From positions 11,466-75,465 of the forward strand of contig JBHHYN010000001.1 in the NCBI GenBank assembly GCA_046757565.1: a stretch of 64,000 nucleotides of DNA, written 5' to 3'. A program made the translations under genes and the position numbers. Below, one piece after another: positions 1 to 64,000 of the stretch. The stretch is from Gammaproteobacteria bacterium. GTDB taxonomy: Bacteria; Pseudomonadota; Gammaproteobacteria; Eutrophobiales; Eutrophobiaceae. The notes beneath the pieces were generated by a model. That model made no database searches. It was not told where the DNA came from and saw only the letters and a list, made by a program, of their open reading frames with translations. Numbering within the stretch: the first letter of the stretch is position 1; every line of letters starts with the position of its first letter.

Positions 1-634
1 CTTCAAGTTCTCTCAGGATCTCTCTGCGCACCTTGTGCAGGTCCTTACCGGAATACATGGCATTCAGATAATTCGATGCCTGCTTCAATTCAGATGGGGT
101 ATAGCGGCGATTTGTATGGATGATGCGGTTCTGGATCTCCTGGTCGCTCACCACCAGAATCACCAATACCCGGTTATCCGACAAAGAGACGAACTCTACC
201 TGGCGCAATTCCGGGTGCTCATTTCGCGGCAACATGACGATACCGGCAAGTCTGGTGATCTCAGACAACATCGAGGAGGTGCGTTCCACCAAATGCTGCA
301 CATCATCACCCGAATCCAGTTCCCTCGCGATGCGCTCGACCGCAGCACTATCCAGCTCATCGACCCGTAACAGACTGTCGACAAACAGGCGGTAGCCTTT
401 TACTGTCGGCACACGGCCAGACGAGGTATGCGGGGAATTCAGTAAACCCAGATCTTCCAGATCAGCCATGGTATTGCGGATGGTTGCGGGACTCAGGTCA
501 AGACTGGTATCCCGGGCCAGTGTCCGCGACCCCACCGGCTGGCCATCCACAATAAAATGCTCCACCAGCGCCCTGAAAAGATGTAGGCTACGCACTGATA
601 GCTGTGCTGTGTTAGTGGGTGACGGTCTCGACAT
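1..634 (-). CDS. hrcA: Heat-inducible transcription repressor HrcA, N-terminal ~211 codons (the rest of the gene lies beyond the window start)
   Basis: Absent from the ORF track because it runs off the edge. Manual translation of the minus strand from the ATG at comp(632-634) gives MSRPSPTNTAQLSVRSLHLFRALVEHFIVDGQPVGSRTLARDTSLDLSPATIRNTMADLEDLGLLNSPHTSSGRVPTVKGYRLFVDSLL..., the typical HrcA N-terminus. The + strand ORFs at 35-782 are shadow ORFs. Confidence 0.85.
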   Translation of the reverse strand, partial: MSRPSPTNTAQLSVRSLHLFRALVEHFIVDGQPVGSRTLARDTSLDLSPATIRNTMADLEDLGLLNSPHTSSGRVPTVKGYRLFVDSLLRVDELDSAAVERIARELDSGDDVQHLVERTSSMLSEITRLAGIVMLPRNEHPELRQVEFVSLSDNRVLVILVVSDQEIQNRIIHTNRRYTPSELKQASNYLNAMYSGKDLHKVRREILRELE

Positions 635-668
635 TTCTCTTCGGCAATTATTAAATAACTACAAAAAT

Positions 669-695
669 CTAGCATTCCCTGAATCAGACTGCAAA
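669..695. promoter_or_regulatory. Degenerate CIRCE-like inverted repeat upstream of hrcA (CTAGCATTC-N9-GACTGCAAA)
   Basis: Each half matches the CIRCE consensus TTAGCACTC-N9-GAGTGCTAA at 7 of 9 positions with the correct 9-nt spacer. It lies about 35-60 nt upstream of the hrcA start in the hrcA/nadK divergent gap. Arm-to-arm complementarity is only 6/9. Confidence 0.35.
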
Positions 696-760
696 ACAAT
701 ATTGGCGGATGACTCTGTCCATGTTAGTTTTTCCCCTCAGAAACCAGGAATTCCGGTGAA

Positions 761-1621
761 ATGTTTAAACGAATTGCCTTGATTACCAATATTAGCGGCA
801 CGCAAATCGCGGATACACTGCAAACCGTGGCCCGTTTCCTCCTGTCCCGTGGCATTCATATTGTCCTGGATGAGGCCTGCGCCGAATTATTGCCCGATTC
901 AGGGCTGAAATCCGTCTCCGCTGAACAATTACCCCTGGAATGCGATATGGCCATTGCCATTGGTGGTGACGGCACCATGCTCAAGGCATCCAGACTGCTG
1001 GCGGATTATGACGTACCACTCCTGGGGATTAACCGCGGCCGATTGGGCTTCCTGGCGGATATCCCCGCCGACTCCGTCGAACAGCACCTGGAGCGGATAC
1101 TGGAGGGTGACTTTGTGGAAGATGAGCGCTTCCAACTCCACTGCCAGGTCGACCGTGGGAATAAGACTATCATAAAAAGCAATGCCTTTAACGATGTCAT
1201 CATTCAGAGATGGAATATTGCAAAACTGATCGAACTGAGGACCTATGTCGACACAAAATTGCTCAATTCACAACGCTCTGACGGCATGATCATCGCTTCA
1301 CCCACCGGCTCCACTGCGTATGCCCTGTCTGGAGGCGGCCCTATCCTGCATCCGTCCCTGGATGCCCTGGTACTCGTCCCAATCTGTCCCCATACGCTGA
1401 GTAACCGGCCCATTGTCATTGGCGGCAACAGCCGTATTGAGATCGTGATCGGTACTCCGGAAATTGATCACGCCCGGCTGACCTGCGATGGTGAAATTGA
1501 GTGTGAACTGTCCACCGGTGATCGTGTCATTGTCCATAAAAAAGATAAAACCATCCGCCTTATCCACCCGGCAGGGCATGATCATTTCAACATTCTGCGT
1601 GCAAAACTGCAGTGGGGCTAA
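761..1621 (+). CDS. nadK: NAD kinase
   Basis: 286-aa ORF with a GGDGT motif (AIGGDGTMLKASRLL) and the conserved C-terminal region (ASPTGSTAYALSGGGPILHP). Sits in the classical position next to recN. Confidence 0.95.
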   Translation: MFKRIALITNISGTQIADTLQTVARFLLSRGIHIVLDEACAELLPDSGLKSVSAEQLPLECDMAIAIGGDGTMLKASRLLADYDVPLLGINRGRLGFLADIPADSVEQHLERILEGDFVEDERFQLHCQVDRGNKTIIKSNAFNDVIIQRWNIAKLIELRTYVDTKLLNSQRSDGMIIASPTGSTAYALSGGGPILHPSLDALVLVPICPHTLSNRPIVIGGNSRIEIVIGTPEIDHARLTCDGEIECELSTGDRVIVHKKDKTIRLIHPAGHDHFNILRAKLQWG

Positions 1622-1652
1622 TGCTTCGCAACCCTGACGAGATTGTTCACCC

Positions 1653-3326
1653 TTGCCTCGACGTATGTTAAAGCAACTCAATATCCACAACTTTGCAATT
1701 ATTGAGGAACTGGAGCTGCTGTTCCGTCCGGGTCTGACGGTCTTTACCGGCGAAACCGGCGCCGGGAAGTCTATTCTGGTCGATGCCCTGGGCCTGGTAC
1801 TGGGCGATCGCGCGGACAGCAGCATTATCCGGGAAGCCTGTCAACGCGCGGAAATTACAGCAATTTTTGACATAAAGGGAAACGCTAACATTATCTCAAT
1901 ACTGCATGATCAGGCCATGGAGGCAGAGGGCCATGAACTACACATACGCCGGGTAATCAGTAAAGACGGCCGTTCGCGGGGCTACGTCAACAACAGCCCG
2001 GCGACAGTACAACTGTTGCAAACCCTCGGAGAGAATCTGGTCGATATCCACGGCCAACACACTCACCAGTCACTCACGAAACGGGACATACAGCGTGACC
2101 TGCTGGATGAATTTGGCGTCCATGCCAAGGAACTGGCAAAGGTGGCCACTGCCTGCAACGACTGGAATGAAGCTACGACACGTCTCGCAGCGCTGCAGGG
2201 CAACACCGATACGGATGCAACCCGGTCGCTGTTGCGCTATCAGATCCAGGAACTGGAGACGCTTGACCCCAGACAAGATGAATACGACAGGCTCGGAGAA
2301 GAGTACAAACGGCTGGCAAACGCCAGTCACCTCGTGGAAACGGTACAAAAGGCCCTGTACGGATTTTACGAAGATGAACATTCCGTTTACTCGCAAATAA
2401 ACAAAATGCTGAGCGATCTGCGGGAATGCCGGAAATTTGATGAATCGCTCGGTAACATCACCCCGATTCTGGATGATGCCTGCATTCAACTCAGTGAAGC
2501 CGGAGATGAATTGCGTGCCTATCTGGAGACGCTGCATGTCGATCCCGTACGGCTGCAGAAAGTGGAGGAACGATTGTCAGATTTGCACGAAATGGCCCGC
2601 AAACACCAGGTGCAAGCCCAACAACTGACTGAGCACCTGCACAGGCTGAAGGAAAAATTAAAGGCGATGGAAAACAGTGAACAGATTATCTGCGGTTTAC
2701 AAGAGCAACAGCAGCTGGCGATGGAACAGTATCGATATGCTACCCGGATGTTGCACCAGTGCCGAAAAAAAGCGGCCGGTAAGATGTCCACCGACATCAC
2801 GGCAAAACTGAAGGAATTGGGAATGCCCGACGGCCAGTTTGAAATTACCGTTAACAGCAGTAATGATCCAAAGCCGAAACCGTCGGGAAACGACCAGATT
2901 GAGTTTCTGGTCAATATAAATCCGGGTCAGGCCCTGCAATCCTTACGGAAAGTCGCTTCCGGTGGTGAGTTGTCGCGCATCAGTCTTGCCATCCAGGTGA
3001 TTGGCAGTAGCTACAAGGGCATCCCGTCTCTCGTGTTTGATGAAATTGATGCAGGTATCGGCGGTGGTGTCGCGGAAATTGTTGGCCAGCAGTTACACGC
3101 GCTCGCCGAACGGCGTCAGGTCTTCTGCGTGACCCATCTCCCTCAAGTCGCCTCCCAGGGAGACCACCACCTGCAGGTAAAGAAATCATCCAACAAGACC
3201 ACAACACGAACCGGGGTAAATACCCTCAGTGGAGAACAGCGTGTCGACGAAATTGCACGCATGTTAGGCGGTGTGAACATCACCGCTCAGAGCCGCCGGC
3301 ATGCAGAAGAGATGCTTTCCGGTTGA
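1653..3326 (+). CDS. recN: DNA repair protein RecN (probable true start is the ATG at 1665)
   Basis: MLKQLNIHNFAIIEELELLF...TGETGAGKSILVDAL Walker A, long coiled-coil middle, C-terminal signature ASGGELSRISLAIQ and Walker B LVFDEIDAGIGG. The track start at 1653 is a TTG. Confidence 0.95.
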   Translation: MPRRMLKQLNIHNFAIIEELELLFRPGLTVFTGETGAGKSILVDALGLVLGDRADSSIIREACQRAEITAIFDIKGNANIISILHDQAMEAEGHELHIRRVISKDGRSRGYVNNSPATVQLLQTLGENLVDIHGQHTHQSLTKRDIQRDLLDEFGVHAKELAKVATACNDWNEATTRLAALQGNTDTDATRSLLRYQIQELETLDPRQDEYDRLGEEYKRLANASHLVETVQKALYGFYEDEHSVYSQINKMLSDLRECRKFDESLGNITPILDDACIQLSEAGDELRAYLETLHVDPVRLQKVEERLSDLHEMARKHQVQAQQLTEHLHRLKEKLKAMENSEQIICGLQEQQQLAMEQYRYATRMLHQCRKKAAGKMSTDITAKLKELGMPDGQFEITVNSSNDPKPKPSGNDQIEFLVNINPGQALQSLRKVASGGELSRISLAIQVIGSSYKGIPSLVFDEIDAGIGGGVAEIVGQQLHALAERRQVFCVTHLPQVASQGDHHLQVKKSSNKTTTRTGVNTLSGEQRVDEIARMLGGVNITAQSRRHAEEMLSG

Positions 3327-3733
3327 CACCGCGCCGAGCACAACACCCTGTATGAAATGGCGAGTAATTCAGACCAGGCGCACTGCTGCACGTAAATATG
3401 ACGCAAGAGCCTGGTTAGATAACGTTTTTTTTATAAGCGTCAAATAATTGACTTCCCACTTGGGATGGATCTGGAACTTATTCCAAGCTTTTTCTGCCTA
3501 AACAGGGTAAACTAAAGAAAGGTGATTGCAGGAATAACATAAATTTAAATTGGCATATTTCTTGAGTATCATTTAATGCCGAATTTATGCCTTAGGTAGT
3601 CAAGTAATCAAAACAGATGCCGTTAACATGGTCATAGTTGATCGATCATGACAGCATGGCGAAATAATAACAGAACCAGGTAGCGAGAGGAGAAACGGTA
3701 AAAAAGTGAGTAGTTTCATTAACGAGGCTGTGT

Positions 3734-5002
3734 ATGCATACAAAGGTAATAGCGCCGGCTTATCTACCCGTCACCCTGTTAAGGGGGTTGACTGCTATTG
3801 CTGTGCTTGTCTATTGCCTGGCCTATATATCGAATGTTCCCGCCGCTGATCCTATACGGATCGCTTACGCTGCAAAAACAACCAATCATCTACCCCAACC
3901 CCATGTGCCGGGAAGGCTGGTAAATGTCGGCACGCACCGGCTGCATATTGATTGCCGGGGCAGTGGCAGACCGACTGTTGTTGTTGACGCCGGCCTGGGC
4001 GCAATCTCGCTGGAATGGACCCGGATTCAGGCGGCGATAGCGAAGCGTACCCGCATCTGTCTGTATGATCGGGCAGGCTATGGCTACAGCGACCCCGGTC
4101 CCCTTCCGCGCACCAGCTCATATATCGTCGATGAACTCTATCACCTGCTGATGAATGCCCGGATTAAGGGGCCATTTATTCTGGTAGGGCACTCCTTCGG
4201 TGGTTATAACATGCAGTTATTTGCCAGCCGTTATCCCCATATTAGCGCCGGAGTAGTTCTGGTCGACTCATCGCATATAGATCAATACAGGCGCTTTCTG
4301 GCGCAACCGATTCATGTGAAGACATCTCCTCCCAACAGGACAAAACTCGGCATTGTGAGATTTTCGCCACCACCCATCCATCCGCACCTTCCTGAGGAAG
4401 TTCGTAACGAAATCCTGGGCCTGATGTTAAGGCAGCCGATGCGCTACGCGATGGCATATGAATTCTATAACTTCAGACAAAGTGCTAAAGAGGTCAGGGA
4501 AGGCGGCCCCTTTCCCAATGTTCCCCTGCTTGTACTGACCAGAGGTAAACGGGTATATCCTTATACCCATAAGGGCGATCTCATGAGGACGCTGTGGATG
4601 CAGTTACAGACTGAGCTTTCCGAACGCAGCCAATTTTCGGCACATGCCATTGCCGACAAGAGCGGCCATTTTATTCATCTGGACCAACCGCAACTGGTCA
4701 TCGATGCCATTTCCATGGTCATTGGCGTAGTTAAATATCAATCTGTCAAAAGAAGCCATCCTGCAGAGGCAAAACTGGTGCTGGAACCCAGGTGGTATGA
4801 TTTCATAGATGTGACCTGGAAATCCAATCATCTCTATCATGACCCCGTACTTAGTTATTTGTATCCGGAAACCGGTAACCAAAACGAGCATACGATATAT
4901 GCTGGTCCGCTGGCGATGCCTGTCTTCCTTCCAGCAGGAAAACCCGACTCTAAATTATTGACATTTGTCAGCAGGGAATCTCTGGTCAGGCGCTACCAGT
5001 AG
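3734..5002 (+). CDS. Alpha/beta-fold hydrolase with N-terminal membrane/signal segment and a ~130-aa C-terminal extension
   Basis: Nucleophile elbow GHSFGG, HRLHIDCRGSGRPTVVVDAGLG oxyanion-region pattern, C-terminal SGHFIHLDQP histidine motif, hydrophobic N-terminus. Substrate unknown. Confidence 0.75.
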   Translation: MHTKVIAPAYLPVTLLRGLTAIAVLVYCLAYISNVPAADPIRIAYAAKTTNHLPQPHVPGRLVNVGTHRLHIDCRGSGRPTVVVDAGLGAISLEWTRIQAAIAKRTRICLYDRAGYGYSDPGPLPRTSSYIVDELYHLLMNARIKGPFILVGHSFGGYNMQLFASRYPHISAGVVLVDSSHIDQYRRFLAQPIHVKTSPPNRTKLGIVRFSPPPIHPHLPEEVRNEILGLMLRQPMRYAMAYEFYNFRQSAKEVREGGPFPNVPLLVLTRGKRVYPYTHKGDLMRTLWMQLQTELSERSQFSAHAIADKSGHFIHLDQPQLVIDAISMVIGVVKYQSVKRSHPAEAKLVLEPRWYDFIDVTWKSNHLYHDPVLSYLYPETGNQNEHTIYAGPLAMPVFLPAGKPDSKLLTFVSRESLVRRYQ

Positions 5003-5074
5003 ATCTGTATTTAGAACCTATCTCAAAACCTCCGCTATGACGTAATAAAGCGATCTCTGGAAATAGCGCAAAAG

Positions 5075-5476
5075 TCATTCCTTGGGCCGCACATAAAGCA
5101 CCAGGCTGTGATCTTCCAGCACATATCCGTTTTTTTCGGCAATATTCTTCTGCAATTCCTCTATCTCTTCGCTTTCAAATTCGATGACCTTGCCCGTTTT
5201 AAGACAAACCATATGATCGTGGTGCCCGCCCCGATTGACCTCGAAAACCGAATGGCCAGAATCAAAATTGTGACGGGTCACCAATCCGGCCGTTTCGAAT
5301 TGCGTCAGAACGCGATACACAGTGGCCAAACCAACCTCCTCACCCGCCTGCAGCAATGCCTTGTAGACATCCTCGGCACTGACATGTCTAAGCTCGGATT
5401 CCTCCAATACTTCAAGTATTCGCAGGCGTGGAAGAGTCGCCTTCAAACCCACATTCTTCAGATCTTTAGATTCCAT
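5075..5476 (-). CDS. fur: Ferric uptake regulator Fur
   Basis: 133 aa. LKATLPRLRILEVL...HVSAEDVYKAL...GLATVYRVLTQFETAGLV DNA-binding region, then the HHDHMVC metal-site motif. Divergent from bamE as in many gammaproteobacteria. Confidence 0.95.
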   Translation of the reverse strand: MESKDLKNVGLKATLPRLRILEVLEESELRHVSAEDVYKALLQAGEEVGLATVYRVLTQFETAGLVTRHNFDSGHSVFEVNRGGHHDHMVCLKTGKVIEFESEEIEELQKNIAEKNGYVLEDHSLVLYVRPKE

Positions 5477-5610
5477 AGTGCATTACGTTTGCGGGTAAAA
5501 TCAGTTTAAATAGTGTGATGAGGCAAGTATAGCCAAACTCCATGCGTCTGTCGTTACGCGACGTGATTAGCTGGTGAGTTAATAAGGTCAATACGCTACA
5601 ATCCGGATCC

Positions 5611-6222
5611 TTGATAATAGAGAATAGTGCTATGTTATTTCGTTCTTTCTTCCCTGCGTTAATCATTCTGGTGGCAACTGCTGGTTGTTTCCACAATGAT
5701 GGTGAGTTCAAATTGCCCGGTGTATACCGGTTGGATGTCCAGCAGGGCAATGTAATAGAACAGGAGATGATAGATAAACTCAAGCCCGGTATGCTTAAAA
5801 ACCAGGTGCGTTTCATCATGGGGACACCGGCAGTGATTGATCCATTTCATCCGGATCGCTGGGATTACATCTACACCTTCTCGAAAGGGGGAGGCAAGCG
5901 CAAGCGTTTGCATGTAACGCTCCATTTCAAGGAAGACAAACTCACCTATCTCGACGGAGATATCGTCAGTGCACTGAGAAAACCGTCGGAAGAGGTAAAA
6001 AAACAGTCGCAAACCGTTGATGTGCCACTCGGGACGAAACAGGAGAAAAAAGGGTTTTTCAGCAAGATGCTGGGAGTCCTGCCCTTTGTCGGCGATGATG
6101 AACCATCCCCTACCGAGCCCCCTGAGAACAAGGATAAAACAACAAAATCCGGGCCTGGAACCACTACACCTTCGGCCGATAGCGGGAATCGCGAAAAGAG
6201 AACAGACACGCCCGATAAATAA
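5611..6222 (+). CDS. bamE: Outer membrane protein assembly factor BamE (SmpA/OmlA) with a long low-complexity C-terminal tail; probable start is the ATG at 5632
   Basis: Lipobox-like LVATAGC, then YRLDVQQGNVIEQEMIDKLKPGMLKNQVRFIMGTPAVIDPFHPDRWDYIY, which is the BamE core. About 85 extra K/E/P/T-rich residues follow. Confidence 0.85.
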   Translation: MIIENSAMLFRSFFPALIILVATAGCFHNDGEFKLPGVYRLDVQQGNVIEQEMIDKLKPGMLKNQVRFIMGTPAVIDPFHPDRWDYIYTFSKGGGKRKRLHVTLHFKEDKLTYLDGDIVSALRKPSEEVKKQSQTVDVPLGTKQEKKGFFSKMLGVLPFVGDDEPSPTEPPENKDKTTKSGPGTTTPSADSGNREKRTDTPDK

Positions 6223-6256
6223 AGGGTGCTTGATTCATACCTCACTTCAATTCAAT

Positions 6257-7141
6257 GTGATTAATCATCGAACTGAAACCCTCATCTGCTTCGTCATCTG
6301 CCTGCTTTCTGCCCTGCAGTGTTTCCCGGCAATCAGTGTAATCGATGATGAAGGCCGGCAGATAACCGTTACACAACCCGTACAACGGATCATCAGCCTT
6401 GCTCCTCATACGACCGAGTTATTATTTGCAGCAGGCGCCGGCAACAAACTAGTCGGAACAGCGAAATACAGTGACTACCCTGCTGCAGCAAGGAATATTC
6501 CCAGAGTCGGCGATACCCACAGCCTGGACATGGAACGCATTATTTCACTTAATCCGGACCTGATCGTTATCTGGCAAAGTGGCAATGGAGCCGGCGTTAT
6601 GGAACGAATTCAGGATTTGCACTTCAGGACATATCTTTCAGAACCAAAAACGATTGCGTCGATTGCAAAATCGATTAATGACTTTGGCCTGTTGGCAGGG
6701 ACATATAAAATTGCCAAACGGAGCAGTGAACAGTTCATGAATACATTACAGAAATTACGGCACCGTTTTGCAGGAAGACCGGCCGTTTCTGTATTTTACC
6801 AAATATGGGACCAGCCTCTGTTCACCATCAATGGCAAACATCTGATCAGCCAGGCACTACGGATTTGCGGAGGCCGTAATATCTTTGCGGAGTTACCAGC
6901 CCTATCACCGCAGGTCGGACTGGAGGCAGTATTAGATAGAAACCCGCAGGTGATCATAGCCAGTGGCGCCAATGCGGATCGTTTTCACTGGCTGGACAAG
7001 TGGGAGAAATGGCCGTCGCTATCTGCCGTCAAAAACAGACATCTGTATTTCATTCCACCTGATCTGATCCAACGGCATACGCCACGTTTCCTCAAGGGGG
7101 CTGCGATGTTATGTAAATTCCTGGACAGGGCGAGAGAGTAA
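6257..7141 (+). CDS. btuF: Periplasmic cobalamin-binding protein BtuF-like (ABC substrate-binding, cluster A). Track ORF is 6017-7141; probable GTG start at 6257
   Basis: RIISLAPHTTELLFAAGAGNKLVGTAKYSDYPAAARNIPRVG...LNPDLIVIW...ICGGRNIF... is collinear with E. coli BtuF as I remember it. A signal-like segment follows the GTG. Confidence 0.8.
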   Translation: MINHRTETLICFVICLLSALQCFPAISVIDDEGRQITVTQPVQRIISLAPHTTELLFAAGAGNKLVGTAKYSDYPAAARNIPRVGDTHSLDMERIISLNPDLIVIWQSGNGAGVMERIQDLHFRTYLSEPKTIASIAKSINDFGLLAGTYKIAKRSSEQFMNTLQKLRHRFAGRPAVSVFYQIWDQPLFTINGKHLISQALRICGGRNIFAELPALSPQVGLEAVLDRNPQVIIASGANADRFHWLDKWEKWPSLSAVKNRHLYFIPPDLIQRHTPRFLKGAAMLCKFLDRARE

Positions 7142-7188
7142 TAAAAAACGGCAAGATGATAGTAAAAAGATAATTTCCTGCTATACAA

Positions 7189-7956
7189 TCACTCGGGGAA
7201 GAAAAAGCCGGCGCCATCTGCATGGATGTGTCTAATAGGATGCTGATAAAGCCGTTGCAGATTTTGCTGTATCACAATTTCTTCAACCAGCCCGCAGAGG
7301 ATGGTCTCATGGTCAATCATCAGCATGGCATGGGTACAAAATCGCGAGACCAGATTTACATCATGCAGTACCATTATTATACCACCATCCACGGATTCGG
7401 CCCTGTTTACTATTAATTCCAGCAGGGTTATTTGATGATGAAGATCGAGATGATTGGTCGGTTCATCCAGTAACCAGATAACCGGGTTCTGAACCAGGAG
7501 TGTGGCGATGGCGAGCCGACGCCGTTCACCACCGGAGAGTGTGTTCACCTGGCGCTGCACCATATCCTGCATAGCGACCGCGGACAAGGCCTGATTCGCC
7601 ATGGCAATATCCTCCTTGCCTTCAAACGCCCAAAACGGCAGATAAGGATAACGGCCGGTTAAAGCCGTTTCCATGACAGAGCCTGGAAAGGTATCCTGAC
7701 TATCCTGAAACAGGACCCCGAGTTTTCGCGCCAGGGCCTTCCTGTTCCATTCATCCAGGTCCATACCAGCGACGCTTATCTCGCCTCCCGCGGCCGGCAA
7801 AAGTCCCGCAAGGGTCTGCAGCATCGTGGTCTTGCCAATGCCATTGCCCCCCAGGATACCCCATCGTTGACCATGATCGAGTTTAAAATCCAGGTTTTTA
7901 CAAATAGGTTTGTCCCCGATAATCACCGACAGCGAATGGGTGCTCAGCAGACTCAT
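7189..7956 (-). CDS. btuD: ABC transporter ATP-binding protein (BtuD/HmuV/FecE type). True start at 7956; the 429-aa track ORF is over-extended
   Basis: Walker A GGNGIGKTT, signature LSGGERRR, Walker B WLLDEPTNHLD. Its ATG overlaps the stop of the upstream permease (ATGA). Confidence 0.85.
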   Translation of the reverse strand: MSLLSTHSLSVIIGDKPICKNLDFKLDHGQRWGILGGNGIGKTTMLQTLAGLLPAAGGEISVAGMDLDEWNRKALARKLGVLFQDSQDTFPGSVMETALTGRYPYLPFWAFEGKEDIAMANQALSAVAMQDMVQRQVNTLSGGERRRLAIATLLVQNPVIWLLDEPTNHLDLHHQITLLELIVNRAESVDGGIIMVLHDVNLVSRFCTHAMLMIDHETILCGLVEEIVIQQNLQRLYQHPIRHIHADGAGFFFPE

Positions 7957-8972
7957 GGCTTCTGCCTGGCAACGATGGTCTGTAACAGGACAAGAAACAA
8001 CGGCACACCGAGCATAGCCGTTAACACGCCGACAGGTAACTGCTGCGGAGCAATAATGGTCCGGGCCAGGCCATCGGCAATCACCAGAAGACAGCCGCCG
8101 AGAAGAACGGAAACCGGTAATAACAGTCGATGGTCGCTGCCTATCAGCAGCCGTACCAGGTGTGGGATGATAAGGCCGATAAACCCTATACCACCCGCTT
8201 GCATGACTGCGGTTGCAGTCAGCAGAGAGGAGAGAAAATAGATAAAATAACGTAATTGATTGACAGATACCCCCAGTGCCGCAGCCTGTTGCTCCCCTCG
8301 AGTCAGCAGATTCAGACTGCGGGCGATAAACATGGAGATCACCAATCCGGTCATTAACACCGCCAGAGCAAAACGGGAATAATGCGCATAGGCCAGATCG
8401 CCCATTAACCAGAATAACATCCCGTGGATCTTCGCTGCCGGACTCACAGCCAGTAAAAAACTTATCAGCGCCCCCCAACCGGCAGCGACGACCACGCCCG
8501 TCAGCAACACGCGCATGGGGTTCCAGTTGCCGCCCATACGGGAGAGACCAAAAACCAGCAGGATCGAAATAAAGGCGCCTGTAAACGCGCCTGTGCTGAT
8601 CCAGACAGCGGACAATCCGCTAATCATCGCCAACAGCGCAAAAACCGAGGCACCCCCCGAGACACCAAGTACATAGGGCTCGGCCAGTGGATTGCGCAGC
8701 AACACCTGCATTAAGGCACCGGCCAGCGCCAACATCCCACCTACCAGAAATCCGACGATCACGCGTGGCATGCGTAAATCCAGGATGATCCTTGCTTCCA
8801 TGCCCTGGCTCTGGCTGAACAACACTGTAAGGACCCGGTGCAAACCGATGTCGATGCTTCCGACCGATAAGGAGAACAATATGGATAACAGGGAAAGGAT
8901 TATCAGCAACAACAAGATAGATAAAGTATATCTCGAATTAAAGGGATCGGAGGGGTGTTTCAACAGGGACAT
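7953..8972 (-). CDS. btuC: FecCD-family ABC permease (BtuC/HmuU type)
   Basis: 339 aa, polytopic, with typical FecCD motifs (RMPRVIVGFLVGGMLALAGALMQ, GGIGFIGLIIPHLVRLL). Adjacent to the btuD-like and btuF-like genes. Confidence 0.88.
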   Translation of the reverse strand: MSLLKHPSDPFNSRYTLSILLLLIILSLLSILFSLSVGSIDIGLHRVLTVLFSQSQGMEARIILDLRMPRVIVGFLVGGMLALAGALMQVLLRNPLAEPYVLGVSGGASVFALLAMISGLSAVWISTGAFTGAFISILLVFGLSRMGGNWNPMRVLLTGVVVAAGWGALISFLLAVSPAAKIHGMLFWLMGDLAYAHYSRFALAVLMTGLVISMFIARSLNLLTRGEQQAAALGVSVNQLRYFIYFLSSLLTATAVMQAGGIGFIGLIIPHLVRLLIGSDHRLLLPVSVLLGGCLLVIADGLARTIIAPQQLPVGVLTAMLGVPLFLVLLQTIVARQKP

Positions 8973-9280
8973 CAGGTCTTACCGCTGTTTTGCCGGACTG
9001 CACGCATGCGGCGCGCCTCCCTGGGATTGACAGTTAACGGCCGGTAGATTTCAACTCTGTCGCCATCGTTGACGATTGATTGCAATTCCCGGACTTTGCT
9101 GAATACGCCTACCGCATTCCTGGCGAGATCAATTTCAGGGCAAGTCTCAAGAATACCGGATTGTTCGATGACCTGTTTAATCGTCGTTCCTCTACTGACA
9201 TCGAGAGGAATAATTACAGATTGCTGGGGGTGTGCATAGGCTACGTCCACGTGTAACGGCTTATCATCACTGTCTGCCAT
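8972..9280 (-). CDS. rnfH: RnfH-family ubiquitin-like protein (UPF0125)
   Basis: 102 aa. VDVAYAHPQQSVIIPLDVSRGTTIKQVIEQSGIL...DGDRVEIYRPL pattern. Conserved partner downstream of ratA. Its stop shares one nt with the btuC start. Confidence 0.85.
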   Translation of the reverse strand: MADSDDKPLHVDVAYAHPQQSVIIPLDVSRGTTIKQVIEQSGILETCPEIDLARNAVGVFSKVRELQSIVNDGDRVEIYRPLTVNPREARRMRAVRQNSGKT

Positions 9281-9704
9281 AAAGTTGCTGCGCCCTGTGT
9301 GTAAATGAATCGATTAGTGTCATTATGATATGACTGAATACTTTATCCAAAGCCAGTTTTAACAGCTTATTCCTGAATTCAAAATCCATTTGTACGGAGA
9401 TGCAACAGGAATGATCGCTGTGCGGATCGAATTGCCAGTGACCATTGAGATACTTGAACGGCCCGCTAAGCAACTGCAGATCGATGCGGCGGCCTGGCTG
9501 CATGCTATTCTCTGTAGTAAAGGATTGTTTTATCCTGCCTACAGAGAGAGACAGCGATGCAGTAAGCCTGTCCTGTCCACGGTTCAGTACCCTCGCTGCT
9601 TCACACCATGATAAAAAGGAGGGATAGGCCTCAATATCATTGACAAGATCATACATCTGTTCCGCACTGAAAGGCACGACAGTTGATTTAGTAACAGAAA
9701 CCAA
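9267..9704 (-). CDS. ratA: SRPBCC/START-fold RatA (YfjG) family protein
   Basis: 145 aa. VPFSAEQMYDLVNDIEAYPSFLSWC... is typical of RatA/COQ10-like proteins. Divergent synteny with smpB. Confidence 0.85.
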   Translation of the reverse strand: MVSVTKSTVVPFSAEQMYDLVNDIEAYPSFLSWCEAARVLNRGQDRLTASLSLSVGRIKQSFTTENSMQPGRRIDLQLLSGPFKYLNGHWQFDPHSDHSCCISVQMDFEFRNKLLKLALDKVFSHIIMTLIDSFTHRAQQLYGRQ

Positions 9705-9715
9705 TGTTATATTGT

Positions 9716-11086
9716 CTAGGTCAGATTCCTGAATACGCCTATCGCCTGCAGGAAGATCAATATAACGCCGGCAGGGGCAATATAACGGGCAATGAACCGC
9801 CAGATGCCGTAAGTCAGCTTATCCAGATTCAACTCCTCGAAAGAGGAATCTTGCGACATTAACCAGGCACCAAATACGGCGATAAGCAGGCCACCGACTG
9901 GCAACATGATATTTGCCGTTATCGATTCGACCATATTAAAAAACGTCAGGTTAAACAGTTTCTTGTCTGACCAGATATTGAGCGACAACAACGAACCCAT
10001 TCCCAGAACCCAGGCCAAAATTGCTGCATAGCAGCTTGCCTTAACCCGGGTCAGGCCGTGATTTTCAACTAACCAGGCAACTGCCGGCTCCAACAGTGAA
10101 ATAGAAGAAGTCCACCCGGCGAACATCAGCAGTACAAAAAAGAAGGCCCCGAAAAAAGAACCGAATGGCATCTGCCCGAAGGCGATCGGCAATGTTTTGA
10201 AGACCAGACCGGAGCCTTCGCCAGGTTCCAGTCCATAGGTAAAAACGATTGGAAATATGGCCAAACCGGCAAGGATTGCCACCAGTGAATCGGCTGCAGC
10301 AATGGCGCAGGCCATGCGTAGTATCGAAGCCTTGCGGGTAAGATAGGAGCCGTAGGTCATGATCGCGCCCATGCCAAGACTTAAACTGAAAAACGCCTGG
10401 CCAAGCGCAGTCAATAATGTTGAGGGCGTAATGCTACTGAAATCCGGTTTGAAGAGATAGGTAACCGCCCGGGCAAATCCTTCCGTTCCCATGGCATAAC
10501 CGACCAGGACAACCAGCAGAATAAACAGGGTCGGCATCAGATAGCGAACAGCCTGTTCCAGGCCGCTTTTCACGCCGCGGGCGACCACGACAGCAGTGAG
10601 TCCCATAAAAATAGTATGCCAAGCCAGTAACCGCTCCGGATCCTGGATCAATTCATTGAAGACCCTGCTGGAATCACTGGCAGCGGCGCCGTGGAACATA
10701 CCGGCGCCTGTCCTGAAGATATAGGCCAACGTCCAACCGGCTACAACACTGTAAAACGACAGGATTAAAAATCCCGCAACGACGCCCATCCACCCGAGAT
10801 ATTGCCAATGAGAAGAATATCCCTCCTCTGCCGCCAGGGTACGCATGGTGTTGATTGGGCTCTGCCGGCCCCGGCGTCCCAGCATAATCTCTGCTACCAT
10901 GATGGGAATACCCACTAGCAGAACGCATAGCAGGTAAACCAGCACGAATGCCCCCCCACCATTCTCACCGGCAATATAGGGAAATCGCCATATATTGCCG
11001 AGCCCTACCGCCGAGCCTGTGGCTGCCAGGATAAAGGCCCAGCGGGAGGACCATTGACCATGCATGGAAGTTCGTTTCTCAGTCAT
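9716..11086 (-). CDS. Sodium-dependent transporter, neurotransmitter:sodium symporter (SNF) family
   Basis: 456 aa. N-terminal WSSRWAFILAATGSAVGLGNIWRFPY motif diagnostic of the NSS family, about 12 hydrophobic segments. Confidence 0.9.
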   Translation of the reverse strand: MTEKRTSMHGQWSSRWAFILAATGSAVGLGNIWRFPYIAGENGGGAFVLVYLLCVLLVGIPIMVAEIMLGRRGRQSPINTMRTLAAEEGYSSHWQYLGWMGVVAGFLILSFYSVVAGWTLAYIFRTGAGMFHGAAASDSSRVFNELIQDPERLLAWHTIFMGLTAVVVARGVKSGLEQAVRYLMPTLFILLVVLVGYAMGTEGFARAVTYLFKPDFSSITPSTLLTALGQAFFSLSLGMGAIMTYGSYLTRKASILRMACAIAAADSLVAILAGLAIFPIVFTYGLEPGEGSGLVFKTLPIAFGQMPFGSFFGAFFFVLLMFAGWTSSISLLEPAVAWLVENHGLTRVKASCYAAILAWVLGMGSLLSLNIWSDKKLFNLTFFNMVESITANIMLPVGGLLIAVFGAWLMSQDSSFEELNLDKLTYGIWRFIARYIAPAGVILIFLQAIGVFRNLT

Positions 11087-11241
11087 ACAATTTTTCCTTG
11101 TTTTTCAGTTAATTCTGCGGGAAATCCGCTCCGGTCTCAACTCCAATCTACAATGTAGAAGTATCACCCGTGCGTTTCACCCATCACGCCTCTTGCAAGT
11201 ATTCTTGCTATAATCCCATCTCCTGCATAAAAGACGATTGA

Positions 11242-11715
11242 ATGTCCCAAAAGAAAGCGACCCGCCCCGGCAATACTATCGCCCTGAACAAAAAAGCCAG
11301 GCATGACTATTTCATTGAAGAACGCTTCGAAGCCGGGCTTGTACTGGAAGGATGGGAAGTCAAGAGTCTACGGGCCGGAAAGATCCAGATCCGGGACAGT
11401 TACGTCCTGCTGAAAGAAGCAGAGGCATTTTTGTTCGGGGCATTGATTACCCCACTGCCGACAGCATCAACCCATATTAAACCCGACCCGCAACGGACTC
11501 GCAAATTACTCCTGCACCGCAGAGAGATAAACAGGCTCACCGGGGTGGTGGAACGCAAGGGTTATGCCCTGATCGCCACCGCCATGTACTGGAAACATGG
11601 CCGGGCCAAGGTAGAAATCGGGCTTGCGAAGGGAAAGCAAACCCATGATAAACGCCAAACGGAAAAGGAGCGAGATTGGCAGAGGCAGAAACAGCGAATC
11701 ATGAAAAGTCACTGA
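11242..11715 (+). CDS. smpB: SsrA-binding protein SmpB
   Basis: 157 aa. [35 protein letters not shown]... canonical SmpB, immediately upstream of the tmRNA gene. Confidence 0.97.
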
Positions 11716-11841
11716 TTTTTCATGTCGCAAGTCACGAGAACAGTGCTGAAATACCTATACCAAATCAATTCTGTGAACTATAATTACACTCCCATTATCA
11801 AAACCTTATAACTTGTTACTTTTAACTTGTAACTCTGTTTT

Positions 11842-12201
11842 GGGGGCGTATTGGCTTCGACGTGGTTCACGAAACCTGAAGGGCATGCCGAGGGGCAGAG
11901 TACCTCGTAAATCCAGCTGCAACACTATAGTTGCCAACAACGACAACTTCGCACTCGCTGCTTAATAACCAGTAGAATGCCGTCTGCCCGATGTGTGCTT
12001 GTGCGCTCGGTTCCAGGCGTCGACTCACACAAGATCGCGATAAAGTCTGTCCGCGACGGATTCGTTAAACTCTTGCGGAATCGTTATCTGCCTTCCCTGC
12101 CGTTCGGGTAGCGGGTAATTAAATTTAAAGAACCGGCTAAGCATGTAGAACTGAAGGCAGAGGTCTCGCGGACGCGGGTTCGACTCCCGCCGCCTCCACC
12201 A
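11842..12201 (+). ncRNA. ssrA: tmRNA (SsrA); tag reading frame 11933-11962 encodes ANNDNFALAA followed by TAA
   Basis: 5' GGGGGCG pairs with 3' CGCCTCC-ACCA, including a G3:U pair. TTCGACG and GGTTCGACTCCCGCC T-arm-like elements. Resume codon GCC, then aac aac gac aac ttc gca ctc gct gct taa. Confidence 0.95.
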
Positions 12202-12213
12202 TTAAAAACACAA

Positions 12214-12240
12214 ACCTCCCTTGTGGAGGTTTTTATTTTT
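12214..12240 (+). terminator. Intrinsic terminator of ssrA
   Basis: acctcc-cttgt-ggaggt hairpin followed by ttttattttt. Confidence 0.7.
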
Positions 12241-12366
12241 AACAGTGGGGATTTGAAACCGTGTCCGGTACGGGCAAATCAAGCGGACAAATCAACAAAT
12301 CCAAGGGGTAAGTATCATAATAGGGTCAGTGTCGAATGATCGTACAAATATTGGTTTATATGATTG

Positions 12367-12618
12367 TCATTCTGCAGAGAAATTATAGGGCCGGGCGAAG
12401 ATAGTGGCAGCGATGCCGGCGTCGACTACGCCATATAGTGAAATGATGATGCTGGATATTCCTGTGCCGGGATGATAACCGTGATAGATCGAGTCCACGA
12501 CTTCGAGAAAATTTACAGCGTAGCCGGGAAAAATCAAATTGGCGCTGCTAACGATTAATAATGCCAACCCTCACAAGATAGCCGCTGCCAGTGCAAGTGT
12601 TTTTATTGACAATTGCAT
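12367..12618 (-). pseudogene. Small (83-codon) hydrophobic protein gene interrupted by an in-frame TGA at codon 16
   Basis: ATG at comp(12616-12618) preceded by a GGGAG Shine-Dalgarno. Reads MQLSIKTLALAAAIL-TGA-GLALLIVSSANLIFPGY..., in frame with the 66-aa track ORF (12367-12567, TTG start). Confidence 0.4.
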
Positions 12619-12833
12619 AACTAAACTCCCGTGGATATTAATTGGATAAGGGACATTATCATTAATTAATTACTGTATTTTATTTGTCATCCTCGTCAAT
12701 TATTTCGCCCTTGATGAGGTTTCCCTGTTCTTCCTGCGATCTCTCTTTTTTCCAGTTGGACAGGATGATGGCCAGCAAGCCGAGGATGATCTCGTCTATC
12801 ATCGGTATCATGTCCGGAATGACGATAAAAGGT

Positions 12834-12996
12834 AACAGATTTATTTTTCATGATCGATAAATACTGGATTTCCATTTTGTCCACGTTGTACGATATGATG
12901 GACAGTATTGCTCAATATCTTCCTCGCCTGCCTCGACATCACGCTTCTCCTTAATCATTTTCTTCAAACATTATTATATCAAAAATAATTTTGTCC
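12834..12996 (-). mobile_element. IR-bounded ~163-bp element carrying a 32-codon ORF that matches the N-terminus of a Y1 (RAYT/IS200-like) transposase (copy A)
   Basis: Ends acagatttattttt (12835-12848) and aaaaataattttgt (12981-12994) are inverted repeats (12/14). Inner ORF comp(12841-12939) = MSRQARKILSNTVHHIVQRGQNGNPVFIDHEK with an AAGGAG SD. A diverged second copy lies at 52613-52941. Confidence 0.5.
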
Positions 12997-13021
12997 ATTT
13001 TCTATTCCTTTTCTCCCCAGA

Positions 13022-13270
13022 AGTAATGAGCTTATTAATGATCATGAAACCCATCTGGGTCTGGGTCATACAGAAGAAGAAAGGCGTTATTTGTATAGGG
13101 AGTTATTTCAAGCGGAACTATCCGAACGGGACATTCATACCATTAGTCATTCGTTCCATTATAACTATCCCCTAGGAAATGAGCGATTTAAAGAAAAGAT
13201 TGAAGAGACATTAAAAAGACAAGTAGGATATGCGAAGCACGGTAGACCAAAGCAACCGACAAATGGTTAA
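13022..13270 (+). pseudogene. C-terminal fragment of a Y1 (RAYT/IS200-like, COG1943-type) transposase
   Basis: Manual translation: ...HLGLGHTEEERRYLYRELFQAELSERDIHTISHSFHYNYPLGNERFKEKIEETLKRQVGYAKHGRPKQPTNG*. No start codon or catalytic N-terminal part. Resembles the C-terminal tail of REP-associated tyrosine transposases as I remember them. Confidence 0.6.
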
Positions 13271-13300
13271 AATTAAATCACTCCGGCCCCTTTTTACTCT

Positions 13301-14770
13301 TCAGGTGCCGACAGGGCGCATGCAGTCAATCAGATCCGCCACGTCTACGCTGGCCAGTCCGGAACTGGTATCCGACGTCGAATAGGGAATGATGAGTTCG
13401 TTGTTATGAAGTATTGCACCGCAGGTGTAGACTACGTTGGGTACATAGCCCTCGCGCTCCTGCTCATGCGGGCTAAGCAGGGGTTTCTCCAACCTCGCAA
13501 TAATGCGGCAGGGATCGTCAAGATCCAGTAGCATGGCACCGATGCAATACTGGCGCATCGGGCCGACGCCGTGAGTCAACACCAGCCAGCCTGCACCGGT
13601 TTCCAGGGGTGATCCGCAGTTACCGATCTGGACAAACTCCCACGGTTTGTCCGGCTGCTGGATCACGCAGGAATACTGCCAGAAGTGCAGATGATCGGAA
13701 TACATGATGTGGTTGTTCTCGCCATCCTGACGGGACAGCATCACGTATTTGCCGTTAATCTTGCGTGGAAACAGTGCCATGCCCTTGTTCTGGACGGCAC
13801 GGCCGTTCAGAGTGATGACCTTGAAACGAACAAAGTCACGGGTTTCGATCAGTTGCGGCAGGATCTTGAACCCATTGTAGGCGGTGTAGGTAGCGTAATA
13901 GGTATTATCGCCGTTGTCGTCGTAGAATTGCACGAAACGGGCGTCTTCAATGCCGCCGCTTTCGTTTTCCGTAGTGGGAAAGATTACCCGTTCACTGATG
14001 GCATGGTCCGGCTGAAATTCCAGTTCATAGTTGGAGTTTGCCAGCCATTTAATGATCTCGAATGTTTCGTGTATCTTCACTACCGGGAACTGCGGCTGTG
14101 CGGACAGATCCTCCAGACGGTGCGTCAACTCGTCATAACTGAACTGCTCCGGCAGGCCGTTGAGCACGCAGGCAGTAATGGCGTTGGCGGCTGACATTTC
14201 ATTCAGCTTGAGCCGGAACAGATGCCGGTCATAGGTCGGGTTCAGACGCCGCCGGGGTGTATCGACATAGTGACCGATCGGATCGAAGAGCATGGTGTTG
14301 TGCTGGTCAATGATACCGCTGCAGAAGATAATCGAGGAGATATGACCTTCGCCGACAGCGCGCAGACTCATGATGAAGCGCAGACAATTGGGACTGAGTC
14401 CATCCTGATTCGGATGCAGCACGATGGAAGGATTAAACAGGGCGGCCGAGGCAACTGAATACTCCATTGTAAAATAGGCGCCGATCAAGGCCCGCTGTGT
14501 TGTACTCAACACCACGTCCCGGGGCAGGTAATCGGCGATAGCCTTGAGGTGCCTCTCGAACACATCGCGGATATTGCGGTGGCGCTCTGAAAAATCCAGC
14601 ATCACCTGTTCCAGCACTTCGTTTGCTTCGGTAGAGGATAATTCCAGTACCCGCTGCGTAAGGCGCCGGATGCGGGTTGCATCACCGGGGAGATGCAGGC
14701 GGCAGATTACATGCGATGCATCGGGCTGGATTTTCCATTTCCGGCGTCGTAATTTAGGAGGTTGTGTCAT
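13301..14770 (-). CDS. GH130-family beta-propeller protein (glycoside phosphorylase/hydrolase-like) with a ~170-aa N-terminal extension
   Basis: 489 aa. The C-terminal 300 aa carry GH130-like blocks (GGIEDARFV, YYATYTAYNG, MALFPRKINGKYVML, GAGWLVLTHGVG, REGYVPNVVYTCG). Confidence 0.75.
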   Translation of the reverse strand: MTQPPKLRRRKWKIQPDASHVICRLHLPGDATRIRRLTQRVLELSSTEANEVLEQVMLDFSERHRNIRDVFERHLKAIADYLPRDVVLSTTQRALIGAYFTMEYSVASAALFNPSIVLHPNQDGLSPNCLRFIMSLRAVGEGHISSIIFCSGIIDQHNTMLFDPIGHYVDTPRRRLNPTYDRHLFRLKLNEMSAANAITACVLNGLPEQFSYDELTHRLEDLSAQPQFPVVKIHETFEIIKWLANSNYELEFQPDHAISERVIFPTTENESGGIEDARFVQFYDDNGDNTYYATYTAYNGFKILPQLIETRDFVRFKVITLNGRAVQNKGMALFPRKINGKYVMLSRQDGENNHIMYSDHLHFWQYSCVIQQPDKPWEFVQIGNCGSPLETGAGWLVLTHGVGPMRQYCIGAMLLDLDDPCRIIARLEKPLLSPHEQEREGYVPNVVYTCGAILHNNELIIPYSTSDTSSGLASVDVADLIDCMRPVGT

Positions 14771-14847
14771 CAGAGAAGCAGGCCCCGCTGTATTATATGA
14801 GATGTGGCTATTGAGTATAGGTCATACCCCGCTCCTGGAAAGGGATG

Positions 14848-15783
14848 CTATAACGCCGATCGCGGTTCGTTCAAGCATAATTGCACCAGGGCCTCGATGG
14901 AGACAGTGCCCGCACACATAACACTATCGGCAGCACCCCAGTACAACTTGATCATGCCGTCCGGTTCGGCCACAGCAGCGCAGCTAAACACTACGTTGGG
15001 CACATAACCGCTGATCTCCCAGGGGTCTTCCGGCTGCAGGATCCAGGGATCGGCCACGGCGATCACTTCTGCCGGGTCCTCGAGCCTGTGCAGCGCGACG
15101 CCGAGGCGGTAGACCGCGCCAGCCATGGTGTTGTACACGCCGTGAAAGATGTTCAGCCAGCCATGCCGGGTCTTGATGGGCGGCGCACCGGGACCGATTT
15201 TCATCTCGTCCCAGTGATAGCTCAGCGTCTGCATGATCCGGCGTGAATCACCCCAATACACCAGGTCCGGAGAATAGGAGATCCAGATGGACCAGGGTGT
15301 CAGATCAGAATGCGGCCGGTCCAGACGTACATAACGGCCGCCAATCTTCTCCGGAAAGATCACGACATTGCGCATATCGGCCTGGCTGATCAGCGCCGCG
15401 CGCTCCACCGTATTGAAATCGCTGGTGCGCGCCAGGGCGATGCGCACACCGTGGCGCGAGTAGGCACTGTAGCAAAGCAGGTAGGCGTCTTCGACCGGGC
15501 AGATACGCAGGTCCTCGACCCCGAAGGCTTCGTATTCGGCAAAGACGCCGTCTTCGGCCGGGGTCAGGAACGGTTCGGGATGAACACGGAAATAAAAACC
15601 ATCGTCACTGTCGGCGCGGCCGATAACGGAACGGCCATTATGCCGGTGCGCGCGGAACAACATGATGTAACGGCCATCGTGCTTGACCACGCCGGCGTTA
15701 TGTACCGTAGCCACCGGATAGGGGACGTCATCACGGGTCAGGATCGGATTTTTGGCGTAACGTTGTACAATCGGCTCTGGCAT
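14848..15783 (-). CDS. GH130-family glycoside phosphorylase/hydrolase (PH1107-related glycosidase type)
   Basis: 311 aa. YAKNPILTRDDVPY...VHNAGVVKHDGRYIMLFR..., GVEDLRI, GGRYVRLDRP, WLNIFHGV, ISGYVPNVVFSCA: canonical single-domain GH130 layout. Confidence 0.85.
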   Translation of the reverse strand: MPEPIVQRYAKNPILTRDDVPYPVATVHNAGVVKHDGRYIMLFRAHRHNGRSVIGRADSDDGFYFRVHPEPFLTPAEDGVFAEYEAFGVEDLRICPVEDAYLLCYSAYSRHGVRIALARTSDFNTVERAALISQADMRNVVIFPEKIGGRYVRLDRPHSDLTPWSIWISYSPDLVYWGDSRRIMQTLSYHWDEMKIGPGAPPIKTRHGWLNIFHGVYNTMAGAVYRLGVALHRLEDPAEVIAVADPWILQPEDPWEISGYVPNVVFSCAAVAEPDGMIKLYWGAADSVMCAGTVSIEALVQLCLNEPRSAL

Positions 15784-15840
15784 ACTGGTTCCCGGCGCAA
15801 TCGCATGGAAATCCGATCATGGGTAATACGGCCGGGCGGA

Positions 15841-17196
15841 TCAAGTCCTGCCGTAATCGTCGGCAAAACGCTCGATATCGTCTTCGCCGAAATAATCGCC
15901 GGTCTGGACCTCGATAAACCTGAGGTTGGAGTGTTCATCGGGATTGGCGATACGGTGGCGCGCACCGCGTGGAATATCCACCGACTTACCGGCTTCGAGG
16001 CGCAGGCAGTGTTCGTCCAACGTCACCTCGCCACGGCCTTCCAGGATCAGCCAGTGTTCGGCACGGCGCCGGTGGCGCTGCAGGCTCAAGCGTTTGCCTG
16101 GATAGACGATGATCTCCTTCGTCTTGTAATCCGGTGCATCGGCCAACACCCGGTAATAGCCCCAGGGGCGGTGCGATTCGCGCGCGGTCTTCCCGATAAC
16201 AGTCTGGTAAACCCGCTGGTAATCGTCAGCCATGCGCTCAACAGAAAAATTCTTTTCTACATGAGCCCGGCAGTCGGCGCGGTTTAACTGATCCAGCTGT
16301 GCAATCGCTGCTGTAGCCTGTTCGACATCAGCAACCAGAAAACCATTAACGCCGTCAAGGATCAATTCAGGCATGCTGCCGCGGTTAAAGGCAACGACCG
16401 GTGTACCACAGGCCATGGATTCGATCACCGCCAGGCCGAAGGGTTCGTTAAACTGGATCGGGTGCAACAGCGCCAGGGCTCCTCCCAGCAACCGGTTACG
16501 TTGCCCGGGCCCGACGCTGCCAAGATACTCGATGTGCCCGGGTTCAAGCAGCGGTTCAACGTAGCGCTTAAAATAGGCCTTATCCTGGATGATGCCGGCC
16601 AGGATCAGTTTTTTGCCACAGGCATGGGCAATACGGATGGCCTCGCACGCACCCTTATCATGATGAATGCGGCCGAAAAACAGCAGATATTCACCGGCTT
16701 CGTCCCTGTACTCGAATTGGCCCAAATCGATGCCGTGGTGTACCGTCGCCAGGTAATTCAACTGTGGCGCCCGATCAGCATCGCTGATGGAAACATAGCC
16801 CACCCGGTCGTTGTACTTCTCGTACACCGGCAGGATACCGGCCGAGGAGAAACCGTGCAGGGTTGAGACAAGCGGGGTGCTGGTCATGGCGCTATAGCTC
16901 AACGGCAGGTAGTCAAAATGATTGTGGATCAGGTCATATTCATCGGCCCGTTCGAACAGGGCCGAGATGTGCAGACATTCCCAGACCTTGGGGATCAAGT
17001 CCCGATCTTCCTCGTAGCCACGGGGGCAGACGGCCTGCAAGGTGCCACTGGTGATCGAGTCGGCGGTAGCGAACAGAGTGACATCGACGCCGCGCCTGAG
17101 TAGTTCTTCACTCAGCAGTGATACCACGTTTTCCCAGGGCCCGTAGTGACGGGGCGGTGTGCGCCAGGCATTCGGCGACAACATCGCAATGCGCAT
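15841..17196 (-). CDS. Fusion protein: GT4-family glycosyltransferase (N) + type-II phosphomannose-isomerase cupin domain (C)
   Basis: N-terminal MRIAMLSPNAWRTPPRHYGPWENVV and a GT4 EX7E region (EPFGLAVIESMACGTPVVAFNRGSMPELI). C-terminal RPWGYYRVL...YPGKRLSLQRHRRRAEHWLILEGRGEV...IPRGARHRIANP...IEVQTGDYFGEDDIERFADDYGR matches the ManC/PMI C-terminal cupin. Confidence 0.85.
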   Translation of the reverse strand: MRIAMLSPNAWRTPPRHYGPWENVVSLLSEELLRRGVDVTLFATADSITSGTLQAVCPRGYEEDRDLIPKVWECLHISALFERADEYDLIHNHFDYLPLSYSAMTSTPLVSTLHGFSSAGILPVYEKYNDRVGYVSISDADRAPQLNYLATVHHGIDLGQFEYRDEAGEYLLFFGRIHHDKGACEAIRIAHACGKKLILAGIIQDKAYFKRYVEPLLEPGHIEYLGSVGPGQRNRLLGGALALLHPIQFNEPFGLAVIESMACGTPVVAFNRGSMPELILDGVNGFLVADVEQATAAIAQLDQLNRADCRAHVEKNFSVERMADDYQRVYQTVIGKTARESHRPWGYYRVLADAPDYKTKEIIVYPGKRLSLQRHRRRAEHWLILEGRGEVTLDEHCLRLEAGKSVDIPRGARHRIANPDEHSNLRFIEVQTGDYFGEDDIERFADDYGRT

Positions 17197-17199
17197 GGG

Positions 17200-19533
17200 T
17201 CAATGTCCGCTGGTAGAAGCCGCCGGTATCCCGGCATGATGCAGCGTCTGCTGTAGAACTTCCTCGGCAGACAGCCGCTGCAGGGCCGTCAAGGAGAGTA
17301 ACCAGGCCAGTGTGGATTCGGCACCCTCATTCTGGTTCACACCGCCACTTTGCAGACCGTCGCGGCAACCGCCAGTGCCGGCGTCATACAACGGCAGGCG
17401 CAAGTCGTTCTGGCCCAGGAACCAGCTAAAACACATTTTGGCCTGGTCGATCCAATGTTGTTCACCGGTCAGGCGGAAGGCCTCAATACTGGCCTCGATG
17501 AGGGACTGGGCCTCCAGCGGTTGCTGGTCAAAACGGGCCTTGTGACCGCCTTTGGTATACCAGCCACCATTACCAATGGGGACCAGGTGGCCGTCTTCGG
17601 TCTGGATCTGCAGCAGCCAGTTGAGTGCACGCAAGCCCATATCAGTCATGTCATCGCGCTGCATCCACTGGCCGGCCAACAGCAGGGCATGGGGCAGTTT
17701 ACCGTTAGCATAAGTCACGATGTCTTCCGGCCATGGCCAGCTGTCGCTGGCATGACTGGCAAACTGGCCAAACAATCTCCCCGTCAGCCGCTCGCTGATG
17801 CGGCGCGTTTCCGAGTCTCCAGAGAAGACCTCCAGGTAAGCATGTATGCCCATCAGCGAAAGGGCAACGGCCCGTGGCGAGTTAAATACAGCGGCCGCTG
17901 GCAGTGCCCGTTTAAACAACTGTAGAGCCAGCGGCTGTTGCACGGCGCGATCAAGCAAGGGAACGGCCGTACCCAGCCCCCACAAGGCGCGGCCGTGTGC
18001 ATCTTCCGAGCCGGCCGCTTCCAGCCAGCGCCGGTCATAGTTCATGAAGTTCCGGAGGCGGCCGTTGTCCGGGTTAAACGCGTGCAGTAGAAATGCCAGA
18101 TAACGGTTACACAGATCATCCAGCGCTGTCGTATGACCGGGCAGCAGGTGGCGGACCCGGGTGGCGACAATCAGCGCCCGGGCATTGTCGTCGGTGCAAT
18201 AACCGTGATTACGCTCGGCGATCGTGTATTTAGCATGTTGCAGCAGGCCGGTATCGTCGGTCAGAGTGCGCAGATGATCGAGTTTTAGTTCAGGTAATTC
18301 AACGCTGGTGACAGCCTCGCGTTCATGCCGTGGCGACGGCTTATGTGGACTTGGCTTCCAGGCACGCTCGTGTTTCACCTCGTTGAATACATTCAGGTAC
18401 TTTCCCGCCACTTTTTCCCAAACCATTTCGCGGCAAAAATCGTAAGCATTTTTGCGCAGCACATGGCGCTCGGCATCATCATCGAGCAGATCAATGATCG
18501 CGGCCGTCAACGCCTGGGGATCACGGAATGGGACGAGGCGACCACGGCCGCCGGCAAGCATTTCCCCGGCATACCAGTAAGGGGTTGAGATCACCGCCTT
18601 ACCGGTGCCCATGGCGTAGGCCAGGGTGCCGGAGGTAATCTGCGCCTCGCTGGTATAGGGCGTAATGTACAGATCGGCCGCGGCCAGGTATTTGCCCAAT
18701 TCCTCCTGTGTCACAAAGCGGTTCTGGAAGATAACGTATTGTTGCAGGCCCAACTTGGCGACAAGCTGTTGCAGGCCGATCCGGTAGGATTCTCCTTCCT
18801 CCCTTAGTACATGGGGGTGGGTGGCGCCCAGAACGATATAGGCCACACCAGGATGCCGCGCGATGACTTCCGGCAAGGCCTGCAATACATACTCGATACC
18901 CTTGTTCTGGGAGAGCAGACCGAAAGTCAGCAACGCTTTTTTACCGAGCACACCGAACAGGTCCTTATAATAGTTCGGATCCACAAAGGGCAGGTCCGGG
19001 ATGCCATGATGAATAAAGGTAATTTTTTCTTCCGGCACGGCGTAGACATCGCCCAGGATTTCGACGGCCTTGTGACTCATAACCACCAGCTTCTCCGACA
19101 ATCCGGCCAGGCGGTTCATCACCGCCCGGTATTCCTTGTCCGGGTCAGCCAATACCGTATGCAGGGTCGTCACCACCGGCATGCGTAATTCGGCCAGCAG
19201 TTTCAAAATATGGCCGCCGGCGGGGCCGCCGAAGATACCATACTCATGTTGCAGACAGACGATATCAACCTGGTTGATATTGAGAAACTCGGCGGCCATC
19301 TGATAATCGGCGAGCCGGTTCTGATTGATCTCGAAGTGGACCTTTTCCGGATAGGGGTAACCTTCGGGCCTGTCGTTCATCACCATCGTCCAATACTGGA
19401 TGCTGCTATCCCTGGCCGATAGCGCCTCCACCAGATCGGTCGTAAAGGTGGCGATGCCGCACTGGCGAGGCAGGTAGTTGCCGATAACGGCTACGGTATT
19501 GATTAAATCATGATTGGTTCCGATGGGGACCAT
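17200..19533 (-). CDS. Large GT4-family glycosyltransferase with a ~370-aa C-terminal domain of unknown function
   Basis: 777 aa. The N-terminal half has GT-B/GT4 blocks (LGATHPHV..., ITPYTSEAQITSGTLAYAMGTGKAVISTPYWYAGEML). The C-terminal half is Trp/Leu/Ala-rich, helical-looking, with no motif I recognise. Confidence 0.75.
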   Translation of the reverse strand: MVPIGTNHDLINTVAVIGNYLPRQCGIATFTTDLVEALSARDSSIQYWTMVMNDRPEGYPYPEKVHFEINQNRLADYQMAAEFLNINQVDIVCLQHEYGIFGGPAGGHILKLLAELRMPVVTTLHTVLADPDKEYRAVMNRLAGLSEKLVVMSHKAVEILGDVYAVPEEKITFIHHGIPDLPFVDPNYYKDLFGVLGKKALLTFGLLSQNKGIEYVLQALPEVIARHPGVAYIVLGATHPHVLREEGESYRIGLQQLVAKLGLQQYVIFQNRFVTQEELGKYLAAADLYITPYTSEAQITSGTLAYAMGTGKAVISTPYWYAGEMLAGGRGRLVPFRDPQALTAAIIDLLDDDAERHVLRKNAYDFCREMVWEKVAGKYLNVFNEVKHERAWKPSPHKPSPRHEREAVTSVELPELKLDHLRTLTDDTGLLQHAKYTIAERNHGYCTDDNARALIVATRVRHLLPGHTTALDDLCNRYLAFLLHAFNPDNGRLRNFMNYDRRWLEAAGSEDAHGRALWGLGTAVPLLDRAVQQPLALQLFKRALPAAAVFNSPRAVALSLMGIHAYLEVFSGDSETRRISERLTGRLFGQFASHASDSWPWPEDIVTYANGKLPHALLLAGQWMQRDDMTDMGLRALNWLLQIQTEDGHLVPIGNGGWYTKGGHKARFDQQPLEAQSLIEASIEAFRLTGEQHWIDQAKMCFSWFLGQNDLRLPLYDAGTGGCRDGLQSGGVNQNEGAESTLAWLLSLTALQRLSAEEVLQQTLHHAGIPAASTSGH

Positions 19534-19784
19534 TCGCTTTCCTGACTATCCGTTATATTGTCTTTTGAGTAGCATGAATATGGGGGCAAACAGGCATAAT
19601 TCAAGGCGTTCCGAGCGCCGGTGATGGAGTTTATCCACCACCTGCCCGGTTAATTATGATGGCGGCATTCTGTTTCTGCAGAGGGTCTTAACCACCACGA
19701 TACTCTCGTAACCGTGCCATCTTGCAAGGCATCAGGGAACATGGATGCCAGCAAACACGACCCTCACTCGCCAACTCCGATCTG

Positions 19785-21319
19785 TCAGTAATAGCTGAGA
19801 CTCCTGGGCAACAGGTACCGCTCCGCAACTTCAAATATCCCCTGTACCAACAGTGCTAACACGGCGGCCGGGACCGCTCCCTGCAGGATCAGGCCAATAT
19901 CGTCGAGGCGGATACCGGTCAGTATAGGCTGACCATAACCTCCCGCACCAATCAGCGCGGCGATTGTCGCCGTGCCGACATTGATCACCGCTGATGTCTT
20001 GATACCGGCGAGTATGGAACGGGTGGCAAGTGGCAGTTCCACGAGTCGTAAGCGGGCGTTGCTGGATAAACCCAAGGCCTCTGCAGATTCCAGGATTGGT
20101 GTTGGGATGTCACGCAGTCCACTGTGTGTATTACGGATTATTGGTAACAGACTGTAGAGAAAGAGCGCCACAACTGCCGTGGTCCGCCGATACCCAGCAT
20201 GGGAATAAGCAGGACCAACAACGCCAGCGAGGGTATTGTCTGGACCATCCCGGCAACAGCAAGAATGATCTGACCTGCTTCCCTGTAGCGTGCAGCGATG
20301 ACACCGAGCGGGATAGCACAGGCAATGGCCGCGGAGAGAGATATCCCGACCAAAAACAGATGATCCAGTGTATTCCTGACAAACCGCTCAAAAGCCGTGT
20401 CAGTTATTGTTGCTATGGAGATGCCGTAATTGGTCTTTATGAAGTTCGCCACCACAGTGGCCATAGGCAGATGATCGATCTTGACCGCAGCGTTCAGCGC
20501 CCTCATCTGATTGACATTGATACTCCCCGGCAACCTCTCGAGCGCCTGCAAGGCCAGGGGATAGCGTTTCACAAGCCCGGAACGGTAGATAAAGACCGCA
20601 TCATAGGCGGGAAAATAGTGCCGATCATCGGCAAGCGGTTGCAGATTATAGTAGAGGATCTCCGCGTCCGTCGCATACAAATCAGTAACATCCAGACTGC
20701 CGTTTTCCACACCTCTGTAGGCAAGATCGTGATCCAGTCCACGAACATTCCGTTGCGGTAATTGATAATGATGTTTCAGCCCCCGCCAGCCATCCGCCCG
20801 ATCCAGGAATTCATTGCTGAATCCGAACCTGAGTCCGGAGTAACGGCGCAGATCCGATATGGAGCGAACATCGAGTTTTTCCGCCAGCGATCCCGGCATA
20901 CCGATAACATAAGTATTATTAAATCCCAGCGCCTGGGTCATACCTATACCCCGAACGGCCATCACTTCACGCAGCCGTTTGCTACTATGGATCTCCTGAT
21001 CGGCAAATATTTCCTGCATGAGTGTGCCCGTGTATTCTGGATAAATATCAATTTCTCCGGCAAGCAAGGCACTCCACAAAACCCGCGTGCCCCCGAGTTC
21101 GGCCCGGGTTTCAACCGGAATATCGTGATAACGGAAAAACTGCGCGGCAAGTTCCCCCAGGATCACACTTTCGGTAAATTTCTTCGAGGCGACAATGATT
21201 CCGTGGTGTCTATTTTCGTACTTTGGAGCGGAGCTACCCGCACAGCAATAAAACATCCAGACGAACAGATAGAAAAAATAACGGAGAGAATGCTTCATTG
21301 TTCTTCCAGAATCTGCCAC
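19785..21319 (-). pseudogene. Fused substrate-binding + permease component of a glycine betaine/choline-type (OpuBC/ProWX-like) ABC importer, split by a 1-nt frameshift near 20185
   Basis: ORF 20138-21319 has a signal peptide, a betaine-type SBP domain and the first permease helices, ending ...LIPMLGIGGPRQLW.... ORF 19785-20171 continues the permease in another frame (..TTAVVALFLYSLLPIIRNTHSGLRDIP...EALGLS...) with the EAA loop. Confidence 0.7.
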
Positions 21320-22041
21320 GGGTTCCGTTGCGCATTGATAAAAGATTCTACAAACGCATCGGCCGGCTGGTGCAATAAATCATGTAATGTTCCCCGCTGC
21401 ACAACACGGCCGTCACGCATTAACACGATATCATCACCAAAGTAGGCCGCCTCTCCCATATCGTGAGTTACCAGCACCACCGTTTTATGCAAGCACTGAA
21501 AAATATCTTTCAGATCCTGTTGTAATTCATAACGAATCATCGGATCAAGTGAGCCCAGCGGTTCATCCAGTAACAATAGTTCCGGATCCAGCATCAATGC
21601 CCGCATAAGGCTGACACGCTGGCGCTGACCTCCGGAAAGTTCAATGGGGTATTGATTGAGCATCGATGGCGTCAGTTTTACCAGGTGAGTCAGTTCAGTC
21701 AGGCGTTCATTCAAGCGTGTCACGTCCCAACCGAGATATCTGGCCATGATGGTAACATTCTCCGATGCCGTCAGATGCGGAAACAGCCCCCCATCCTGGA
21801 TCACATAACCGGCACGTTGTCGAAACCGGTAGACATTAGACGTATTAATTATTTCATCATCAAAAGAAATCCTGCCTGTATCTGCACTAATAAGACCGAT
21901 CATGAGTCGCAGCAGGGTCGATTTTCCGCTGCCGCTTGGCCCAATCAGGACAGTTGTCTTTCCCTCTCCGATAGTTAGTCCGGTGGGATGAAGTGCCTGA
22001 TTGGCCCCATAGCGCTTGCTGATGTTAGCCAGTTTAAACAT
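21295..22041 (-). CDS. ABC transporter ATP-binding protein of the betaine/choline importer (no CBS domains)
   Basis: Walker A GPSGSGKST, Q-loop, signature LSGGQRQRV, Walker B LLLDEPLGSLD, H-loop VTHD. Overlaps the start of the downstream SBP-permease gene. Confidence 0.9.
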   Translation of the reverse strand: MFKLANISKRYGANQALHPTGLTIGEGKTTVLIGPSGSGKSTLLRLMIGLISADTGRISFDDEIINTSNVYRFRQRAGYVIQDGGLFPHLTASENVTIMARYLGWDVTRLNERLTELTHLVKLTPSMLNQYPIELSGGQRQRVSLMRALMLDPELLLLDEPLGSLDPMIRYELQQDLKDIFQCLHKTVVLVTHDMGEAAYFGDDIVLMRDGRVVQRGTLHDLLHQPADAFVESFINAQRNPWQILEEQ

Positions 22042-22371
22042 TATCCAGGTAATAACCTGTAATTTGGCCCGGTTGCTGGCAAGATAATTTGATTATCCAT
22101 TGGGTATCAGAAGATGTTTCAATTGCTTTTTGGCCCACCGTGCCCCAAAAAACCCGGCAAGATACAATATAGTGATGAAATAACCACTGCCGCAAGACCT
22201 GATGTTAGCAAAGTATAGAACTAAAGGAGAAAATCTAAACTTACTTCCCGAATTGCCGATTAACTATAATCAGGAGGCAATAGTTCTTAAGTACGGAGAA
22301 CGAGAATCGCCCCAAGTCCAACAGACTGTTAAGCCATATTGATAACATTGTAAAAATAACCGAGAGTCGGA

Positions 22372-22896
22372 ATGTCAAAGCCCGGTCATTCATTTCCCTA
22401 TGATGCATTCGTCATTATCATACTGATAATCGTCTCTGGCGGTTCTATCGTGGCAGCCCTGTCCCTGGTTGAAGAACTTCTTTATTTTGCCGATCAATTT
22501 GCTTTCCTGATTTTTTTAAGCGCCGATGCGGCAGCATTAATATTTGCCATTCTGGCCGCATTTTTCAAATTCGAACAAAATGAGTCTGAGATAAAATCCC
22601 GGGCTTCCCTGGAGAGGGCAAAACAATTGGAAGAACGGGGCAAAGATGATGAAAAAATCGGCAAGGCGATATTAATATATAAAAAGGAAGCCCAGAACAA
22701 GTCCACTTCGTCAAGGAAGTTTTCCAATCTGTCGAGTATAGCGGTTAAAGGAGCATTACTGAGTATACTAACCGGATTTATCTTTTTGATTGTATCCCTC
22801 TGGGTTACTCCGGTTTCCAATATGATGGCTACCAGTCCAGTTACTGAAAGCGGGGAAATCTCTGTTGATAACGATGAAAACGCTACTGAGGAATGA
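22372..22896 (+). CDS. Hypothetical membrane protein (2 N-terminal TM segments, charged central helix, 1 C-terminal TM)
   Basis: 174-aa ORF in an AT-richer stretch. Hydrophobic segments FVIIILIIVSGGSIVAALSLV, FAFLIFLSADAAALIFAILAAFF and LLSILTGFIFLIVSLWV. No recognisable family. Confidence 0.45.
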   Translation: MSKPGHSFPYDAFVIIILIIVSGGSIVAALSLVEELLYFADQFAFLIFLSADAAALIFAILAAFFKFEQNESEIKSRASLERAKQLEERGKDDEKIGKAILIYKKEAQNKSTSSRKFSNLSSIAVKGALLSILTGFIFLIVSLWVTPVSNMMATSPVTESGEISVDNDENATEE

Positions 22897-22913
22897 TTCA
22901 TTCCCTTTACAGG

Positions 22914-24173
22914 TTAATTAATAAAATCTTCGCGAATCAGGAATTTCCTTTTTTTCAGTTGAGACCTGGCCTCCCTGGTCAATATACCTGCTGTGACAAG
23001 TTCCCAACTACTGAAACCCGCCATACCTGCCTTTTTTAACAATCCATCAAATAAACGTTCTGTTCTTTCCGACCAGTAAATAATGTCCACCGGGGCCAGA
23101 TAGACTATACGATTATCCGATGTGATTATCTGCAAGAGTTCGTTTCCTGCATATAATTTCTGCAAGCTGATTATATGCTGATGATAATACGCGAGCATCA
23201 TGGCAGCTTCTTCAAAAGTCAGCGCCATGCTCTCGTCTTCAATACCTATGGACGCCTCTATAAATGCTGAACGGTTCCTTACCCCATCAAGCAAGTTTAA
23301 ATAATGAGTGATTCTTGTCTTGTGACGGGGGGAATAAATAGCATGTTGAAGAAATTTTGCACGAATATCCTGGCGAATATTCATAGCTTCAAGCAATTTA
23401 TTATTAATTAGATTAAGATCCGCTATACTTTTGCTCTTTAATAACGCATTAATCCCGGACTCTAATTCAGGGTTAATAACCTTTATCGATTTCCCTGCCC
23501 GCACTCCCATCAAAGGCGACCCTGAGGAAATTATGCCTGCAGATCGAGCCCTGGCAACGGCGTTCAGAAACTCCTGCACTTTCGGATTTGTTGAATACAC
23601 GTCCAAACCCCATTGACTGGCAATATTACGCTTATGCATGGCCGTAACCGGGTCAGCTGACTCTCCGCCCGTATAACTAAAGACCACTTCCGTATCACGA
23701 GGTGTTGCGTTTAGCGTTTCATTCAGATTACTCGTTATCTGCCCCGCCAGATTGGTCGCCATCGACACAGGCCGGGCAATAATATCCAGGGCGGAATCGG
23801 CACTTATTCGTAATTGGCCCCGAATCTTATTGAGTAATTCTCCATTTTGCGCGTTAAACTGGTTTATCGCATGTCCCAGAGTAGTGATCTCTCTGACCCG
23901 GATCCGCAATAATGGCAAGGAAGTCACCTGATACACGCCAAAATCCGAATCGATACGGAAATTGAAGAAATTACCTCTGATATCAGCCTCTTCTACACGG
24001 TGATAGACTGACTGCGCCTGGACCGGGGTCAGAATATCGTGCAAATCTATTTCAGGAATGACTTCATAGGCGCCGGAATAAGGACAATTTAATAAAAGGA
24101 AAAGGGTTAATCCGTGACGGCATACGTGTCTACTTCCCCTGCTCTGCATCATTAAGGCCTTGATTGATTTCAT
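22914..24173 (-). CDS. Hypothetical secreted/periplasmic protein
   Basis: 419-aa uninterrupted ORF with a signal-like N-terminus (GLTLFLLLNCPYSGAYE). No motif I recognise. AT-richer than its surroundings by eye. Confidence 0.5.
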   Translation of the reverse strand: MKSIKALMMQSRGSRHVCRHGLTLFLLLNCPYSGAYEVIPEIDLHDILTPVQAQSVYHRVEEADIRGNFFNFRIDSDFGVYQVTSLPLLRIRVREITTLGHAINQFNAQNGELLNKIRGQLRISADSALDIIARPVSMATNLAGQITSNLNETLNATPRDTEVVFSYTGGESADPVTAMHKRNIASQWGLDVYSTNPKVQEFLNAVARARSAGIISSGSPLMGVRAGKSIKVINPELESGINALLKSKSIADLNLINNKLLEAMNIRQDIRAKFLQHAIYSPRHKTRITHYLNLLDGVRNRSAFIEASIGIEDESMALTFEEAAMMLAYYHQHIISLQKLYAGNELLQIITSDNRIVYLAPVDIIYWSERTERLFDGLLKKAGMAGFSSWELVTAGILTREARSQLKKRKFLIREDFIN

Positions 24174-24229
24174 TCACAGTAATGAATACTTAGAGCGGTT
24201 ATAAAGAAAAAGATTCTTGTTAACAGGTA

Positions 24230-26710
24230 TTAATCGCCATTCTCCCCCAATTGCGCCTCGATATCATCCAGCAGACTCGAATCCGCCTGCTGTGCCGCTC
24301 GTTTAGCAGCCTCTGCAGTCTGCTTGATACGTTTCATGTGCTCCATCTGTGATGCAATATCGGCAAAATTACTCTCTTTTTCTTCCTGTTCCTCACGGAA
24401 CTCGTTCAAATCGGATTCAAGTTGCCGGTGAAGGTCCTCTTCCATAGCTCTCTTTTTTATCAGGTCTTCTTCATTCACTTTCTTTGCAGCAATGGCTTCA
24501 ACATGTGCCTGTTCGGCCTGTTCAATCTCCCTGTTTGCCTGACTGATCTTCTCTTCTGCCGCCTTGATTTCGCCCTTGATTGATGCCTTCCCTGCCTTGC
24601 TCTTTGTGACGGACTTGTCCTCCTGCCAGGCACGCAGGCGTTTTGTTTCTTCTATAGCCGCCTGTTTTTCTTTTTCCGCTTCATCCCTGGCTTGTTGAAT
24701 TTCCTTCATTGTCTCCTGAATCTTGCGTTGCTCCTGTTCCAGTTTTAATCGTTCAGCCCTCAGCTTTTCTTCCTCGACCGCGCGTTCCTGATCCTGTTTT
24801 TGCTTGAACTCAGCTATAATTTGCTCCGCTTCTTCTTTGGCAGCCCTGCGTGACGCTTCAGCAGCGGCCCGTTCACGCCTTGCCTTGTCCAGCTCTTCAT
24901 GATTGTGTGCAAATTCTTTAGCGAGATTACGCCGTTCTTCCTCCAGCTTCTGCCTGGCCTTTTCCTGTATCTTCCGTTCCTTTTCCTCCTGATCTTTTTG
25001 ATTTTTCAAAGCCTCCTGTTCCAGTGCGTGCCTGGATGACACTACTTCCTCTTTTAACTGCATTGCTTCCTGCAGTTTCCTTCTGGCATCTTCCGCTTCC
25101 CGCTCCAGACGTTTCTTCTCCTGTTTGATTTGCCGTTCGGCCTCCTGCTTCATACGCTGCAGTTTTTCCATTTCCTCGGCATTACGTGTGTAGACTTCAT
25201 CAAGCTTCTTCTTTTCAGCCTGCATACGCTTTGCCGCTTCCTCCTTCATGCGCCTGATCTTCTCTTCCTCCTGCTCATGCAGTCTTTTCGCCTCCTTTTC
25301 CGCCTCTTTTTTTGCAGCTTCTATCTTGGCATGCTCCTCCTTGAGCCTGCGCTCCACCTCCGCCTGCATCTCCTTAACGGAAATATTGTCCGCCTTATGT
25401 TTGACCTCTTTTACATTTTTCAACTGCATATTCGTTTTTGCTAGTTCAGCCTCCAGGACCGAAGCTTTAACGCCTGGGTCAATATCCTGTTTAGTGATCT
25501 CTTCGACCACACTGGTTTGCTCAGCCGCTACAGCTTTTAGGGGTGCCTCCTTTTTTGCTGCGGGAGTTGTTTTTTCCTTCTTCTGCTCTGGAGATGGCGC
25601 CTGGGTTACCTCCGAACTCCTGGCGGCCTGTGGGTTATTGACCAGCCCGCCCCCGAGAAAACAGGCATCCAGACCATTTTCCGCGAGCAGGAAGGCGGCT
25701 GTTGAACTGCGCCCACCTGTGTCACAGTAGACGACATAACGCTTATCCCGGGCAAGATTCCTGGCCTGCATTCGAAGGATATTGAGAGGGATATTCTGAC
25801 TACCCTCTATCGCTGACTCCTCATGTTCGTTTTTGAATCGGACATCGAGCCAAACTCCGGGACCTTCCTCGACCAATTTCAACGCATCATCATAAGAGAC
25901 CGATTGCAGTGTTGGTTTTTCAATCAGCTCAATGAAATTATCCTTACTAAGTTGCATAAGTATGCCGTCCGTTAGCATGGAGACTGTAGCATTCCGGGTC
26001 ATTTCAGAGATCAATGCCTCTTCACCGAAACAATCCCCCGCTTCCAGCACCGCCAGATTGATTGCTTTGCCGCCGGATTGAGGTTTTCGAGACACCTGGC
26101 AGCGGCCTTCCTGGATAATGAAATAATGTTCCCCTGGGTCACCCTGCTTGATGACCACGTCACCGCTTTTAAACTCTATCGGTTCCAACAAGGCAAATAA
26201 CTGGTGAATATTTGCCGTTGGCATTCTGGAGAAAAGTTCGGACTGAAGCGTCCTGGTCATCCAATCGACCGCCTCTTCATCTTCAATTTCGCTGATTTCC
26301 ATTTCGGCAACCTCCATGTCCGCACCCGATGTACTGCTTTCCGCCTGTTCCTTATCCTGTAATACAAGCAATTTATCGAGTTCATCCCGGCGTATCTGCA
26401 GGACGACATATGCTGTTTTCGCTTTGGCTGAAAATTGCCGGGGCTGCAGCTGTGCCATCGCATACCTGGCTCGATCCAAGCCGGCCGTTATCACATTGTG
26501 CTGCTGCTCATTGGCATGCATTTCGATCTCGCCCTCGAGCAGATAATACGAAAAATCATCCCGCTCCCCCTGCTTGAAGATATAGCTGCCCTTGCGGCCC
26601 TTCATGATGACACCCTTGTTAATAACTTCGTTCTGCATCCGTGGCGGCAACTCGTTGATGGGAATGAGCTGGCGGATCGACTCCGCATATTTTTCGTTTT
26701 CTGCAGTCAT
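24230..26710 (-). CDS. Multidomain protein: two cyclic-nucleotide-binding (CAP_ED-like) domains + rhodanese domain + ~430-aa E/K/A/R-rich coiled coil
   Basis: Second cNMP domain has a phosphate-binding cassette GDCFGEEALISEMTRNATV. Rhodanese block WLDVRFKNEHEESAIEGSQNIPL...YVVYCDTGGRSS has the active-site loop CDTGGRS. The C-terminal half is continuous charged heptad-like sequence. Confidence 0.8.
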   Translation of the reverse strand: MTAENEKYAESIRQLIPINELPPRMQNEVINKGVIMKGRKGSYIFKQGERDDFSYYLLEGEIEMHANEQQHNVITAGLDRARYAMAQLQPRQFSAKAKTAYVVLQIRRDELDKLLVLQDKEQAESSTSGADMEVAEMEISEIEDEEAVDWMTRTLQSELFSRMPTANIHQLFALLEPIEFKSGDVVIKQGDPGEHYFIIQEGRCQVSRKPQSGGKAINLAVLEAGDCFGEEALISEMTRNATVSMLTDGILMQLSKDNFIELIEKPTLQSVSYDDALKLVEEGPGVWLDVRFKNEHEESAIEGSQNIPLNILRMQARNLARDKRYVVYCDTGGRSSTAAFLLAENGLDACFLGGGLVNNPQAARSSEVTQAPSPEQKKEKTTPAAKKEAPLKAVAAEQTSVVEEITKQDIDPGVKASVLEAELAKTNMQLKNVKEVKHKADNISVKEMQAEVERRLKEEHAKIEAAKKEAEKEAKRLHEQEEEKIRRMKEEAAKRMQAEKKKLDEVYTRNAEEMEKLQRMKQEAERQIKQEKKRLEREAEDARRKLQEAMQLKEEVVSSRHALEQEALKNQKDQEEKERKIQEKARQKLEEERRNLAKEFAHNHEELDKARRERAAAEASRRAAKEEAEQIIAEFKQKQDQERAVEEEKLRAERLKLEQEQRKIQETMKEIQQARDEAEKEKQAAIEETKRLRAWQEDKSVTKSKAGKASIKGEIKAAEEKISQANREIEQAEQAHVEAIAAKKVNEEDLIKKRAMEEDLHRQLESDLNEFREEQEEKESNFADIASQMEHMKRIKQTAEAAKRAAQQADSSLLDDIEAQLGENGD

Positions 26711-27046
26711 CGCTATATATTGCCTGAAAAAACCATTGTTGTTTCAGCTTCTGAAAGAAATAGATGCATTTTTATAAGCGCCTGATTTTATACTGTTTCC
26801 AAGTATAACCGTCTCGTTGCAAGGCGCCAGCTTTACGGTCACCTTTTCCGGCAAATGCTACAACATTCACGATTGGACGGGAATAGCTGCTAACCTGCAT
26901 AGTGTATGATTTCTGCGGTACGGGGCATTATAGCCGCTCGTGGCCGGTTTCCCCCGGATCGGTTAACCTGCCTGATAATTTCAAAATTGACTTTGCTTTA
27001 AGAAGCGTCTATTAGTAGAGGTAAATGTAAACAGGATTTTGCTGTC

Positions 27047-27379
27047 ATGAAGCCACCTCAAACCGTGATTTGCCTCGTTCTTTCCGCCTTACTGTTTTCA
27101 TCTCAGACCTCATTGGCTGGTGATACCAGTAGCGCTCAATCAGATGAATATAAGCCGACCATGGATGAGATGATCACGGATGGTTTAATATACAGACCGC
27201 TGGGTGTGGCCGCAACAGTGGTTGGTACCGGTATCTTTATCGTCACCCTGCCATTCAGCCTGTTGGGGGGAAATGCAGACGATGCCGGCGAGAGACTCGT
27301 TGCTGAACCTGCGAGGGACACCTTTAGAAGATGCCTTGGTTGCGCCCTCTATTACCACCGCTTCGACAGGAGATATTAG
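27047..27379 (+). CDS. Small secreted/membrane protein, unknown function
   Basis: 110 aa. Signal peptide ending SLAG, one further hydrophobic segment (LGVAATVVGTGIFIVTLPFSLLGG). Convergent with the sortase-system kinase. Confidence 0.45.
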   Translation: MKPPQTVICLVLSALLFSSQTSLAGDTSSAQSDEYKPTMDEMITDGLIYRPLGVAATVVGTGIFIVTLPFSLLGGNADDAGERLVAEPARDTFRRCLGCALYYHRFDRRY

Positions 27380-27382
27380 AAC

Positions 27383-29482
27383 CTATATCGCAATCCCGCC
27401 GGAAAAGTCGATAACTACCTTCACCCCTTTCCTGTCCGGTAAATTAGAAGCAGTGATCTTTGCCTGATGAAATTCCGCGATGATTCTCACAATATACAGT
27501 CCTAAACCCAAGTGCGGTTCAGCACCGCCCTGCTTCTCCCGTAATGAAATCATGGAGTTAAACAATTGGCCCGCCATCGCATCCGGTAAGGTTGAGCCAT
27601 AGTTAATCACCTGTAGCGTCCAGTTTTCCCCGGATGATAAAAGACCTACATCGATCGGTTTACCCTCTGTTCCGAAATCAACAGCATTGGCAATAAGCTT
27701 ATCCAGCATTTGTACAATCAGATCGGGTGAAACATTTCGGACAACGGCTTGTTCAGGTTTTCCAAGTCTGAATTCAATACCAGGATAGGCCAGGCGGTAA
27801 GCCTCCACGCAATTACCCAGTAATTGGCCAATATCGGTCTGCTGTTTTTCCGAGCCCTGCAAGGCCTGCTCCAGACGGGTTGCTTCGCTCAAACGGGCAA
27901 TGAGTAAATTCAACCGTTCGATCCCCTCTCTTGCACGATCGAGGTATTGACGCAGCTCTTTTCCTGTCCCACCAGAGTGAAGATTTTCCAGGGAAGACTG
28001 GACAACCGCTATGGGTGTGCGTAATTCATGTGATAACCTGCCAGCCATGCCCTCAAGGTAATTGTTGTAGTGTTGCAAGCGTTCCAGCATGGCAGCATAG
28101 TTCCGGGATACCTCGCCAATTTCATCAGCAGCCTTACTTGCCGTAAATTTGCCGACGACACGTCCGTATTCATCAATGGCGGACTCCGCCTCACTGCTCA
28201 GACGCCTTAACCGGAATGATAATCGTGTTGCGAAAAGTAACAACAACGATGTAACGATAAAAAAAACAAGCAGGGTTTTGTTAAACATCGAGGCCATGGC
28301 ATGACGCTGCAACATCTGTATGCTGTTAGTCGTCTCTTCAACAACGACCGCACCACGTACGGCATTATCGACCCAAACAGGCGTTGCCGCAGAGACAATT
28401 ATGGCCTTGCCATCGGCAGATGTTCGCCAACGGCTTCCCGTCTTTCCCTGTAGTGCCTGCAATACTTCCTGGCCCTGTAATCGTGACGCCCCCGCCAGGT
28501 CATCCTGAAAGCGCTCGGAAACCGGTGGCAGTATCAATGAATAGAGGAAATTAACAGGCTGTCCGGATTCGCTCTTTTCAAGGTTGCCACCGCTTGCCAG
28601 CACCTGCCCACGGCCATCCAGGACCCAGACCCTGCGGCCATCCATTTTGCCGAGACCCCTGATAATCTGTTTGATTTCCGGGGAGGATTGCAACAACCTT
28701 CCGGGCCTGTACTCCGTACTCTCTCCCGCCGTCCCGGTACGGCTGATTATCCGCCTGTTATGAACATCATCAACATCAGCAACAATAAACCCCAGTCGTT
28801 CTCCTATCAGACCTGTCGGTATTGCGATTTCGAGGTTGTAACCCTCCTCCGTCTGCTGCCATACTCCGGTTACATTCGTAATATATTCTACAGTCCGGTA
28901 CTCAAAATTAAACTCATCCCAGTGCCGTTCGTATCTGAACGGCCTGATCTTACCGGGCGCGGACGGGGAAAAATAATAGTGCCTGAGTTCCCCTTCCGGA
29001 TCGGTGAATACCAGCGTCACATGATCATTATCGGTGGCATCAGGTGTATCCGGTTTTTGATAAACAACATTTCTGTCGCGGACCTGGAGCAGCACATCGA
29101 AATACTGCCCATAATGCGTGACGATTAATCTGAAAGAGGCTGGGTCCGGCTGTGACTGGCCCGATTTTCCCGCCGTGTAGACATCCGACCAACCAAGATA
29201 AGTAACCCAGTCATCGGTATATCCATCTATCTGCATGGGATGGTTTAATGTATGCACATAGACGGTCTTTTCGTTCGATGCCGTGGCAACGGGGAAAAGG
29301 TTCGCCTTCTCATGCAGAGGGCCCGCCATGGCGCGGGCGGCATCCATCAGGGAGATTTCCAGAGCATCACGTAAATGACGTTCCAACTCACGCAAATACT
29401 GAAAACCAACGTAAGGAATACTAAGGACGGCAATCGACAGAATCAGTAACTTTGCTCTTATCGTTAATTTTATGCGATTCAT
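27383..29482 (-). CDS. Sensor histidine kinase, proteobacterial dedicated sortase system type (TIGR03785-like)
   Basis: 699 aa. N-terminal TM, large periplasmic domain, second TM plus HAMP, H-box LSHELRTPIAV, N/G boxes (DKLIANAVDF, GLGLYIVR). Size and genomic context (RR, PdsO, target/sortase remnants) fit the family. Confidence 0.8.
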   Translation of the reverse strand: MNRIKLTIRAKLLILSIAVLSIPYVGFQYLRELERHLRDALEISLMDAARAMAGPLHEKANLFPVATASNEKTVYVHTLNHPMQIDGYTDDWVTYLGWSDVYTAGKSGQSQPDPASFRLIVTHYGQYFDVLLQVRDRNVVYQKPDTPDATDNDHVTLVFTDPEGELRHYYFSPSAPGKIRPFRYERHWDEFNFEYRTVEYITNVTGVWQQTEEGYNLEIAIPTGLIGERLGFIVADVDDVHNRRIISRTGTAGESTEYRPGRLLQSSPEIKQIIRGLGKMDGRRVWVLDGRGQVLASGGNLEKSESGQPVNFLYSLILPPVSERFQDDLAGASRLQGQEVLQALQGKTGSRWRTSADGKAIIVSAATPVWVDNAVRGAVVVEETTNSIQMLQRHAMASMFNKTLLVFFIVTSLLLLFATRLSFRLRRLSSEAESAIDEYGRVVGKFTASKAADEIGEVSRNYAAMLERLQHYNNYLEGMAGRLSHELRTPIAVVQSSLENLHSGGTGKELRQYLDRAREGIERLNLLIARLSEATRLEQALQGSEKQQTDIGQLLGNCVEAYRLAYPGIEFRLGKPEQAVVRNVSPDLIVQMLDKLIANAVDFGTEGKPIDVGLLSSGENWTLQVINYGSTLPDAMAGQLFNSMISLREKQGGAEPHLGLGLYIVRIIAEFHQAKITASNLPDRKGVKVVIDFSGGIAI

Positions 29483-29530
29483 GGTCTAAGATTCGTTGCC
29501 TATCACACCTTGTAAGTAACCGCATCCCGG

Positions 29531-30223
29531 CTATTTTGCTTTCCACCGATAGCCCATGCCGTATACCGTATCGATGCGATCAAAGGTCATATCGATTAAT
29601 TCGAATTTTCGCCGTATGCGTTTTATGTGTGAGGTTACTGTTCCATCGTCTACAAAAATATGGGCATCCTGCATCAATTGCTCGCGACTTTTCACATGCC
29701 CCGGAATAATGACCAGTGAATGCACGATCCAGAATTCCGTCAAGGTCAGATCGACCTTTTTGCCCTGCCATTCGACGCTCATGCAATTTTTATCTATGCT
29801 GAGATCGCCGACGGTATGCAGTTGATCACGGGCAAGTTCAGACTGTAAAGCCTGCAGACGACGAAACAGTGCAGCAACTCTGGCAAGTATTTGCGGAATA
29901 GATACATCTTTTGTCAGGTAATCATCGGCTCCGAGACGCAAACCGGAGATTGCATCAAAATCGGAATCCCTTGCGGTCAGAAAAACGATAGGCAACGTCG
30001 CCGACAGAGCACGCAGTTCCCGGCAGATTTCGAAACCGCCTTCCGGATCATCCTCAAGACCGATGTCGATGATTGCCAGTTGCGGCAACCGTTGTCTGAA
30101 GGCAGCCAGGGACTCTTTCTTGCCGGCGTAGGTAATCACTTCGTATCCCTGCTTTTTCAGGGCATCTGCATAGTTTTCCCTGATTGCAGGTTCGTCTTCG
30201 ATCAAGGCAATACGTTTTGCCAT
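29531..30223 (-). CDS. OmpR-family response regulator, dedicated sortase system type (TIGR03787-like). True start is the ATG at 30223
   Basis: MAKRIALIEDEPAIRENY...IIDIGL (receiver Asp)...winged-helix C-terminus LTLTEFWIVHSLV...VTSHIKRIRRKF...YGMGYRW. Confidence 0.88.
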   Translation of the reverse strand: MAKRIALIEDEPAIRENYADALKKQGYEVITYAGKKESLAAFRQRLPQLAIIDIGLEDDPEGGFEICRELRALSATLPIVFLTARDSDFDAISGLRLGADDYLTKDVSIPQILARVAALFRRLQALQSELARDQLHTVGDLSIDKNCMSVEWQGKKVDLTLTEFWIVHSLVIIPGHVKSREQLMQDAHIFVDDGTVTSHIKRIRRKFELIDMTFDRIDTVYGMGYRWKAK

Positions 30224-30428
30224 AGTAATAATCACTCCAGATTTTTTGAACGTATCCCGAGGGATGTACTGTAAACCAAACCGGCATGGATTGAAGCAGA
30301 ATCGCCATAATTTCCATCTTCCTGCCATATTTAATCTCCACATTGCCCGTATTCATCCCCGGGCGCGCCCGATACAGGGGCTTTACTCTATGCATGACCC
30401 CCAATACATCCAGACAGGAGTAATAATC

Positions 30429-31142
30429 ATGATTAAAAACGTGCTCATAGGCCTTGGTCTCCTTTTCCTGTTCCATACAAGCGCCCAGGCCGATGCGGGA
30501 TCAATCCCCTCCTCCCGGCACAAGGATGAAATGGGTTTGGGAGCCGGGGCATTGATTGGCGGCCTGATAGCAGGCCCGCCAGGTGCTGTCATCGGCGCCG
30601 CCGGCGGCGCCTGGTTCGGTAACCGGGAGGCGAAAAAGGACATAAAGATCGCCACTCTGGAAAAAAGGCTGACGGAAAAACAGACCGATCTCGCCTATCT
30701 GCAAACCAGATTGACAGAACTGCAATCCGAATACGGCAGTGAAATGAAAAAGGTTAAACTCGACAACCGCCTTCCGTTATTGCATGAGTTGACCCGTGGG
30801 GTTTCATTAATCGTTTACTTTCGAACGAACAGGGCGAATATCGAACCGGAAATCATCCCCCGAATAGCGCGCCTCGCCGGGTTTTTACGGAATTTCCCCG
30901 AGATAAAACTGCGTATCGAAGCATATGCAGACCGCCGCGGCCGGGAACAATACAATCAACAACTCAGTGGGCGGCGGGCGCAAGCTGTAGAGGATGAATT
31001 GATTGGGGACGGGCTGCAACGTAATCGTATTAGCAGCCGTGCCTATGGGGAATCACGGGCGCTTGCAGCCGAGGGCGATCGGGAAGGGTATGTGTTCGAT
31101 CGCCGTGTAATCGTCCATCTGACCCTGGACAGCGAAGTCTGA
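30429..31142 (+). CDS. pdsO: OmpA-family protein PdsO (proteobacterial sortase system OmpA protein, TIGR03789-like). True start is the ATG at 30429
   Basis: Signal peptide MIKNVLIGLGLLFLFHTSAQA, Gly-rich segment, coiled-coil, C-terminal OmpA_C motif (YFRTNRANI...LRIEAYADRRG...YNQQLSGRRAQAV...YGES). Sits between the RR and the target remnant. Confidence 0.78.
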   Translation: MIKNVLIGLGLLFLFHTSAQADAGSIPSSRHKDEMGLGAGALIGGLIAGPPGAVIGAAGGAWFGNREAKKDIKIATLEKRLTEKQTDLAYLQTRLTELQSEYGSEMKKVKLDNRLPLLHELTRGVSLIVYFRTNRANIEPEIIPRIARLAGFLRNFPEIKLRIEAYADRRGREQYNQQLSGRRAQAVEDELIGDGLQRNRISSRAYGESRALAAEGDREGYVFDRRVIVHLTLDSEV

Positions 31143-31177
31143 CAACGCATTAAGCCCGATCAAACAAGGACTGCCGG

Positions 31178-31813
31178 ATGAAAATAGAAACATCTTTTAT
31201 AACAACAACCCTGCACTGCATCATAATCAGTCTCCTTGTCGGCTTAATCGTAACGTTCATTCTTGCAGGCATTGCAATGTTATTGTCAACGTTTGCACAA
31301 GCCGACACCATGGATGATACGGCAAGCAGCAAGGTCCGGCATTACCACCAGCCAGATGAAGTTAAACGGGGAACGTTACTGTTTTATGGTGAAGAGGGCT
31401 TCACCAGCGCTCCTGTGTTGCACATGGACGTGCACACAGACGTTACCGGCATGATTGCCCGGGCCCGGGCCCATGTCAAACAAGCATTTAGAAATCCCAA
31501 TACAAATGGAAAGAGGACATTTATGTGTTCCCCTTACGATATTTTTACTGATAGTCCTCCCCCTCTGCGGTATATGGTTTATAGGACAAGGCGCCTATAT
31601 CCATGCCAAGGCACTGTTGGCACAGGTACTGCTGAGGCAGCCTGGGCCGAAACCCTGCATGACAAAAAGGAGGTGAAAGCATGGCCATGGGAAGATACCA
31701 GGCCGGTCTCACGCCTGTCGGTGCCAAGCCTTGGGATAAGCCGCATTGTCCTGGCCGGGGCCAATGGCTCCTCCCTGGCCTTCGGTCCAGGACATCTTTT
31801 TAATTCAGCATAG
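31178..31813 (+). pseudogene. Collapsed remnant of the sortase substrate (VIT-vWA target, TIGR03788-like) fused to a frameshifted, truncated dedicated sortase (TIGR03784-like)
   Basis: Frame of 31178: TM/signal plus the VIT-domain start (RGTLLFYGEEGFTSAPVLHMDVHTDVTGMIARA..VKQAFRNP). It continues in a second frame as QYKWKEDIYVFPL (~31497-31540). The frame of 31455 then gives the sortase TM helix LLIVLPLCGIWFIGQGAYIHAKALLAQVLLRQ. After a frameshift near 31640, back in frame 31178: AWAETLHDKKEVKAWPWEDTRPVSRLSVPSLGISRIVLAGANGSSLAFGPGHL, stop at 31811. No vWA domain, sorting signal or catalytic TLxTC region is present. Confidence 0.65.
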
Positions 31814-32011
31814 CCCGGTAAACAGAAGATGTAGTGTAACCAGGACCTACCTCAACATCCCTCGAACCGGTCAGAGACTGCTGTAACAAAACACCAACGA
31901 CCACCAGATCATAGAAGAAAAGAGAGACATCCCTGTCTGATTAAGATTACGATACGATATTATAATATTGACGCCGTTATCTTAAGCCATTCCGTTTAAG
32001 GTGTACATATA

Positions 32012-32048
32012 CCCTTTTCAGGGTATGTCTGACATACCCTGAAAAGGG
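32012..32048. repeat. Perfect 37-bp palindrome (18-nt arms, single central T)
   Basis: cccttttcagggtatgtc t gacataccctgaaaaggg, read directly from the sequence. Confidence 0.95.
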
Positions 32049-32093
32049 CACATACATCCCTTCAATCTATTTCTATAATTAATTCTGTAGAAG

Positions 32094-32534
32094 TTGGATG
32101 TAGCGCCACAATCACCTGCCAGGATAGTATCAATCATTTCCGTAATGAGCTGCTATATGCATAAGAGTTTTTCAAACAAAAAGATTTTTTCCCGGCTTGC
32201 AGCGCTTTGCAAATCAAACAAAACGGTATTGCCATGTGAACTGGATAGTTGGCATACATTCAGTTCGGACAATGTTCAGGTTTTGGTTGATCTGGGCGCT
32301 CGTTTCGAAAACCTGGGATGGCGTTTTGTAGGAATATGGCCTGACCCGGAAGGCACGGCATATTTTCATTTGAGGGTGGCCAGGAAAGGGCTTTATGGCG
32401 AAACGCAGCTTTTGAAAGAAATCAAAATGATGAAAACTGTGGCAGCTGAATTTCCCGTTGTCAATTATAGCAATTGCTCCCACAAACCTGTTACTTCCGG
32501 CGGGCACCGCAATAGTACGAAATTAACGGCCTGA
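32094..32534 (+). CDS. Hypothetical protein (start uncertain; possible ATG at ~32157, MHKSFSNKK...)
   Basis: 146-aa ORF, no recognisable motif, AT-richer by eye. Convergent with the Ser/Thr kinase gene. Confidence 0.3.
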   Translation: MDVAPQSPARIVSIISVMSCYMHKSFSNKKIFSRLAALCKSNKTVLPCELDSWHTFSSDNVQVLVDLGARFENLGWRFVGIWPDPEGTAYFHLRVARKGLYGETQLLKEIKMMKTVAAEFPVVNYSNCSHKPVTSGGHRNSTKLTA

Positions 32535-32563
32535 CACACCTGTGTCGCCAAGCGTTTAAGAAA

Positions 32564-34138
32564 TTAATCTATATCCGATTGTCTCATTTCTTTCTGTATC
32601 TTGTGCAGGGCTTCTTTAAGATTTTTGTTGTTCGGAGCAAGGGTCAATACTTCGCGCAGATAGGCTTCGGCCAGGGCAGGATCATCATCCCTCAGGGCAT
32701 CCTTGATCTTGATATTATACTCCTTTGCCACGACCCGAATCTGCCTTAATGTCCTTTTATCATTTGGGTGATCACGCAACCTTTGTCTCAAGCGGTTAAT
32801 TCTGCGTTTTTCAGTTTCGCTGATCAGGTTTGGACGATCTCTGATCTTGCTGTTTTGAACGGATGCATCATTGGAGTGCGAAGGCAGCATTTCATCCCTG
32901 GGCGATGTATCTACAACCGCAGCCGTGGTTGGATGAGTTTCCGTTGCAGCGGCCATCGTTGCGTGACCGGTGGCAGCGCCATGTTTACTCACCTGCCCGG
33001 CAGTCTCCTGTTGATGCCGCTTTCCTGGCACGGACAGCAAAAACAGAATAACCATGGTGACGGCCACAATCGCCGCGGCACGCCTGATACCCCGGTTCGT
33101 TGCAGGCGTCGTCCGGGGCCGTTGCGGTTCAGCTCTGTCCGGCACTTGCATGGTGATTTTGACTGTCTTTTGCACCACTTTCCCGGGCTCCTCAATCGAT
33201 GCCGCAGCAGGATAGAGTCCCGTCTCTTCATGCTTGTCCTCAATCGTAACGGGAGCGTTGAACTGCTGACGCCACGACGCTATGCTCTGCGGTCTGTCTG
33301 CGGCTTTAAATGCCATGGCGTGGTCGATGCACCGCAAAAATCCCTCCGAGTAGCGGTCACGGCAAATCTCGTTCGCCGGGACATAGATATCCCTGCCCGT
33401 ATGCAACAGGGCTTCACTCCTGTCCATGGCAGCTAACGGGTGCTTTCCAGTCACTGCACGATACAGCGTGGCGCCAAGACCATAAACATCCGTCCACGGC
33501 CCCTGCCTGTCACTTTTACTCACATATTGTTCAAACGGCGCATAACCGGGTGAAATCAGACTGGTTAACGTCCGTGTTTGCTGCCCAAAGGATTGCCTTG
33601 CGGAACCAAAATCCAGCAAGACGGGGCTGCCATCTTCGCGAATAAATATATTAGGTGGCTTGATATCACGGTGGATGAAACCGGCTTCATGGATCTGCTC
33701 CAGCCCGTCCAGCAGGGGCATCAAGATACCTGTTAACTCATCCTCCGGTATGGTCTTTCTTGTCTTCAGGATTTCATGCAGGCCCTGTCCCTGTTCGCAC
33801 TCCATTATCATGTAGGCGGTATTGTTCTCGGGGAAGACCGTAAAGACCCGTACAATATTTTCATGCTTGAACCGGGCCAGCGTCTGCGCCTCGCTGATAA
33901 AACGCTCCAGGCCCCATTTGAACTGCTCGCCATAATCACCCGAAACAGGCTGTATGCACGCGTCGCCCTCCCGCATCGCCATCTCAACAGGCAGGAACTC
34001 CTTAATCGCTACCAGCTGATCCAGATTAGTGTCCTCGGCCAGATAAGTGATACCAAACCCTCCCTGGCCCAGGACGCTCCTGATCAGATACCAATGGAGC
34101 TTATATCCGGGCTGCAATGAATTGCGATATTCACTCAT
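32564..34138 (-). CDS. Hanks-type serine/threonine protein kinase with central TM segment and C-terminal helical/TPR-like tail
   Basis: GQGGFGITYLA (G-loop), VAIKEF (VAIK), HRDIKPPNIF (catalytic loop), DFGSAR (DFG), SPGYAPFEQY (APE-like). Hydrophobic AAIVAVTMVILFLLSV at about residue 350. Confidence 0.9.
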   Translation of the reverse strand: MSEYRNSLQPGYKLHWYLIRSVLGQGGFGITYLAEDTNLDQLVAIKEFLPVEMAMREGDACIQPVSGDYGEQFKWGLERFISEAQTLARFKHENIVRVFTVFPENNTAYMIMECEQGQGLHEILKTRKTIPEDELTGILMPLLDGLEQIHEAGFIHRDIKPPNIFIREDGSPVLLDFGSARQSFGQQTRTLTSLISPGYAPFEQYVSKSDRQGPWTDVYGLGATLYRAVTGKHPLAAMDRSEALLHTGRDIYVPANEICRDRYSEGFLRCIDHAMAFKAADRPQSIASWRQQFNAPVTIEDKHEETGLYPAAASIEEPGKVVQKTVKITMQVPDRAEPQRPRTTPATNRGIRRAAAIVAVTMVILFLLSVPGKRHQQETAGQVSKHGAATGHATMAAATETHPTTAAVVDTSPRDEMLPSHSNDASVQNSKIRDRPNLISETEKRRINRLRQRLRDHPNDKRTLRQIRVVAKEYNIKIKDALRDDDPALAEAYLREVLTLAPNNKNLKEALHKIQKEMRQSDID

Positions 34139-34149
34139 GCCATTCCTCG

Positions 34150-35142
34150 TTAATCGCCAATTACCAGTACCGCAGCGCCCTGCACTTCACCTTTGCGTAA
34201 CCGCTCAAGTGCCAGGTTGGCCTCCGCCAGCGGGTGGGATTCAGTCTCCGTCCTGATGGGAATTTCCGCAGCCAATGCCAGAAATTCATCACCATCTCTG
34301 CGAGTCAGGTTTGCCACGGACAGTATGCGCCGCTCGCCCCACAGAAGGGAGTAGGGAAACGCGGGGATATCACTCATATGGATCCCGGCACAAACAACGG
34401 TACCACCCTTTGCTACAGACTTTAACGCACAAGGTACCAATTCGCCGACAGGTGCAAAGATAATGGCCGCATCCAGCAGTTCCGGAGGTACTTCATCTCC
34501 ATGGCCGGACCACACCGCACCGAGCCGCCTGGAAAACTGCTGTGCCGCACTATCGCCTTGCCGGGTGAAGGCATAGATTTTGCGGCCCTCGTGACACGCC
34601 ACCTGGGTGACAATATGCGCCGCCGCCCCAAACCCGTATAGCCCAATGCGTTCGGCATCTGCGCACATCCGCAATGAGCGGTACCCGATTAACCCGGCAC
34701 ACAGCAACGGCGCGGCCTCGATATCCGTTACTGCATTGCCCAGGGGGAACACAAAACGATGATGGGCTACGGTATATTCCGCATAGCCCCCGTCGATCTG
34801 ATAGCCGGTAAAGCGCGCTGCATCGCATAGATTCTCCCTGCCCGACCGGCAATAGCGGCATTCACCACACGTATACCCCAACCAGGGCACGCCGACACGG
34901 TCACCCGCCCGGTATTGCCCGGCGGCCCGGGCGCCCGCTTCAACGACCTCACCCACTATTTCATGACCGGGAATCAGCGGTAGTTTTGCTTCGGTCAACT
35001 CCCCATCAACGACATGCAGATCGGTGCGGCAGACCGCACAGGCGTGGATCCTGATCAACACATCATCGGGGCCACACCGGGGCCGCTCAACCTCCAGTAA
35101 TTGCAGCGGTTGTTTCGCCGCCTTAAGGACCATGGCTTTCAT
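34150..35142 (-). CDS. Zinc-dependent alcohol dehydrogenase family oxidoreductase
   Basis: 330 aa. CAVCRTDLH...GHEIVGEV catalytic Zn motif, structural Zn CGECRYCRSGRENLC, Rossmann GLYGFGAAAH. Confidence 0.9.
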   Translation of the reverse strand: MKAMVLKAAKQPLQLLEVERPRCGPDDVLIRIHACAVCRTDLHVVDGELTEAKLPLIPGHEIVGEVVEAGARAAGQYRAGDRVGVPWLGYTCGECRYCRSGRENLCDAARFTGYQIDGGYAEYTVAHHRFVFPLGNAVTDIEAAPLLCAGLIGYRSLRMCADAERIGLYGFGAAAHIVTQVACHEGRKIYAFTRQGDSAAQQFSRRLGAVWSGHGDEVPPELLDAAIIFAPVGELVPCALKSVAKGGTVVCAGIHMSDIPAFPYSLLWGERRILSVANLTRRDGDEFLALAAEIPIRTETESHPLAEANLALERLRKGEVQGAAVLVIGD

Positions 35143-35383
35143 AACGGGAAATAAGAATTAGGAATTAGGGGACACTGATAATTTAATAACTTTACAAAAC
35201 AGAATGAATAGACAGACCCTGGACAGGATCGTCTGTTGTATCACTTATCCTCACGTCTTGTTCGTTCTCACTCGGATTGTCGCAAGGTTCGATTCAATCG
35301 GTTCGTTGTTCGTAGATATTGCCAGTGTATCACCGGAAAACGGATGGACCCTTTGATTCTGTTTGATTCTGCTTTGGCTCAGC

Positions 35384-35992
35384 TCAATCTTCATAGAGTT
35401 GATGGGGAAATGCCGGCCTTTGCTTCATCCTTTCGATATACAAAGATAACGACGGATAAGCGTCGGTCAAGCGGCAGGAAACGGCCCACATCAGATTAAA
35501 ACAGATAACAATATCCGCAACACTGAATGCCTCTCCCAAAATAAAATCATTGCTCTCTACTCTGTCGGCAAGCGCTTTGACGTTATCGCGATACTCTTCA
35601 CCTGCAAGTTTGATTGCCTCAGGCAGCCGCCTGGCTTTGGGATACAGTACCGTGTGCTTTTGGATGGCCCAGAGATAGGGTTCGAGTTCGGCCATGCAGA
35701 AAAACAGCCATTGATAATAGTGCGCCCGCTCCACGCTTCCGGGCTCGGGGATGAGGTGCTTATCCGGATATTTTTCCGCCAGATAGGAACAGATGGCCGC
35801 TGACTCCGCAATGACCGCATCGCCATCGACGAGGACCGGAATTTTACCATAGGGATTAAGGGCCAGAAATTCCGCGGTTTTGTGTTCTCCTTTCCTGAGG
35901 TCGATCGTAACCGGTTGATATTCCACCTCCAGTTCGGCCAGGGTCCAGTGACAACGCATTGAGCGTGTCATCCCGTATTCATAGAGTTTCAT
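35384..35992 (-). CDS. Glutathione S-transferase family protein (true start is the ATG at 35992)
   Basis: MKLYEYGMTRSMRCHWTLAELEVEYQPVTIDLRKGEHKTAEFLALNPYGKIPVLVDGD..ESAAICSYL: thioredoxin-like GST N-domain followed by a helical C-domain. Confidence 0.85.
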   Translation of the reverse strand: MKLYEYGMTRSMRCHWTLAELEVEYQPVTIDLRKGEHKTAEFLALNPYGKIPVLVDGDAVIAESAAICSYLAEKYPDKHLIPEPGSVERAHYYQWLFFCMAELEPYLWAIQKHTVLYPKARRLPEAIKLAGEEYRDNVKALADRVESNDFILGEAFSVADIVICFNLMWAVSCRLTDAYPSLSLYIERMKQRPAFPHQLYED

Positions 35993-36188
35993 CAATTGTC
36001 CTGTACCGGTATAAATGCCCGATAACGGTAAATATAAACCTGATTCCATCGAGTTACCATGTATATAAAGCATGGATTCCCCCGGGTGCGCCAGTGATTT
36101 TTATTACAGAACATTGCAGGGCATACTTTTGTACATTACAGTCTGTCAAAGACTCAATGGTTTGCCGCAAAGGGGGCCATAAACCCTA

Positions 36189-36440
36189 ATGAAGACTATC
36201 CGCAAAACCCTTGAAAAAGCCCACCAGGTACTTAATGGCATCGATGTTGACCACGCCCTGATTGGGAACTGGCTTTAGGGGTCCTGGGTATACATCGGGC
36301 CACTATGGATGTGGACCTGCTCGTTGATGGACAAGACAAGGACAAGATGATGCAGGCCATGCAAAAACACGGGGTTAAGCTCCATTCTGAAACTGATGAA
36401 TGGTCAACCATCGAGACACTCAGGCGGGACTATGAACTTT
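36189..36440 (+). pseudogene. Frameshifted, truncated nucleotidyltransferase-fold gene (AbiEii/MNT-like toxin-antitoxin type)
   Basis: MKTIRKTLEKAHQVLNGIDVDHALIG then a frameshift into LALGVLGIHRATMDVDLLVDGQDKDKMMQAMQKHGVKL..., i.e. the G-x-A...D-x-D NTase core split over two frames, followed by an early stop. Confidence 0.45.
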
Positions 36441-36650
36441 GATGATTATCTGGACTTTCTGGACGCATACTGGTCTCTGTATACGATACCCGTCAGGGAA
36501 GAACAGACGCCTTATCACAATATCCAGTTATAAAATTCATCCCGTGGTCTTCCCACGGGGGCAAGTGATGGGGTTTCCAGAGGGGGGACGCGCATCTCTC
36601 TCCTTTGGCCGCCGGCGGGATTCATGCCCCGTTGGTGAAATAGATTTGAT

Positions 36651-39600
36651 TCAGGCCCTCTCCTCATAACTGTCCATTTCCCACTCCCGCCAACCCTGAA
36701 GTAATGGGAAATAGAGCCCCAGTTTTATTCTCCTGTCGTCCAACATTTGCATTAACACCCCGTATTTATGCAATTGCTGCCGGTAACGCATTTCTTCCTG
36801 ATCGAGAAACGCCTGCACATCGGAACCTGTATGGCGGCTGGTCTTGTAATCCACAATCCAGCGATTACTTTCATTATCAACAAAGGTCCGATCAATGACC
36901 ACATTAATGATCCTGTCATGATAAAACCCGCTTAAGGCATATTCATTCTGTTGTTCGGTGTGTTCACCAGAGACTATCCATCGTCCCCGTTCATCCTGTA
37001 TCATTTTAATCAATGCCTCTTCAACCTGTTTTCCGGCATGCTTGATCTCCTTGTCCGGTACGCCTGACTGTTTCAGTAACAACCGATAATAATTCTGCCT
37101 GGATCGGATCTTCTCTTCATCCCACTCATCGATACCCTGTTCGGTTATGAGTTGAATACAACGATGCACTACTGTGCCGATATGTTTGATGGTCTCCCCT
37201 GCCCACTGGTATTCAATCCCTGTGTCCGTGTATTCTGACTGCTCCTTGATGCCTTTCCCCTCCCAGGTCACGTCTACCGGTGGATCAGGCAGCGTCCAAT
37301 CCGCCGTCAATCGCCGCAGCGGATGGCTGTTGTCCGGGGCCCGCCCTGTTGCATCATCGCTATCGTCTTGGTTTCCGGCATTCAGTGCCTGCATAAAGTT
37401 TTCCTCCAACACCCCCCAGAGCCGGGCCAACAGGCTGTTGGCCGGTGGTGATGTGAGTTGTGGCCCTTCCACGGTATCCTTGACATCGACCGTACCGAGT
37501 AAATGCAACTGTTTCCTCGCCCGGGTTGCAGCAACATATAACAAGCGGCCCTCTTCATAACGCTGTTTTTTCTTTTCCAGACGGTCGATATATTCATGGA
37601 TGGGTGATGCGTTATCCCCGGCCGCTTTCACCGGCGCCAGTAATAAATCCTGCGAGGATTCATGCGGATTCACCGCCCATAACAACAGGCTTGTTTCGTC
37701 CCTGCCGCTGCCCCGGCCAAGTCCGGGCAGGATGACAGTATCGAATTCCAGTCCCTTCGCCTTGTGGAGGGTCATGATCTGCAGTCGATCCTCCGCACCA
37801 ACATCCGCTGCCGCGTAAAGGTTGGCAACCTGTTCCAGAAAACCGCTCCTGTTTCTGAGATCGCCGCCCTCATCGAACTGGTCCAGCAGCGCAAAGAAGG
37901 TGTGTGCATTCTCCAGATCGGTTTCCTCCTGCAGGGTTGCCGGTCCGCCAAGACGTATCCATACCGATTCCACCCAACGCCGTAATGAACGGCGTCTTTG
38001 TTCGGAAAAGGCCTGTGTCAATATTTCCCGCAGTTTTGTCAGGCGTTGTTGTCCGTCTTCTGTTAAGGTTCGAACCGTTGCCTCATCATGCATCAATTTC
38101 CACACAGTCTTGTCTCGGGATTTACCTGCCAGCATGAACAGATCACACAGGGTTAAACCACACCAGGGCGCACGTAAAACCGCCAGCCAGGCAATACGAT
38201 CCGCAAAATGATTCAGCGCAAAACCCAGCGCCAACAGATCCTGTATGACAGTCCGTTGTCCAAGCTCCTCAATGTCAACGGCGCGAAAACGCATACCGGC
38301 TCGTTGCAAGCACGGGATGATCCGGGAGAGATGGACGCGATTGCGTACCAGGATGGCGATGCTGCCGTCCGGATCAGACTGTCGTGCCGTATTCACAAGC
38401 TCTAACACTTTTTCCGCTTCGATCTGTTCGTCCCGCCCCGGTAGAGGATGAATCTGGACGGCGTTTGCAGCAGATTGATGAGAGAAAGCCTCTACCCTGG
38501 CATAACTGACAGCCCCGCGGTGGCTGTCCGTCTCTGCTGGAAACAGCTGTTTAAACGTCTCATTGACCCATGACACGATCTTCGCCCGGGACCTGAAATT
38601 CACCGAAAGATGCAAAGGCGTCAATTCGACTTGTCCCAGACGCCGCTCCTGATAGATATCTAGAAACATTCCCACCTCCGCTTCACGGAAGCGGTAGATC
38701 GATTGCATGGGATCACCGACGAGAAACAGGGTACGGCCATCCTCCGGGGACCATCCCGCGGTCAACAGCGTTAATAAAATATATTGGCTGGTGGAGATAT
38801 CCTGAAACTCATCCACCAAAAGATGTTTCATCCTGTAATCGAGATGCAAGGCCAGATCGCTGGGTGCTTGCGGATTGCCCAATGCCTGTATGGCCGCCTG
38901 GGTAACGGCGCTGAAATCCACCTGATTATGCTCTGCAAACAGCACCCGCAGCTGCGCATCCGTCATGGTCAATAACCGGCATAAGGCATCCACTACCTGC
39001 CACTCTGCGTCTGTATAAGTAACCGCTGGCAAGGCCTGGATCTCCAGCAACAATGAATGACGCTGTTCGTCTTTCGATAGTTCCACAGTCACAGCGGCAA
39101 ACTGATCTTTCATTGCCTTGCACAGCTCTTTTTCGGCCCTGCTGCCGGCGGGTGGGGGAAAACCGAGTCTGGCATCAACACGCCTGCGCCAGTTCCCGTC
39201 AGCCTTCAATAGTAGCGCCGCGATAGCCTGCCACCTGGGCAGGTCCGCCGCCGATGAACCGGGTAATTGTTGCATATCTAGACAATATCTGAGTGGCGAC
39301 GCGATATCCCGTTCCTCAAGATTGGTTGCCGCGTACCTCGATAACTCCAGCAGTTCTTCCAGCAGCGGTTCCGGGATGACTTGCACCACCATCGATAAAG
39401 TGGATTCGACCAGATGTGTCAAGGCATTCTCCAGCGCACTGCGTCTCTGCCCGGAAGCGACATAAGGTAACCATTGATCCCGGCGCCTCAACATATTGGC
39501 CAACATGTCCCTTATCCTCGGCAGATCGTTATCCAGGTGTGTTAATAACACCGCAACGGCATCCGACCAGCCTGTACCGCTTTCCAACTCCTCCAGGGCA

Positions 39601-40070
39601 TTGGCGGCCGCCTCCCGATACAACTCACCGGCATCTTCGATGGTCTGAGGCTGGGCGCCAAACCCGGAAAGGATCGGCATTTGCCGGGTAAGATTGGCGC
39701 ACAGGGAATCAATAGTCTGGATGCGTAAACGGTTTGGATTACTCACCAAGCGCCATGCCTTTTTTTGGTCCTGTGCCAGGGCCTTGCGCGCCAATTCGTA
39801 AGTCGTCAGGGCGAAGTCTTCCTGCGGCGGTATATCGGTCCGTGCCTGCTCCAGGGCCATGATAATGCGTCCCTGCATCTCGGCCGCTGCTTTACGCGTA
39901 AAGGTGATGGCAACGATCTCTTCCGGATGGTCAACCACACTCAACAACTCCAGGAAGCGCTGGATCAGCAATTCCGTCTTGCCGGAACCCGCCGGCGCCT
40001 GCACGATAAAAGACCGGTCCGGTGACAGGGCTTGTTGACGTTGCTCCCTATCGGCGGCTGTTCTGCTCAT
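36651..40070 (-). CDS. addA: AddA-like UvrD/Rep-family helicase with C-terminal PD-(D/E)xK nuclease
   Basis: 1139 aa. Walker A APAGSGKTELL, DExx LLVDEFQDIS, UvrD C-terminal helicase motifs (LYVAATRARKQL), C-terminal nuclease WIVDYKTSRH. Confidence 0.82.
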   Translation of the reverse strand: MSRTAADREQRQQALSPDRSFIVQAPAGSGKTELLIQRFLELLSVVDHPEEIVAITFTRKAAAEMQGRIIMALEQARTDIPPQEDFALTTYELARKALAQDQKKAWRLVSNPNRLRIQTIDSLCANLTRQMPILSGFGAQPQTIEDAGELYREAAANALEELESGTGWSDAVAVLLTHLDNDLPRIRDMLANMLRRRDQWLPYVASGQRRSALENALTHLVESTLSMVVQVIPEPLLEELLELSRYAATNLEERDIASPLRYCLDMQQLPGSSAADLPRWQAIAALLLKADGNWRRRVDARLGFPPPAGSRAEKELCKAMKDQFAAVTVELSKDEQRHSLLLEIQALPAVTYTDAEWQVVDALCRLLTMTDAQLRVLFAEHNQVDFSAVTQAAIQALGNPQAPSDLALHLDYRMKHLLVDEFQDISTSQYILLTLLTAGWSPEDGRTLFLVGDPMQSIYRFREAEVGMFLDIYQERRLGQVELTPLHLSVNFRSRAKIVSWVNETFKQLFPAETDSHRGAVSYARVEAFSHQSAANAVQIHPLPGRDEQIEAEKVLELVNTARQSDPDGSIAILVRNRVHLSRIIPCLQRAGMRFRAVDIEELGQRTVIQDLLALGFALNHFADRIAWLAVLRAPWCGLTLCDLFMLAGKSRDKTVWKLMHDEATVRTLTEDGQQRLTKLREILTQAFSEQRRRSLRRWVESVWIRLGGPATLQEETDLENAHTFFALLDQFDEGGDLRNRSGFLEQVANLYAAADVGAEDRLQIMTLHKAKGLEFDTVILPGLGRGSGRDETSLLLWAVNPHESSQDLLLAPVKAAGDNASPIHEYIDRLEKKKQRYEEGRLLYVAATRARKQLHLLGTVDVKDTVEGPQLTSPPANSLLARLWGVLEENFMQALNAGNQDDSDDATGRAPDNSHPLRRLTADWTLPDPPVDVTWEGKGIKEQSEYTDTGIEYQWAGETIKHIGTVVHRCIQLITEQGIDEWDEEKIRSRQNYYRLLLKQSGVPDKEIKHAGKQVEEALIKMIQDERGRWIVSGEHTEQQNEYALSGFYHDRIINVVIDRTFVDNESNRWIVDYKTSRHTGSDVQAFLDQEEMRYRQQLHKYGVLMQMLDDRRIKLGLYFPLLQGWREWEMDSYEERA

Positions 40071-40076
40071 CTCCTG

Positions 40077-42743
40077 TTACCCGTCACTCAAGGCCCGATG
40101 TTCATAGATACGGCAAAAGGCATGTTGATCGCAATAGCGGCAGGAGTCAGCCCTTTTCGGGTCGACTTGTGCATGGCCCGCACGAAATTCATCGGCCAGT
40201 GAAGCAATCGCCTGCTGCCAGAAAGAAAGTAACGCCTGCCAGGTAGAAAACCTTTTGGCATGGCGTGAATCGGCATAGGTTCCTATCCCCGGCAAGATAC
40301 CGCCCTCTTCCGCCAGGCCCACAAAGGCCGTTTCACCCTGCTTGATCCGGGCAAAGGCGAGCGCGGCGATGTCTGTCCCCTTGCAGACGGCATACAGCGG
40401 TAACTGGGGATCATCGGGACGTTCATCCAGCCAGTTCCGAACACTGGCCTGCCCGGTCTTGTAATCCACAATTACCTGCCGGCCATCATCCAGTTTATCA
40501 ATGCGATCGATGCGTGTCGTTACTTCTATCCCTTCCACACTGAAATTATGCGTCTGCTCACAGGCCGTAACCTTAAAAGGAGCACGCAACTGTTCCTGCT
40601 GTAACCAATCACGAAGCAATTTCTTCAAGCGTGCTCGTTCGAGTGAGGTAAAGCGGACAGTATAAGTCTGCGTATGGCGTTGCTGTTCAGCATTGATCAC
40701 ACTATCGACAACGGCACCGATGCGTTCTTCCAGCGGGGCGTCATCCAGTTCAAGCAACCTTTGTTGAGATCCCAATTGCTCCCAGAACAGGTGCATCATG
40801 CGATGAATCAATAAGCCACGCTCCATGGCATTCAGACCGATATCCACATTGGCAATGGATTTTGCATGCAGCCGATGTCTGGCAAAGGCCCGGAACGGGC
40901 AGGCGGATTGATCCTTGAATAATGCCGTGCCACCGCTAATCTGTTTGCCTGATTCAATTTCCGGAGCCCTGTCATCAACCAGGCACTGCAATCGCCCGGT
41001 GGTAAAAATTTGCGCGGCGTAATTCGGAATTGATTCCGGAGTTAATGTTCCGGTTTCAAGGATATATGGCTTGAGTAAAGGACTGGGTCTCAAAGGGCCC
41101 TCCTTTTCACTTAACGGAAAACTCAAGACCACGTCCGGCGAAGACGCAATCAGACGCTCCGTTAGCAATTCGGTATGAGCAAGTTTTATCTCCGCTGAGG
41201 CATCGGGCAACACCGCGTGGCGTTGTAATGCGCCGGGAATGAACGGATTGGGCCTGGCAGGAGCAGGCCAGATCTTATCATGTAATCCCATTACCCATAA
41301 ATGATCGAATTGCATACCTGCGGCTCCGGCCTGTCCCAGTACTTGCACAGGCGCCTCCGCTGTTTCCGGTTGAAAACCAAATGCTGCCGCCAACAGGCGT
41401 AGCTGAGTCAGGGCCGCTGTATAATCAAACTCCGAAGAAACAAGATCGAGGGAAGCAAACTGGCCGATCAATTCCTGCCATGCTGCAACGGTTTGATATT
41501 CAACGCTGTTGAGTGTTCGCTCGCCGGGCCACGCGAAGATTGTTAATAATTGAGTAAATGCAGCGGCCCATCGATGGGCGCTTTGTCTCCCGGGCAAGGC
41601 ATTGAAGCGTTCCCGCCATTCATGCAAGCAGGCCAGCAACGTAGCGCTTTGGTGGCGCCTGTCCCGGTCTTGTCCGCCTATGCGCAGCAGGCTTTCAATG
41701 CTGTGACGGTGTTCGCCAAAATCACGCAGGCGCGCGTCAAGCCTTGCCCGTTTACACTGTTCGTCATGCGCACCCTTGATAAATGGCGAGCGTAACAGTG
41801 CCCCGATGTCATCAAGCATCAGTGGTTGTCTGCCCAGCGCGAGAATCGTCAATGCCGCGTCAATGATCGGATAACCACTTAAGGACCTTCCCAGAGAGAA
41901 GTTATAAGGACGTTCAAGGCTATCGGGATTGTGCAGCAACAACGCCGGCAATAATACGTCATCCATCCCGATTTCAATCTGATCGCGCAGGGATTGCAGA
42001 TTGGGAACAACTATTCCAATGGGGCCTTTCGCACCGGAATCAAGCAAACCCCTGACCCAGTTTGCCGCAGCAGTGATCTCTGCACGAATATCGTTAAATC
42101 CCTGACAGCATACTTGCCGGTTTTTATCCTCTAATTCAAGAGTAAGGACCTCATGACCTGAACCCTTCAACGCTTTGAACAACAATTTTTGTTGCGGGGT
42201 GAATTCATCAAACCCGACGATTACGATTTTTTTTGAAATATCAATCGTCCGCTTCTCGAGTCTATCCGCCAGAATAGTAGCGAGGCTTGCCTCGTCTACC
42301 CAGGAGTTCGACTTGCAGGAGTGTTGATACTCATCCGCCCAGGTCTTGAAGGCGCGTGCATCTTCATTCAAGTAGATGTCATCGGGAAAAACCGGCAGGC
42401 GCCATTGCCGGCACAGGGACCAGGCAGCCATGGCCTCTCTTCCTGTTGTAACAGGATTTAATAACTGACTGGCGGATGGTGAAGCGGCCAGCAATCGTTG
42501 CCACACAAGCAACTGTTGCTGTGGTGTAAGCAACGTCTGATCCACATCATATGCGCTGATATAATGCTGCCACAACCGGGATAACCATACTCCCCAGGGC
42601 AATATCGGTACCGTCTCCCAGGCAAGTTTGCCATTCTCCATCTGCTCACCGGCATGGCGATAGAGTATATGGCGCGCCAGACGGCGACTGGCGGTGACCA
42701 GGGTAAATCCCTTTTTTATGTACTCTCCAGCCTCGTGCTTCAT
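40077..42743 (-). CDS. AddB-like partner: inactivated-helicase scaffold + RecB-family nuclease with Fe-S cysteine staple (TIGR03623-like probable DNA repair protein)
   Basis: 888 aa with no intact Walker A. Nuclease motif VIVDYKTG. Cysteines in ...QSACPFRAF... and C-terminal CRYCDQHAFC (C-x2-C-x5-C), as in AddB/Cas4 iron-staple nucleases. Confidence 0.75.
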   Translation of the reverse strand: MKHEAGEYIKKGFTLVTASRRLARHILYRHAGEQMENGKLAWETVPILPWGVWLSRLWQHYISAYDVDQTLLTPQQQLLVWQRLLAASPSASQLLNPVTTGREAMAAWSLCRQWRLPVFPDDIYLNEDARAFKTWADEYQHSCKSNSWVDEASLATILADRLEKRTIDISKKIVIVGFDEFTPQQKLLFKALKGSGHEVLTLELEDKNRQVCCQGFNDIRAEITAAANWVRGLLDSGAKGPIGIVVPNLQSLRDQIEIGMDDVLLPALLLHNPDSLERPYNFSLGRSLSGYPIIDAALTILALGRQPLMLDDIGALLRSPFIKGAHDEQCKRARLDARLRDFGEHRHSIESLLRIGGQDRDRRHQSATLLACLHEWRERFNALPGRQSAHRWAAAFTQLLTIFAWPGERTLNSVEYQTVAAWQELIGQFASLDLVSSEFDYTAALTQLRLLAAAFGFQPETAEAPVQVLGQAGAAGMQFDHLWVMGLHDKIWPAPARPNPFIPGALQRHAVLPDASAEIKLAHTELLTERLIASSPDVVLSFPLSEKEGPLRPSPLLKPYILETGTLTPESIPNYAAQIFTTGRLQCLVDDRAPEIESGKQISGGTALFKDQSACPFRAFARHRLHAKSIANVDIGLNAMERGLLIHRMMHLFWEQLGSQQRLLELDDAPLEERIGAVVDSVINAEQQRHTQTYTVRFTSLERARLKKLLRDWLQQEQLRAPFKVTACEQTHNFSVEGIEVTTRIDRIDKLDDGRQVIVDYKTGQASVRNWLDERPDDPQLPLYAVCKGTDIAALAFARIKQGETAFVGLAEEGGILPGIGTYADSRHAKRFSTWQALLSFWQQAIASLADEFRAGHAQVDPKRADSCRYCDQHAFCRIYEHRALSDG

Positions 42744-42938
42744 GTTTTATTACAGGGTGATCGCTAATAAATCAGGATATTTCGAATATCTTTCTTTTCC
42801 GATGTTGGCATTATAAACCTCGAATGTTAACCTGTGCCTTGAATATAAAAAAACCAATTGATCATGATGATCCGAGCCGGGGAACTAAAAGAACAGGAAT
42901 ATGGGCTGCCCTGTACACGGGTAAAACCTACCAGGCAT

Positions 42939-43868
42939 ATGCCCGATATGCTTGAGACCGTCCGTAACGGCCTGCTTGAATCTCCGCGAACGATACCTCC
43001 TAAATATTTTTACGATGATCGCGGTTCCATGCTATTCGACCGCATCTGTGAGACGGACGAATACTATCCCACACGGACTGAAGACTCACTATTATCAAAA
43101 CACGGAGTCGATATCATCGCTGAATCCTTGCCGGACCAGATAATAGAATTAGGCAGTGGGAGTTCGGTGAAAACGCGGCGATTGTTCGATGCCTGTGAAG
43201 TCCATACCCATATCTGTGGCTATGCCCCTTTTGATGTGTGTGAACCGATTCTTACTCAGACGGCGTGTGATCTGTGGTTGGAATATCAATGGCTGCAGAT
43301 TACCCCCTTGTTAGGCGATTACCTTGCCGGCCTGGGGAATCTTCCCGCAACGGAAGGGGTGAGAATGTTTGTATTCCTTGGCAGTACTATCGGTAATTTC
43401 CCGCTGGATGAGGCCAGGGAATTCATCAGGGAAATCCGGGACTGTATGCGACCGGGTGACTATTTTCTACTCGGCGCGGACCGGGTAAAAGACAGCAATA
43501 TTTTAAATGCCGCCTATAACGATGCGGAAGGATTGACTGCTGAATTCAATTTGAATGTTTTAAACGTATTGAATCGCGAAATGAATGCAGATTTTGACCC
43601 TGCCGGTTTCGCTCATCAGGCTGCTTTCAACAAAGAACTCAGCAGGATCGAAATGCATCTGGTTTCAAAGAGGGATCAGGAAGTACATCTGGGAAAAATT
43701 GAGATGACTATTTCCTTATCGTCAGAGGAAAAGATTCTGACGGAGATAAGCCGTAAATTCCGGTTTTCCGAACTGGAGACAATGCTTGAAACAAGCGGCT
43801 TTAATATTATCAACCACTTTGAATCAGCCAATCACTATTTCTCGTTAATACTTTCCCGCTTGAACTGA
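42939..43868 (+). CDS. EgtD-like SAM-dependent methyltransferase (L-histidine N-alpha-methyltransferase family). True start is the ATG at 42939
   Basis: LLESPRTIPPKYFYDDRGSMLFDRICETDEYYPTRTEDSLL...IIELGSGSSVKTRRL...FLGSTIGNF...LLGADRVKD...AYNDAEGLTAEFNLNVL: the characteristic EgtD/DUF2260 block order. Confidence 0.78.
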   Translation: MPDMLETVRNGLLESPRTIPPKYFYDDRGSMLFDRICETDEYYPTRTEDSLLSKHGVDIIAESLPDQIIELGSGSSVKTRRLFDACEVHTHICGYAPFDVCEPILTQTACDLWLEYQWLQITPLLGDYLAGLGNLPATEGVRMFVFLGSTIGNFPLDEAREFIREIRDCMRPGDYFLLGADRVKDSNILNAAYNDAEGLTAEFNLNVLNVLNREMNADFDPAGFAHQAAFNKELSRIEMHLVSKRDQEVHLGKIEMTISLSSEEKILTEISRKFRFSELETMLETSGFNIINHFESANHYFSLILSRLN

Positions 43869-43889
43869 GCGGTAACCGGTCGCTGTTGT

Positions 43890-44576
43890 TCAACGCTCCG
43901 CCCGGATGGAGATCTTATCCGCCAACGATGGCTTGTCAATGTAGGGATTGCGTTGTCCCTGAAGTTTCTCAATCTTGTCGTTGCGGGCTATTTCCTGATC
44001 GCTCGGTGGGTCTTCCCGGTTCCAGACCTTAAGCAGTTTGATCATTCCAGGATTTATCACCACTCCATATTTAGTATGCATATAGAAGATCGCCCTGGCT
44101 ATATTACCCCTGGCCAGGGGACGTGGTTCCACCACACCGGACTTCCATTCGAAGTCGCAATCGTCAAAGCGCCACTCTTCCCCGGGAATCACCCCGTATG
44201 AACGATTATACCGATAGGTCACCATATTCTGCCAAACGGGATACATATTGTGCATATCGGACTCCATGCGGGCGAATTTTTTATTATTCGATTCCCGGCA
44301 CTGCATACGGCTGTCACAACCCGCCTGCTTAAACATCAAGCTTGTTGGATAAATATGCTCTATGCCGATAAATCTTCCGTCCTGCGTCCTTTTATCGGTC
44401 TCGAACCGGTATCCACAATAAAGTGTCCAGCCACCATAGGTATAGAGTTCATGCCAGAACAGTGTGCTCGCAACATAATCATAATCAGTTATGCCGGTAG
44501 CAGCAGGAATGACGGGTGTGATAAAGGTCAAACAACTGACTAATACCGTCTTTTTAATGTTTTCGGTGAGTTTCAT
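43890..44576 (-). CDS. endA: Periplasmic endonuclease I (EndA family). True start is the ATG at 44576; the longer track ORF would overlap the tRNA
   Basis: Signal peptide MKLTENIKKTVLVSCLTFITPVIPAA. Conserved blocks IEHIYPTS, NMYPVWQNMV, GVVEPRPLARGNIARAIFYM, RNPYIDKP typical of Endonuclease_1. Confidence 0.85.
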   Translation of the reverse strand: MKLTENIKKTVLVSCLTFITPVIPAATGITDYDYVASTLFWHELYTYGGWTLYCGYRFETDKRTQDGRFIGIEHIYPTSLMFKQAGCDSRMQCRESNNKKFARMESDMHNMYPVWQNMVTYRYNRSYGVIPGEEWRFDDCDFEWKSGVVEPRPLARGNIARAIFYMHTKYGVVINPGMIKLLKVWNREDPPSDQEIARNDKIEKLQGQRNPYIDKPSLADKISIRAER

Positions 44577-44602
44577 TATTACACGACTTTGGACAGGCTG
44601 AC

Positions 44603-44692
44603 TGGCGGAGAGGGTGGGAGTCGAACCCACGGACCGCGCAAGCGATCACTCGATTTCGAGTCGAGCCCATTCGGCCACTCTGGCACCTCTCC
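44603..44692 (-). tRNA. tRNA-Ser (anticodon CGA), class II with long variable arm
   Basis: Reverse complement: GGAGAGGTGCCAGAGTGGCCGAATGGGCTCGACTCGAAATCGAGTGATCGCTTGCGCGGTCCGTGGGTTCGACTCCCACCCTCTCCGCCA. 7-bp acceptor stem, anticodon stem CTCGA/TCGAG with loop CT-CGA-AA, T-arm GTGGGTTCGACTCCCAC, encoded CCA. Confidence 0.93.
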
Positions 44693-44970
44693 AATCACGA
44701 CCCAATCAATCACGTGCCTGCATCCATCCCTGGTGGGGGCTACCGGCTCGTCTTCCCTGTCTCGCGTTCGCCGGGGAATGAGTCCACCGGACTCATTCCT
44801 CCTTCCGGCTCACCCACTCTGGCACCTCTCCAATCACGACCCAATCAATCACGTGCCTGCATCCATCCCTGGTGGGGGCTACCGGCTCGTCTTCCCTGTC
44901 TCGCGTTCGCCGGGGAATGAGTCCACCGGACTCATTCCTCCTTCCGGCTCACCCACTCTGGCACCTCTCC
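44693..44970. repeat. Two tandem copies of a 139-bp unit, each ending in an ~18-nt copy of the tRNA-Ser 5' end
   Basis: The string cactctggcacctctcc ends at 44692 (in the tRNA), 44831 and 44970. The intervening 121 nt look identical by eye. Each unit contains an 11-bp-stem hairpin ggaatgagtcc-acc-ggactcattcc (44775-44799 and 44914-44938). Confidence 0.93.
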
Positions 44971-45085
44971 AGCACAGTTTATTGTAATCACTGCTGATTC
45001 AAACTGACAAATGAACGTACATCTTTCTGCAAAACAGGAAGAAACAGATTCCAGATTCGAGTCAAACTAATTATCCTTATCATCA

Positions 45086-46567
45086 TTGCTCATGCTGACA
45101 CTGGTATTCACGCAATTAATGTACACAGTACCGGGCCAAAACCGAATACCTGAAGGACCAGGCAGGTGCCTACGCCATGGTTTGATATTGCTTCTGTCAT
45201 ACCTGTTCCTGGCTGGTTGTACCCAACCCAGAACCCAGCTGGATTGGATCCGTGAACGAGGTGAGATCCGGATAGTAACACGCAACGGACCGACCACCTA
45301 TTTCCTTGAAAAAGACCAGGAAACCGGCCTTGAATATGAATTGGCAAGCCGTTTCGCCGATCGGCTTGGCTTGAAGCTTAAAATAGTTATAGCGCGGAAT
45401 ACTGCCGAGATCATTGATATCATCACCAGGGGAAAAGCCGACCTTGCCGCTGCCGCATTAATCAGTGATTACAGCAGCGATAATCCCTTGATGTTTGGCC
45501 CGAGTTATCAGTGGGTCACGAGGCAGGTGGTATACCGCAACGGCCACCGCCGCCCGGCGTCCCTTGATGATATCTATCCCGATTACCTGGATCTTGCAAA
45601 CGGCACCATCCAGTCACTCCATCTTGCCCGCTTGAGAGAAGCCCATCCCAGCCTCTCCTGGCATGTCCATATCAACAGGGACAATCATGAATTGCTGGAG
45701 ATGATCGAGAACGGAGAAATCCTGTATACCGTTGCAAATTCAAATGAACTGGCGCTGGCCCGGCAATACTATCCGGAAATCCGCGCCGCCTTTAATCTTT
45801 CACCGCCACAACCACTGGCCTGGGCCTTTAAAAAGAGTGATGATCAATCGCTGGTAAATGCCGTCAGGCAATTCTATGACCAGATCTCGAACAATGGCGA
45901 ATTGGCTGAACTTATCGAGCATTTTTACGGCCCGGTTGAATTCTTTGATTATGTCGATTCCCGGAAATTCGTTGACCGTATCCGCAAGCGCCTCCCCAAG
46001 CTTAAACCGCTTTTCGAGCAGGCGGCAAAAAGCTACCACATTGACTGGCGCATGCTTGCCGCGGTGAGTTATCAGGAATCGCACTGGGATGAGCATGCCC
46101 GTTCACCCACAGGTGTGAGGGGGCTGATGATGCTGACCCTGGATACTGCGAAAAGCATCGGTGTCACGAACCGTCTCAACCCAAAACAAAGCATCATGGG
46201 AGGCACGAAATACCTGAAAAAATTAGTCGATAGAATACCCGGGCGCATCAAGCAACCGGACCGCACCTGGTTTGCACTGGCGGCTTATAATACCGGTTTC
46301 GGTCATCTTGAAGATGCGCGAATCCTGACGGAAAAACAGGGTGGTGATCCGGACAGTTGGCAGGAGGTGAAAACCAAACTGCCGTTGTTGAGCAGAAAAA
46401 AATGGTATAGACAAACCAAGCATGGCTTTGCCCGTGGCGTAGAACCGGTTAAATTTGTGGAAAAGATCAGAAAGTATTACAACGTGCTCGTACAGTTGAC
46501 GCAACCGGATATCGTACCCAGCCAACAACTGGTGGAAACCATCCTTGTCAATTCACCCGTGTTGTAG
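45086..46567 (+). CDS. mltF: Membrane-bound lytic murein transglycosylase F (start codon uncertain)
   Basis: Lipobox LFLAGC. N-terminal SBP_bac_3-like domain (IRERGEIRIVTRNGPTTYF...GLEYEL). C-terminal SLT domain (AAVSYQESHWDEHARSPTGVRGLMMLT...AAYNTGFGHL). Confidence 0.85.
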   Translation: MLMLTLVFTQLMYTVPGQNRIPEGPGRCLRHGLILLLSYLFLAGCTQPRTQLDWIRERGEIRIVTRNGPTTYFLEKDQETGLEYELASRFADRLGLKLKIVIARNTAEIIDIITRGKADLAAAALISDYSSDNPLMFGPSYQWVTRQVVYRNGHRRPASLDDIYPDYLDLANGTIQSLHLARLREAHPSLSWHVHINRDNHELLEMIENGEILYTVANSNELALARQYYPEIRAAFNLSPPQPLAWAFKKSDDQSLVNAVRQFYDQISNNGELAELIEHFYGPVEFFDYVDSRKFVDRIRKRLPKLKPLFEQAAKSYHIDWRMLAAVSYQESHWDEHARSPTGVRGLMMLTLDTAKSIGVTNRLNPKQSIMGGTKYLKKLVDRIPGRIKQPDRTWFALAAYNTGFGHLEDARILTEKQGGDPDSWQEVKTKLPLLSRKKWYRQTKHGFARGVEPVKFVEKIRKYYNVLVQLTQPDIVPSQQLVETILVNSPVL

Positions 46568-47804
46568 GTTGTTGCCGATGAAGTGAGCGCCATTCACCGG
46601 AAAGCCGCCTGGCTTCATTTTGATCACCCTCGTTCAGAGTTTGAGCAAGCTTGTCCCGTATCTCGGCTATCTTTTTCTCCCCCGATTCGGCGGCGAGCAA
46701 GAACCATGCATAAGCCAGAAGGTGGTCCCTGCGCACGCCATAACCCTTGATATAACATATCCCGAGAAGATACTGGGCTTTTGTATAACCTTGCATGGCG
46801 GACTTTTCAAACCATTCGCAAGCAAGAGATTCATCCCGCTTGACACCCTGACCATCCAGATAAAGACGCCCAAGCCGGTATTGCGCCTTGGCATAGCCAT
46901 GGTCCGCTGACCATTGATAACATTTTGCCGATTCAATCTCATTGGCATCAACACCCAGCCCCTTCGCATACATCTGCCCCAGCTGATAGTACGCCTTCGG
47001 ATAGTCATGGGTGGCGGCTTTAGAGAACAACTCAAGTGCTGCCTGATAATCCTGCTCGATACCCAGGCCATAGAGATACAGTAGTCCCAGGTTAAATTGC
47101 GCCTTGTAGTAACCCTGATCCGCGGCCCGTTTGTGCCATTTAAACGCCTCGTTATCATCTTGCGGGGCCCCGTATCCACCAGAATACATCAGTGCCAGAT
47201 TGTATTGCGCCTTGGCATAGCCCCGCTGGGCCGCTTGCGTATACCATTTCACAGCTGTCGCCGGATCTCGTGCAGTACCGATCCCTTCAGCATACATCAT
47301 GCCGACATTAAGTTGCGCCTTCAGATGGCCCTGCTCAGCGGCGCGTCGATACCATAACACCGACTCTGCCTCGTTCTTTTCAACCCCGATTCCGTTGGCA
47401 TACATATAACCCAGGTTATAGCGGGCGCCTGCATGGCCCTGCTCTGCGGCCTTGTGGTACCACGCCAGCGCCTGCTTATAATCCTTCCCCGTCCCCAGTC
47501 CTTCCTGATAACACCAGCCAAGGTTGGCCTGTGCGCCCGGATCGCCCTGTCCGGCTGCTTTCTGTAACCAGGAGACCGCCTCGGCAGGGTCTTCCGGCAC
47601 ACCCACTCCTCGAATATACATCTGACCAAGATGTGACTGCGCCACTGCGGAAGCTTGTTCGGCGGCGCGTCGATACCAGTAGGCTGCCTGGCCACGGTCG
47701 AGTTGCACGCCAATGCCATTTTCATACAATTCGGCGAGTTGCAGTTGCACTTCGACCTCACCGGCGTTGGCCTCCGCCGTCAATTGTTCGATGTCTAGAG
47801 CCAT
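46548..47804 (-). CDS. Sel1-repeat (SLR/TPR-like) protein, ~10 tandem repeats
   Basis: Repeating ...A..WY.KAAEQG...AQ.NLG.MY..G.GV..D...A..W... units throughout 418 aa. Confidence 0.9.
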   Translation of the reverse strand: MALDIEQLTAEANAGEVEVQLQLAELYENGIGVQLDRGQAAYWYRRAAEQASAVAQSHLGQMYIRGVGVPEDPAEAVSWLQKAAGQGDPGAQANLGWCYQEGLGTGKDYKQALAWYHKAAEQGHAGARYNLGYMYANGIGVEKNEAESVLWYRRAAEQGHLKAQLNVGMMYAEGIGTARDPATAVKWYTQAAQRGYAKAQYNLALMYSGGYGAPQDDNEAFKWHKRAADQGYYKAQFNLGLLYLYGLGIEQDYQAALELFSKAATHDYPKAYYQLGQMYAKGLGVDANEIESAKCYQWSADHGYAKAQYRLGRLYLDGQGVKRDESLACEWFEKSAMQGYTKAQYLLGICYIKGYGVRRDHLLAYAWFLLAAESGEKKIAEIRDKLAQTLNEGDQNEARRLSGEWRSLHRQQPTTRVN

Positions 47805-47986
47805 GTCTTGCCCGCTATCTTTGGGGTAAAGAAATTCAAACAGTCGTTATTCAATAACAAATAGACATTATAGATTAAGAAGTTCTGCGCTGTTCCTGCA
47901 TGAATTCCAAGGTTAGATGTCTAACTATATAATTACAATCTAATTTTTAGTAAAAACACCCTGTTCCAGGATTACTTTAACCGGCA

Positions 47987-48916
47987 TTATGTCACATCGC
48001 TTTCAGCTTTTTCCTCACGGGTCCAATAATCCCAGTATGGTAAAGGCTGATAACGTTCATACAGAAAATTGACGAAGGTGCTGACCTTGGCGGATAACAG
48101 CCGGCGTTGCAAATAAACGGCGTAAATAGGTAACGCCGGCGGTTCATATTGTTCCAACACCGGTTGCAGCCTGCCCGCCTTGATATCCAACCCCGTCATA
48201 TAGGTCGGCAGCTGTATCAAGCCGCAACCCTGTATGGCGGCAATACGCAGGGCATCGCCGGTATTGGCTTTTATTGACCCGGTTACACGCACATTATAGG
48301 TACCCTGTTCGCCGGTAAACGGCCACGCCCCCAACGGTGAACGGGGGGAAAAAACGAGACAATTATAGCGCTCGAGATCGGACGGGACCTCAGGCATACC
48401 GTTTTTTTTCAGATAGTCCGGTGAAGCGCAAACGACCAGTCGCGATTGTGATAATTTCCGGGCTACCTGGGAGGAATCTTTAAGCTCACCGATACGAATG
48501 GCAAGATCCAGCCCCTCACCGACAAAGTCGGGGGTGCGGGCCGTGAACAGCAAATCAATTCTGACATTTGGATATTCCTTCCGGTAATCGGCCATGGCCC
48601 GGGTAAGGTGAAAAGAACCAAATGACGTAGGCGCCATGATCCGCAGGGTACCGCTGGGCTCGGAACTAAGTTGTGCAACCGTCAACTCGGTCTCTTCCAT
48701 CTCTTCCAGTATCACCTGGATCCGGTCCCGGTAGGCCATACCGGCCTCAGTCAGACTCAGGCGCCGCGTGGTCCGGTTCAGCAGTCTGACACCGAGTTGT
48801 CCCTCCAGACCGGTGACATGTTTGGATGCCATGGCCTTGGAAATACCAAGATGTTTGGCAGCGGCGGAGAAGCTCCCCAATCGGGTGACCTGTAAAAATA
48901 CCTGAATGCTACTCAA
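47987..48916 (-). CDS. LysR-family transcriptional regulator
   Basis: N-terminal HTH (FLQVTRLGSFSAAAKHLGISKAMASKHVTGLEGQLGVRLLNRTTRRLSLTEAG) plus a LysR substrate-binding domain. Divergent from the 49101 gene. Confidence 0.9.
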   Translation of the reverse strand: MSSIQVFLQVTRLGSFSAAAKHLGISKAMASKHVTGLEGQLGVRLLNRTTRRLSLTEAGMAYRDRIQVILEEMEETELTVAQLSSEPSGTLRIMAPTSFGSFHLTRAMADYRKEYPNVRIDLLFTARTPDFVGEGLDLAIRIGELKDSSQVARKLSQSRLVVCASPDYLKKNGMPEVPSDLERYNCLVFSPRSPLGAWPFTGEQGTYNVRVTGSIKANTGDALRIAAIQGCGLIQLPTYMTGLDIKAGRLQPVLEQYEPPALPIYAVYLQRRLLSAKVSTFVNFLYERYQPLPYWDYWTREEKAESDVT

Positions 48917-49100
48917 TTTATCTATGGATCAGAACCTGCCTTTATTGTTTCATATTATGAAACTGTTAATCTAATAAAAGTTGTATTGTAAATCAATATA
49001 TAATCAATTACTCTCCCTGTCCACTGCAACAACGGCCTGTCAACAGCAGCTGGAGTTGCGGGGAAACCCTGTAATGAGATGTAAAGATAAGGAGCAATAC

Positions 49101-49535
49101 ATGAACAAATTTGCTGTGCTGTTGTTGTCAACAGTACTGACTCTCCCGGCCGGCGCTACAAGCGAACAGACCGGGAACGCCATCCAGGCCACTATCGAAG
49201 GTCTGGAGTCGGCCTTGAATGACAACGACATCAAGGGAATAAGGGAGAGCTATACAGACAATGCGACACTCATCCCCTCAGAATCTGAGACGCTGAATAA
49301 CAGGGCTGAGATCGGTTCCTTTTGGAATGCCAAACTAAACATGGCCAAGAGCCGATACCATATCGATGTGATCGATTTTCGTGTCGATAACAATATCGCC
49401 TACCTATCGGCGCTGTGGACAGCCACGTTCATCAAAGCGGGCATCCAGGCGCAGATCAGGGATGGCTACCTGAGTAGTGTGCTCGAACGTCAACAGGATG
49501 GTGATTGGAAGATCCATAGCCAGACCTGGGACTAA
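49101..49535 (+). CDS. Secreted NTF2-like (SnoaL/DUF4440-type) protein. True start is the ATG at 49101
   Basis: AAGGAG SD, signal peptide MNKFAVLLLSTVLTLPAGA, then a ~125-aa domain ending ...ERQQDGDWKIHSQTWD, typical of DUF4440/SnoaL-like folds. Confidence 0.6.
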   Translation: MNKFAVLLLSTVLTLPAGATSEQTGNAIQATIEGLESALNDNDIKGIRESYTDNATLIPSESETLNNRAEIGSFWNAKLNMAKSRYHIDVIDFRVDNNIAYLSALWTATFIKAGIQAQIRDGYLSSVLERQQDGDWKIHSQTWD

Positions 49536-49639
49536 CCTGACAACCTCCCCCTCGCACAAGGAGGTGCACCCTTTTATAGGTGTTAGCTGCAATCTACGAT
49601 TTACTGATTCCGCCATGATCGCCTGTTACAATTCACGGC

Positions 49640-50641
49640 ATGCCTCAGCCGGATGATACTTTCCCGTTTCACAGGCTTGCGCCTGACGATATCCTGGATG
49701 CTGTAGAGAGCACTGGATTTCGTTGCGACGGCCATGTATCGGCGCTGAACAGCTACGAGAATCGCGTCTACCAGATCGGCCTGGAAGACGGTTCTTTTGT
49801 GGTGGCAAAATTCTATCGCCCCGGACGTTGGAGCGACGAGACGATTCTGGAAGAACATGCCTTTACGCTGGAACTGGCCGCCACTGAGATCCCGGTAATC
49901 GCGCCACTCAGGGACAGTCGGGGTGAGACCCTGTTACACGCCGGTCCCTACCGTTTTGCCGTCTACCCCCGATGCGGTGGCCGGGCGCCTGAACTGGATG
50001 ATCCAGAGCATTTAATGCAGATTGGACGCTGCCTCGCCCGTATTCATAACATCGGGGCCATACAACCGTTTCTACACCGCTCGGAAATCAGTCTTGAAAT
50101 CTTCGCCATCAAGCCGCGCCGGTTGCTGCTGGATGGCGGCTTTATTCCGGACGATTTAATCGATGCCTATACCAGCCTGACCGACCTGGTCATTGATAGC
50201 ATCGACGCTTGCATGCAGCGGGCCGCTGATTACCAGCGCTTGCGTTTACATGGCGATTGCCACCTGGGTAATGTCCTCTGGTATGACGATGCGCCATTCA
50301 TGGTCGATTTTGATGATGGCCGCATGGGACCGGCGATCCAGGATCTGTGGATGTTCCTGTCCGGAGACCGGAATTATATGACGGCCAGGCTGCATGATCT
50401 GCTGGAGGGCTATTGCGGTTTCCGGGATTTCGATCCCCGGGAGCTGCATCTGGTCGAACCCTTACGCACCCTGCGCATGATGCATTATGCCGCCTGGCTC
50501 GCCAGGCGCTGGAACGACCCCGCCTTCCCCAGGGCTTTTCCCTGGTTCAACAGCCAGCAATACTGGGAAGATCATATACTCACATTGAAAGAACAGATGG
50601 CGATCATGCAGGAACCACCGCTGCACTGGCATCCTCTATAA
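49640..50641 (+). CDS. srkA: Stress-response serine/threonine kinase SrkA (YihE/RdoA family)
   Basis: FHRLAPDDILDAVESTGFRCDGHVSALNSYENRVYQIGLEDGSFVVAKFYRPGRWS...LHGDCHLGNVLW...VDFDD: the APH-fold YihE pattern. Confidence 0.85.
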   Translation: MPQPDDTFPFHRLAPDDILDAVESTGFRCDGHVSALNSYENRVYQIGLEDGSFVVAKFYRPGRWSDETILEEHAFTLELAATEIPVIAPLRDSRGETLLHAGPYRFAVYPRCGGRAPELDDPEHLMQIGRCLARIHNIGAIQPFLHRSEISLEIFAIKPRRLLLDGGFIPDDLIDAYTSLTDLVIDSIDACMQRAADYQRLRLHGDCHLGNVLWYDDAPFMVDFDDGRMGPAIQDLWMFLSGDRNYMTARLHDLLEGYCGFRDFDPRELHLVEPLRTLRMMHYAAWLARRWNDPAFPRAFPWFNSQQYWEDHILTLKEQMAIMQEPPLHWHPL

Positions 50642-50709
50642 TTTGGCTAATCGTTAAAAATAGGTTTCAAGAAATAGAGAGCGTGCGCAAAGAACATTCC
50701 GATTGGCAA

Positions 50710-52557
50710 ATGAACAGTATCCTGGAACAAACCCGAGAGTCTGCTTACCCTGCGAAAATGGAGTCGGGGAAAAACAGACACTATGACTGGCCTTACTTCT
50801 TCGCAGTAGCAAAAGAGCATAAACGCGAAATCGTCCTGGCAAACATTATTGCACTCATAGCCACTGTGGCGGCCATACCCATTCCCCTGTTAATGCCATT
50901 ACTTGTCGATGAGGTGTTGCTTCATAAACCCGGGATGATCGTGGCTATCATCGATGGGATCACGCCCGGGGCATGGCACGGCCCGTTCCTCTATATCGCG
51001 GCCGTACTCATTGTTACGCTGTTTCTGAGAATGACATCACTCTTCCTGAACGTTTGGCAGACACGCCAATTCACTATTATTTCCAAAGATGTCATCTTCC
51101 GCATACGGCAAGCGCTGTTATCACATCTGGGAAAAGTCTCCATATCAGAATATGAAGTACTCGGCAGCGGTACGGTAGCATCCTTTTTCGTCACGGATCT
51201 TGAAACCATCGATCAATTCGTCGGAACCACCATCAGCAAATTCCTGGTTGCCGTACTGAGCATCATAGGTATTACCGTTGTGCTGCTCTGGCTGAACTGG
51301 CAACTGGCATTGTTTATCCTGTTTATGAATCCCATCGTCATCTACTTCACCATGGTGCTTGGCATGCATGTCAAGGAATTGAAGAAGAAAGAGAACAAGG
51401 CCTTTGAGGTTTTTCAACAGTCACTCAATGAAACCCTGGAATCCATTCAGCAGGTTCGTGCAAGCAACCGGGAACGCCATTATGTCTTGCAGATGATCGA
51501 TCATGCCCGAGAGGTAAAAGGGAGTGGCGTTGCCTATGCCTGGAAGAGCGACGCGGCCAACCGCTTGAGTTTTGTCATATTCCTGTTCGGTTTCGATATC
51601 TTCCGTGCCGTCTCCATGATGATGGTTGTTCTCTCCGGGTTATCCATCGGCCAGATGTTTGCCGTATTCGGCTATTTATGGTTCATGATGACCCCGGTAC
51701 AGGAAGTGCTCAATATCCAGTATGCCTATCACAGTGCCAATGCTGCGCTTGCGCGTGTTAACCGACTCTGCGATCTGAACCGGGAACCGGCGTATCCGCA
51801 CGAGATCGATCCATTTGCTAATAAAACCACCGTTGGCATCCGGATCGAAGCACTGCATTTCGCCTACGGCAAGGCCCAGGATGTACTGAACGGCATCAAC
51901 CTGAATATCGACCCTGGTGAAAAGGTCGCACTGGTCGGCGCCAGTGGCGGCGGCAAATCAACACTGGTATCCGTGTTAATTGGTCTCTATCCCTCTCGGT
52001 CCGGGATGGTTTACTACGACCACGTGCCGGCCACCCGCATCGGTCTTGAAGTTATCCGTGAAAATGTCGCCACCGTGTTACAGCACCCTGCCCTGTTCAA
52101 CGATACCGTACGGAGTAATTTAACCATGGGCAAAAACCTGTCCGAAGAAAGACTCTGGCAGGCCCTGGAGATCGCACAGCTGAGACACACTATAGAGGAG
52201 ATGGAGGCAGGGCTTGACACCATCGTCGGCCGTCACGGTATACGGCTGTCCGGCGGCCAACGTCAACGGCTCGCCATAGCCCGCATGGTATTGACTGATC
52301 CAAAAGTGGTTATCCTCGATGAAGCCACCTCAGCCCTTGACGCCGAAACTGAATATCAGCTGCATACGGCATTGAGTGGTTTTCTCAAAGACCGTACAAC
52401 GATCATCGTTGCCCACCGTTTGAGCGCCATTAAACAGGCGAACCATGTTTATGTATTTGAGTCAGGAACGGTAAGCGAAGAGGGCAGCCACCGGGAACTG
52501 CTGTCCCGCAACGGCTTGTATGCAAATCTCTATGGCGTGAGACAATCATTGGGGTAG
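50710..52557 (+). CDS. ABC exporter, fused TMD-NBD half-transporter (MsbA/ABCB-like). True start is the ATG at 50710
   Basis: Six hydrophobic segments, then Walker A GASGGGKST, signature LSGGQRQRLAIAR, Walker B ILDEATSALD. The upstream 99 codons of the track ORF overlap srkA and are not coding. Confidence 0.9.
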   Translation: MNSILEQTRESAYPAKMESGKNRHYDWPYFFAVAKEHKREIVLANIIALIATVAAIPIPLLMPLLVDEVLLHKPGMIVAIIDGITPGAWHGPFLYIAAVLIVTLFLRMTSLFLNVWQTRQFTIISKDVIFRIRQALLSHLGKVSISEYEVLGSGTVASFFVTDLETIDQFVGTTISKFLVAVLSIIGITVVLLWLNWQLALFILFMNPIVIYFTMVLGMHVKELKKKENKAFEVFQQSLNETLESIQQVRASNRERHYVLQMIDHAREVKGSGVAYAWKSDAANRLSFVIFLFGFDIFRAVSMMMVVLSGLSIGQMFAVFGYLWFMMTPVQEVLNIQYAYHSANAALARVNRLCDLNREPAYPHEIDPFANKTTVGIRIEALHFAYGKAQDVLNGINLNIDPGEKVALVGASGGGKSTLVSVLIGLYPSRSGMVYYDHVPATRIGLEVIRENVATVLQHPALFNDTVRSNLTMGKNLSEERLWQALEIAQLRHTIEEMEAGLDTIVGRHGIRLSGGQRQRLAIARMVLTDPKVVILDEATSALDAETEYQLHTALSGFLKDRTTIIVAHRLSAIKQANHVYVFESGTVSEEGSHRELLSRNGLYANLYGVRQSLG

Positions 52558-52559
52558 GG

Positions 52560-52605
52560 AAGGTTCAAGGTTCGGGGTTCGGGGTTCGGGGTTCAGGGTT
52601 CGGGG
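52560..52605. repeat. Heptamer microsatellite (RRGGTTC)x6 with four or more G3-4 runs
   Basis: aaggttc aaggttc ggggttc ggggttc ggggttc agggttc gggg, directly after the ABC exporter stop codon. Confidence 0.9.
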
Positions 52606-52612
52606 AGAAGGG

Positions 52613-52941
52613 AACAGATTTATTTTTCATGCTCGATAATCACTCGCTCCCTATTATGTCCACGCAGCACGATATGATAGGAGGTATTCCTCAATGTAAT
52701 CTTCGCCTGCATTGGCATGACGCTTCTCCTTAATCGTTTTCTTCAAACATTTTGGGTCTTCAGCAGAATCTGTGGGTTGATATATAAACAGTAGCCCGTC
52801 ATTCCCGTGAAAACGGGAATGACGGTATTTATGACTTGAATCCGCCTCTCTATTTAATCAGTTTCTATTCAAAAGTCTTTCTTGTTAACCCACAAATTCT
52901 GCTGAAGAGCCAACATTTTAAGTCAAAAAATAAATCTGTCC
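52613..52941 (-). mobile_element. Copy B of the IR-bounded Y1-transposase-fragment element, itself interrupted by MITE copy 1
   Basis: Ends acagatttattttt (52614-52627) and aaaaataaatctgt (52926-52939) are perfect inverted repeats. Inner ORF comp(52620-52718) = MPMQAKITLRNTSYHIVLRGHNRERVIIEHEK, the same 32-codon length as copy A. Confidence 0.55.
52754..52911 (+). mobile_element. 158-bp MITE, copy 1, with 25-bp terminal inverted repeats and 8-bp target-site duplication AACATTTT
   Basis: Left end gggtcttcagcagaatctgtgggtt, right end aacccacaaattctgctgaagagcc. Flanks aacatttt|...|aacatttt. Internal 13-bp-stem hairpin ccgtcattcccgt-gaaa-acgggaatgacgg. Confidence 0.88.
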
Positions 52942-52972
52942 CCTTTTGCTATGGCATGATCCCCACAGATTG

Positions 52973-53833
52973 TTAAAACATTGCCAGTGTTGTCTCATAG
53001 GCACTTGTCACCAGCTTGTCAAGCGGCCAGGAGCGCATGGATTTATTCAGTACTTCTATGCCGTAGGGTCCTTCATAGCCTGCGTTTTGCACGGCTTTTA
53101 TCAGCCCCTTGATATCGAATTCACCTTCTCCGCACAACAACCTGTGATTGACTGTCTGCTCACTCCAATCACCGCTAATCTGTGCCGGACCGTCATTGAT
53201 TTCAACGCCCTTCAGATATTTCAACGGCAGCTTTTCGGTAGTGGTATTGGGTATCTTGAGTGAATGGAAATGCCATATATCTACCATTAATCCACCGTTC
53301 GCGGCGCCGGCGCCCTCGACCAGGACCAGTGCCTCATCCAGATCACCGGGCGTGCTCCACGGAATTAATTCAAACACAATATCCGTGCCGTGTTCGACAC
53401 CTTCCGCACATAATTTCGAATACTCTTCGATTAATCTCTCCATGGGGCAGGGAGCGCCAATAAAATCGCCAATCTTTATATGGCGGGCTTCGAGTGTCTC
53501 GGCTGTACCCAGCAATAACTTCCTGATCCGGTCAGATTCCTTGCGTTGTTTCCCGTCGGAGAACCAGCCGGTAATGAATTCCAGTTCCACATGCTTGATC
53601 CCATTGTCATCCAGTATGTGCTTCATCTCTGTAACCGTCCGGGACTCAAGGATATGCTCGATGTCAGCGTGCCAGAAACCCATACCCCTGAAACCCGCCT
53701 TGGCACAGGCCTCAACACGGTCCCTGAAATCAAACGGGCTGTATTCCGGGCCGGTATGGGGGATCGCCCCTCCGGCGATGGTCCAGTATGAGGCCAGTAA
53801 CTCGACACCGGCCCCGTGATGATTATGTGGCAT
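52973..53833 (-). CDS. Xylose-isomerase-like TIM-barrel protein (sugar phosphate isomerase/epimerase, AP_endonuc_2 family)
   Basis: 286 aa with the family's spaced metal-ligand pattern (..HVELEF.., ..IVFELIPW.., ..VDIWHF.., ..GIEVLN..). Specific activity (isomerase or dehydratase) cannot be assigned. Confidence 0.75.
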   Translation of the reverse strand: MPHNHHGAGVELLASYWTIAGGAIPHTGPEYSPFDFRDRVEACAKAGFRGMGFWHADIEHILESRTVTEMKHILDDNGIKHVELEFITGWFSDGKQRKESDRIRKLLLGTAETLEARHIKIGDFIGAPCPMERLIEEYSKLCAEGVEHGTDIVFELIPWSTPGDLDEALVLVEGAGAANGGLMVDIWHFHSLKIPNTTTEKLPLKYLKGVEINDGPAQISGDWSEQTVNHRLLCGEGEFDIKGLIKAVQNAGYEGPYGIEVLNKSMRSWPLDKLVTSAYETTLAMF

Positions 53834-53899
53834 ATTATTTTCCTCTGGCTATTTATGTATCAAGCCTGAAGACTCCGGTCAATGATGTTCAGCAGGCGC

Positions 53900-54673
53900 T
53901 CAAAAGGCCACATGCATCATATAACCCCCATCAACATGCAGGTTTTGCCCAACGGTATTGCCTGACAACGGGCTTGCCAGAAATACCACCGCGGCAGCCA
54001 CTTCCTCGGGTGTCCCCAGCCTGCCTATGACACACTGCCGCAGTGCATCGTCATAAACTTGTGGCGCATTCTGCTTGATATGATCCCAGGGACCCTTTTC
54101 GAAGTAGATCGGGCCCGGTGATACCATATTGACCCGAATGCCTTCCCCGGCGAACTCCTTGCTGATCTGGGATCCGTAGGCGATGAGTGCAGCCTTACAT
54201 GAACCGTAGGCCACTATACCCGGAGCTTTCAGCACCTTTGACATTAGGCCGGAGATGCTGGCGATCAATACGATCGCACCTGCATCTGATTTGCGTAAGT
54301 GGGGCAGTGCGGTTTCGCAGCCATGTACCGTGCCAAGGATGTCCGTGGCAATCTCCTTTTGCCATCCCTCCTCGCCGGCCGCGACAGGCCCGGCGGAGAC
54401 ATTGGAAACAAATATGTCGAGACCGCCCAGTCGTTCCGCCGCAGAATCGATCCATGCCACATAGGATTCCTTTTCCGTGATATCCACAGAGTCGCCAATC
54501 GCATGAACACCTTTCTGCTTCAATTCATTGACCGCCCCGTCCACACCAATCCGGTTGCGGGCACAGATGGCAACGTCAGCGCCTTCGTCCGCGAGTAGAT
54601 GGGCGATACGTAATCCGATACCTCTTGATGCACCGGTAACAATAGCCCGTTTACCCTTGATTTTCAGATCCAT
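53900..54673 (-). CDS. Short-chain dehydrogenase/reductase (classical SDR)
   Basis: TGASRGIG cofactor motif, NVSAG, catalytic Y-x3-K (YGSCKAAL), PG motif VSPGPI. Confidence 0.9.
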   Translation of the reverse strand: MDLKIKGKRAIVTGASRGIGLRIAHLLADEGADVAICARNRIGVDGAVNELKQKGVHAIGDSVDITEKESYVAWIDSAAERLGGLDIFVSNVSAGPVAAGEEGWQKEIATDILGTVHGCETALPHLRKSDAGAIVLIASISGLMSKVLKAPGIVAYGSCKAALIAYGSQISKEFAGEGIRVNMVSPGPIYFEKGPWDHIKQNAPQVYDDALRQCVIGRLGTPEEVAAAVVFLASPLSGNTVGQNLHVDGGYMMHVAF

Positions 54674-54713
54674 GTTACCCTCCGGCCTGTTTCCGCCTAT
54701 GGCGTGGGAAGTT

Positions 54714-54956
54714 TCAGGAATTCATCTCTACAACACATAGCACCTCCCCGACCCGGGCATTCTCTTCCTCGGCGACCAGGATTTCGATTATTTTACCCTC
54801 CACCGGCGCTGCAACCTGCTGGGTGACCTTTTCAGTTTCAATCTCGTAGAGGATATCGCCTTTGCTGAATTCATCACCAACCTGTTTGTTCCATTTAACA
54901 ATAGTGGCCTCCTGCATATTCATACCAATACGGGAAAGCTTAAGACTGATCTGCAT
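54714..54956 (-). CDS. Free-standing lipoyl-attachment domain protein (E2-type biotin_lipoyl domain, no catalytic domain)
   Basis: 80 aa. ...GDILYEIETEKVTQQVAAPVEGKIIEILV... with the lipoyl-lysine in the E-T-E-K context. The ORF ends right after the domain. Confidence 0.8.
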   Translation of the reverse strand: MQISLKLSRIGMNMQEATIVKWNKQVGDEFSKGDILYEIETEKVTQQVAAPVEGKIIEILVAEEENARVGEVLCVVEMNS

Positions 54957-54982
54957 TATTTATCCTGATCACCAGCGTACTA

Positions 54983-55957
54983 CTACTGTCTCCCCAACAA
55001 ACCGGTCACAACTCCGGTTATTCTGCCTGCATCGGGTATGACTGCGCGTTCTGCGTTCGGTGCATAGGGCATGGAGACATCAGGAACCGTTATCCGTTTT
55101 ACCGGCGCCTGTAACGCACTGAAGCCACGATCTGCAATGACGGCGGCAATCTGGCTGGCGGCGCTGCAGCAGTCCCTTGCTTCGTCCACGATGACTGCAT
55201 GCCCGGTTTTTGCCACCGAACGGAGGATCCCCTCTTCATCAAGAGGCACCAGCGTTCGGCAATCGACAACCTCTGCACTGATCCCTTTTGTTTCCAGTTC
55301 TTCCGCTGCCTTGAGTGTGGGTTTCAGCATTGTTCCCATTGTGACCAGGGTCACGTCCTTACCTTCACGCGGGACGGATACGACACCAAACGGAATGGTA
55401 TAGTCGCCATCCGGCACTTCTCCGGATTCACCTCCCCGGCCTACGGCTTCAAGAAAAAACGTCGGGTTATCGTTGCGAATAGATTCTTTCAACAGCCCCT
55501 TTGCATCGGACGGAGTGGCAGGAACGATGACGTTGACGCCCCCAAGATTCATTAAAACCGGGTAGGGTGTGTCAGAATGCTGGGCCGCGTTCGAATTGCC
55601 GGCTCCATAGCCGGCAAGTACTGTGATCGGGAGCCTGATCTGACCGCCTGTCATAAGCCGCAGCTTCGCCATCTGGTTGGCGATGGCGTCGAAACCCGTA
55701 TAAATGAAATTGGAAAACATCATATGCAGGATTATCCGGTATCCGGCACCGGCAGCACCGATGGCCATACCGGTTAGGGTGGCTTCGCAGATGGGAGTAT
55801 TGCGGATGCGATCCGGACCGAACTTGTCGAGAATACCTTTTGTATCACCGAACATGCTGATTTCCACATCTTCGCCGTACAAAATCACCCTGGGGTCCCG
55901 CTCCATCTCTTCTATAATGGCTTCGTTGATCGCTTGTATATATCTTTTTTTAGCCAT
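54983..55957 (-). CDS. TPP-dependent 2-oxo acid/acetoin dehydrogenase E1 component, beta subunit
   Basis: 324 aa. AINEAIIEEMERDPRVILYGEDV...RNTPICEATLTGMAIGAAGAGYR...transketolase C-terminal domain. Confidence 0.9.
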   Translation of the reverse strand: MAKKRYIQAINEAIIEEMERDPRVILYGEDVEISMFGDTKGILDKFGPDRIRNTPICEATLTGMAIGAAGAGYRIILHMMFSNFIYTGFDAIANQMAKLRLMTGGQIRLPITVLAGYGAGNSNAAQHSDTPYPVLMNLGGVNVIVPATPSDAKGLLKESIRNDNPTFFLEAVGRGGESGEVPDGDYTIPFGVVSVPREGKDVTLVTMGTMLKPTLKAAEELETKGISAEVVDCRTLVPLDEEGILRSVAKTGHAVIVDEARDCCSAASQIAAVIADRGFSALQAPVKRITVPDVSMPYAPNAERAVIPDAGRITGVVTGLLGRQ

Positions 55958-55966
55958 ACCGGTGTC

Positions 55967-57124
55967 TCACGGATCCTGTGTCACAAACATCAAACTGAAA
56001 ACCCGATCCTCGTCCGCCGGTTTACCGCCTTCAGCATACTCGAATGACTCATCGACAATGTGTCCGGTTTTGGTTTCTATTTCATCAATTGTGTTGTTAT
56101 CGATTAGGCCCGATGAGAGCAATCGTTCCTTCATTCGATCGATTGGATCACGCTGCCGCCACTTTTCTATCTCTTGCTCTTCCCGGTAGGTTCCGCTGAG
56201 GAACTGTGCTTCAGCCTCGATATGACCATGTATCCGATAAGTCCTGGCCTCAATGAATGAGGGCCCTTCCCCTCTCCTCCCCCGCTCAACAGCGGTGGCG
56301 GAAGCTTCCGCAACGGCGAGTACATCATTACCATCCACCACGGTTACCGGTATGCCAAAGGCACGGGCGCGATCGCTGATTTCTCCCGCAGTGACGGTTG
56401 ATGAAGGCGAGAATTCTGAAAACGTGTTGTGTTCGCACATAAAGATCATCGGCAAGTTCCAAAGTGTACTGATATTCAATGTCTCCATGAACACTCCCTG
56501 GTTTGCCGCACCATCTCCAAAAAAACAGACAGCAACCCGGCCATCATCATCAAGCTTCGCTGCCCAGGCCGCACCCAGAGTAATGGCCAGGCCGGCTCCA
56601 ACGATGCCATTCGCCCCCATGATGCCTTTACTGACATCGGCGACGTGCATGGACCCCCCCATCCCGTGGCAGATGCCGTTATCGCGCCCATAGATCTCGG
56701 CTATCATTGTTTCCGGTGCGCCACCCTTTGCAAGGAAATGACCATGACCGCGGTGTGTGCCGGTAATCCAGTCGGAATCGTTCAACTGGGAGCATATACC
56801 GACCGCTATGGCCTCTTGTCCGATGTAAAGATGTACCGCCCCCGGTAATTTGCCTGCAAAAAACTCCTTGCTGAGCCGCTCTTCTATACGCCGGATTAAT
56901 ACCATCCGCTCATACATGGCCAGCTGGCACTCCGTATCGGGAATGTGTCCCCCGCTAATTGGCGTCACGGTTTTGGCCTCTTCGATTATATGGTTATTAT
57001 TTTTACCGGTAATCGATGTATACACTGTATCCGGAATATATAAAAGGATATGTCGCGAAACACAGAAAGTTTCCCGACATAGTGTAAGGATTGTTCGATT
57101 CTTTATGACAGCAATATCGTGCAT
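55967..57124 (-). CDS. TPP-dependent E1 component, alpha subunit (probable true start is the GTG at ~56968, giving ~333 aa)
   Basis: YERMVLIRRIEERL...HLYIGQEAIAVG...THRGHGH...GMGGSMH...TPP motif FFGDGAANQGVFMETLN. A GAAGAGG SD-like sequence lies 8 nt upstream of the internal GTG. Confidence 0.85.
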   Translation of the reverse strand: MHDIAVIKNRTILTLCRETFCVSRHILLYIPDTVYTSITGKNNNHIIEEAKTVTPISGGHIPDTECQLAMYERMVLIRRIEERLSKEFFAGKLPGAVHLYIGQEAIAVGICSQLNDSDWITGTHRGHGHFLAKGGAPETMIAEIYGRDNGICHGMGGSMHVADVSKGIMGANGIVGAGLAITLGAAWAAKLDDDGRVAVCFFGDGAANQGVFMETLNISTLWNLPMIFMCEHNTFSEFSPSSTVTAGEISDRARAFGIPVTVVDGNDVLAVAEASATAVERGRRGEGPSFIEARTYRIHGHIEAEAQFLSGTYREEQEIEKWRQRDPIDRMKERLLSSGLIDNNTIDEIETKTGHIVDESFEYAEGGKPADEDRVFSLMFVTQDP

Positions 57125-57232
57125 CCTGTGCAGCAGCCGCCCGGATTTCGCCGTGTACGGGGGGGGCGACCGCCGCTTTAGCCGGTCGCTCCTGCTTCAC
57201 CTCAAATCACAGTGACCTTGGTGTCGTCCGGC

Positions 57233-58669
<1,437 letters not shown>

Positions 58670-58750
58670 TTATGCCTGTAGATTTCGAGTCTAACACCCT
58701 TAATAATCTGTTCAGGCATATAATTTTATTTTTTTTATATCTATTTTATT

Positions 58751-58908
58751 GGGTCTTCAGCAGAATCTGTGGGTTGATATATAAACAGTAGCCCGTCATT
58801 CCCGTGAAAACGGGAATGACGGTATTTATGACTTGAATCCGCCTCTCTATTTAATCAGTTTTTATTCAAAAGTCTTTCTTGTTAACCCACAGATTCTGCT
58901 GAAGAGCC
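58751..58908 (+). mobile_element. 158-bp MITE, copy 2, same orientation, 8-bp target-site duplication ATTTTATT
   Basis: Differs from copy 1 at only two positions in my manual alignment. Flanks attttatt|...|attttatt. Lies 57 bp downstream of the hydrogenase-like operon. Confidence 0.88.
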
Positions 58909-58965
58909 ATTTTATTTTATCGAGAAGCGCCATCCCTATTGTTAGAGTCAGCCGGAACACATGCG

Positions 58966-59469
58966 TTACAACAGGTGAAGTAATCCGGTGAGGAGCTGCT
59001 CCGGCGAGGGTGGACATCCGGGGATGCGTACGTCTACGGGAATGACGTTTTCCACCGCGCCGCAACTGGCATAGGAGATCCCGAATTCACCCCCGTTGCA
59101 GGCGCAGTCGCCGGATGCAATCACGAGTTTGGGTTCAGGACAGGCGTCGTAGGTGCGCCTGAGGGCGGTTTCCATGTGTCTGGACACGGGACCCGTAACC
59201 AGTAGACAGTCGGCATGCCGGGGTGACGCGACAAAGTGAATACCGAAGCGCTCCACGTCATAGTAAGAGTTATTCAGGGCATGAATTTCAAGCTCACAAC
59301 CATTACACGACCCGGCATCGACCTGGCGGATTGCCAGGCTGCCCGAAAAACGTTTGTCCAGTACCCGCTTTACTTCGATGCCAAGTCGCTCAATAGTATC
59401 GCCTTCGAGATCTGGTGCGGGATCGGTGACCACACCGGTGCGCATGATCTTTGAAAGAAGATCCAGCAT
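58966..59469 (-). CDS. NuoB/HycG-like small subunit ([4Fe-4S]-binding) of a group-4-hydrogenase-related complex
   Basis: 167 aa. Cysteines in GSCNGCE, SPRHADCLLVTG, GDCACNGG, IPGCPP: the conserved proximal-cluster pattern. Confidence 0.88.
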   Translation of the reverse strand: MLDLLSKIMRTGVVTDPAPDLEGDTIERLGIEVKRVLDKRFSGSLAIRQVDAGSCNGCELEIHALNNSYYDVERFGIHFVASPRHADCLLVTGPVSRHMETALRRTYDACPEPKLVIASGDCACNGGEFGISYASCGAVENVIPVDVRIPGCPPSPEQLLTGLLHLL

Positions 59470-59471
59470 GG

Positions 59472-61133
59472 CTACAAGTCGTGCCCTGAATAGGAGCCGT
59501 TTATGGATTTATTACAGACCGGAAAGTCCGGCACGATATTATTTTGCATCAGCAACTCCAGTGCCGGCCAGTTGAGCCAGCCCGGATCGCGGGGGAAGCA
59601 GCGTGCTATGCGGCCGTCATTCCCGAAGCGGACGTAGGTCAGGATTTCCCCGCGCCAACCTTCGATGATGCCTAGCCCCTCACAGCCGTGCTGCGGCGGG
59701 CGCCATGCCGTGTGGTGAGGAGCTTGCGGCAAGGAGTGCAGCAACTCGATGATTAACTGCAGGGAGACATGGATTTCCTCCGCCCGCACCTTGGCGCGTG
59801 CGGCGACATCCCCGGCCCGGTAGCCGGGCACACGAACCTCAAGACGATCATAGGGGGCATAGGGGGCATCGTGGCGGACGTCAAAGAACTGACCGGAGGC
59901 CTTGCCGACATAGCCAACCGTGCCGAGCTCAGCTGCGGTTTCGGGGGTCAGCCGCCCCGCCCCCATGAGCCGGTCTTCCAGTGACTCGGAGTTTTCCATG
60001 ATAACGATGATCTCGGTGACCTCACTGGTCAACCGTGTGGCGGATTCTTTCAGATCGCCGGCCGCTTGCGCAGAGATATCGACCGTCGTTCCACCCGGAA
60101 TGATGCAATCCATGAGCAAGCGATGACCGAACACCGCTGCATTCTCGCGTAGACACGTCTCCCGCAAGCGGCCCAACTGGTAGTAACCGAAGCCGAAGCC
60201 AACATCATTACAGATACCGCTGACATCTCCGAGGTGATTGGCAATGCGTTCACGCTCGGCCAGGATCGCCCTCAGCCAGAGGGCACGGTCCGGAACCTGC
60301 AGCCCCGTGGCGCGTTCCATGGCCTGGCAGGCTGCCCAGCTATGGGCCACTGTGCTATCGCCAGAGATACGGCCAGCCAGGCGGGAGAGGCCTTCAGCAT
60401 CGCGTCCGACAGCCAGTTTTTCGATACCCTTGTGCGTGTAACCGAATCGCTCCTCCAGGTTGAGCACTATTTCGCCAACCGCCTGGAAGCGGAAGTGGCC
60501 CGGTTCGATAATACCTGCGTGTACCGGTCCCACCGGGATCTCCACGATGCCTTCTCCATGTGCCTGAATAAAGGGGTATTGGTGGTCACCGGCAGTTACC
60601 TCAACAGGGGTTGACCCATGGAAGCCGGATCGGAGAGGATACTCGGATTCACTCCAGGCCTGATGGCGGCACCAGCGCCTGCGATCCGGTTGATCCTCAA
60701 ACTGGATGCCGAGCAGGTCATGGGCGTGCCGTTCCGGCCGGTCGGCGGCAGGGTAAACCGGCGCGAGTGATGGCAGGGAAACATCTTCCGCAACCTGGCT
60801 GCGGATGATCAGGTAATTGCCATCCAGTTGCAGGCAAGAGAAGGCCTCCAGGCCGTGACCGGTTTCCTGTGCCCAGAAACCTGACCAGCGCATGCCGGCA
60901 CTCTTCGCCGCCATGGCCAGTTCCCGCCACTGGGAGGGTTCTACCTCCAAGACCAATGCGGGTGCCAGTATGGATCCATCGACGGGATCCAACGCCAATC
61001 TGTTTTCGCGGCAGGCGGCCAGCAAGGGTCTCAGTGCCGGGTAATTTTTCATAGCAGTCCAGTCCCGCTGATAAGCCGGGTTGCCTCGTTGAACCAGTGT
61101 GACAGGAACGGCGGTATGGATATCCCCAGCCAT
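59472..61133 (-). CDS. Fused NuoC-NuoD/HycE-like large subunit lacking the NiFe-binding cysteines (probable true start ~61052, MKNYPALRPLL)
   Basis: GPVHAGIIEPGHFRF core is conserved. Where group-4 hydrogenases have R-x-C-G-x-C-x3-H, this protein has RISGDSTVAH. The C-terminus reads DFPVCNKSINGSYSGHDL instead of D-P-C-x2-C-x2-R. Confidence 0.82.
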   Translation of the reverse strand: MAGDIHTAVPVTLVQRGNPAYQRDWTAMKNYPALRPLLAACRENRLALDPVDGSILAPALVLEVEPSQWRELAMAAKSAGMRWSGFWAQETGHGLEAFSCLQLDGNYLIIRSQVAEDVSLPSLAPVYPAADRPERHAHDLLGIQFEDQPDRRRWCRHQAWSESEYPLRSGFHGSTPVEVTAGDHQYPFIQAHGEGIVEIPVGPVHAGIIEPGHFRFQAVGEIVLNLEERFGYTHKGIEKLAVGRDAEGLSRLAGRISGDSTVAHSWAACQAMERATGLQVPDRALWLRAILAERERIANHLGDVSGICNDVGFGFGYYQLGRLRETCLRENAAVFGHRLLMDCIIPGGTTVDISAQAAGDLKESATRLTSEVTEIIVIMENSESLEDRLMGAGRLTPETAAELGTVGYVGKASGQFFDVRHDAPYAPYDRLEVRVPGYRAGDVAARAKVRAEEIHVSLQLIIELLHSLPQAPHHTAWRPPQHGCEGLGIIEGWRGEILTYVRFGNDGRIARCFPRDPGWLNWPALELLMQNNIVPDFPVCNKSINGSYSGHDL

Positions 61134-62530
61134 AATACCAGGGCCAGATGCAGAGTCGCCGGCACGGGATTGAGGGACAGGGCATGCTGTTTTTTGGGGA
61201 GGTGACCGAATACCATTGGCTGCACATGGCGGAACATGCCTGTGAAGGCGACAACAAGACCCGCCAGCAGAGGGATGCTCAACCAGGGCCAGCTCTTCAC
61301 TGTTGCGCTGAGTAACAGAAATTCACTGGTGAATATACCAAAGGGCGGGAATCCGGCAATGGCGATGCAGCCGATGAGCAGGCCCCAGCCCACGGCCGGT
61401 TGGGTGCGAATCAGACCATGGATGTGGTCGATACGTTGTGTCCTGGCGATCTGGATTGCGTGTCCTACCATAATAAACAGGGCGGATTTCGTTAAGGAGT
61501 GTACGGCCATATGCAGCAGTGCCGCAAAGGTCGCCAGGGGGCCACCCAGACCGAAGGCAAACGTCATCAGGCCCATATGTTCAATCGAAGAGTAGCTGAA
61601 CAGGCGTTTGATATCTCTCTGTCGATGCATAAACAGGGCGGCGACTACGAAGGAGAGCAGGCCAAAACCCATCATCAGGGCACCGGTCAAATACGGCCCA
61701 TACACCGTACCCGATGTGAGCGCCCCATCGGCTATGATCTTCACACGGACCACGGCGTACAGGGCAATATTCAGCAGCAGCCCGGAGAGCATGGCAGACA
61801 TCGGTGTCGGGCCTTCAGAGTGGGCATCCGGCAACCAGTTGTGCAGTGGCACCAAGCCTATTTTAGTGCCATAACCGACCAATATGAACATAAAGGCCAA
61901 CGCCACCACAACAGGCTCAAGCTGTCCGGCATATTGGTAGAGGACCGTCCATTGCAATGCCTGATCGGGATCGGGTACCACCCGGGCGGCGGCAAAGTAA
62001 AGCAAAACCGTCCCGAACAGCGCCTGGGCGATGCCCACACCGCACAGAATGAAGTACTTCCAGGCCGCCTCGATGGATTCCGGTGTCCGGTGCAGGCTCA
62101 CCAGCAGCACCGTTGCCAGGGTGGCCCCCTCAGTGGCCACCCACAGCACGCCGAGATTATTCGTGGCCAGAGCCAGCAGCATGGTAAACAGGAATCCCTG
62201 GAAACCGGCATGGTACAGACGCAAGCGAAAGGGCGTGACCCGCTTGAGATGCAGTTCATGGATCATATAGGGACCGGAGAAGACGGCGGTTGAAAGCGCT
62301 ACCAGCGAGGTCAGGAGAATGAGGTATACGTTGAATTCATCCACATACCACTGTTCAGCGTGAATCGTGCCATTTTCCAGGACCGCCCAGGCCAGCCGGA
62401 TTGAGGCCCCGAATCCCGCGGCTGTGGTAACGATATTGATCCCGGTGCCGGTCCTCGGACTTTTGACCATTGCCAATACCAGTATCCCTGCGGCCGGTAT
62501 CGACAGCGTCCAGAGGAGGATCGCACTCAT
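61049..62530 (-). CDS. NuoL/M/N-HyfB/F-like antiporter-type membrane subunit
   Basis: 493 aa, about 14 TM. Conserved LVPLHNWLPDAHSEGPTPMSAMLSG block of the proton-pumping subunit family. Confidence 0.88.
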   Translation of the reverse strand: MSAILLWTLSIPAAGILVLAMVKSPRTGTGINIVTTAAGFGASIRLAWAVLENGTIHAEQWYVDEFNVYLILLTSLVALSTAVFSGPYMIHELHLKRVTPFRLRLYHAGFQGFLFTMLLALATNNLGVLWVATEGATLATVLLVSLHRTPESIEAAWKYFILCGVGIAQALFGTVLLYFAAARVVPDPDQALQWTVLYQYAGQLEPVVVALAFMFILVGYGTKIGLVPLHNWLPDAHSEGPTPMSAMLSGLLLNIALYAVVRVKIIADGALTSGTVYGPYLTGALMMGFGLLSFVVAALFMHRQRDIKRLFSYSSIEHMGLMTFAFGLGGPLATFAALLHMAVHSLTKSALFIMVGHAIQIARTQRIDHIHGLIRTQPAVGWGLLIGCIAIAGFPPFGIFTSEFLLLSATVKSWPWLSIPLLAGLVVAFTGMFRHVQPMVFGHLPKKQHALSLNPVPATLHLALVLWLGISIPPFLSHWFNEATRLISGTGLL

Positions 62531-63207
62531 TCCTCGATCTCCGTCAACAGATTAAGTTGATCCACATCAAGTGTCTCGATACTGTCTCGCATGTGGAAGA
62601 AGAACACACCAAAGATCACTGCTGCGACCAGTACATCGAAGGCAACACCGAGTTCGACAACCATCGGCATGCCATGGGTGGCCGTCACAGCGGCAAAAAA
62701 CAGGCCGTTTTCCAATGACATAAATGCCACGACCTGGGTAATCGCCTTGCGCCGCGTGACCAGCATGAGCATGGCGATCAGGACCAGCGCCAGGCTGATG
62801 GCAATGGAGTTACTGGTAATCGACAGCGTGAACTGTTTGATCGGAAGCACCACGTCGTAACTAAAGATGACGATGGAACTGGCGGCCATCAGTATGATCC
62901 CGGGCCGTATCACAGCATCGAACTCCCTCAAAATACCCAGTTTCCGGGCTTGGCGGGCGAGCAGCCACGGAATGAAGAATACCTTCAGTACCAGCGTTAA
63001 GCCGGCGGAGATAAAAAGGTGTGTCAACCCGGTGTCCCAGGCAACCAGGGCGGTCACGATCGAGATCAGCAGACCCTGCCAGGCAAATACCCGGATGGTG
63101 GCGACCACGCGCGACTGGGCAAGCAGGGCAAATGACGTCACCAGGACCAGGGCGGCCAGGGTCTGGATGGTTTGTTCAACCAGGGACAGGTCGGCATAAA
63201 CGAACAT
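62527..63207 (-). CDS. HyfE-like small membrane subunit (true start is the ATG at 63207; the track ORF is over-extended)
   Basis: MFVYADLSLVEQTIQTLAALVLVTSFALL..., about 7 TM. Its start shares one nt with the upstream stop (TGATG), and its stop overlaps the next start (ATGA). Confidence 0.75.
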   Translation of the reverse strand: MFVYADLSLVEQTIQTLAALVLVTSFALLAQSRVVATIRVFAWQGLLISIVTALVAWDTGLTHLFISAGLTLVLKVFFIPWLLARQARKLGILREFDAVIRPGIILMAASSIVIFSYDVVLPIKQFTLSITSNSIAISLALVLIAMLMLVTRRKAITQVVAFMSLENGLFFAAVTATHGMPMVVELGVAFDVLVAAVIFGVFFFHMRDSIETLDVDQLNLLTEIEE

Positions 63208-64000
63208 CACTGTCCCTCCAGCATAATAAAGCTGAGCATTGAGATGAGCGCCAGGGTAAAAGCGACGGCAAGAAAGGTGGGTACCCGGAACAGCCGCATC
63301 TTTGCCATGACTGTTTCGCCCACTGCCATACAGGTGCCGAGCAGGGCCAGCTTGCCCGTCATGGCAAGAATCGCCCGTCCCAACGCTCCCGGCTCCAGGC
63401 TCTGGCTGATCCCCCACGGGAAGAATAGATTGGCGATGAGCACAGCGTATAGCGTGAATTTTATCTGTGCGGCCAATTCCATCATCGCCAGATGCCGGCC
63501 GCTGTATTCCAGGATCATCGCCTCGTGAATCATGGTGAGTTCCAAATGGGTGGCGGGATTGTCCACCGGGATGCGTCCGGTTTCGGCAATGGCAACGAGA
63601 ACCAGCGCCAGCAAGGCCAGCAACAGTGAAGGACGCAACGCCAGTCCATGATTTAATGTGTAGGCGATGATGCTGGAGAGGTTGGTGCTGGAGGCCAGCA
63701 TGGCAAGGGTAAATACCACGATGAGCATGGCGGGTTCGGCCAACGCCGAGATAGTCATCTCGCGGGATGCCCCCAGGCCACCGAAACTGGTGCCCACATC
63801 CAGCCCGGCGAGGGCAAGGAAAAATCTGCCCATGGCGAACATCCCCACCAGGACGATCGCATCAGCCATCGCAGCCATGGGGTTCTCGACTACGAGGAAT
63901 GGAATGATCGATGCCGCTATGATGGTCGTTCCGCAAACAATATAAGGGGCCACACGGAATACAGGAGAGGCCGTTTGGGCGAGGACAACCTCTTTGCCGA
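63207..64000 (-). CDS. NuoH/HycD-like membrane subunit, partial (N-terminus beyond the window end)
   Basis: ...ETGRIPVDNPATHLELTMIHEAMILEYSGRHLAM... matches the HycD/NuoH loop. The frame stays open upstream of the listed Met to position 64000. Confidence 0.85.
   Translation of the reverse strand, partial: GKEVVLAQTASPVFRVAPYIVCGTTIIAASIIPFLVVENPMAAMADAIVLVGMFAMGRFFLALAGLDVGTSFGGLGASREMTISALAEPAMLIVVFTLAMLASSTNLSSIIAYTLNHGLALRPSLLLALLALVLVAIAETGRIPVDNPATHLELTMIHEAMILEYSGRHLAMMELAAQIKFTLYAVLIANLFFPWGISQSLEPGALGRAILAMTGKLALLGTCMAVGETVMAKMRLFRVPTFLAVAFTLALISMLSFIMLEGQ

Follow-up and report, generated by a model that had tools for sequence, protein, structure and literature searches.

The nearest published counterpart of the locus described here is a twelve-gene cluster of Thermoanaerobacter sp. 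X-514 that includes an ABC sugar importer, a GH5 enzyme and, as Teth514_1786-1789, a GT4 transferase, ManC, and two GH130 β-1,2-mannoside phosphorylases (Chiku et al. 2014, PMC4264767). A second point of reference is the mannogen cycle of Leishmania, in which a cytoplasmic β-1,2-mannan reserve is both synthesized and phosphorolysed by GT108 enzymes, the MTPs, which have a GH130-like fold and act as GDP-Man transferases (PMC10913872). In mycobacteria, the methylmannose polysaccharide cluster provides a precedent for self-priming, as the GT4 mannosyltransferase ManT is paired with the (α/α)6 hydrolase MmpH, which recuts the intracellular polysaccharide into primers (PMC9883506). Last, the cyanobacterial glucosylsucrose synthase TeGSS (tll1591; PDB 7fg9 and 8x3q) adjoins a sucrose-phosphate synthase and carries no cupin (PMC9909042).

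The window, a 64,000-nucleotide stretch of a gammaproteobacterial contig, contains on its minus strand (13301-19533) four co-directional sugar-handling genes, all of them intact, full-length open reading frames. GT4X (17200-19533; 777 aa) combines a GT4 domain with an (α/α)6-barrel domain, GT4b-cupin (15841-17196; 451 aa) joins a GT4 to a phosphomannose isomerase (PMI)–type cupin, GH130s (14848-15783; 311 aa) is a single-domain GH130 and predicted β-mannoside phosphorylase, and GH130L (13301-14770; 489 aa) is a GH130 with a family-specific N-terminal region. The gaps from GT4X to GH130L measure 3, 57, and 77 nt. An earlier note, made from the sequence of this stretch, had described four tightly spaced genes of these lengths as two GT4s and two GH130s; the open reading frame coordinates agree with that layout, and the family assignments were upheld by Pfam profile matches. 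We found no signal peptides or membrane segments in the four proteins (maximal 19-residue hydropathy ≤1.44), and all four are predicted to be cytoplasmic.

Like the Thermoanaerobacter cluster, the cassette places two adjacent β-1,2-type GH130 genes beside a GT4 and has a link to mannose 1-phosphate. GH130s matched PF04041 over its full length (7e-52; 176.7 bits versus a cut-off of 26), as befits the canonical GH130 that the earlier note had taken it for, while in GH130L the match (1e-34; 120.4 bits versus the same cut-off) covered residues 259-485 alone. The N-terminal extension noted before in GH130L is real, but instead of 170 aa it comprises ~260 residues with no detectable GH130 sequence homology, which are extra in comparison with the Teth514 enzymes and were found in the GH130L family only. 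In the AlphaFold model, this region consists of helices (31-99), β strands (101-176), and a helical insert (182-244), and the modeled strands may supply the first propeller blade; pLDDT falls below 50 at residues 323-386, the region of the L2 loop. Among 8000 candidates scored in a protein collection, the best 120 homologs of GH130L were ~490 aa long and 66-71% identical.

Phosphorylases were distinguished from hydrolases by a catalytic Asp accompanied by basic phosphate-binding residues (Lys or Arg-Asn, Arg, His, Tyr), hydrolases having Glu bases, with residue roles taken from PMC12814180 and PMC10913872. In an alignment, GH130s carries RN, DRP, KIG, HGV, and YRLG where Uhgb_MP has its phosphate site, and GH130L has E275, D276, K329, R347, H400, and Y408, all invariant among 30 homologs. 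Thus, the check for phosphate-binding residues proposed earlier returned phosphorylase-type sites in both proteins, which we predict to be phosphorylases rather than hydrolases. The motifs GVEDLR in GH130s and GIEDAR in GH130L contain the Glu-Asp pair of β-1,2 enzymes as opposed to the Tyr-Asp of β-1,4 enzymes, and this Glu before the Asp, the signature of GH130_4 and GH130_6, assigns both to the predicted β-1,2-mannoside type. The best PDB match of GH130s was TM1225 (5e-57), to which it lies nearer overall than to the Teth514 proteins, followed by β-1,2-mannoside phosphorylases; the best matches of GH130L were the β-1,2-mannoside phosphorylases Teth514_1788 and Teth514_1789, its closest solved relatives, together with Lin0857 and Uhgb_MS. 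Because both proteins reach just 152-230 bits against NCBIfam equivalog cut-offs of 450-550, they fall outside the characterized ortholog groups. In Uhgb_MS, E136 precedes the catalytic Asp, and R242 stabilizes the nucleotide diphosphate and favors the use of GDP-Man (PMC12814180). An Arg equivalent to R242 and an open L2 loop served as the marks of a bifunctional transferase/phosphorylase. GH130L has at this position Q381, invariant in the 30 homologs, which may count against GDP-Man use, and GH130s has Lys there.

The transferase part of GT4b (residues 1-335; 16192-17196, minus strand) was matched by PF00534, PF13692, and PF13439 and carries the GT-B profiles and the GR..KG and EX7E motifs that define GT4. 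It aligns end to end with TeGSS (E = 6e-80; ~45% identity as read off the alignment); the catalytic residues Y18, R179, and K184 are conserved along with the glutamates of EX7E, and the motifs FGRIHHDKG and EPFGLAVIESMA line up. As features of a TeGSS ortholog we took UDP-Glc as donor, sucrose or glucosylsucrose as acceptor, a Trp10 that stacks on fructose, and an adjacent sucrose-phosphate synthase. In GT4b, this Trp is shifted by one position, and no sucrose-phosphate synthase neighbors the gene. Characterized relatives of GT4b use UDP-glucose as donor, and we consider glucosyl transfer as likely as mannosyl transfer; therefore, a purely mannosyl product, as assumed in the earlier note, is not established.

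The cupin fused to this transferase (residues 336-451; 15844-16191, minus strand) is, as the earlier note had it, of the PMI type. PF01050 (MannoseP_isomer) matched residues 337-446 at 1.6e-32 (112.6 bits versus a cut-off of 23.6), Cupin_2 matched as well, and the motifs RPWG, SLQRH...AEHW, and HR are present, which we take to be the metal- and substrate-binding motifs of the type II PMI cupin. On the basis of profile and motifs, we classify the domain as a type II PMI cupin and predict PMI activity.

The GT4 domain of GT4X (residues ~1-390; 18364-19533, minus strand) was matched by PF13439, PF00534, and PF13692 over residues 26-365. K211 is invariant, 37 of 39 sequences have E296, and an invariant Tyr306 replaces the second Glu of EX7E; because this canonical Glu is absent, the donor is uncertain. 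GT4X is thus probably a GT4 with an atypical donor site, its CAZy membership resting on similarity. Among solved proteins, the two cassette transferases are both most closely related to PimA and MshA.

The C-terminal domain of GT4X (residues 391-777; 17203-18363, minus strand) had been described as unassigned, and indeed Pfam gave no match for it, nor did a sequence search of the PDB return GH76 or MmpH. Structure prediction, which the earlier note had recommended, yielded an (α/α)6 barrel of twelve helices (AlphaFold; pLDDT 75.7, pTM 0.81). Its structural neighbors, all mannose- or mannan-active enzymes or epimerases apart from an uncharacterized top match, were 7tem (Z 30.5), GH76 (Z 23-27), cellobiose 2-epimerase/AGE (Z 24-26), and MmpH (Z 21.4), the last with no homology found at the sequence level. 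For a GH76/MmpH-like enzyme we considered sequence membership, paired catalytic acids within the first loop between helices, and a distal carboxylate. The invariant D58-D59 and D279/E284 of the domain (GT4X residues 448/449 and 669/674) may lie at positions comparable with D47/D50 and E262 of MmpH, a comparison drawn without residue-level superposition. The marks of AGE or cellobiose 2-epimerase are a catalytic His pair and a conserved Arg at the barrel center; H30, H43, and H259 are invariant and are candidates for such a pair, and the domain could be an epimerase instead of a hydrolase. The domain family, with 5022 representative clusters, occurs both as standalone proteins of ~360 aa and in fusion with GT4 (~760 aa). 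The top structural match, YPO2471 of Yersinia pestis (7tem), is also the sole sequence relative in the PDB (profile search, 1.6e-15) and shares a DD-x-AR-A motif with GT4X, but it is a standalone "putative exported protein" without a published function.

The neighborhood analysis suggested earlier showed that the order GT4X–GT4b–GH130s–GH130L is kept, at 50-77% identity, across many phyla and dozens of genomes, while the flanks are not; cultured carriers include Desulfosarcina alkanivorans PL12, Pontiella sulfatireligans F21, and strain NaphS2. By tblastn, it was retained in nearly all 46 loci of at least 12 kb, with domain identities of 48-77%. Four loci lack the short GH130 (L061, L062, L064, and L070, the last of which also lacks GT4b), extra genes lie inside the cassette at L042 and L069, and the upstream end is cut off at L004. 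Clustering of open reading frames from 40 loci of at least 15 kb revealed the cassette genes as the only common ones (40/40, 40/40, and 38/40), the commonest flanking family being found in 9 of 40. Of the fusions called unusual in the earlier note, that of GT4 with the (α/α)6 domain is the rule in its family. The literature search found no paper tying the cassette to a product, in line with the earlier note, whose author knew of no characterized pathway with exactly this architecture; its conservation across phyla, its island origin, and the fold of the GT4X C-terminal domain are new.

The cassette resides in an island beside the tmRNA gene ssrA (11842-12201, plus strand; ARAGORN, tag ANNDNFALAA). 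In a relative (G009, locus L098), the tmRNA is followed directly by a homolog of the window open reading frame at 22914-24173, so the window has an insertion of ~10.7 kb (12202-22900) 3' of ssrA. Besides the cassette, this horizontally acquired segment holds decayed remnants (12202-13300), a 174-aa ORFan, and an OpuA-type importer (OpuAC, permease, and ABC ATPase; 19785-22041). No copy of the cassette was found in the 60 relatives searched, of which 36 belong to the same family, and GC3 in the cassette is 0.67-0.72 versus 0.45-0.60 in native neighbors. Neither an integrase nor att repeats remain in the island, and no direct repeat of at least 12 bp with the tmRNA 3' end was found. The four-gene set moves as one unit between phyla and was inserted here at ssrA. 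The betaine-type importer to which the earlier note had drawn attention does adjoin the cluster, but it is split by a frameshift into two frames and occurs in 0 of 80 related loci; it is incidental island cargo.

Taken together, we give about even credence to the cassette being a self-contained, horizontally mobile, cytoplasmic system that synthesizes an internal oligosaccharide or glycoside containing mannose, probably as a reserve or stress-protective carbohydrate, and recycles it by phosphorolysis. The two retaining GT4s would join nucleotide sugars into an α-linked core or chain, with GT4b, by analogy with glucosylsucrose synthase, most likely forming α-1,2 links from UDP-Glc or GDP-Man. 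The (α/α)6 domain of GT4X would trim or re-prime the chain as in the ManT/MmpH pair, although here both functions would sit in one protein, methyltransferases are missing, and GH130 phosphorylases are present. The two GH130s, which differ in architecture, probably also differ in chain-length or acceptor preference, like Teth514_1788 and Teth514_1789. They would act on β-1,2-linked mannose, attaching it or, as is more probable in vivo, cleaving it off with phosphate to give α-mannose 1-phosphate, which phosphomannomutase and the PMI cupin of GT4b could link to fructose 6-phosphate. The host genome has a genuine ManC, and GDP-mannose is therefore available. GT4 enzymes are retaining and hence unable to form the β-mannosidic bond that GH130 cleaves. 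Since the cassette has no inverting transferase, this bond would require a GH130 acting in reverse or with GDP-mannose, and the known transferase activity of GH130 is weak (PMC12814180). The earlier idea of building and recycling a β-mannosyl compound is supported in part, by the β-1,2 and phosphate signatures and the hexose-phosphate links, but not by the retaining GT4s.

A bolder version, which we put forward tentatively as a possibility, is a portable "glycan battery" used by many anaerobes and acquired by this host through transfer. The GT4-(α/α)6 synthase-trimmer and the α-1,2 transferase would build a helical intracellular oligosaccharide, which the GH130 pair, one with its 260-residue N-terminal module, would cap and uncap or drain via mannose 1-phosphate. 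If true, bacteria would have their own equivalent of the mannogen rheostat of Leishmania, its product being a hybrid α/β glycan not previously described. The two share propeller enzymes with an active site of Asp, Lys, Arg, His, and Tyr and the Man1P-Man6P-Fru6P link; in contrast to the MTPs, the cassette enzymes are GH130s with intact phosphate sites and are accompanied by two retaining GT4s.

The product might instead be a small compatible solute, a Man/Glc di- or trisaccharide or heteroside made under osmotic or heat stress and later phosphorolysed, as the earlier note itself had imagined. The glucosylsucroses made by the relative of GT4b are stress solutes (PMC9909042), and genes of stress type recur near the cassette, namely FtsH, GroEL, and a PAS-containing sigma-54 activator, which speaks for the preferred reading as well. 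We nevertheless regard this as unlikely, as two unlike phosphorylases and an (α/α)6 domain of an endo-acting type suit chains better than one disaccharide, no phosphatase is linked, although one is usual in solute pathways with phosphate intermediates, and the link to the osmoprotectant importer is incidental.

Catabolic salvage as in Thermoanaerobacter, where the GH130s would split imported β-1,2-mannosides into mannose 1-phosphate that feeds GDP-mannose to GT4s making unrelated glycoconjugates, would agree with the β-1,2 signatures and phosphate sites and with the composition of that nearest published cluster. However, in the flanks of the 40 loci of at least 15 kb, the cassette has no conserved transporter, secreted glycosidase, or ManC, and the sole importer nearby is the broken one unique to this genome. 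Moreover, so strict a linkage of the four genes from phylum to phylum speaks for GT4s and GH130s acting on one molecule, and we judge salvage to be quite unlikely.

We hold still less by a role in envelope or protein glycosylation, in which the GT4s would decorate a lipid, polysaccharide, or protein and the GH130s would edit or recycle the glycan. GT4s are common in LPS, EPS, and glycolipid synthesis, weak NCBIfam matches to such enzymes were obtained, and PimA is the best PDB match of the GT4X transferase domain. Against this, the same flank survey showed no linked flippase, polymerase, priming transferase, or lipid-carrier gene, the proteins lack membrane segments, GH130 phosphorylases require cytoplasmic phosphate, and the carrier phyla, among them Chloroflexota, Desulfobacterota, Kiritimatiellota, and Zixibacteria, have very unlike envelopes. 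It is highly improbable that the cassette is silent cargo, unexpressed or decaying in this genome, for despite the eroded island, the frameshifted importer, the lack of a clear ribosome-binding site (no obvious Shine-Dalgarno sequence) at three of the four genes, and the status of this copy as the most diverged (branch 0.49 versus a median of 0.084), the last two of which also weigh against the preferred reading, all four reading frames are full length and 91 of 97 and 179 of 190 family-invariant columns are kept, including all catalytic residues.

The preferred reading, synthesis and phosphorolytic recycling of an internal glycan, also draws on the variant loci. In L006 and L013, a PGM/PMM-family mutase separates GT4X from GT4b, and an SIS isomerase lies within the cassette in L042 and L069, which ties the cassette to hexose phosphates; in such hosts, these genes would take the place of the phosphomannomutase and PMI cupin route. 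The cupin fusion itself, in keeping with the earlier description of it as unusual, is a minority trait found at 7 of 81 loci, the window included, with a patchy distribution that is not monophyletic.

The cassette consists of four minus-strand ORFs, GT4X (17200-19533, 777 aa), GT4b (15841-17196, 451 aa), GH130s (14848-15783, 311 aa), and GH130L (13301-14770, 489 aa), separated by gaps of 3, 57, and 77 nt; these coordinates agree exactly with the four co-directional genes of the earlier note. Its family assignments were also upheld, as both Pfam and NCBIfam supported GT4 in GT4X and GT4b, a PMI-type cupin (PF01050) at the end of GT4b, and GH130 in GH130s and GH130L. Residues ~390-777 of GT4X and 1-258 of GH130L had no family match in either database. 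Signal peptides and membrane segments are absent from all four proteins. PADLOC gave no match to anti-phage defense systems, and such a role of the cassette was ruled out.

We found that the four genes form a unit conserved across phyla. GH130L typifies a large family: a protein search gave at least 8000 candidates at E <= 0.001, and among the 8000 scored, the best 120 have lengths of ~490 aa and share 66-71% identity with the window protein. Scanning one genome per species yielded 80 related loci from Desulfobacterota, Zixibacteria, Ignavibacteria, Chloroflexota, Lentisphaerota, Kiritimatiellota (Pontiella sulfatireligans), Latescibacterota, Acidobacteriota, and others. Using the window domains as tblastn queries, we found that the order GT4X - GT4b - GH130s - GH130L was kept, at 48-77% identity, in nearly all 46 loci of at least 12 kb. 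Four of the exceptions lacked the short GH130, one of them also GT4b; two carried extra internal genes, and one ended early on the upstream side. ORF calling and clustering on the 40 loci of at least 15 kb showed that the only families common to them were the cassette genes (40/40, 40/40, and 38/40), while the commonest flanking family occurred in 9/40. Thus, the gene neighborhood, whose conservation the earlier note had proposed to analyze, is conserved within the cassette but not in its flanks. Recurrent, non-obligate neighbors included a sigma-54 activator with PAS, an ABM protein, a B12-radical SAM enzyme, FtsH, GroEL, and a transglutaminase-like protein. No conserved sigma-54 promoter was found upstream of GT4X (one weak match in 40 loci), and sigma-70 and terminator scans did no better than chance. 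In 5 of the 40 loci, tRNA genes, all different, lay less than 3 kb downstream of GH130L (Ala, Arg, Pro/Leu, Met, and Phe in L007, L015, L035, L038, and L060, 0.5-2.4 kb past the gene). Together with the tmRNA gene in the window, this suggests repeated island-type insertion.

In the window, the cassette lies next to ssrA. The relative G009 has the order btuD - ratA - smpB - tmRNA - homologue of the window ORF 22914-24173 - cNMP/rhodanese gene; by synteny, the window therefore carries an insert of ~10.7 kb (12202 to ~22900) directly 3' of ssrA (11842-12201). The insert contains the cassette together with 1.1 kb of gene fragments, an importer of the OpuA type that is split, and an ORFan of 174 aa. 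Searches of 60 relatives, 36 of them from the same family and most >90% complete, did not find the cassette, whose GC3 is 0.67-0.72 versus 0.45-0.60 for native genes. Direct repeats of att type, copying at least 12 bp of the 3' end of the tmRNA, were looked for and not found. For this genome, a clean ssrA-linked acquisition is documented. The 1.1-kb stretch that separates GH130L from the tmRNA gene (12202-13300) holds short ORF fragments only, one of them a C-terminal piece like REP/IS200-type Y1 transposases (…GNERFKEKIEETLKRQVGYAKHGRPKQ), with no integrase left. Within 22372-24173, a 419-aa ORFan is native, because homologues with 42-44% identity occupy the same position in the relatives G009 and G008; the 174-aa ORF beside it was not found in the examined stretches of four relatives. 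Between ratA and smpB, which directly adjoin in G009 (L098), the window carries an SNF-family (sodium:neurotransmitter symporter) gene (9716-11086), possibly the product of another, independent insertion.

The betaine-type ABC importer belongs to the ssrA island. Its fused OpuAC-permease gene (19785-21319) is read in two overlapping frames, 20138-21319 and 19785-20171, consistent with a frameshift. Because the OpuAC/permease gene was found in 0/80 related loci, the adjacency of an osmoprotectant importer, previously taken as a clue to function, is coincidental, and as island cargo the importer was ruled out as a functional partner of the cassette.

To read the GH130 pair, we aligned both proteins to solved enzymes using published residue roles (PMC12814180 and PMC10913872). 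In GH130L, E275-D276 form the Glu-Asp pair known from beta-1,2-specific enzymes, and K329, R347, H400, and Y408 occupy the four phosphate-contact positions, all six residues being invariant in 30 homologues. Its sole deviation is an invariant Gln381 at the position of Uhgb_MS R242, a residue that weighs more in GDP-Man transfer than in phosphorolysis. The nearest overall relative of GH130s is TM1225, a beta-1,4 enzyme; its alignment shows Glu-Asp instead of Tyr-Asp, and the phosphate-site positions hold RN, R, K, H, and Y. The residues by which phosphorylases were to be told from hydrolases are thus present in both proteins and, combined with the Glu-Asp pair, lead us to predict that both are phosphorylases of beta-1,2-type mannosides; their scores lie far below the NCBIfam equivalog cut-offs. 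The best Foldseek matches of GH130L were beta-1,2 phosphorylases. Sequence-detectable GH130 homology in GH130L begins at ~259-269, and its AlphaFold model (mean pLDDT 69.7, poor at 323-386) shows residues 31-99 as helices and 101-176 as strands, followed by a helical insert (182-244). The strands may form the first blade; hhalign of residues 1-268 against the first blade of GH130s gave no alignment, so this placement comes from the AlphaFold model only. With the N-terminal 255 residues, a PDB search was empty and the Atlas gave only same-family fragments; judged by sequence, the region is unique to the GH130L family.

The transferase part of GT4b matched over its whole length (E 6e-80, with identity of roughly 45% as read from the alignment) the Thermosynechococcus glucosylsucrose synthase TeGSS (PDB 7fg9/8x3q), a UDP-glucose:sucrose alpha-1,2-glucosyltransferase whose products are helical stress oligosaccharides (PMC9909042). 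The second-best relative was a UDP-glucose:tetrahydrobiopterin glucosyltransferase. GT4b retains the catalytic Tyr18, Arg179, and Lys184 of TeGSS, whereas the fructose-stacking Trp is shifted by one residue. This homology moves the reading off a purely mannosyl product. PimA and MshA are only distant relatives of the GT4X transferase domain, which keeps K211 and E296, with an invariant Tyr306 replacing the second EX7E glutamate. A similar Tyr occurs in bacterial GT5 glycogen synthases, and Tyr306 by itself thus does not have to argue against a nucleotide-sugar donor.

The remainder of GT4X (residues 391-777), here called the C-domain, had been left unassigned, and its structure is now modeled as an (alpha/alpha)6 barrel (pLDDT 75.7, pTM 0.81). 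Its family comprises 5022 clusters at 50% identity, standalone or GT4-fused; no Pfam family matched it, and a scan of 30 homologues at E up to 1 gave a chance match only. The sole PDB match of a profile from 30 homologues was 7tem (1.6e-15), the uncharacterized YPO2471 of Yersinia pestis, which has the DD-x-AR-A motif in common with it. An exhaustive structural search gave Z 30.5 for 7tem, 23-27 for GH76 alpha-mannanases, 24-26 for cellobiose/glucose/mannose 2-epimerases and isomerases, and 21.4 for the methylmannose-polysaccharide hydrolase MmpH; the named neighbors act on mannose-type substrates in every case. The architecture of GT4X recalls the mycobacterial pairing of ManT with MmpH, which recuts an intracellular polysaccharide to give primers (PMC9883506). 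From the model, the C-domain is a candidate hydrolase, transglycosylase, or epimerase. A literature search gave no product assignment for YPO2471 or 8X3U.

Several features link the cassette to hexose phosphates. The GT4b cupin retains type-II PMI motifs and is fused in 6/80 loci and the window. A maximum-likelihood tree of GT4b does not place the cupin-fused forms in a single clade, and the fusion was therefore gained or lost repeatedly. In L061 (4880-4984), a 35-residue cupin remnant, 48% identical to cupin residues 11-45 of the window, directly follows an unfused GT4b and is a trace of fusion loss. Two loci carry a PGM/PMM-family mutase of 501-517 aa between GT4X and GT4b (L006:6115-7620, L013:6261-7814), whose best NCBIfam match, far below cut-off, was the archaeal-type GlmM model. 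Variant cassettes (L042:5915-9867, L069:5882-9867, L070:417-3255) have an added sub-module, inserted internally in L042 and L069, that encodes a SIS sugar-phosphate isomerase, a PIG-L-family deacetylase, a further GT4, and a GH100/GDE_C/MGH1-like (alpha/alpha)6 protein; such genes may point to a branch for amino sugars or for an additional glycoside. Homology of the last protein to the C-domain was ruled out (hhalign probability 0.4%), and the split GT4 of these loci is related to GT4X only as a generic GT4. A genuine ManC is encoded elsewhere in the host genome.

The best-supported reading, to which we give an even chance, is a portable cytoplasmic module that makes and turns over an alpha-linked oligosaccharide or glycoside. 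The GT4s would assemble this compound, the GH130 pair would turn over beta-1,2-mannosyl residues via mannose 1-phosphate, and PMI and PMM functions would connect this turnover to fructose 6-phosphate. The chief weakness of this reading is the beta-mannosidic bond, for which the cassette has no inverting transferase, so that reverse phosphorolysis or weak GDP-Man-dependent GH130 transfer would be needed. In the literature searched, which extended to GH130 enzymes in connection with compatible solutes and with Desulfo* organisms, the product of the four-gene set is assigned nowhere. The closest known systems each match the architecture in part only; new here are the GT4b-TeGSS homology, the structural placement of the C-domain, the accessory mutase/isomerase genes, the residue-level GH130 analysis, and the exact ssrA insertion. 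The cassette is among the most strongly conserved uncharacterized carbohydrate gene sets of sediment and subsurface bacteria. Its product, once defined, would show what PDB 7tem, the Pfam-less (alpha/alpha)6 family, and a large GH130 clade do, and test for a mannogen-like phosphorolytic carbohydrate cycle in bacteria; oligosaccharide synthesis might also gain new phosphorylases and an alpha-1,2 transferase.

Among the alternatives, a small compatible solute as the product is unlikely, if the least so; the relationship of GT4b to a stress-oligosaccharide synthase fits it. Salvage of exogenous mannosides is improbable. Envelope glycosylation by the GT4s is more improbable again; the absence of membrane segments speaks against it. 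That the cassette is silent cargo is very hard to credit. The window copy is the most diverged, with a GT4b terminal branch of 0.49 against a median of 0.084 (~6x; maximum-likelihood tree), and its proteins alter 6 and 11 columns invariant in 29 other homologues (control median 1); every catalytic residue is nevertheless retained, as are 91/97 and 179/190 of the columns invariant in the family. The long branch and the altered columns thus point to faster evolution after transfer or to an unsampled donor lineage.

What the first reader, a model, noticed from the sequence alone, without database searches (positions are those of the whole stretch)
27383..31813. Dedicated sortase locus keeps its kinase, regulator and PdsO but has lost both the enzyme and its substrate
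**Seen in the sequence.**
- A 699-aa kinase, an OmpR-type regulator and an OmpA-family protein are intact.
- Only 636 bp (31178-31813) follow, where a ~700-aa VIT-vWA substrate and a ~200-aa sortase are expected.
- That stretch holds the substrate signal/TM region and first VIT residues in one frame, continuing as QYKWKEDIYVFPL in a second frame.
- It then joins directly to the sortase N-terminal TM helix in a third frame.
- A further frameshift near 31640 leads to a stop right after GPGHL. This is upstream of where the catalytic His and the TLxTC cysteine should lie.

**Established knowledge.** The five-gene 'proteobacterial dedicated sortase system' is defined by TIGR03784 (sortase), TIGR03785 (HK), TIGR03787 (RR), TIGR03788 (target) and TIGR03789 (PdsO).

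**Inference.** The two-component pair and PdsO are either on their way to loss or have been retained for another role. This is a natural knockout that separates the signalling part from the effector part of a poorly understood system.
Basis: partly seen in the sequence, partly recalled or inferred. Interest (0 to 1): 0.7.

Follow-up and report, generated by a model that had tools for sequence, protein, structure and literature searches.

The report
Sortase locus missing enzyme and substrate
A five-gene surface-protein locus has lost its sortase enzyme and substrate to deletions, while its sensor kinase, regulator and OmpA-like protein stay intact; this is ordinary gene decay, but relatives suggest the signalling part can work without the sortase.

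Summary
pdsS (27383-29482, -), pdsR (29531-30223, -) and pdsO (30429-31142, +) are full length. The HK and RR pass the NCBIfam cutoffs. PdsO scores 141 against a cutoff of 152, like its orthologue in an intact locus (144).

The next 646 bp (31178-31823) are a composite pseudogene: target codons 1-118 with a -1 frameshift, a ~1.8 kb deletion joining the target to sortase codon ~5, a second -1 frameshift at 31633/34, a TAG at 31811, and loss of everything after sortase codon ~101. The catalytic His, Cys and Arg are gone. A second assembly that differs elsewhere carries the same sequence.

New findings:
- The loss is recent. Remnant differences from an intact sortase gene fall 15/9/36 by codon position.
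- A sister clade (L003/L008) lost the same two genes through different lesions.
- In that clade, after the loss, HK+RR+PdsO show pN/pS 0.18 (P=1e-6), and the pdsR-pdsO promoter region is invariant.
- About 13 of ~24 surveyed PdsS loci have no target or sortase within 8 kb.

Most likely PdsS/PdsR/PdsO is a self-sufficient envelope module and the sortase pair is a dispensable add-on. Interest is modest. A second copy elsewhere in the genome cannot be excluded.

The parts
27383..29482 (-). pdsS, a sensor histidine kinase of 699 aa, intact
   Evidence: It scores 660 bits on TIGR03785 (cutoff 612.2) over profile positions 1-701 of 703. It keeps every invariant column of a 15-sequence alignment of close PdsS homologues, including the H-box HELRTP. 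It is 63% identical to the HK of the intact locus L010.
29531..30223 (-). pdsR, an OmpR-type response regulator of 230 aa, intact
   Evidence: It scores 370.7 bits on TIGR03787 (cutoff 335.7) and carries the Pfam domains Response_reg and Trans_reg_C. The ATG at 30223 is set by homology and by the alignment, and confirmed.
30306..30362 (+). Conserved block in the pdsR-pdsO divergent intergenic region. It is a candidate PdsR binding site and pdsO promoter: TTCCAT and TGCCAT lie 11 bp apart.
   Evidence: This is the only well-conserved stretch of the intergenic region across the window, L008 and L010. The whole 255-bp intergenic region has 0 differences between L003 and L008, against 2.9% in the remnant (P=5e-4). 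The binding function is inferred and was not tested.
30429..31142 (+). pdsO, an OmpA-like protein of 237 aa with signal peptide, glycine zipper, coiled coil and OmpA_C domain, intact
   Evidence: TIGR03789 is the best hit at 141 bits (cutoff 152.2), and Pfam OmpA scores 58.9 bits. The PdsO of intact locus L010 scores 144.4 and that of L008 scores 144.7. The length matches the orthologues (237-239 aa).
31178..31536 (+). Remnant of the VIT-vWA sortase target gene (codons 1-118 of ~709), with a -1 frameshift at about 31505
   Evidence: tblastn with the L010 target aligns aa 1-117 at 44.5% identity (E=1e-24 against the whole window, 2.8e-28 against the local region). KWKEDIYVFPL aligns in the other frame. 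TIGR03788 gives only 12.1 bits.
31534..31538 (+). Deletion junction: target codon 118 is joined to sortase codon ~5, with about 1.78 kb missing relative to L010
   Evidence: The frames and alignments to the L010 target and sortase show the join. In L010 the two genes overlap by 4 bp.
31536..31823 (+). Remnant of the class GN sortase gene (codons ~5-101 of ~196). It has a 1-nt deletion at 31633/31634 and a TAG at 31811-31813. The catalytic His, Cys and Arg regions are absent.
   Evidence: TIGR03784 scores 61.6 bits (cutoff 158.25) over profile positions 27-84, plus 3-28 in the other frame. An HMM built from 109 GN sortases covers positions 10-107 of 201 only. The remnant is 80.9% nt identical to the intact sortase gene of L092 over 283 nt. 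The single-base gap is mapped by that alignment and homology ends at 31823.
31824..32156 (.). AT-rich (about 41% GC) sequence that replaces the 3' half of the sortase gene. It contains a 35-nt palindrome at 31995-32065.
   Evidence: Local alignment to the 3' half of the L010 or L092 sortase genes scores no better than shuffled controls. GC drops here. The palindrome is unique in the window. The downstream genes differ between the window, L008 and L010.

Best explanation
This is a Pds locus whose effector half has recently been destroyed in place. One deletion of about 1.8 kb fused the first 118 codons of the VIT-vWA target to codon ~5 of the class GN sortase. Two -1 frameshifts and a nonsense codon followed. 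A second event replaced everything after sortase codon ~101 with unrelated AT-rich DNA. No sortase activity or substrate can therefore be made from this locus.

The signalling half (PdsS and PdsR) and the gene they control most strongly in Shewanella (pdsO) are intact, together with the conserved block upstream of pdsO.

The most likely working model is as follows. PdsS senses an envelope or periplasmic cue. PdsR activates pdsO. PdsO, a peptidoglycan-binding OmpA-like protein, is the output. This three-gene module is self-sufficient, and the sortase/target pair is an accessory that lineages lose repeatedly.

Shown here: the lesions, their recency, an independent parallel loss in a sister clade, purifying selection on the three retained genes after that loss, and the frequency of effector-less loci. 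Inferred: that selection also acts in the window's own lineage, the PdsR box, and the envelope function of PdsO.
For: **Lesions and reproducibility**
- The lesions are mapped.
- The same sequence occurs in two Logan assemblies. L002 (SRR29324609) is identical to the window over 16.2 kb. L001 (SRR29324611) differs by 3 SNPs and 1 indel elsewhere in 22.1 kb.

**Recency**
- Against the intact L092 sortase, remnant differences fall 15/9/36 by codon position over 98 codons.
- Against L010 they fall 16/11/32 over 77 codons.
- This is the signature of purifying selection.

**Independent loss in L003/L008**
- The junctions differ: target codon ~64 is joined to sortase codon 16.
- There is an extra deletion of sortase codons 38-59, and the stop lies at about codon 110.
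- Each lineage keeps segments that the other lacks.
- Third codon positions of the intact genes differ at about 0.6 between all pairs, so they are saturated. A shared ancestral pseudogene would by now be unrecognisable.

**Selection after the loss (L003 vs L008, 98.6% nt identity)**
- The remnant is 2.9% diverged, close to pS of 2.6-2.9%.
- HK+RR+PdsO show pN/pS 0.18 (21 synonymous, 13 non-synonymous changes; binomial P=1.3e-6).
- The pdsR-pdsO intergenic region has 0 differences in 255 bp (P=5e-4).

**Survey**
- 8 loci have an adjacent target and sortase. About 13 have neither within +/-8 kb.
- The effector-less set includes L020, L021 and L060, with HK scores of 926-963 bits and PdsO scores of 195-227 bits, all above the cutoffs.
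- In L020 and L060, where the downstream genes were identified, pdsO is followed by housekeeping genes.
- Effector-less loci are interspersed with effector-bearing ones on an HK tree.

**Literature**
- In S. algae, a pdsS G547W mutation raises pdsO 799-fold, the target 388-fold and the sortase 126-fold. pdsO shows the largest change in the transcriptome, and the mutation is linked to beta-lactam resistance (PMC11580497).
Against: - Selection after the loss is demonstrated only in the sister clade, from 34 substitutions in metagenome contigs. The window's own lineage has no close relative in the databases; the next HK is 69% identical.
- 'No adjacent effector' does not mean 'no effector in the genome'.
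- VIT-vWA homologues can instead carry GlyGly-CTERM or PEP-CTERM signals and be handled by other sorting enzymes (PMC3237569).
- Only 64 kb of this genome was visible.
- The PdsO role in S. algae is correlative.
- The NJ tree has no support values.
Confidence: 0.75

Rival explanations
1. The three retained genes are simply the next to go. The whole system is under relaxed selection in this organism, and pdsS, pdsR and pdsO have not yet been hit.
For: The loss in the window is recent, so little time has passed. No within-lineage polymorphism data exist for the window, because L001 and L002 are about 100% identical to it. PdsO is slightly below its NCBIfam cutoff.
Against: About 3.5 kb of coding sequence carries no frameshift or stop, while the neighbouring 0.65 kb carries at least 5 lesions. 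All invariant HK residues are kept. The sister clade shows pN/pS 0.18 and an invariant promoter region after its own, older loss. Effector-less loci are common. PdsO in the intact L010 locus is also below the cutoff.
Confidence: 0.15
2. The organism still has a working sortase/target pair, or a VIT-vWA protein sorted by rhombosortase or exosortase, elsewhere in the genome. This locus would then be a decayed duplicate, and the two-component system still serves the sortase system.
For: Only 64 kb of the genome is visible. VIT-vWA homologues with alternative sorting signals exist (PMC3237569). Many PdsS loci have no adjacent effector genes, so separated arrangements are conceivable.
Against: No second copy exists in the window. 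In a 5.8-billion-protein collection that includes the assemblies carrying this contig, no sortase is more than 85% identical to the remnant and no close intact target N-terminus appears among the top hits. The locus is syntenic with the single intact locus of L010, with the same cNMP/rhodanese neighbour, as expected for the orthologous copy.
Confidence: 0.15
3. The frameshifts and deletions are assembly or sequencing artefacts.
For: The source is metagenomic short-read assemblies. One neighbouring gene (OpuAC-permease, 19785-21319) differs by a 1-nt indel between assemblies.
Against: The 5.6 kb around the locus is identical in two separately assembled runs, and L001 has SNPs elsewhere. A 1.8 kb deletion and a missing 3' half are not homopolymer errors. 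A related clade shows comparable decay in a GenBank MAG and a JGI contig.
Confidence: 0.02
4. The pseudogene is ancient and was inherited from the common ancestor of the window and L003/L008. The L003/L008 state would then come from a later nested deletion.
For: Both lineages join the target N-terminus to the sortase N-terminus, and the L003/L008 deletion is nested around the window's junction. The window's frameshift at sortase codon ~41 lies where the L003/L008 internal deletion begins.
Against: Synonymous sites between the two lineages are saturated (pos3 about 0.6). Yet the window remnant differs from intact sortases at only 9% of second positions and 38% of third positions. The window remnant is closer to intact L010 than to L008 (78.6% vs 73.8% in S7; 75% vs 61% in S5), although its intact genes are closer to L008.
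Confidence: 0.04
5. The 211-codon chimeric ORF (31178-31813) is a new functional gene, for example a PdsR-controlled membrane protein made from the target signal/TM region plus a sortase fragment.
For: The reading frame is open from the original target start codon to the TAG. It sits directly downstream of pdsO, and gene callers call it.
Against: There is no full-length homologue anywhere. The L003/L008 remnant has a different, non-equivalent 92-codon ORF. About 45 codons are read out of frame, and such a stretch stays open by chance roughly 10% of the time (my estimate). The remnant evolves at the neutral rate in L003/L008.
Confidence: 0.03

Closest known systems
Proteobacterial dedicated sortase (Pds) system: pdsS-pdsR / pdsO-target-sortase, as in Shewanella algae (PMC11580497) and as defined by TIGR03784/85/87/88/89
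   Same: The gene families, order and orientation are the same: pdsS-pdsR diverge from pdsO-target-sortase. The HK and RR are above the equivalog cutoffs. Recognisable target and sortase sequence sits in the expected places.
   Different: The target is reduced to 118 codons. The sortase is reduced to about 97 codons without its catalytic residues and is interrupted by two frameshifts and a stop. PdsO scores slightly below its cutoff.
Intact orthologous locus L010 (ENA ERZ23486248 scaffold_420; HK 63% identical)
   Same: It shares the flank on the kinase side (an ~820-aa cNMP-binding/rhodanese protein and a 411-aa protein) and the same five-gene layout. PdsO also scores 144 bits.
   Different: L010 has a 709-aa target (TIGR03788, 810 bits) and a 196-aa sortase (TIGR03784, 213 bits). 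The DNA downstream of the sortase is unrelated to that in the window.
Decayed loci of the sister clade: L003 (MAG B75T3L11, JADFPU010000068) and L008 (JGI 3300022707)
   Same: pdsS, pdsR and pdsO are intact, with a short target-sortase remnant after pdsO.
   Different: The junctions differ, there is an extra internal deletion, and the stop and downstream gene differ. The remnant is more decayed (L8-L10 differences 24/19/33 by codon position, against 16/11/32 for the window). The loss is therefore independent and older.
Effector-less PdsS/PdsR(/PdsO) loci in metagenomes (for example L020, L021, L060)
   Same: They have the same three-gene content as the functional part of the window. Their HK and PdsO scores are above the NCBIfam cutoffs.
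   Different: They have no remnant at all. In L020 and L060, where the neighbours were identified, pdsO abuts housekeeping genes. These look like old or primary arrangements, whereas the window shows the loss caught in progress.

Membership tests
Proteobacterial dedicated sortase system (five-gene Pds system) | PdsS histidine kinase scoring above the TIGR03785 cutoff | tested here: met
   660 bits against 612.2, full-length match.
Proteobacterial dedicated sortase system (five-gene Pds system) | PdsR response regulator scoring above the TIGR03787 cutoff | tested here: met
   370.7 bits against 335.7.
Proteobacterial dedicated sortase system (five-gene Pds system) | PdsO OmpA-like protein scoring above the TIGR03789 cutoff | tested here: inconclusive
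   141 bits against 152.2, best hit by a wide margin. PdsO of the intact locus L010 scores 144.4 and that of L008 scores 144.7, so the whole clade sits just under the cutoff.
Proteobacterial dedicated sortase system (five-gene Pds system) | VIT-vWA sortase target (TIGR03788) with a C-terminal sorting signal | tested here: not met
   Only codons 1-118 remain. TIGR03788 gives 12.1 bits against 551.65. The vWA domain and sorting signal are deleted.
Proteobacterial dedicated sortase system (five-gene Pds system) | Class GN sortase (TIGR03784) with the catalytic His, Cys and Arg | tested here: not met
   61.6 bits against 158.25. Only profile positions ~3-107 are present, split over two frames and containing a stop. 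Nothing matches the His, Cys or Arg regions.
Proteobacterial dedicated sortase system (five-gene Pds system) | Conserved gene neighbourhood: pdsS-pdsR divergent from pdsO-target-sortase | tested here: met
   The order and orientation match L010 and the S. algae description.
OmpR/PhoB-type two-component system | HisKA and HATPase_c in the kinase with an H-box His; receiver and winged-helix domains in the regulator | tested here: met
   Pfam domains are present. H485, E486, R488, T489 and P490, plus the N- and G-box residues, are invariant columns retained in the window protein.
Functional (expressed, stress-responsive) PdsSR-PdsO module | Transcription of pdsO under PdsR control | not testable with these tools
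   The only support is a conserved upstream block and the analogy to S. algae.

The most novel reading that the evidence does not exclude
PdsS-PdsR-PdsO is an autonomous and widespread envelope-stress or peptidoglycan-tethering module. The 'dedicated' sortase and its VIT-vWA substrate are a facultative add-on that is repeatedly lost. The window, L003/L008 and L041 would be three independent decays caught in progress. The two-component system would then be misnamed, and the function of PdsO could be studied without the sortase.
Probability: 0.45. Interest if true: 0.45.

Novelty: new variant of a known kind. Interest (0 to 1): 0.35.

Why it matters
The Pds system is known almost only from comparative genomics and one clinical study in Shewanella algae. 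What the sortase attaches, and what the kinase senses, are both unknown.

The window itself is just a pseudogenised operon half. Seen alongside an independent parallel loss, the purifying selection on the retained genes after that loss, and many effector-less loci, it suggests that the regulatory pair and PdsO form the conserved core and that the sortase and target are dispensable.

This gives a concrete hypothesis for genetics in Shewanella: compare a pdsO deletion with a sortase/target deletion. It also warns annotators that the 211-aa 'hypothetical protein' called here is a chimeric pseudogene. It does not open a new field.

Tried and rejected
- **Sortase C-terminal half.** I looked for it after 31823. 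My own by-eye alignment of 'VTRTYLNIPRTGQRLL*QNTNDHQIIEE' to the His-box region is not supported. The HMM from 109 sortases reports nothing there with filters off. Local DNA alignments to L010 and L092 score within the shuffle range (31 against a shuffle maximum of 31; 27 against a maximum of 36).
- **Frame-A resemblance to the catalytic TLxTC region.** 'CSPYDIFTDSPPPLRYMV' resembles that region at E=1.3-2 in a tiny search space. It lies on DNA that clearly encodes the sortase N-terminus in another frame, so I treat it as chance.
- **Conserved chimeric protein family.** I searched for one with the 211-aa ORF and found none.
- **Closer relatives of the window lineage.** I searched in order to date the loss and found none above 69% HK identity.
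- **Repeats at the deletion junctions.** Nothing convincing turned up, and the palindrome at 31995-32065 is unique in the window.
- **Promoter and terminator scans.** They were uninformative, with fewer hits than in shuffles.

Full report
**1. What is in the sequence**

On the minus strand lie a 699-aa histidine kinase (27383-29482) and an OmpR-type regulator (29531-30223). On the plus strand, divergent from them, lies a 237-aa OmpA-like gene (30429-31142). After it comes one 211-codon ORF (31178-31813).

NCBIfam scores:

| Gene | Model | Bits | Cutoff |
|---|---|---|---|
| Kinase | TIGR03785 | 660 | 612.2 |
| Regulator | TIGR03787 | 370.7 | 335.7 |
| OmpA-like protein | TIGR03789 (PdsO) | 141 | 152.2 |

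PdsO misses its cutoff slightly. This is not decay. The PdsO of a complete five-gene locus from a relative (L010) scores 144.4, and that of L008 scores 144.7. The kinase keeps every invariant column of an alignment of 15 close PdsS homologues, including the H-box.

**2. The remnant**

The closest intact locus is L010 (ENA ERZ23486248). Its HK is 63% identical, and it shares the cNMP-binding/rhodanese neighbour. Its target scores 810 bits on TIGR03788 and its sortase 213 bits on TIGR03784. I used its proteins, an intact sortase gene on L092 (P0002; 80.9% nt identity over 283 nt), and an HMM built from 109 class GN sortases. With these the lesions map as follows:

- 31178-31504 encodes target residues 1 to about 109 (signal/TM region and the start of VIT).
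- One base is missing at about 31505, so WKEDIYVFPL (31507-31536) is read in another frame.
- At 31534-31538, target codon 118 is joined to sortase codon ~5. About 1.78 kb is gone.
- 31536-31633 encodes the sortase TM helix and 'GIWFIGQGAYIHAKALLAQVLL' in a third frame.
- One base is missing between 31633 and 31634, which returns the reading to the first frame.
- The TAG at 31811-31813 replaces a sense codon (Lys in L010, Val in P0002).
- Similarity to any sortase stops at 31823, just after 'PGK', about 10 codons before the catalytic His.

Only HMM positions 10-107 of 201 are represented. The His, Cys and Arg regions are absent. In their place is AT-rich DNA (about 41% GC) with a unique 35-nt palindrome. 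No second target or sortase exists in the 64 kb.

**3. Not an artefact**

The 5.6 kb around the locus is identical in two separately assembled sequencing runs. L002 matches the window over 16.2 kb. L001 differs by 3 SNPs and one indel elsewhere in 22.1 kb. The 211-aa ORF has no full-length homologue among 5.8 billion proteins. Only its last ~58 residues match intact sortases of about 195 aa, at 75-85% identity.

**4. How old, and is it shared?**

The nearest relatives by HK (69-70% identity) are L003, a GenBank MAG, and L008, a JGI contig. They also lack both genes, but their lesions differ:

- Target codon ~64 is joined to sortase codon 16.
- Sortase codons 38-59 are deleted.
- The stop lies at about codon 110.
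- The downstream gene is different.

Each lineage retains segments that the other lacks.

Third codon positions of the intact genes differ at about 0.6 between all pairs, so synonymous sites are saturated. A pseudogene inherited from the common ancestor would be unrecognisable by now. Instead, the window remnant keeps a clear selection signature:

- Against L092, differences fall 15/9/36 by codon position over 98 codons.
- Against L010, they fall 16/11/32 over 77 codons.
- The L008 remnant is flatter (24/19/33) and has twice as many amino-acid changes in the best-conserved segment.

I conclude that the two lineages lost the genes independently. The window's loss is the more recent.

**5. Are the retained genes under selection after the loss?**

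This cannot be asked in the window's own lineage, because no close relative exists. It can be asked in L003 against L008. These are 98.6% identical and share the same remnant, so all their divergence postdates the loss.

| Region | Result |
|---|---|
| Remnant | 14 differences in 476 bp (2.9%), like other intergenic DNA (3.2-3.6%) |
| HK | pS 0.029, pN 0.005 |
| RR | 2 synonymous, 0 non-synonymous |
| PdsO | 5 synonymous, 5 non-synonymous |
| HK+RR+PdsO pooled | pN/pS 0.18; binomial P=1.3e-6 against neutrality |
| pdsR-pdsO intergenic region (255 bp) | 0 differences (P=5e-4 at the remnant's rate) |

That intergenic region contains the only block conserved between the window, L008 and L010. It holds TTCCAT and TGCCAT 11 bp apart, the geometry expected for an OmpR-family direct repeat. 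The binding role is my inference.

**6. How unusual is an effector-less locus?**

A scan of metagenome contigs returned 80 loci. I screened them with local HMMs, checked against NCBIfam. Among loci with a PdsS-like kinase and at least 5 kb upstream:

- 8 carry an adjacent target and sortase: L007, L010, L018, L022, L040, L044, L048, L050.
- About 13 carry neither within +/-8 kb: L004, L006, L015, L016, L020, L021, L027, L029, L034, L035, L045, L056, L060.
- 2 carry a sortase without a VIT-vWA target: L023, L052.
- 1 carries a truncated target (aa 11-214) and no sortase: L041.

L020, L021 and L060 are textbook by score (HK 926-963 bits, PdsO 195-227 bits). In L020 pdsO is followed by PhzF, a phosphate-transporter-like gene, ThrRS and IF-3. 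In L060 it is followed by an ABC transporter and PanP.

On a rough NJ tree of the kinases, effector-less loci are interspersed with effector-bearing ones. One caveat applies throughout: absence from the neighbourhood is not absence from the genome.

**7. What is known**

Full-text searches found one experimental paper. In Shewanella algae, a recurrent pdsS G547W mutation raises pdsO 799-fold, the target 388-fold and the sortase 126-fold. pdsO shows the largest change in the transcriptome, and the mutation is associated with carbapenem resistance (PMC11580497).

Haft and Varghese (PMC3237569) describe the sortase (TIGR03784) as a dedicated, strictly Gram-negative enzyme encoded next to its single LPXTG target. 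They also note that the same VIT-vWA family occurs with GlyGly-CTERM or PEP-CTERM signals in other genomes.

**8. Interpretation**

The locus cannot produce sortase or substrate.

The best-supported reading is this. PdsS, PdsR and PdsO form a self-sufficient, selected module: a sensor, an OmpR-type activator, and a peptidoglycan-binding OmpA-like output. The sortase/target pair is an accessory that has been shed here recently and, independently, in the sister clade.

The steps that are shown and those that are inferred are listed under the best explanation. Two rivals remain open at about 0.15 each:
- The three genes are merely next in line for decay.
- A second effector pair exists elsewhere in the genome.

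**9. Verdict**

This is a real feature, correctly described, and biologically ordinary at its core: a recent pseudogenisation. Its added comparative value is modest. It is a degenerate, effector-less variant of a known system. Interest 0.35.

Noticed in passing
window 19785-21319 (-): A fused OpuAC substrate-binding/permease gene is split into 128-aa and 393-aa ORFs in the window and in L002. It is one 504-aa gene in L001 (SRR29324611). The only indel between L001 and the window in 22.1 kb probably lies here. It is either a strain polymorphism creating a second pseudogene or an assembly error.
   Followed up: partly
L041:6553-7077 (-), next to pdsR at 7263-7946: This soil-metagenome PdsS/PdsR locus (WNFI01359154.1) carries only residues 11-214 of the VIT-vWA target and no sortase within 8 kb. 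It is a further, unrelated example of effector decay.
   Followed up: partly
L023:5759-6373 and L052:6431-7237: These PdsS/PdsR loci have an intact sortase-domain gene directly upstream of pdsR, but no VIT-vWA target and no PdsO nearby. In L023 the next genes are a DUF1451 protein and a 584-aa CAP-domain protein. Their substrate may be a different protein.
   Followed up: partly
L020, L021, L054, L060, L027 (metagenome loci): This clade of kinases gives the highest TIGR03785 scores measured in this work (907-963 bits for L020, L021, L027 and L060; L054 was not scored against NCBIfam). Most also have above-cutoff PdsO. None has a target or sortase within +/-8 kb. Loci with a target and sortase (L018, L022, L044, L050) show only a weak OmpA-like hit downstream of the kinase.
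   Followed up: partly
window 31995-32065: A 35-nt near-perfect palindrome (80% complementary, 1-nt spacer) lies in the AT-rich DNA that replaced the sortase 3' half. It is unique in the window and is not followed by a T-run.
   Followed up: partly
window 32157-32534 (+) and 32564-34138 (-): A 125-aa ORF with no family hit in Pfam or PADLOC sits next to a 524-aa Ser/Thr protein kinase. The kinase domain matches the PADLOC models mad6 and PD-T4-6 (E=1e-50 to 1e-47). The match covers the kinase domain only, so a defence role is not established. This flank differs from L010 and L008.
   Followed up: partly
window 11842-12201 (+) and 12202-13300: A tmRNA gene (216.7 bits) is followed by about 1.1 kb without any ORF of at least 110 aa. 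tmRNA genes are common integration sites (my own knowledge). I did not examine this further.
   Followed up: no
window 24230-26710 (-): An 826-aa protein with cNMP-binding and rhodanese domains and a long, very Glu/Lys-rich C-terminal half is a conserved neighbour on the kinase side of the Pds locus in the window, L003/L008 and L010.
   Followed up: no
window 31520-31585, frame of the 211-aa ORF: 'CSPYDIFTDSPPPLRYMV' resembles the sortase C-terminal 'TCYPFDA..GGPLRYVV' catalytic-Cys region (E=1.3-2 in a very small search space). It overlaps DNA that clearly encodes the sortase N-terminus in another frame, so I judge it to be chance.
   Followed up: yes
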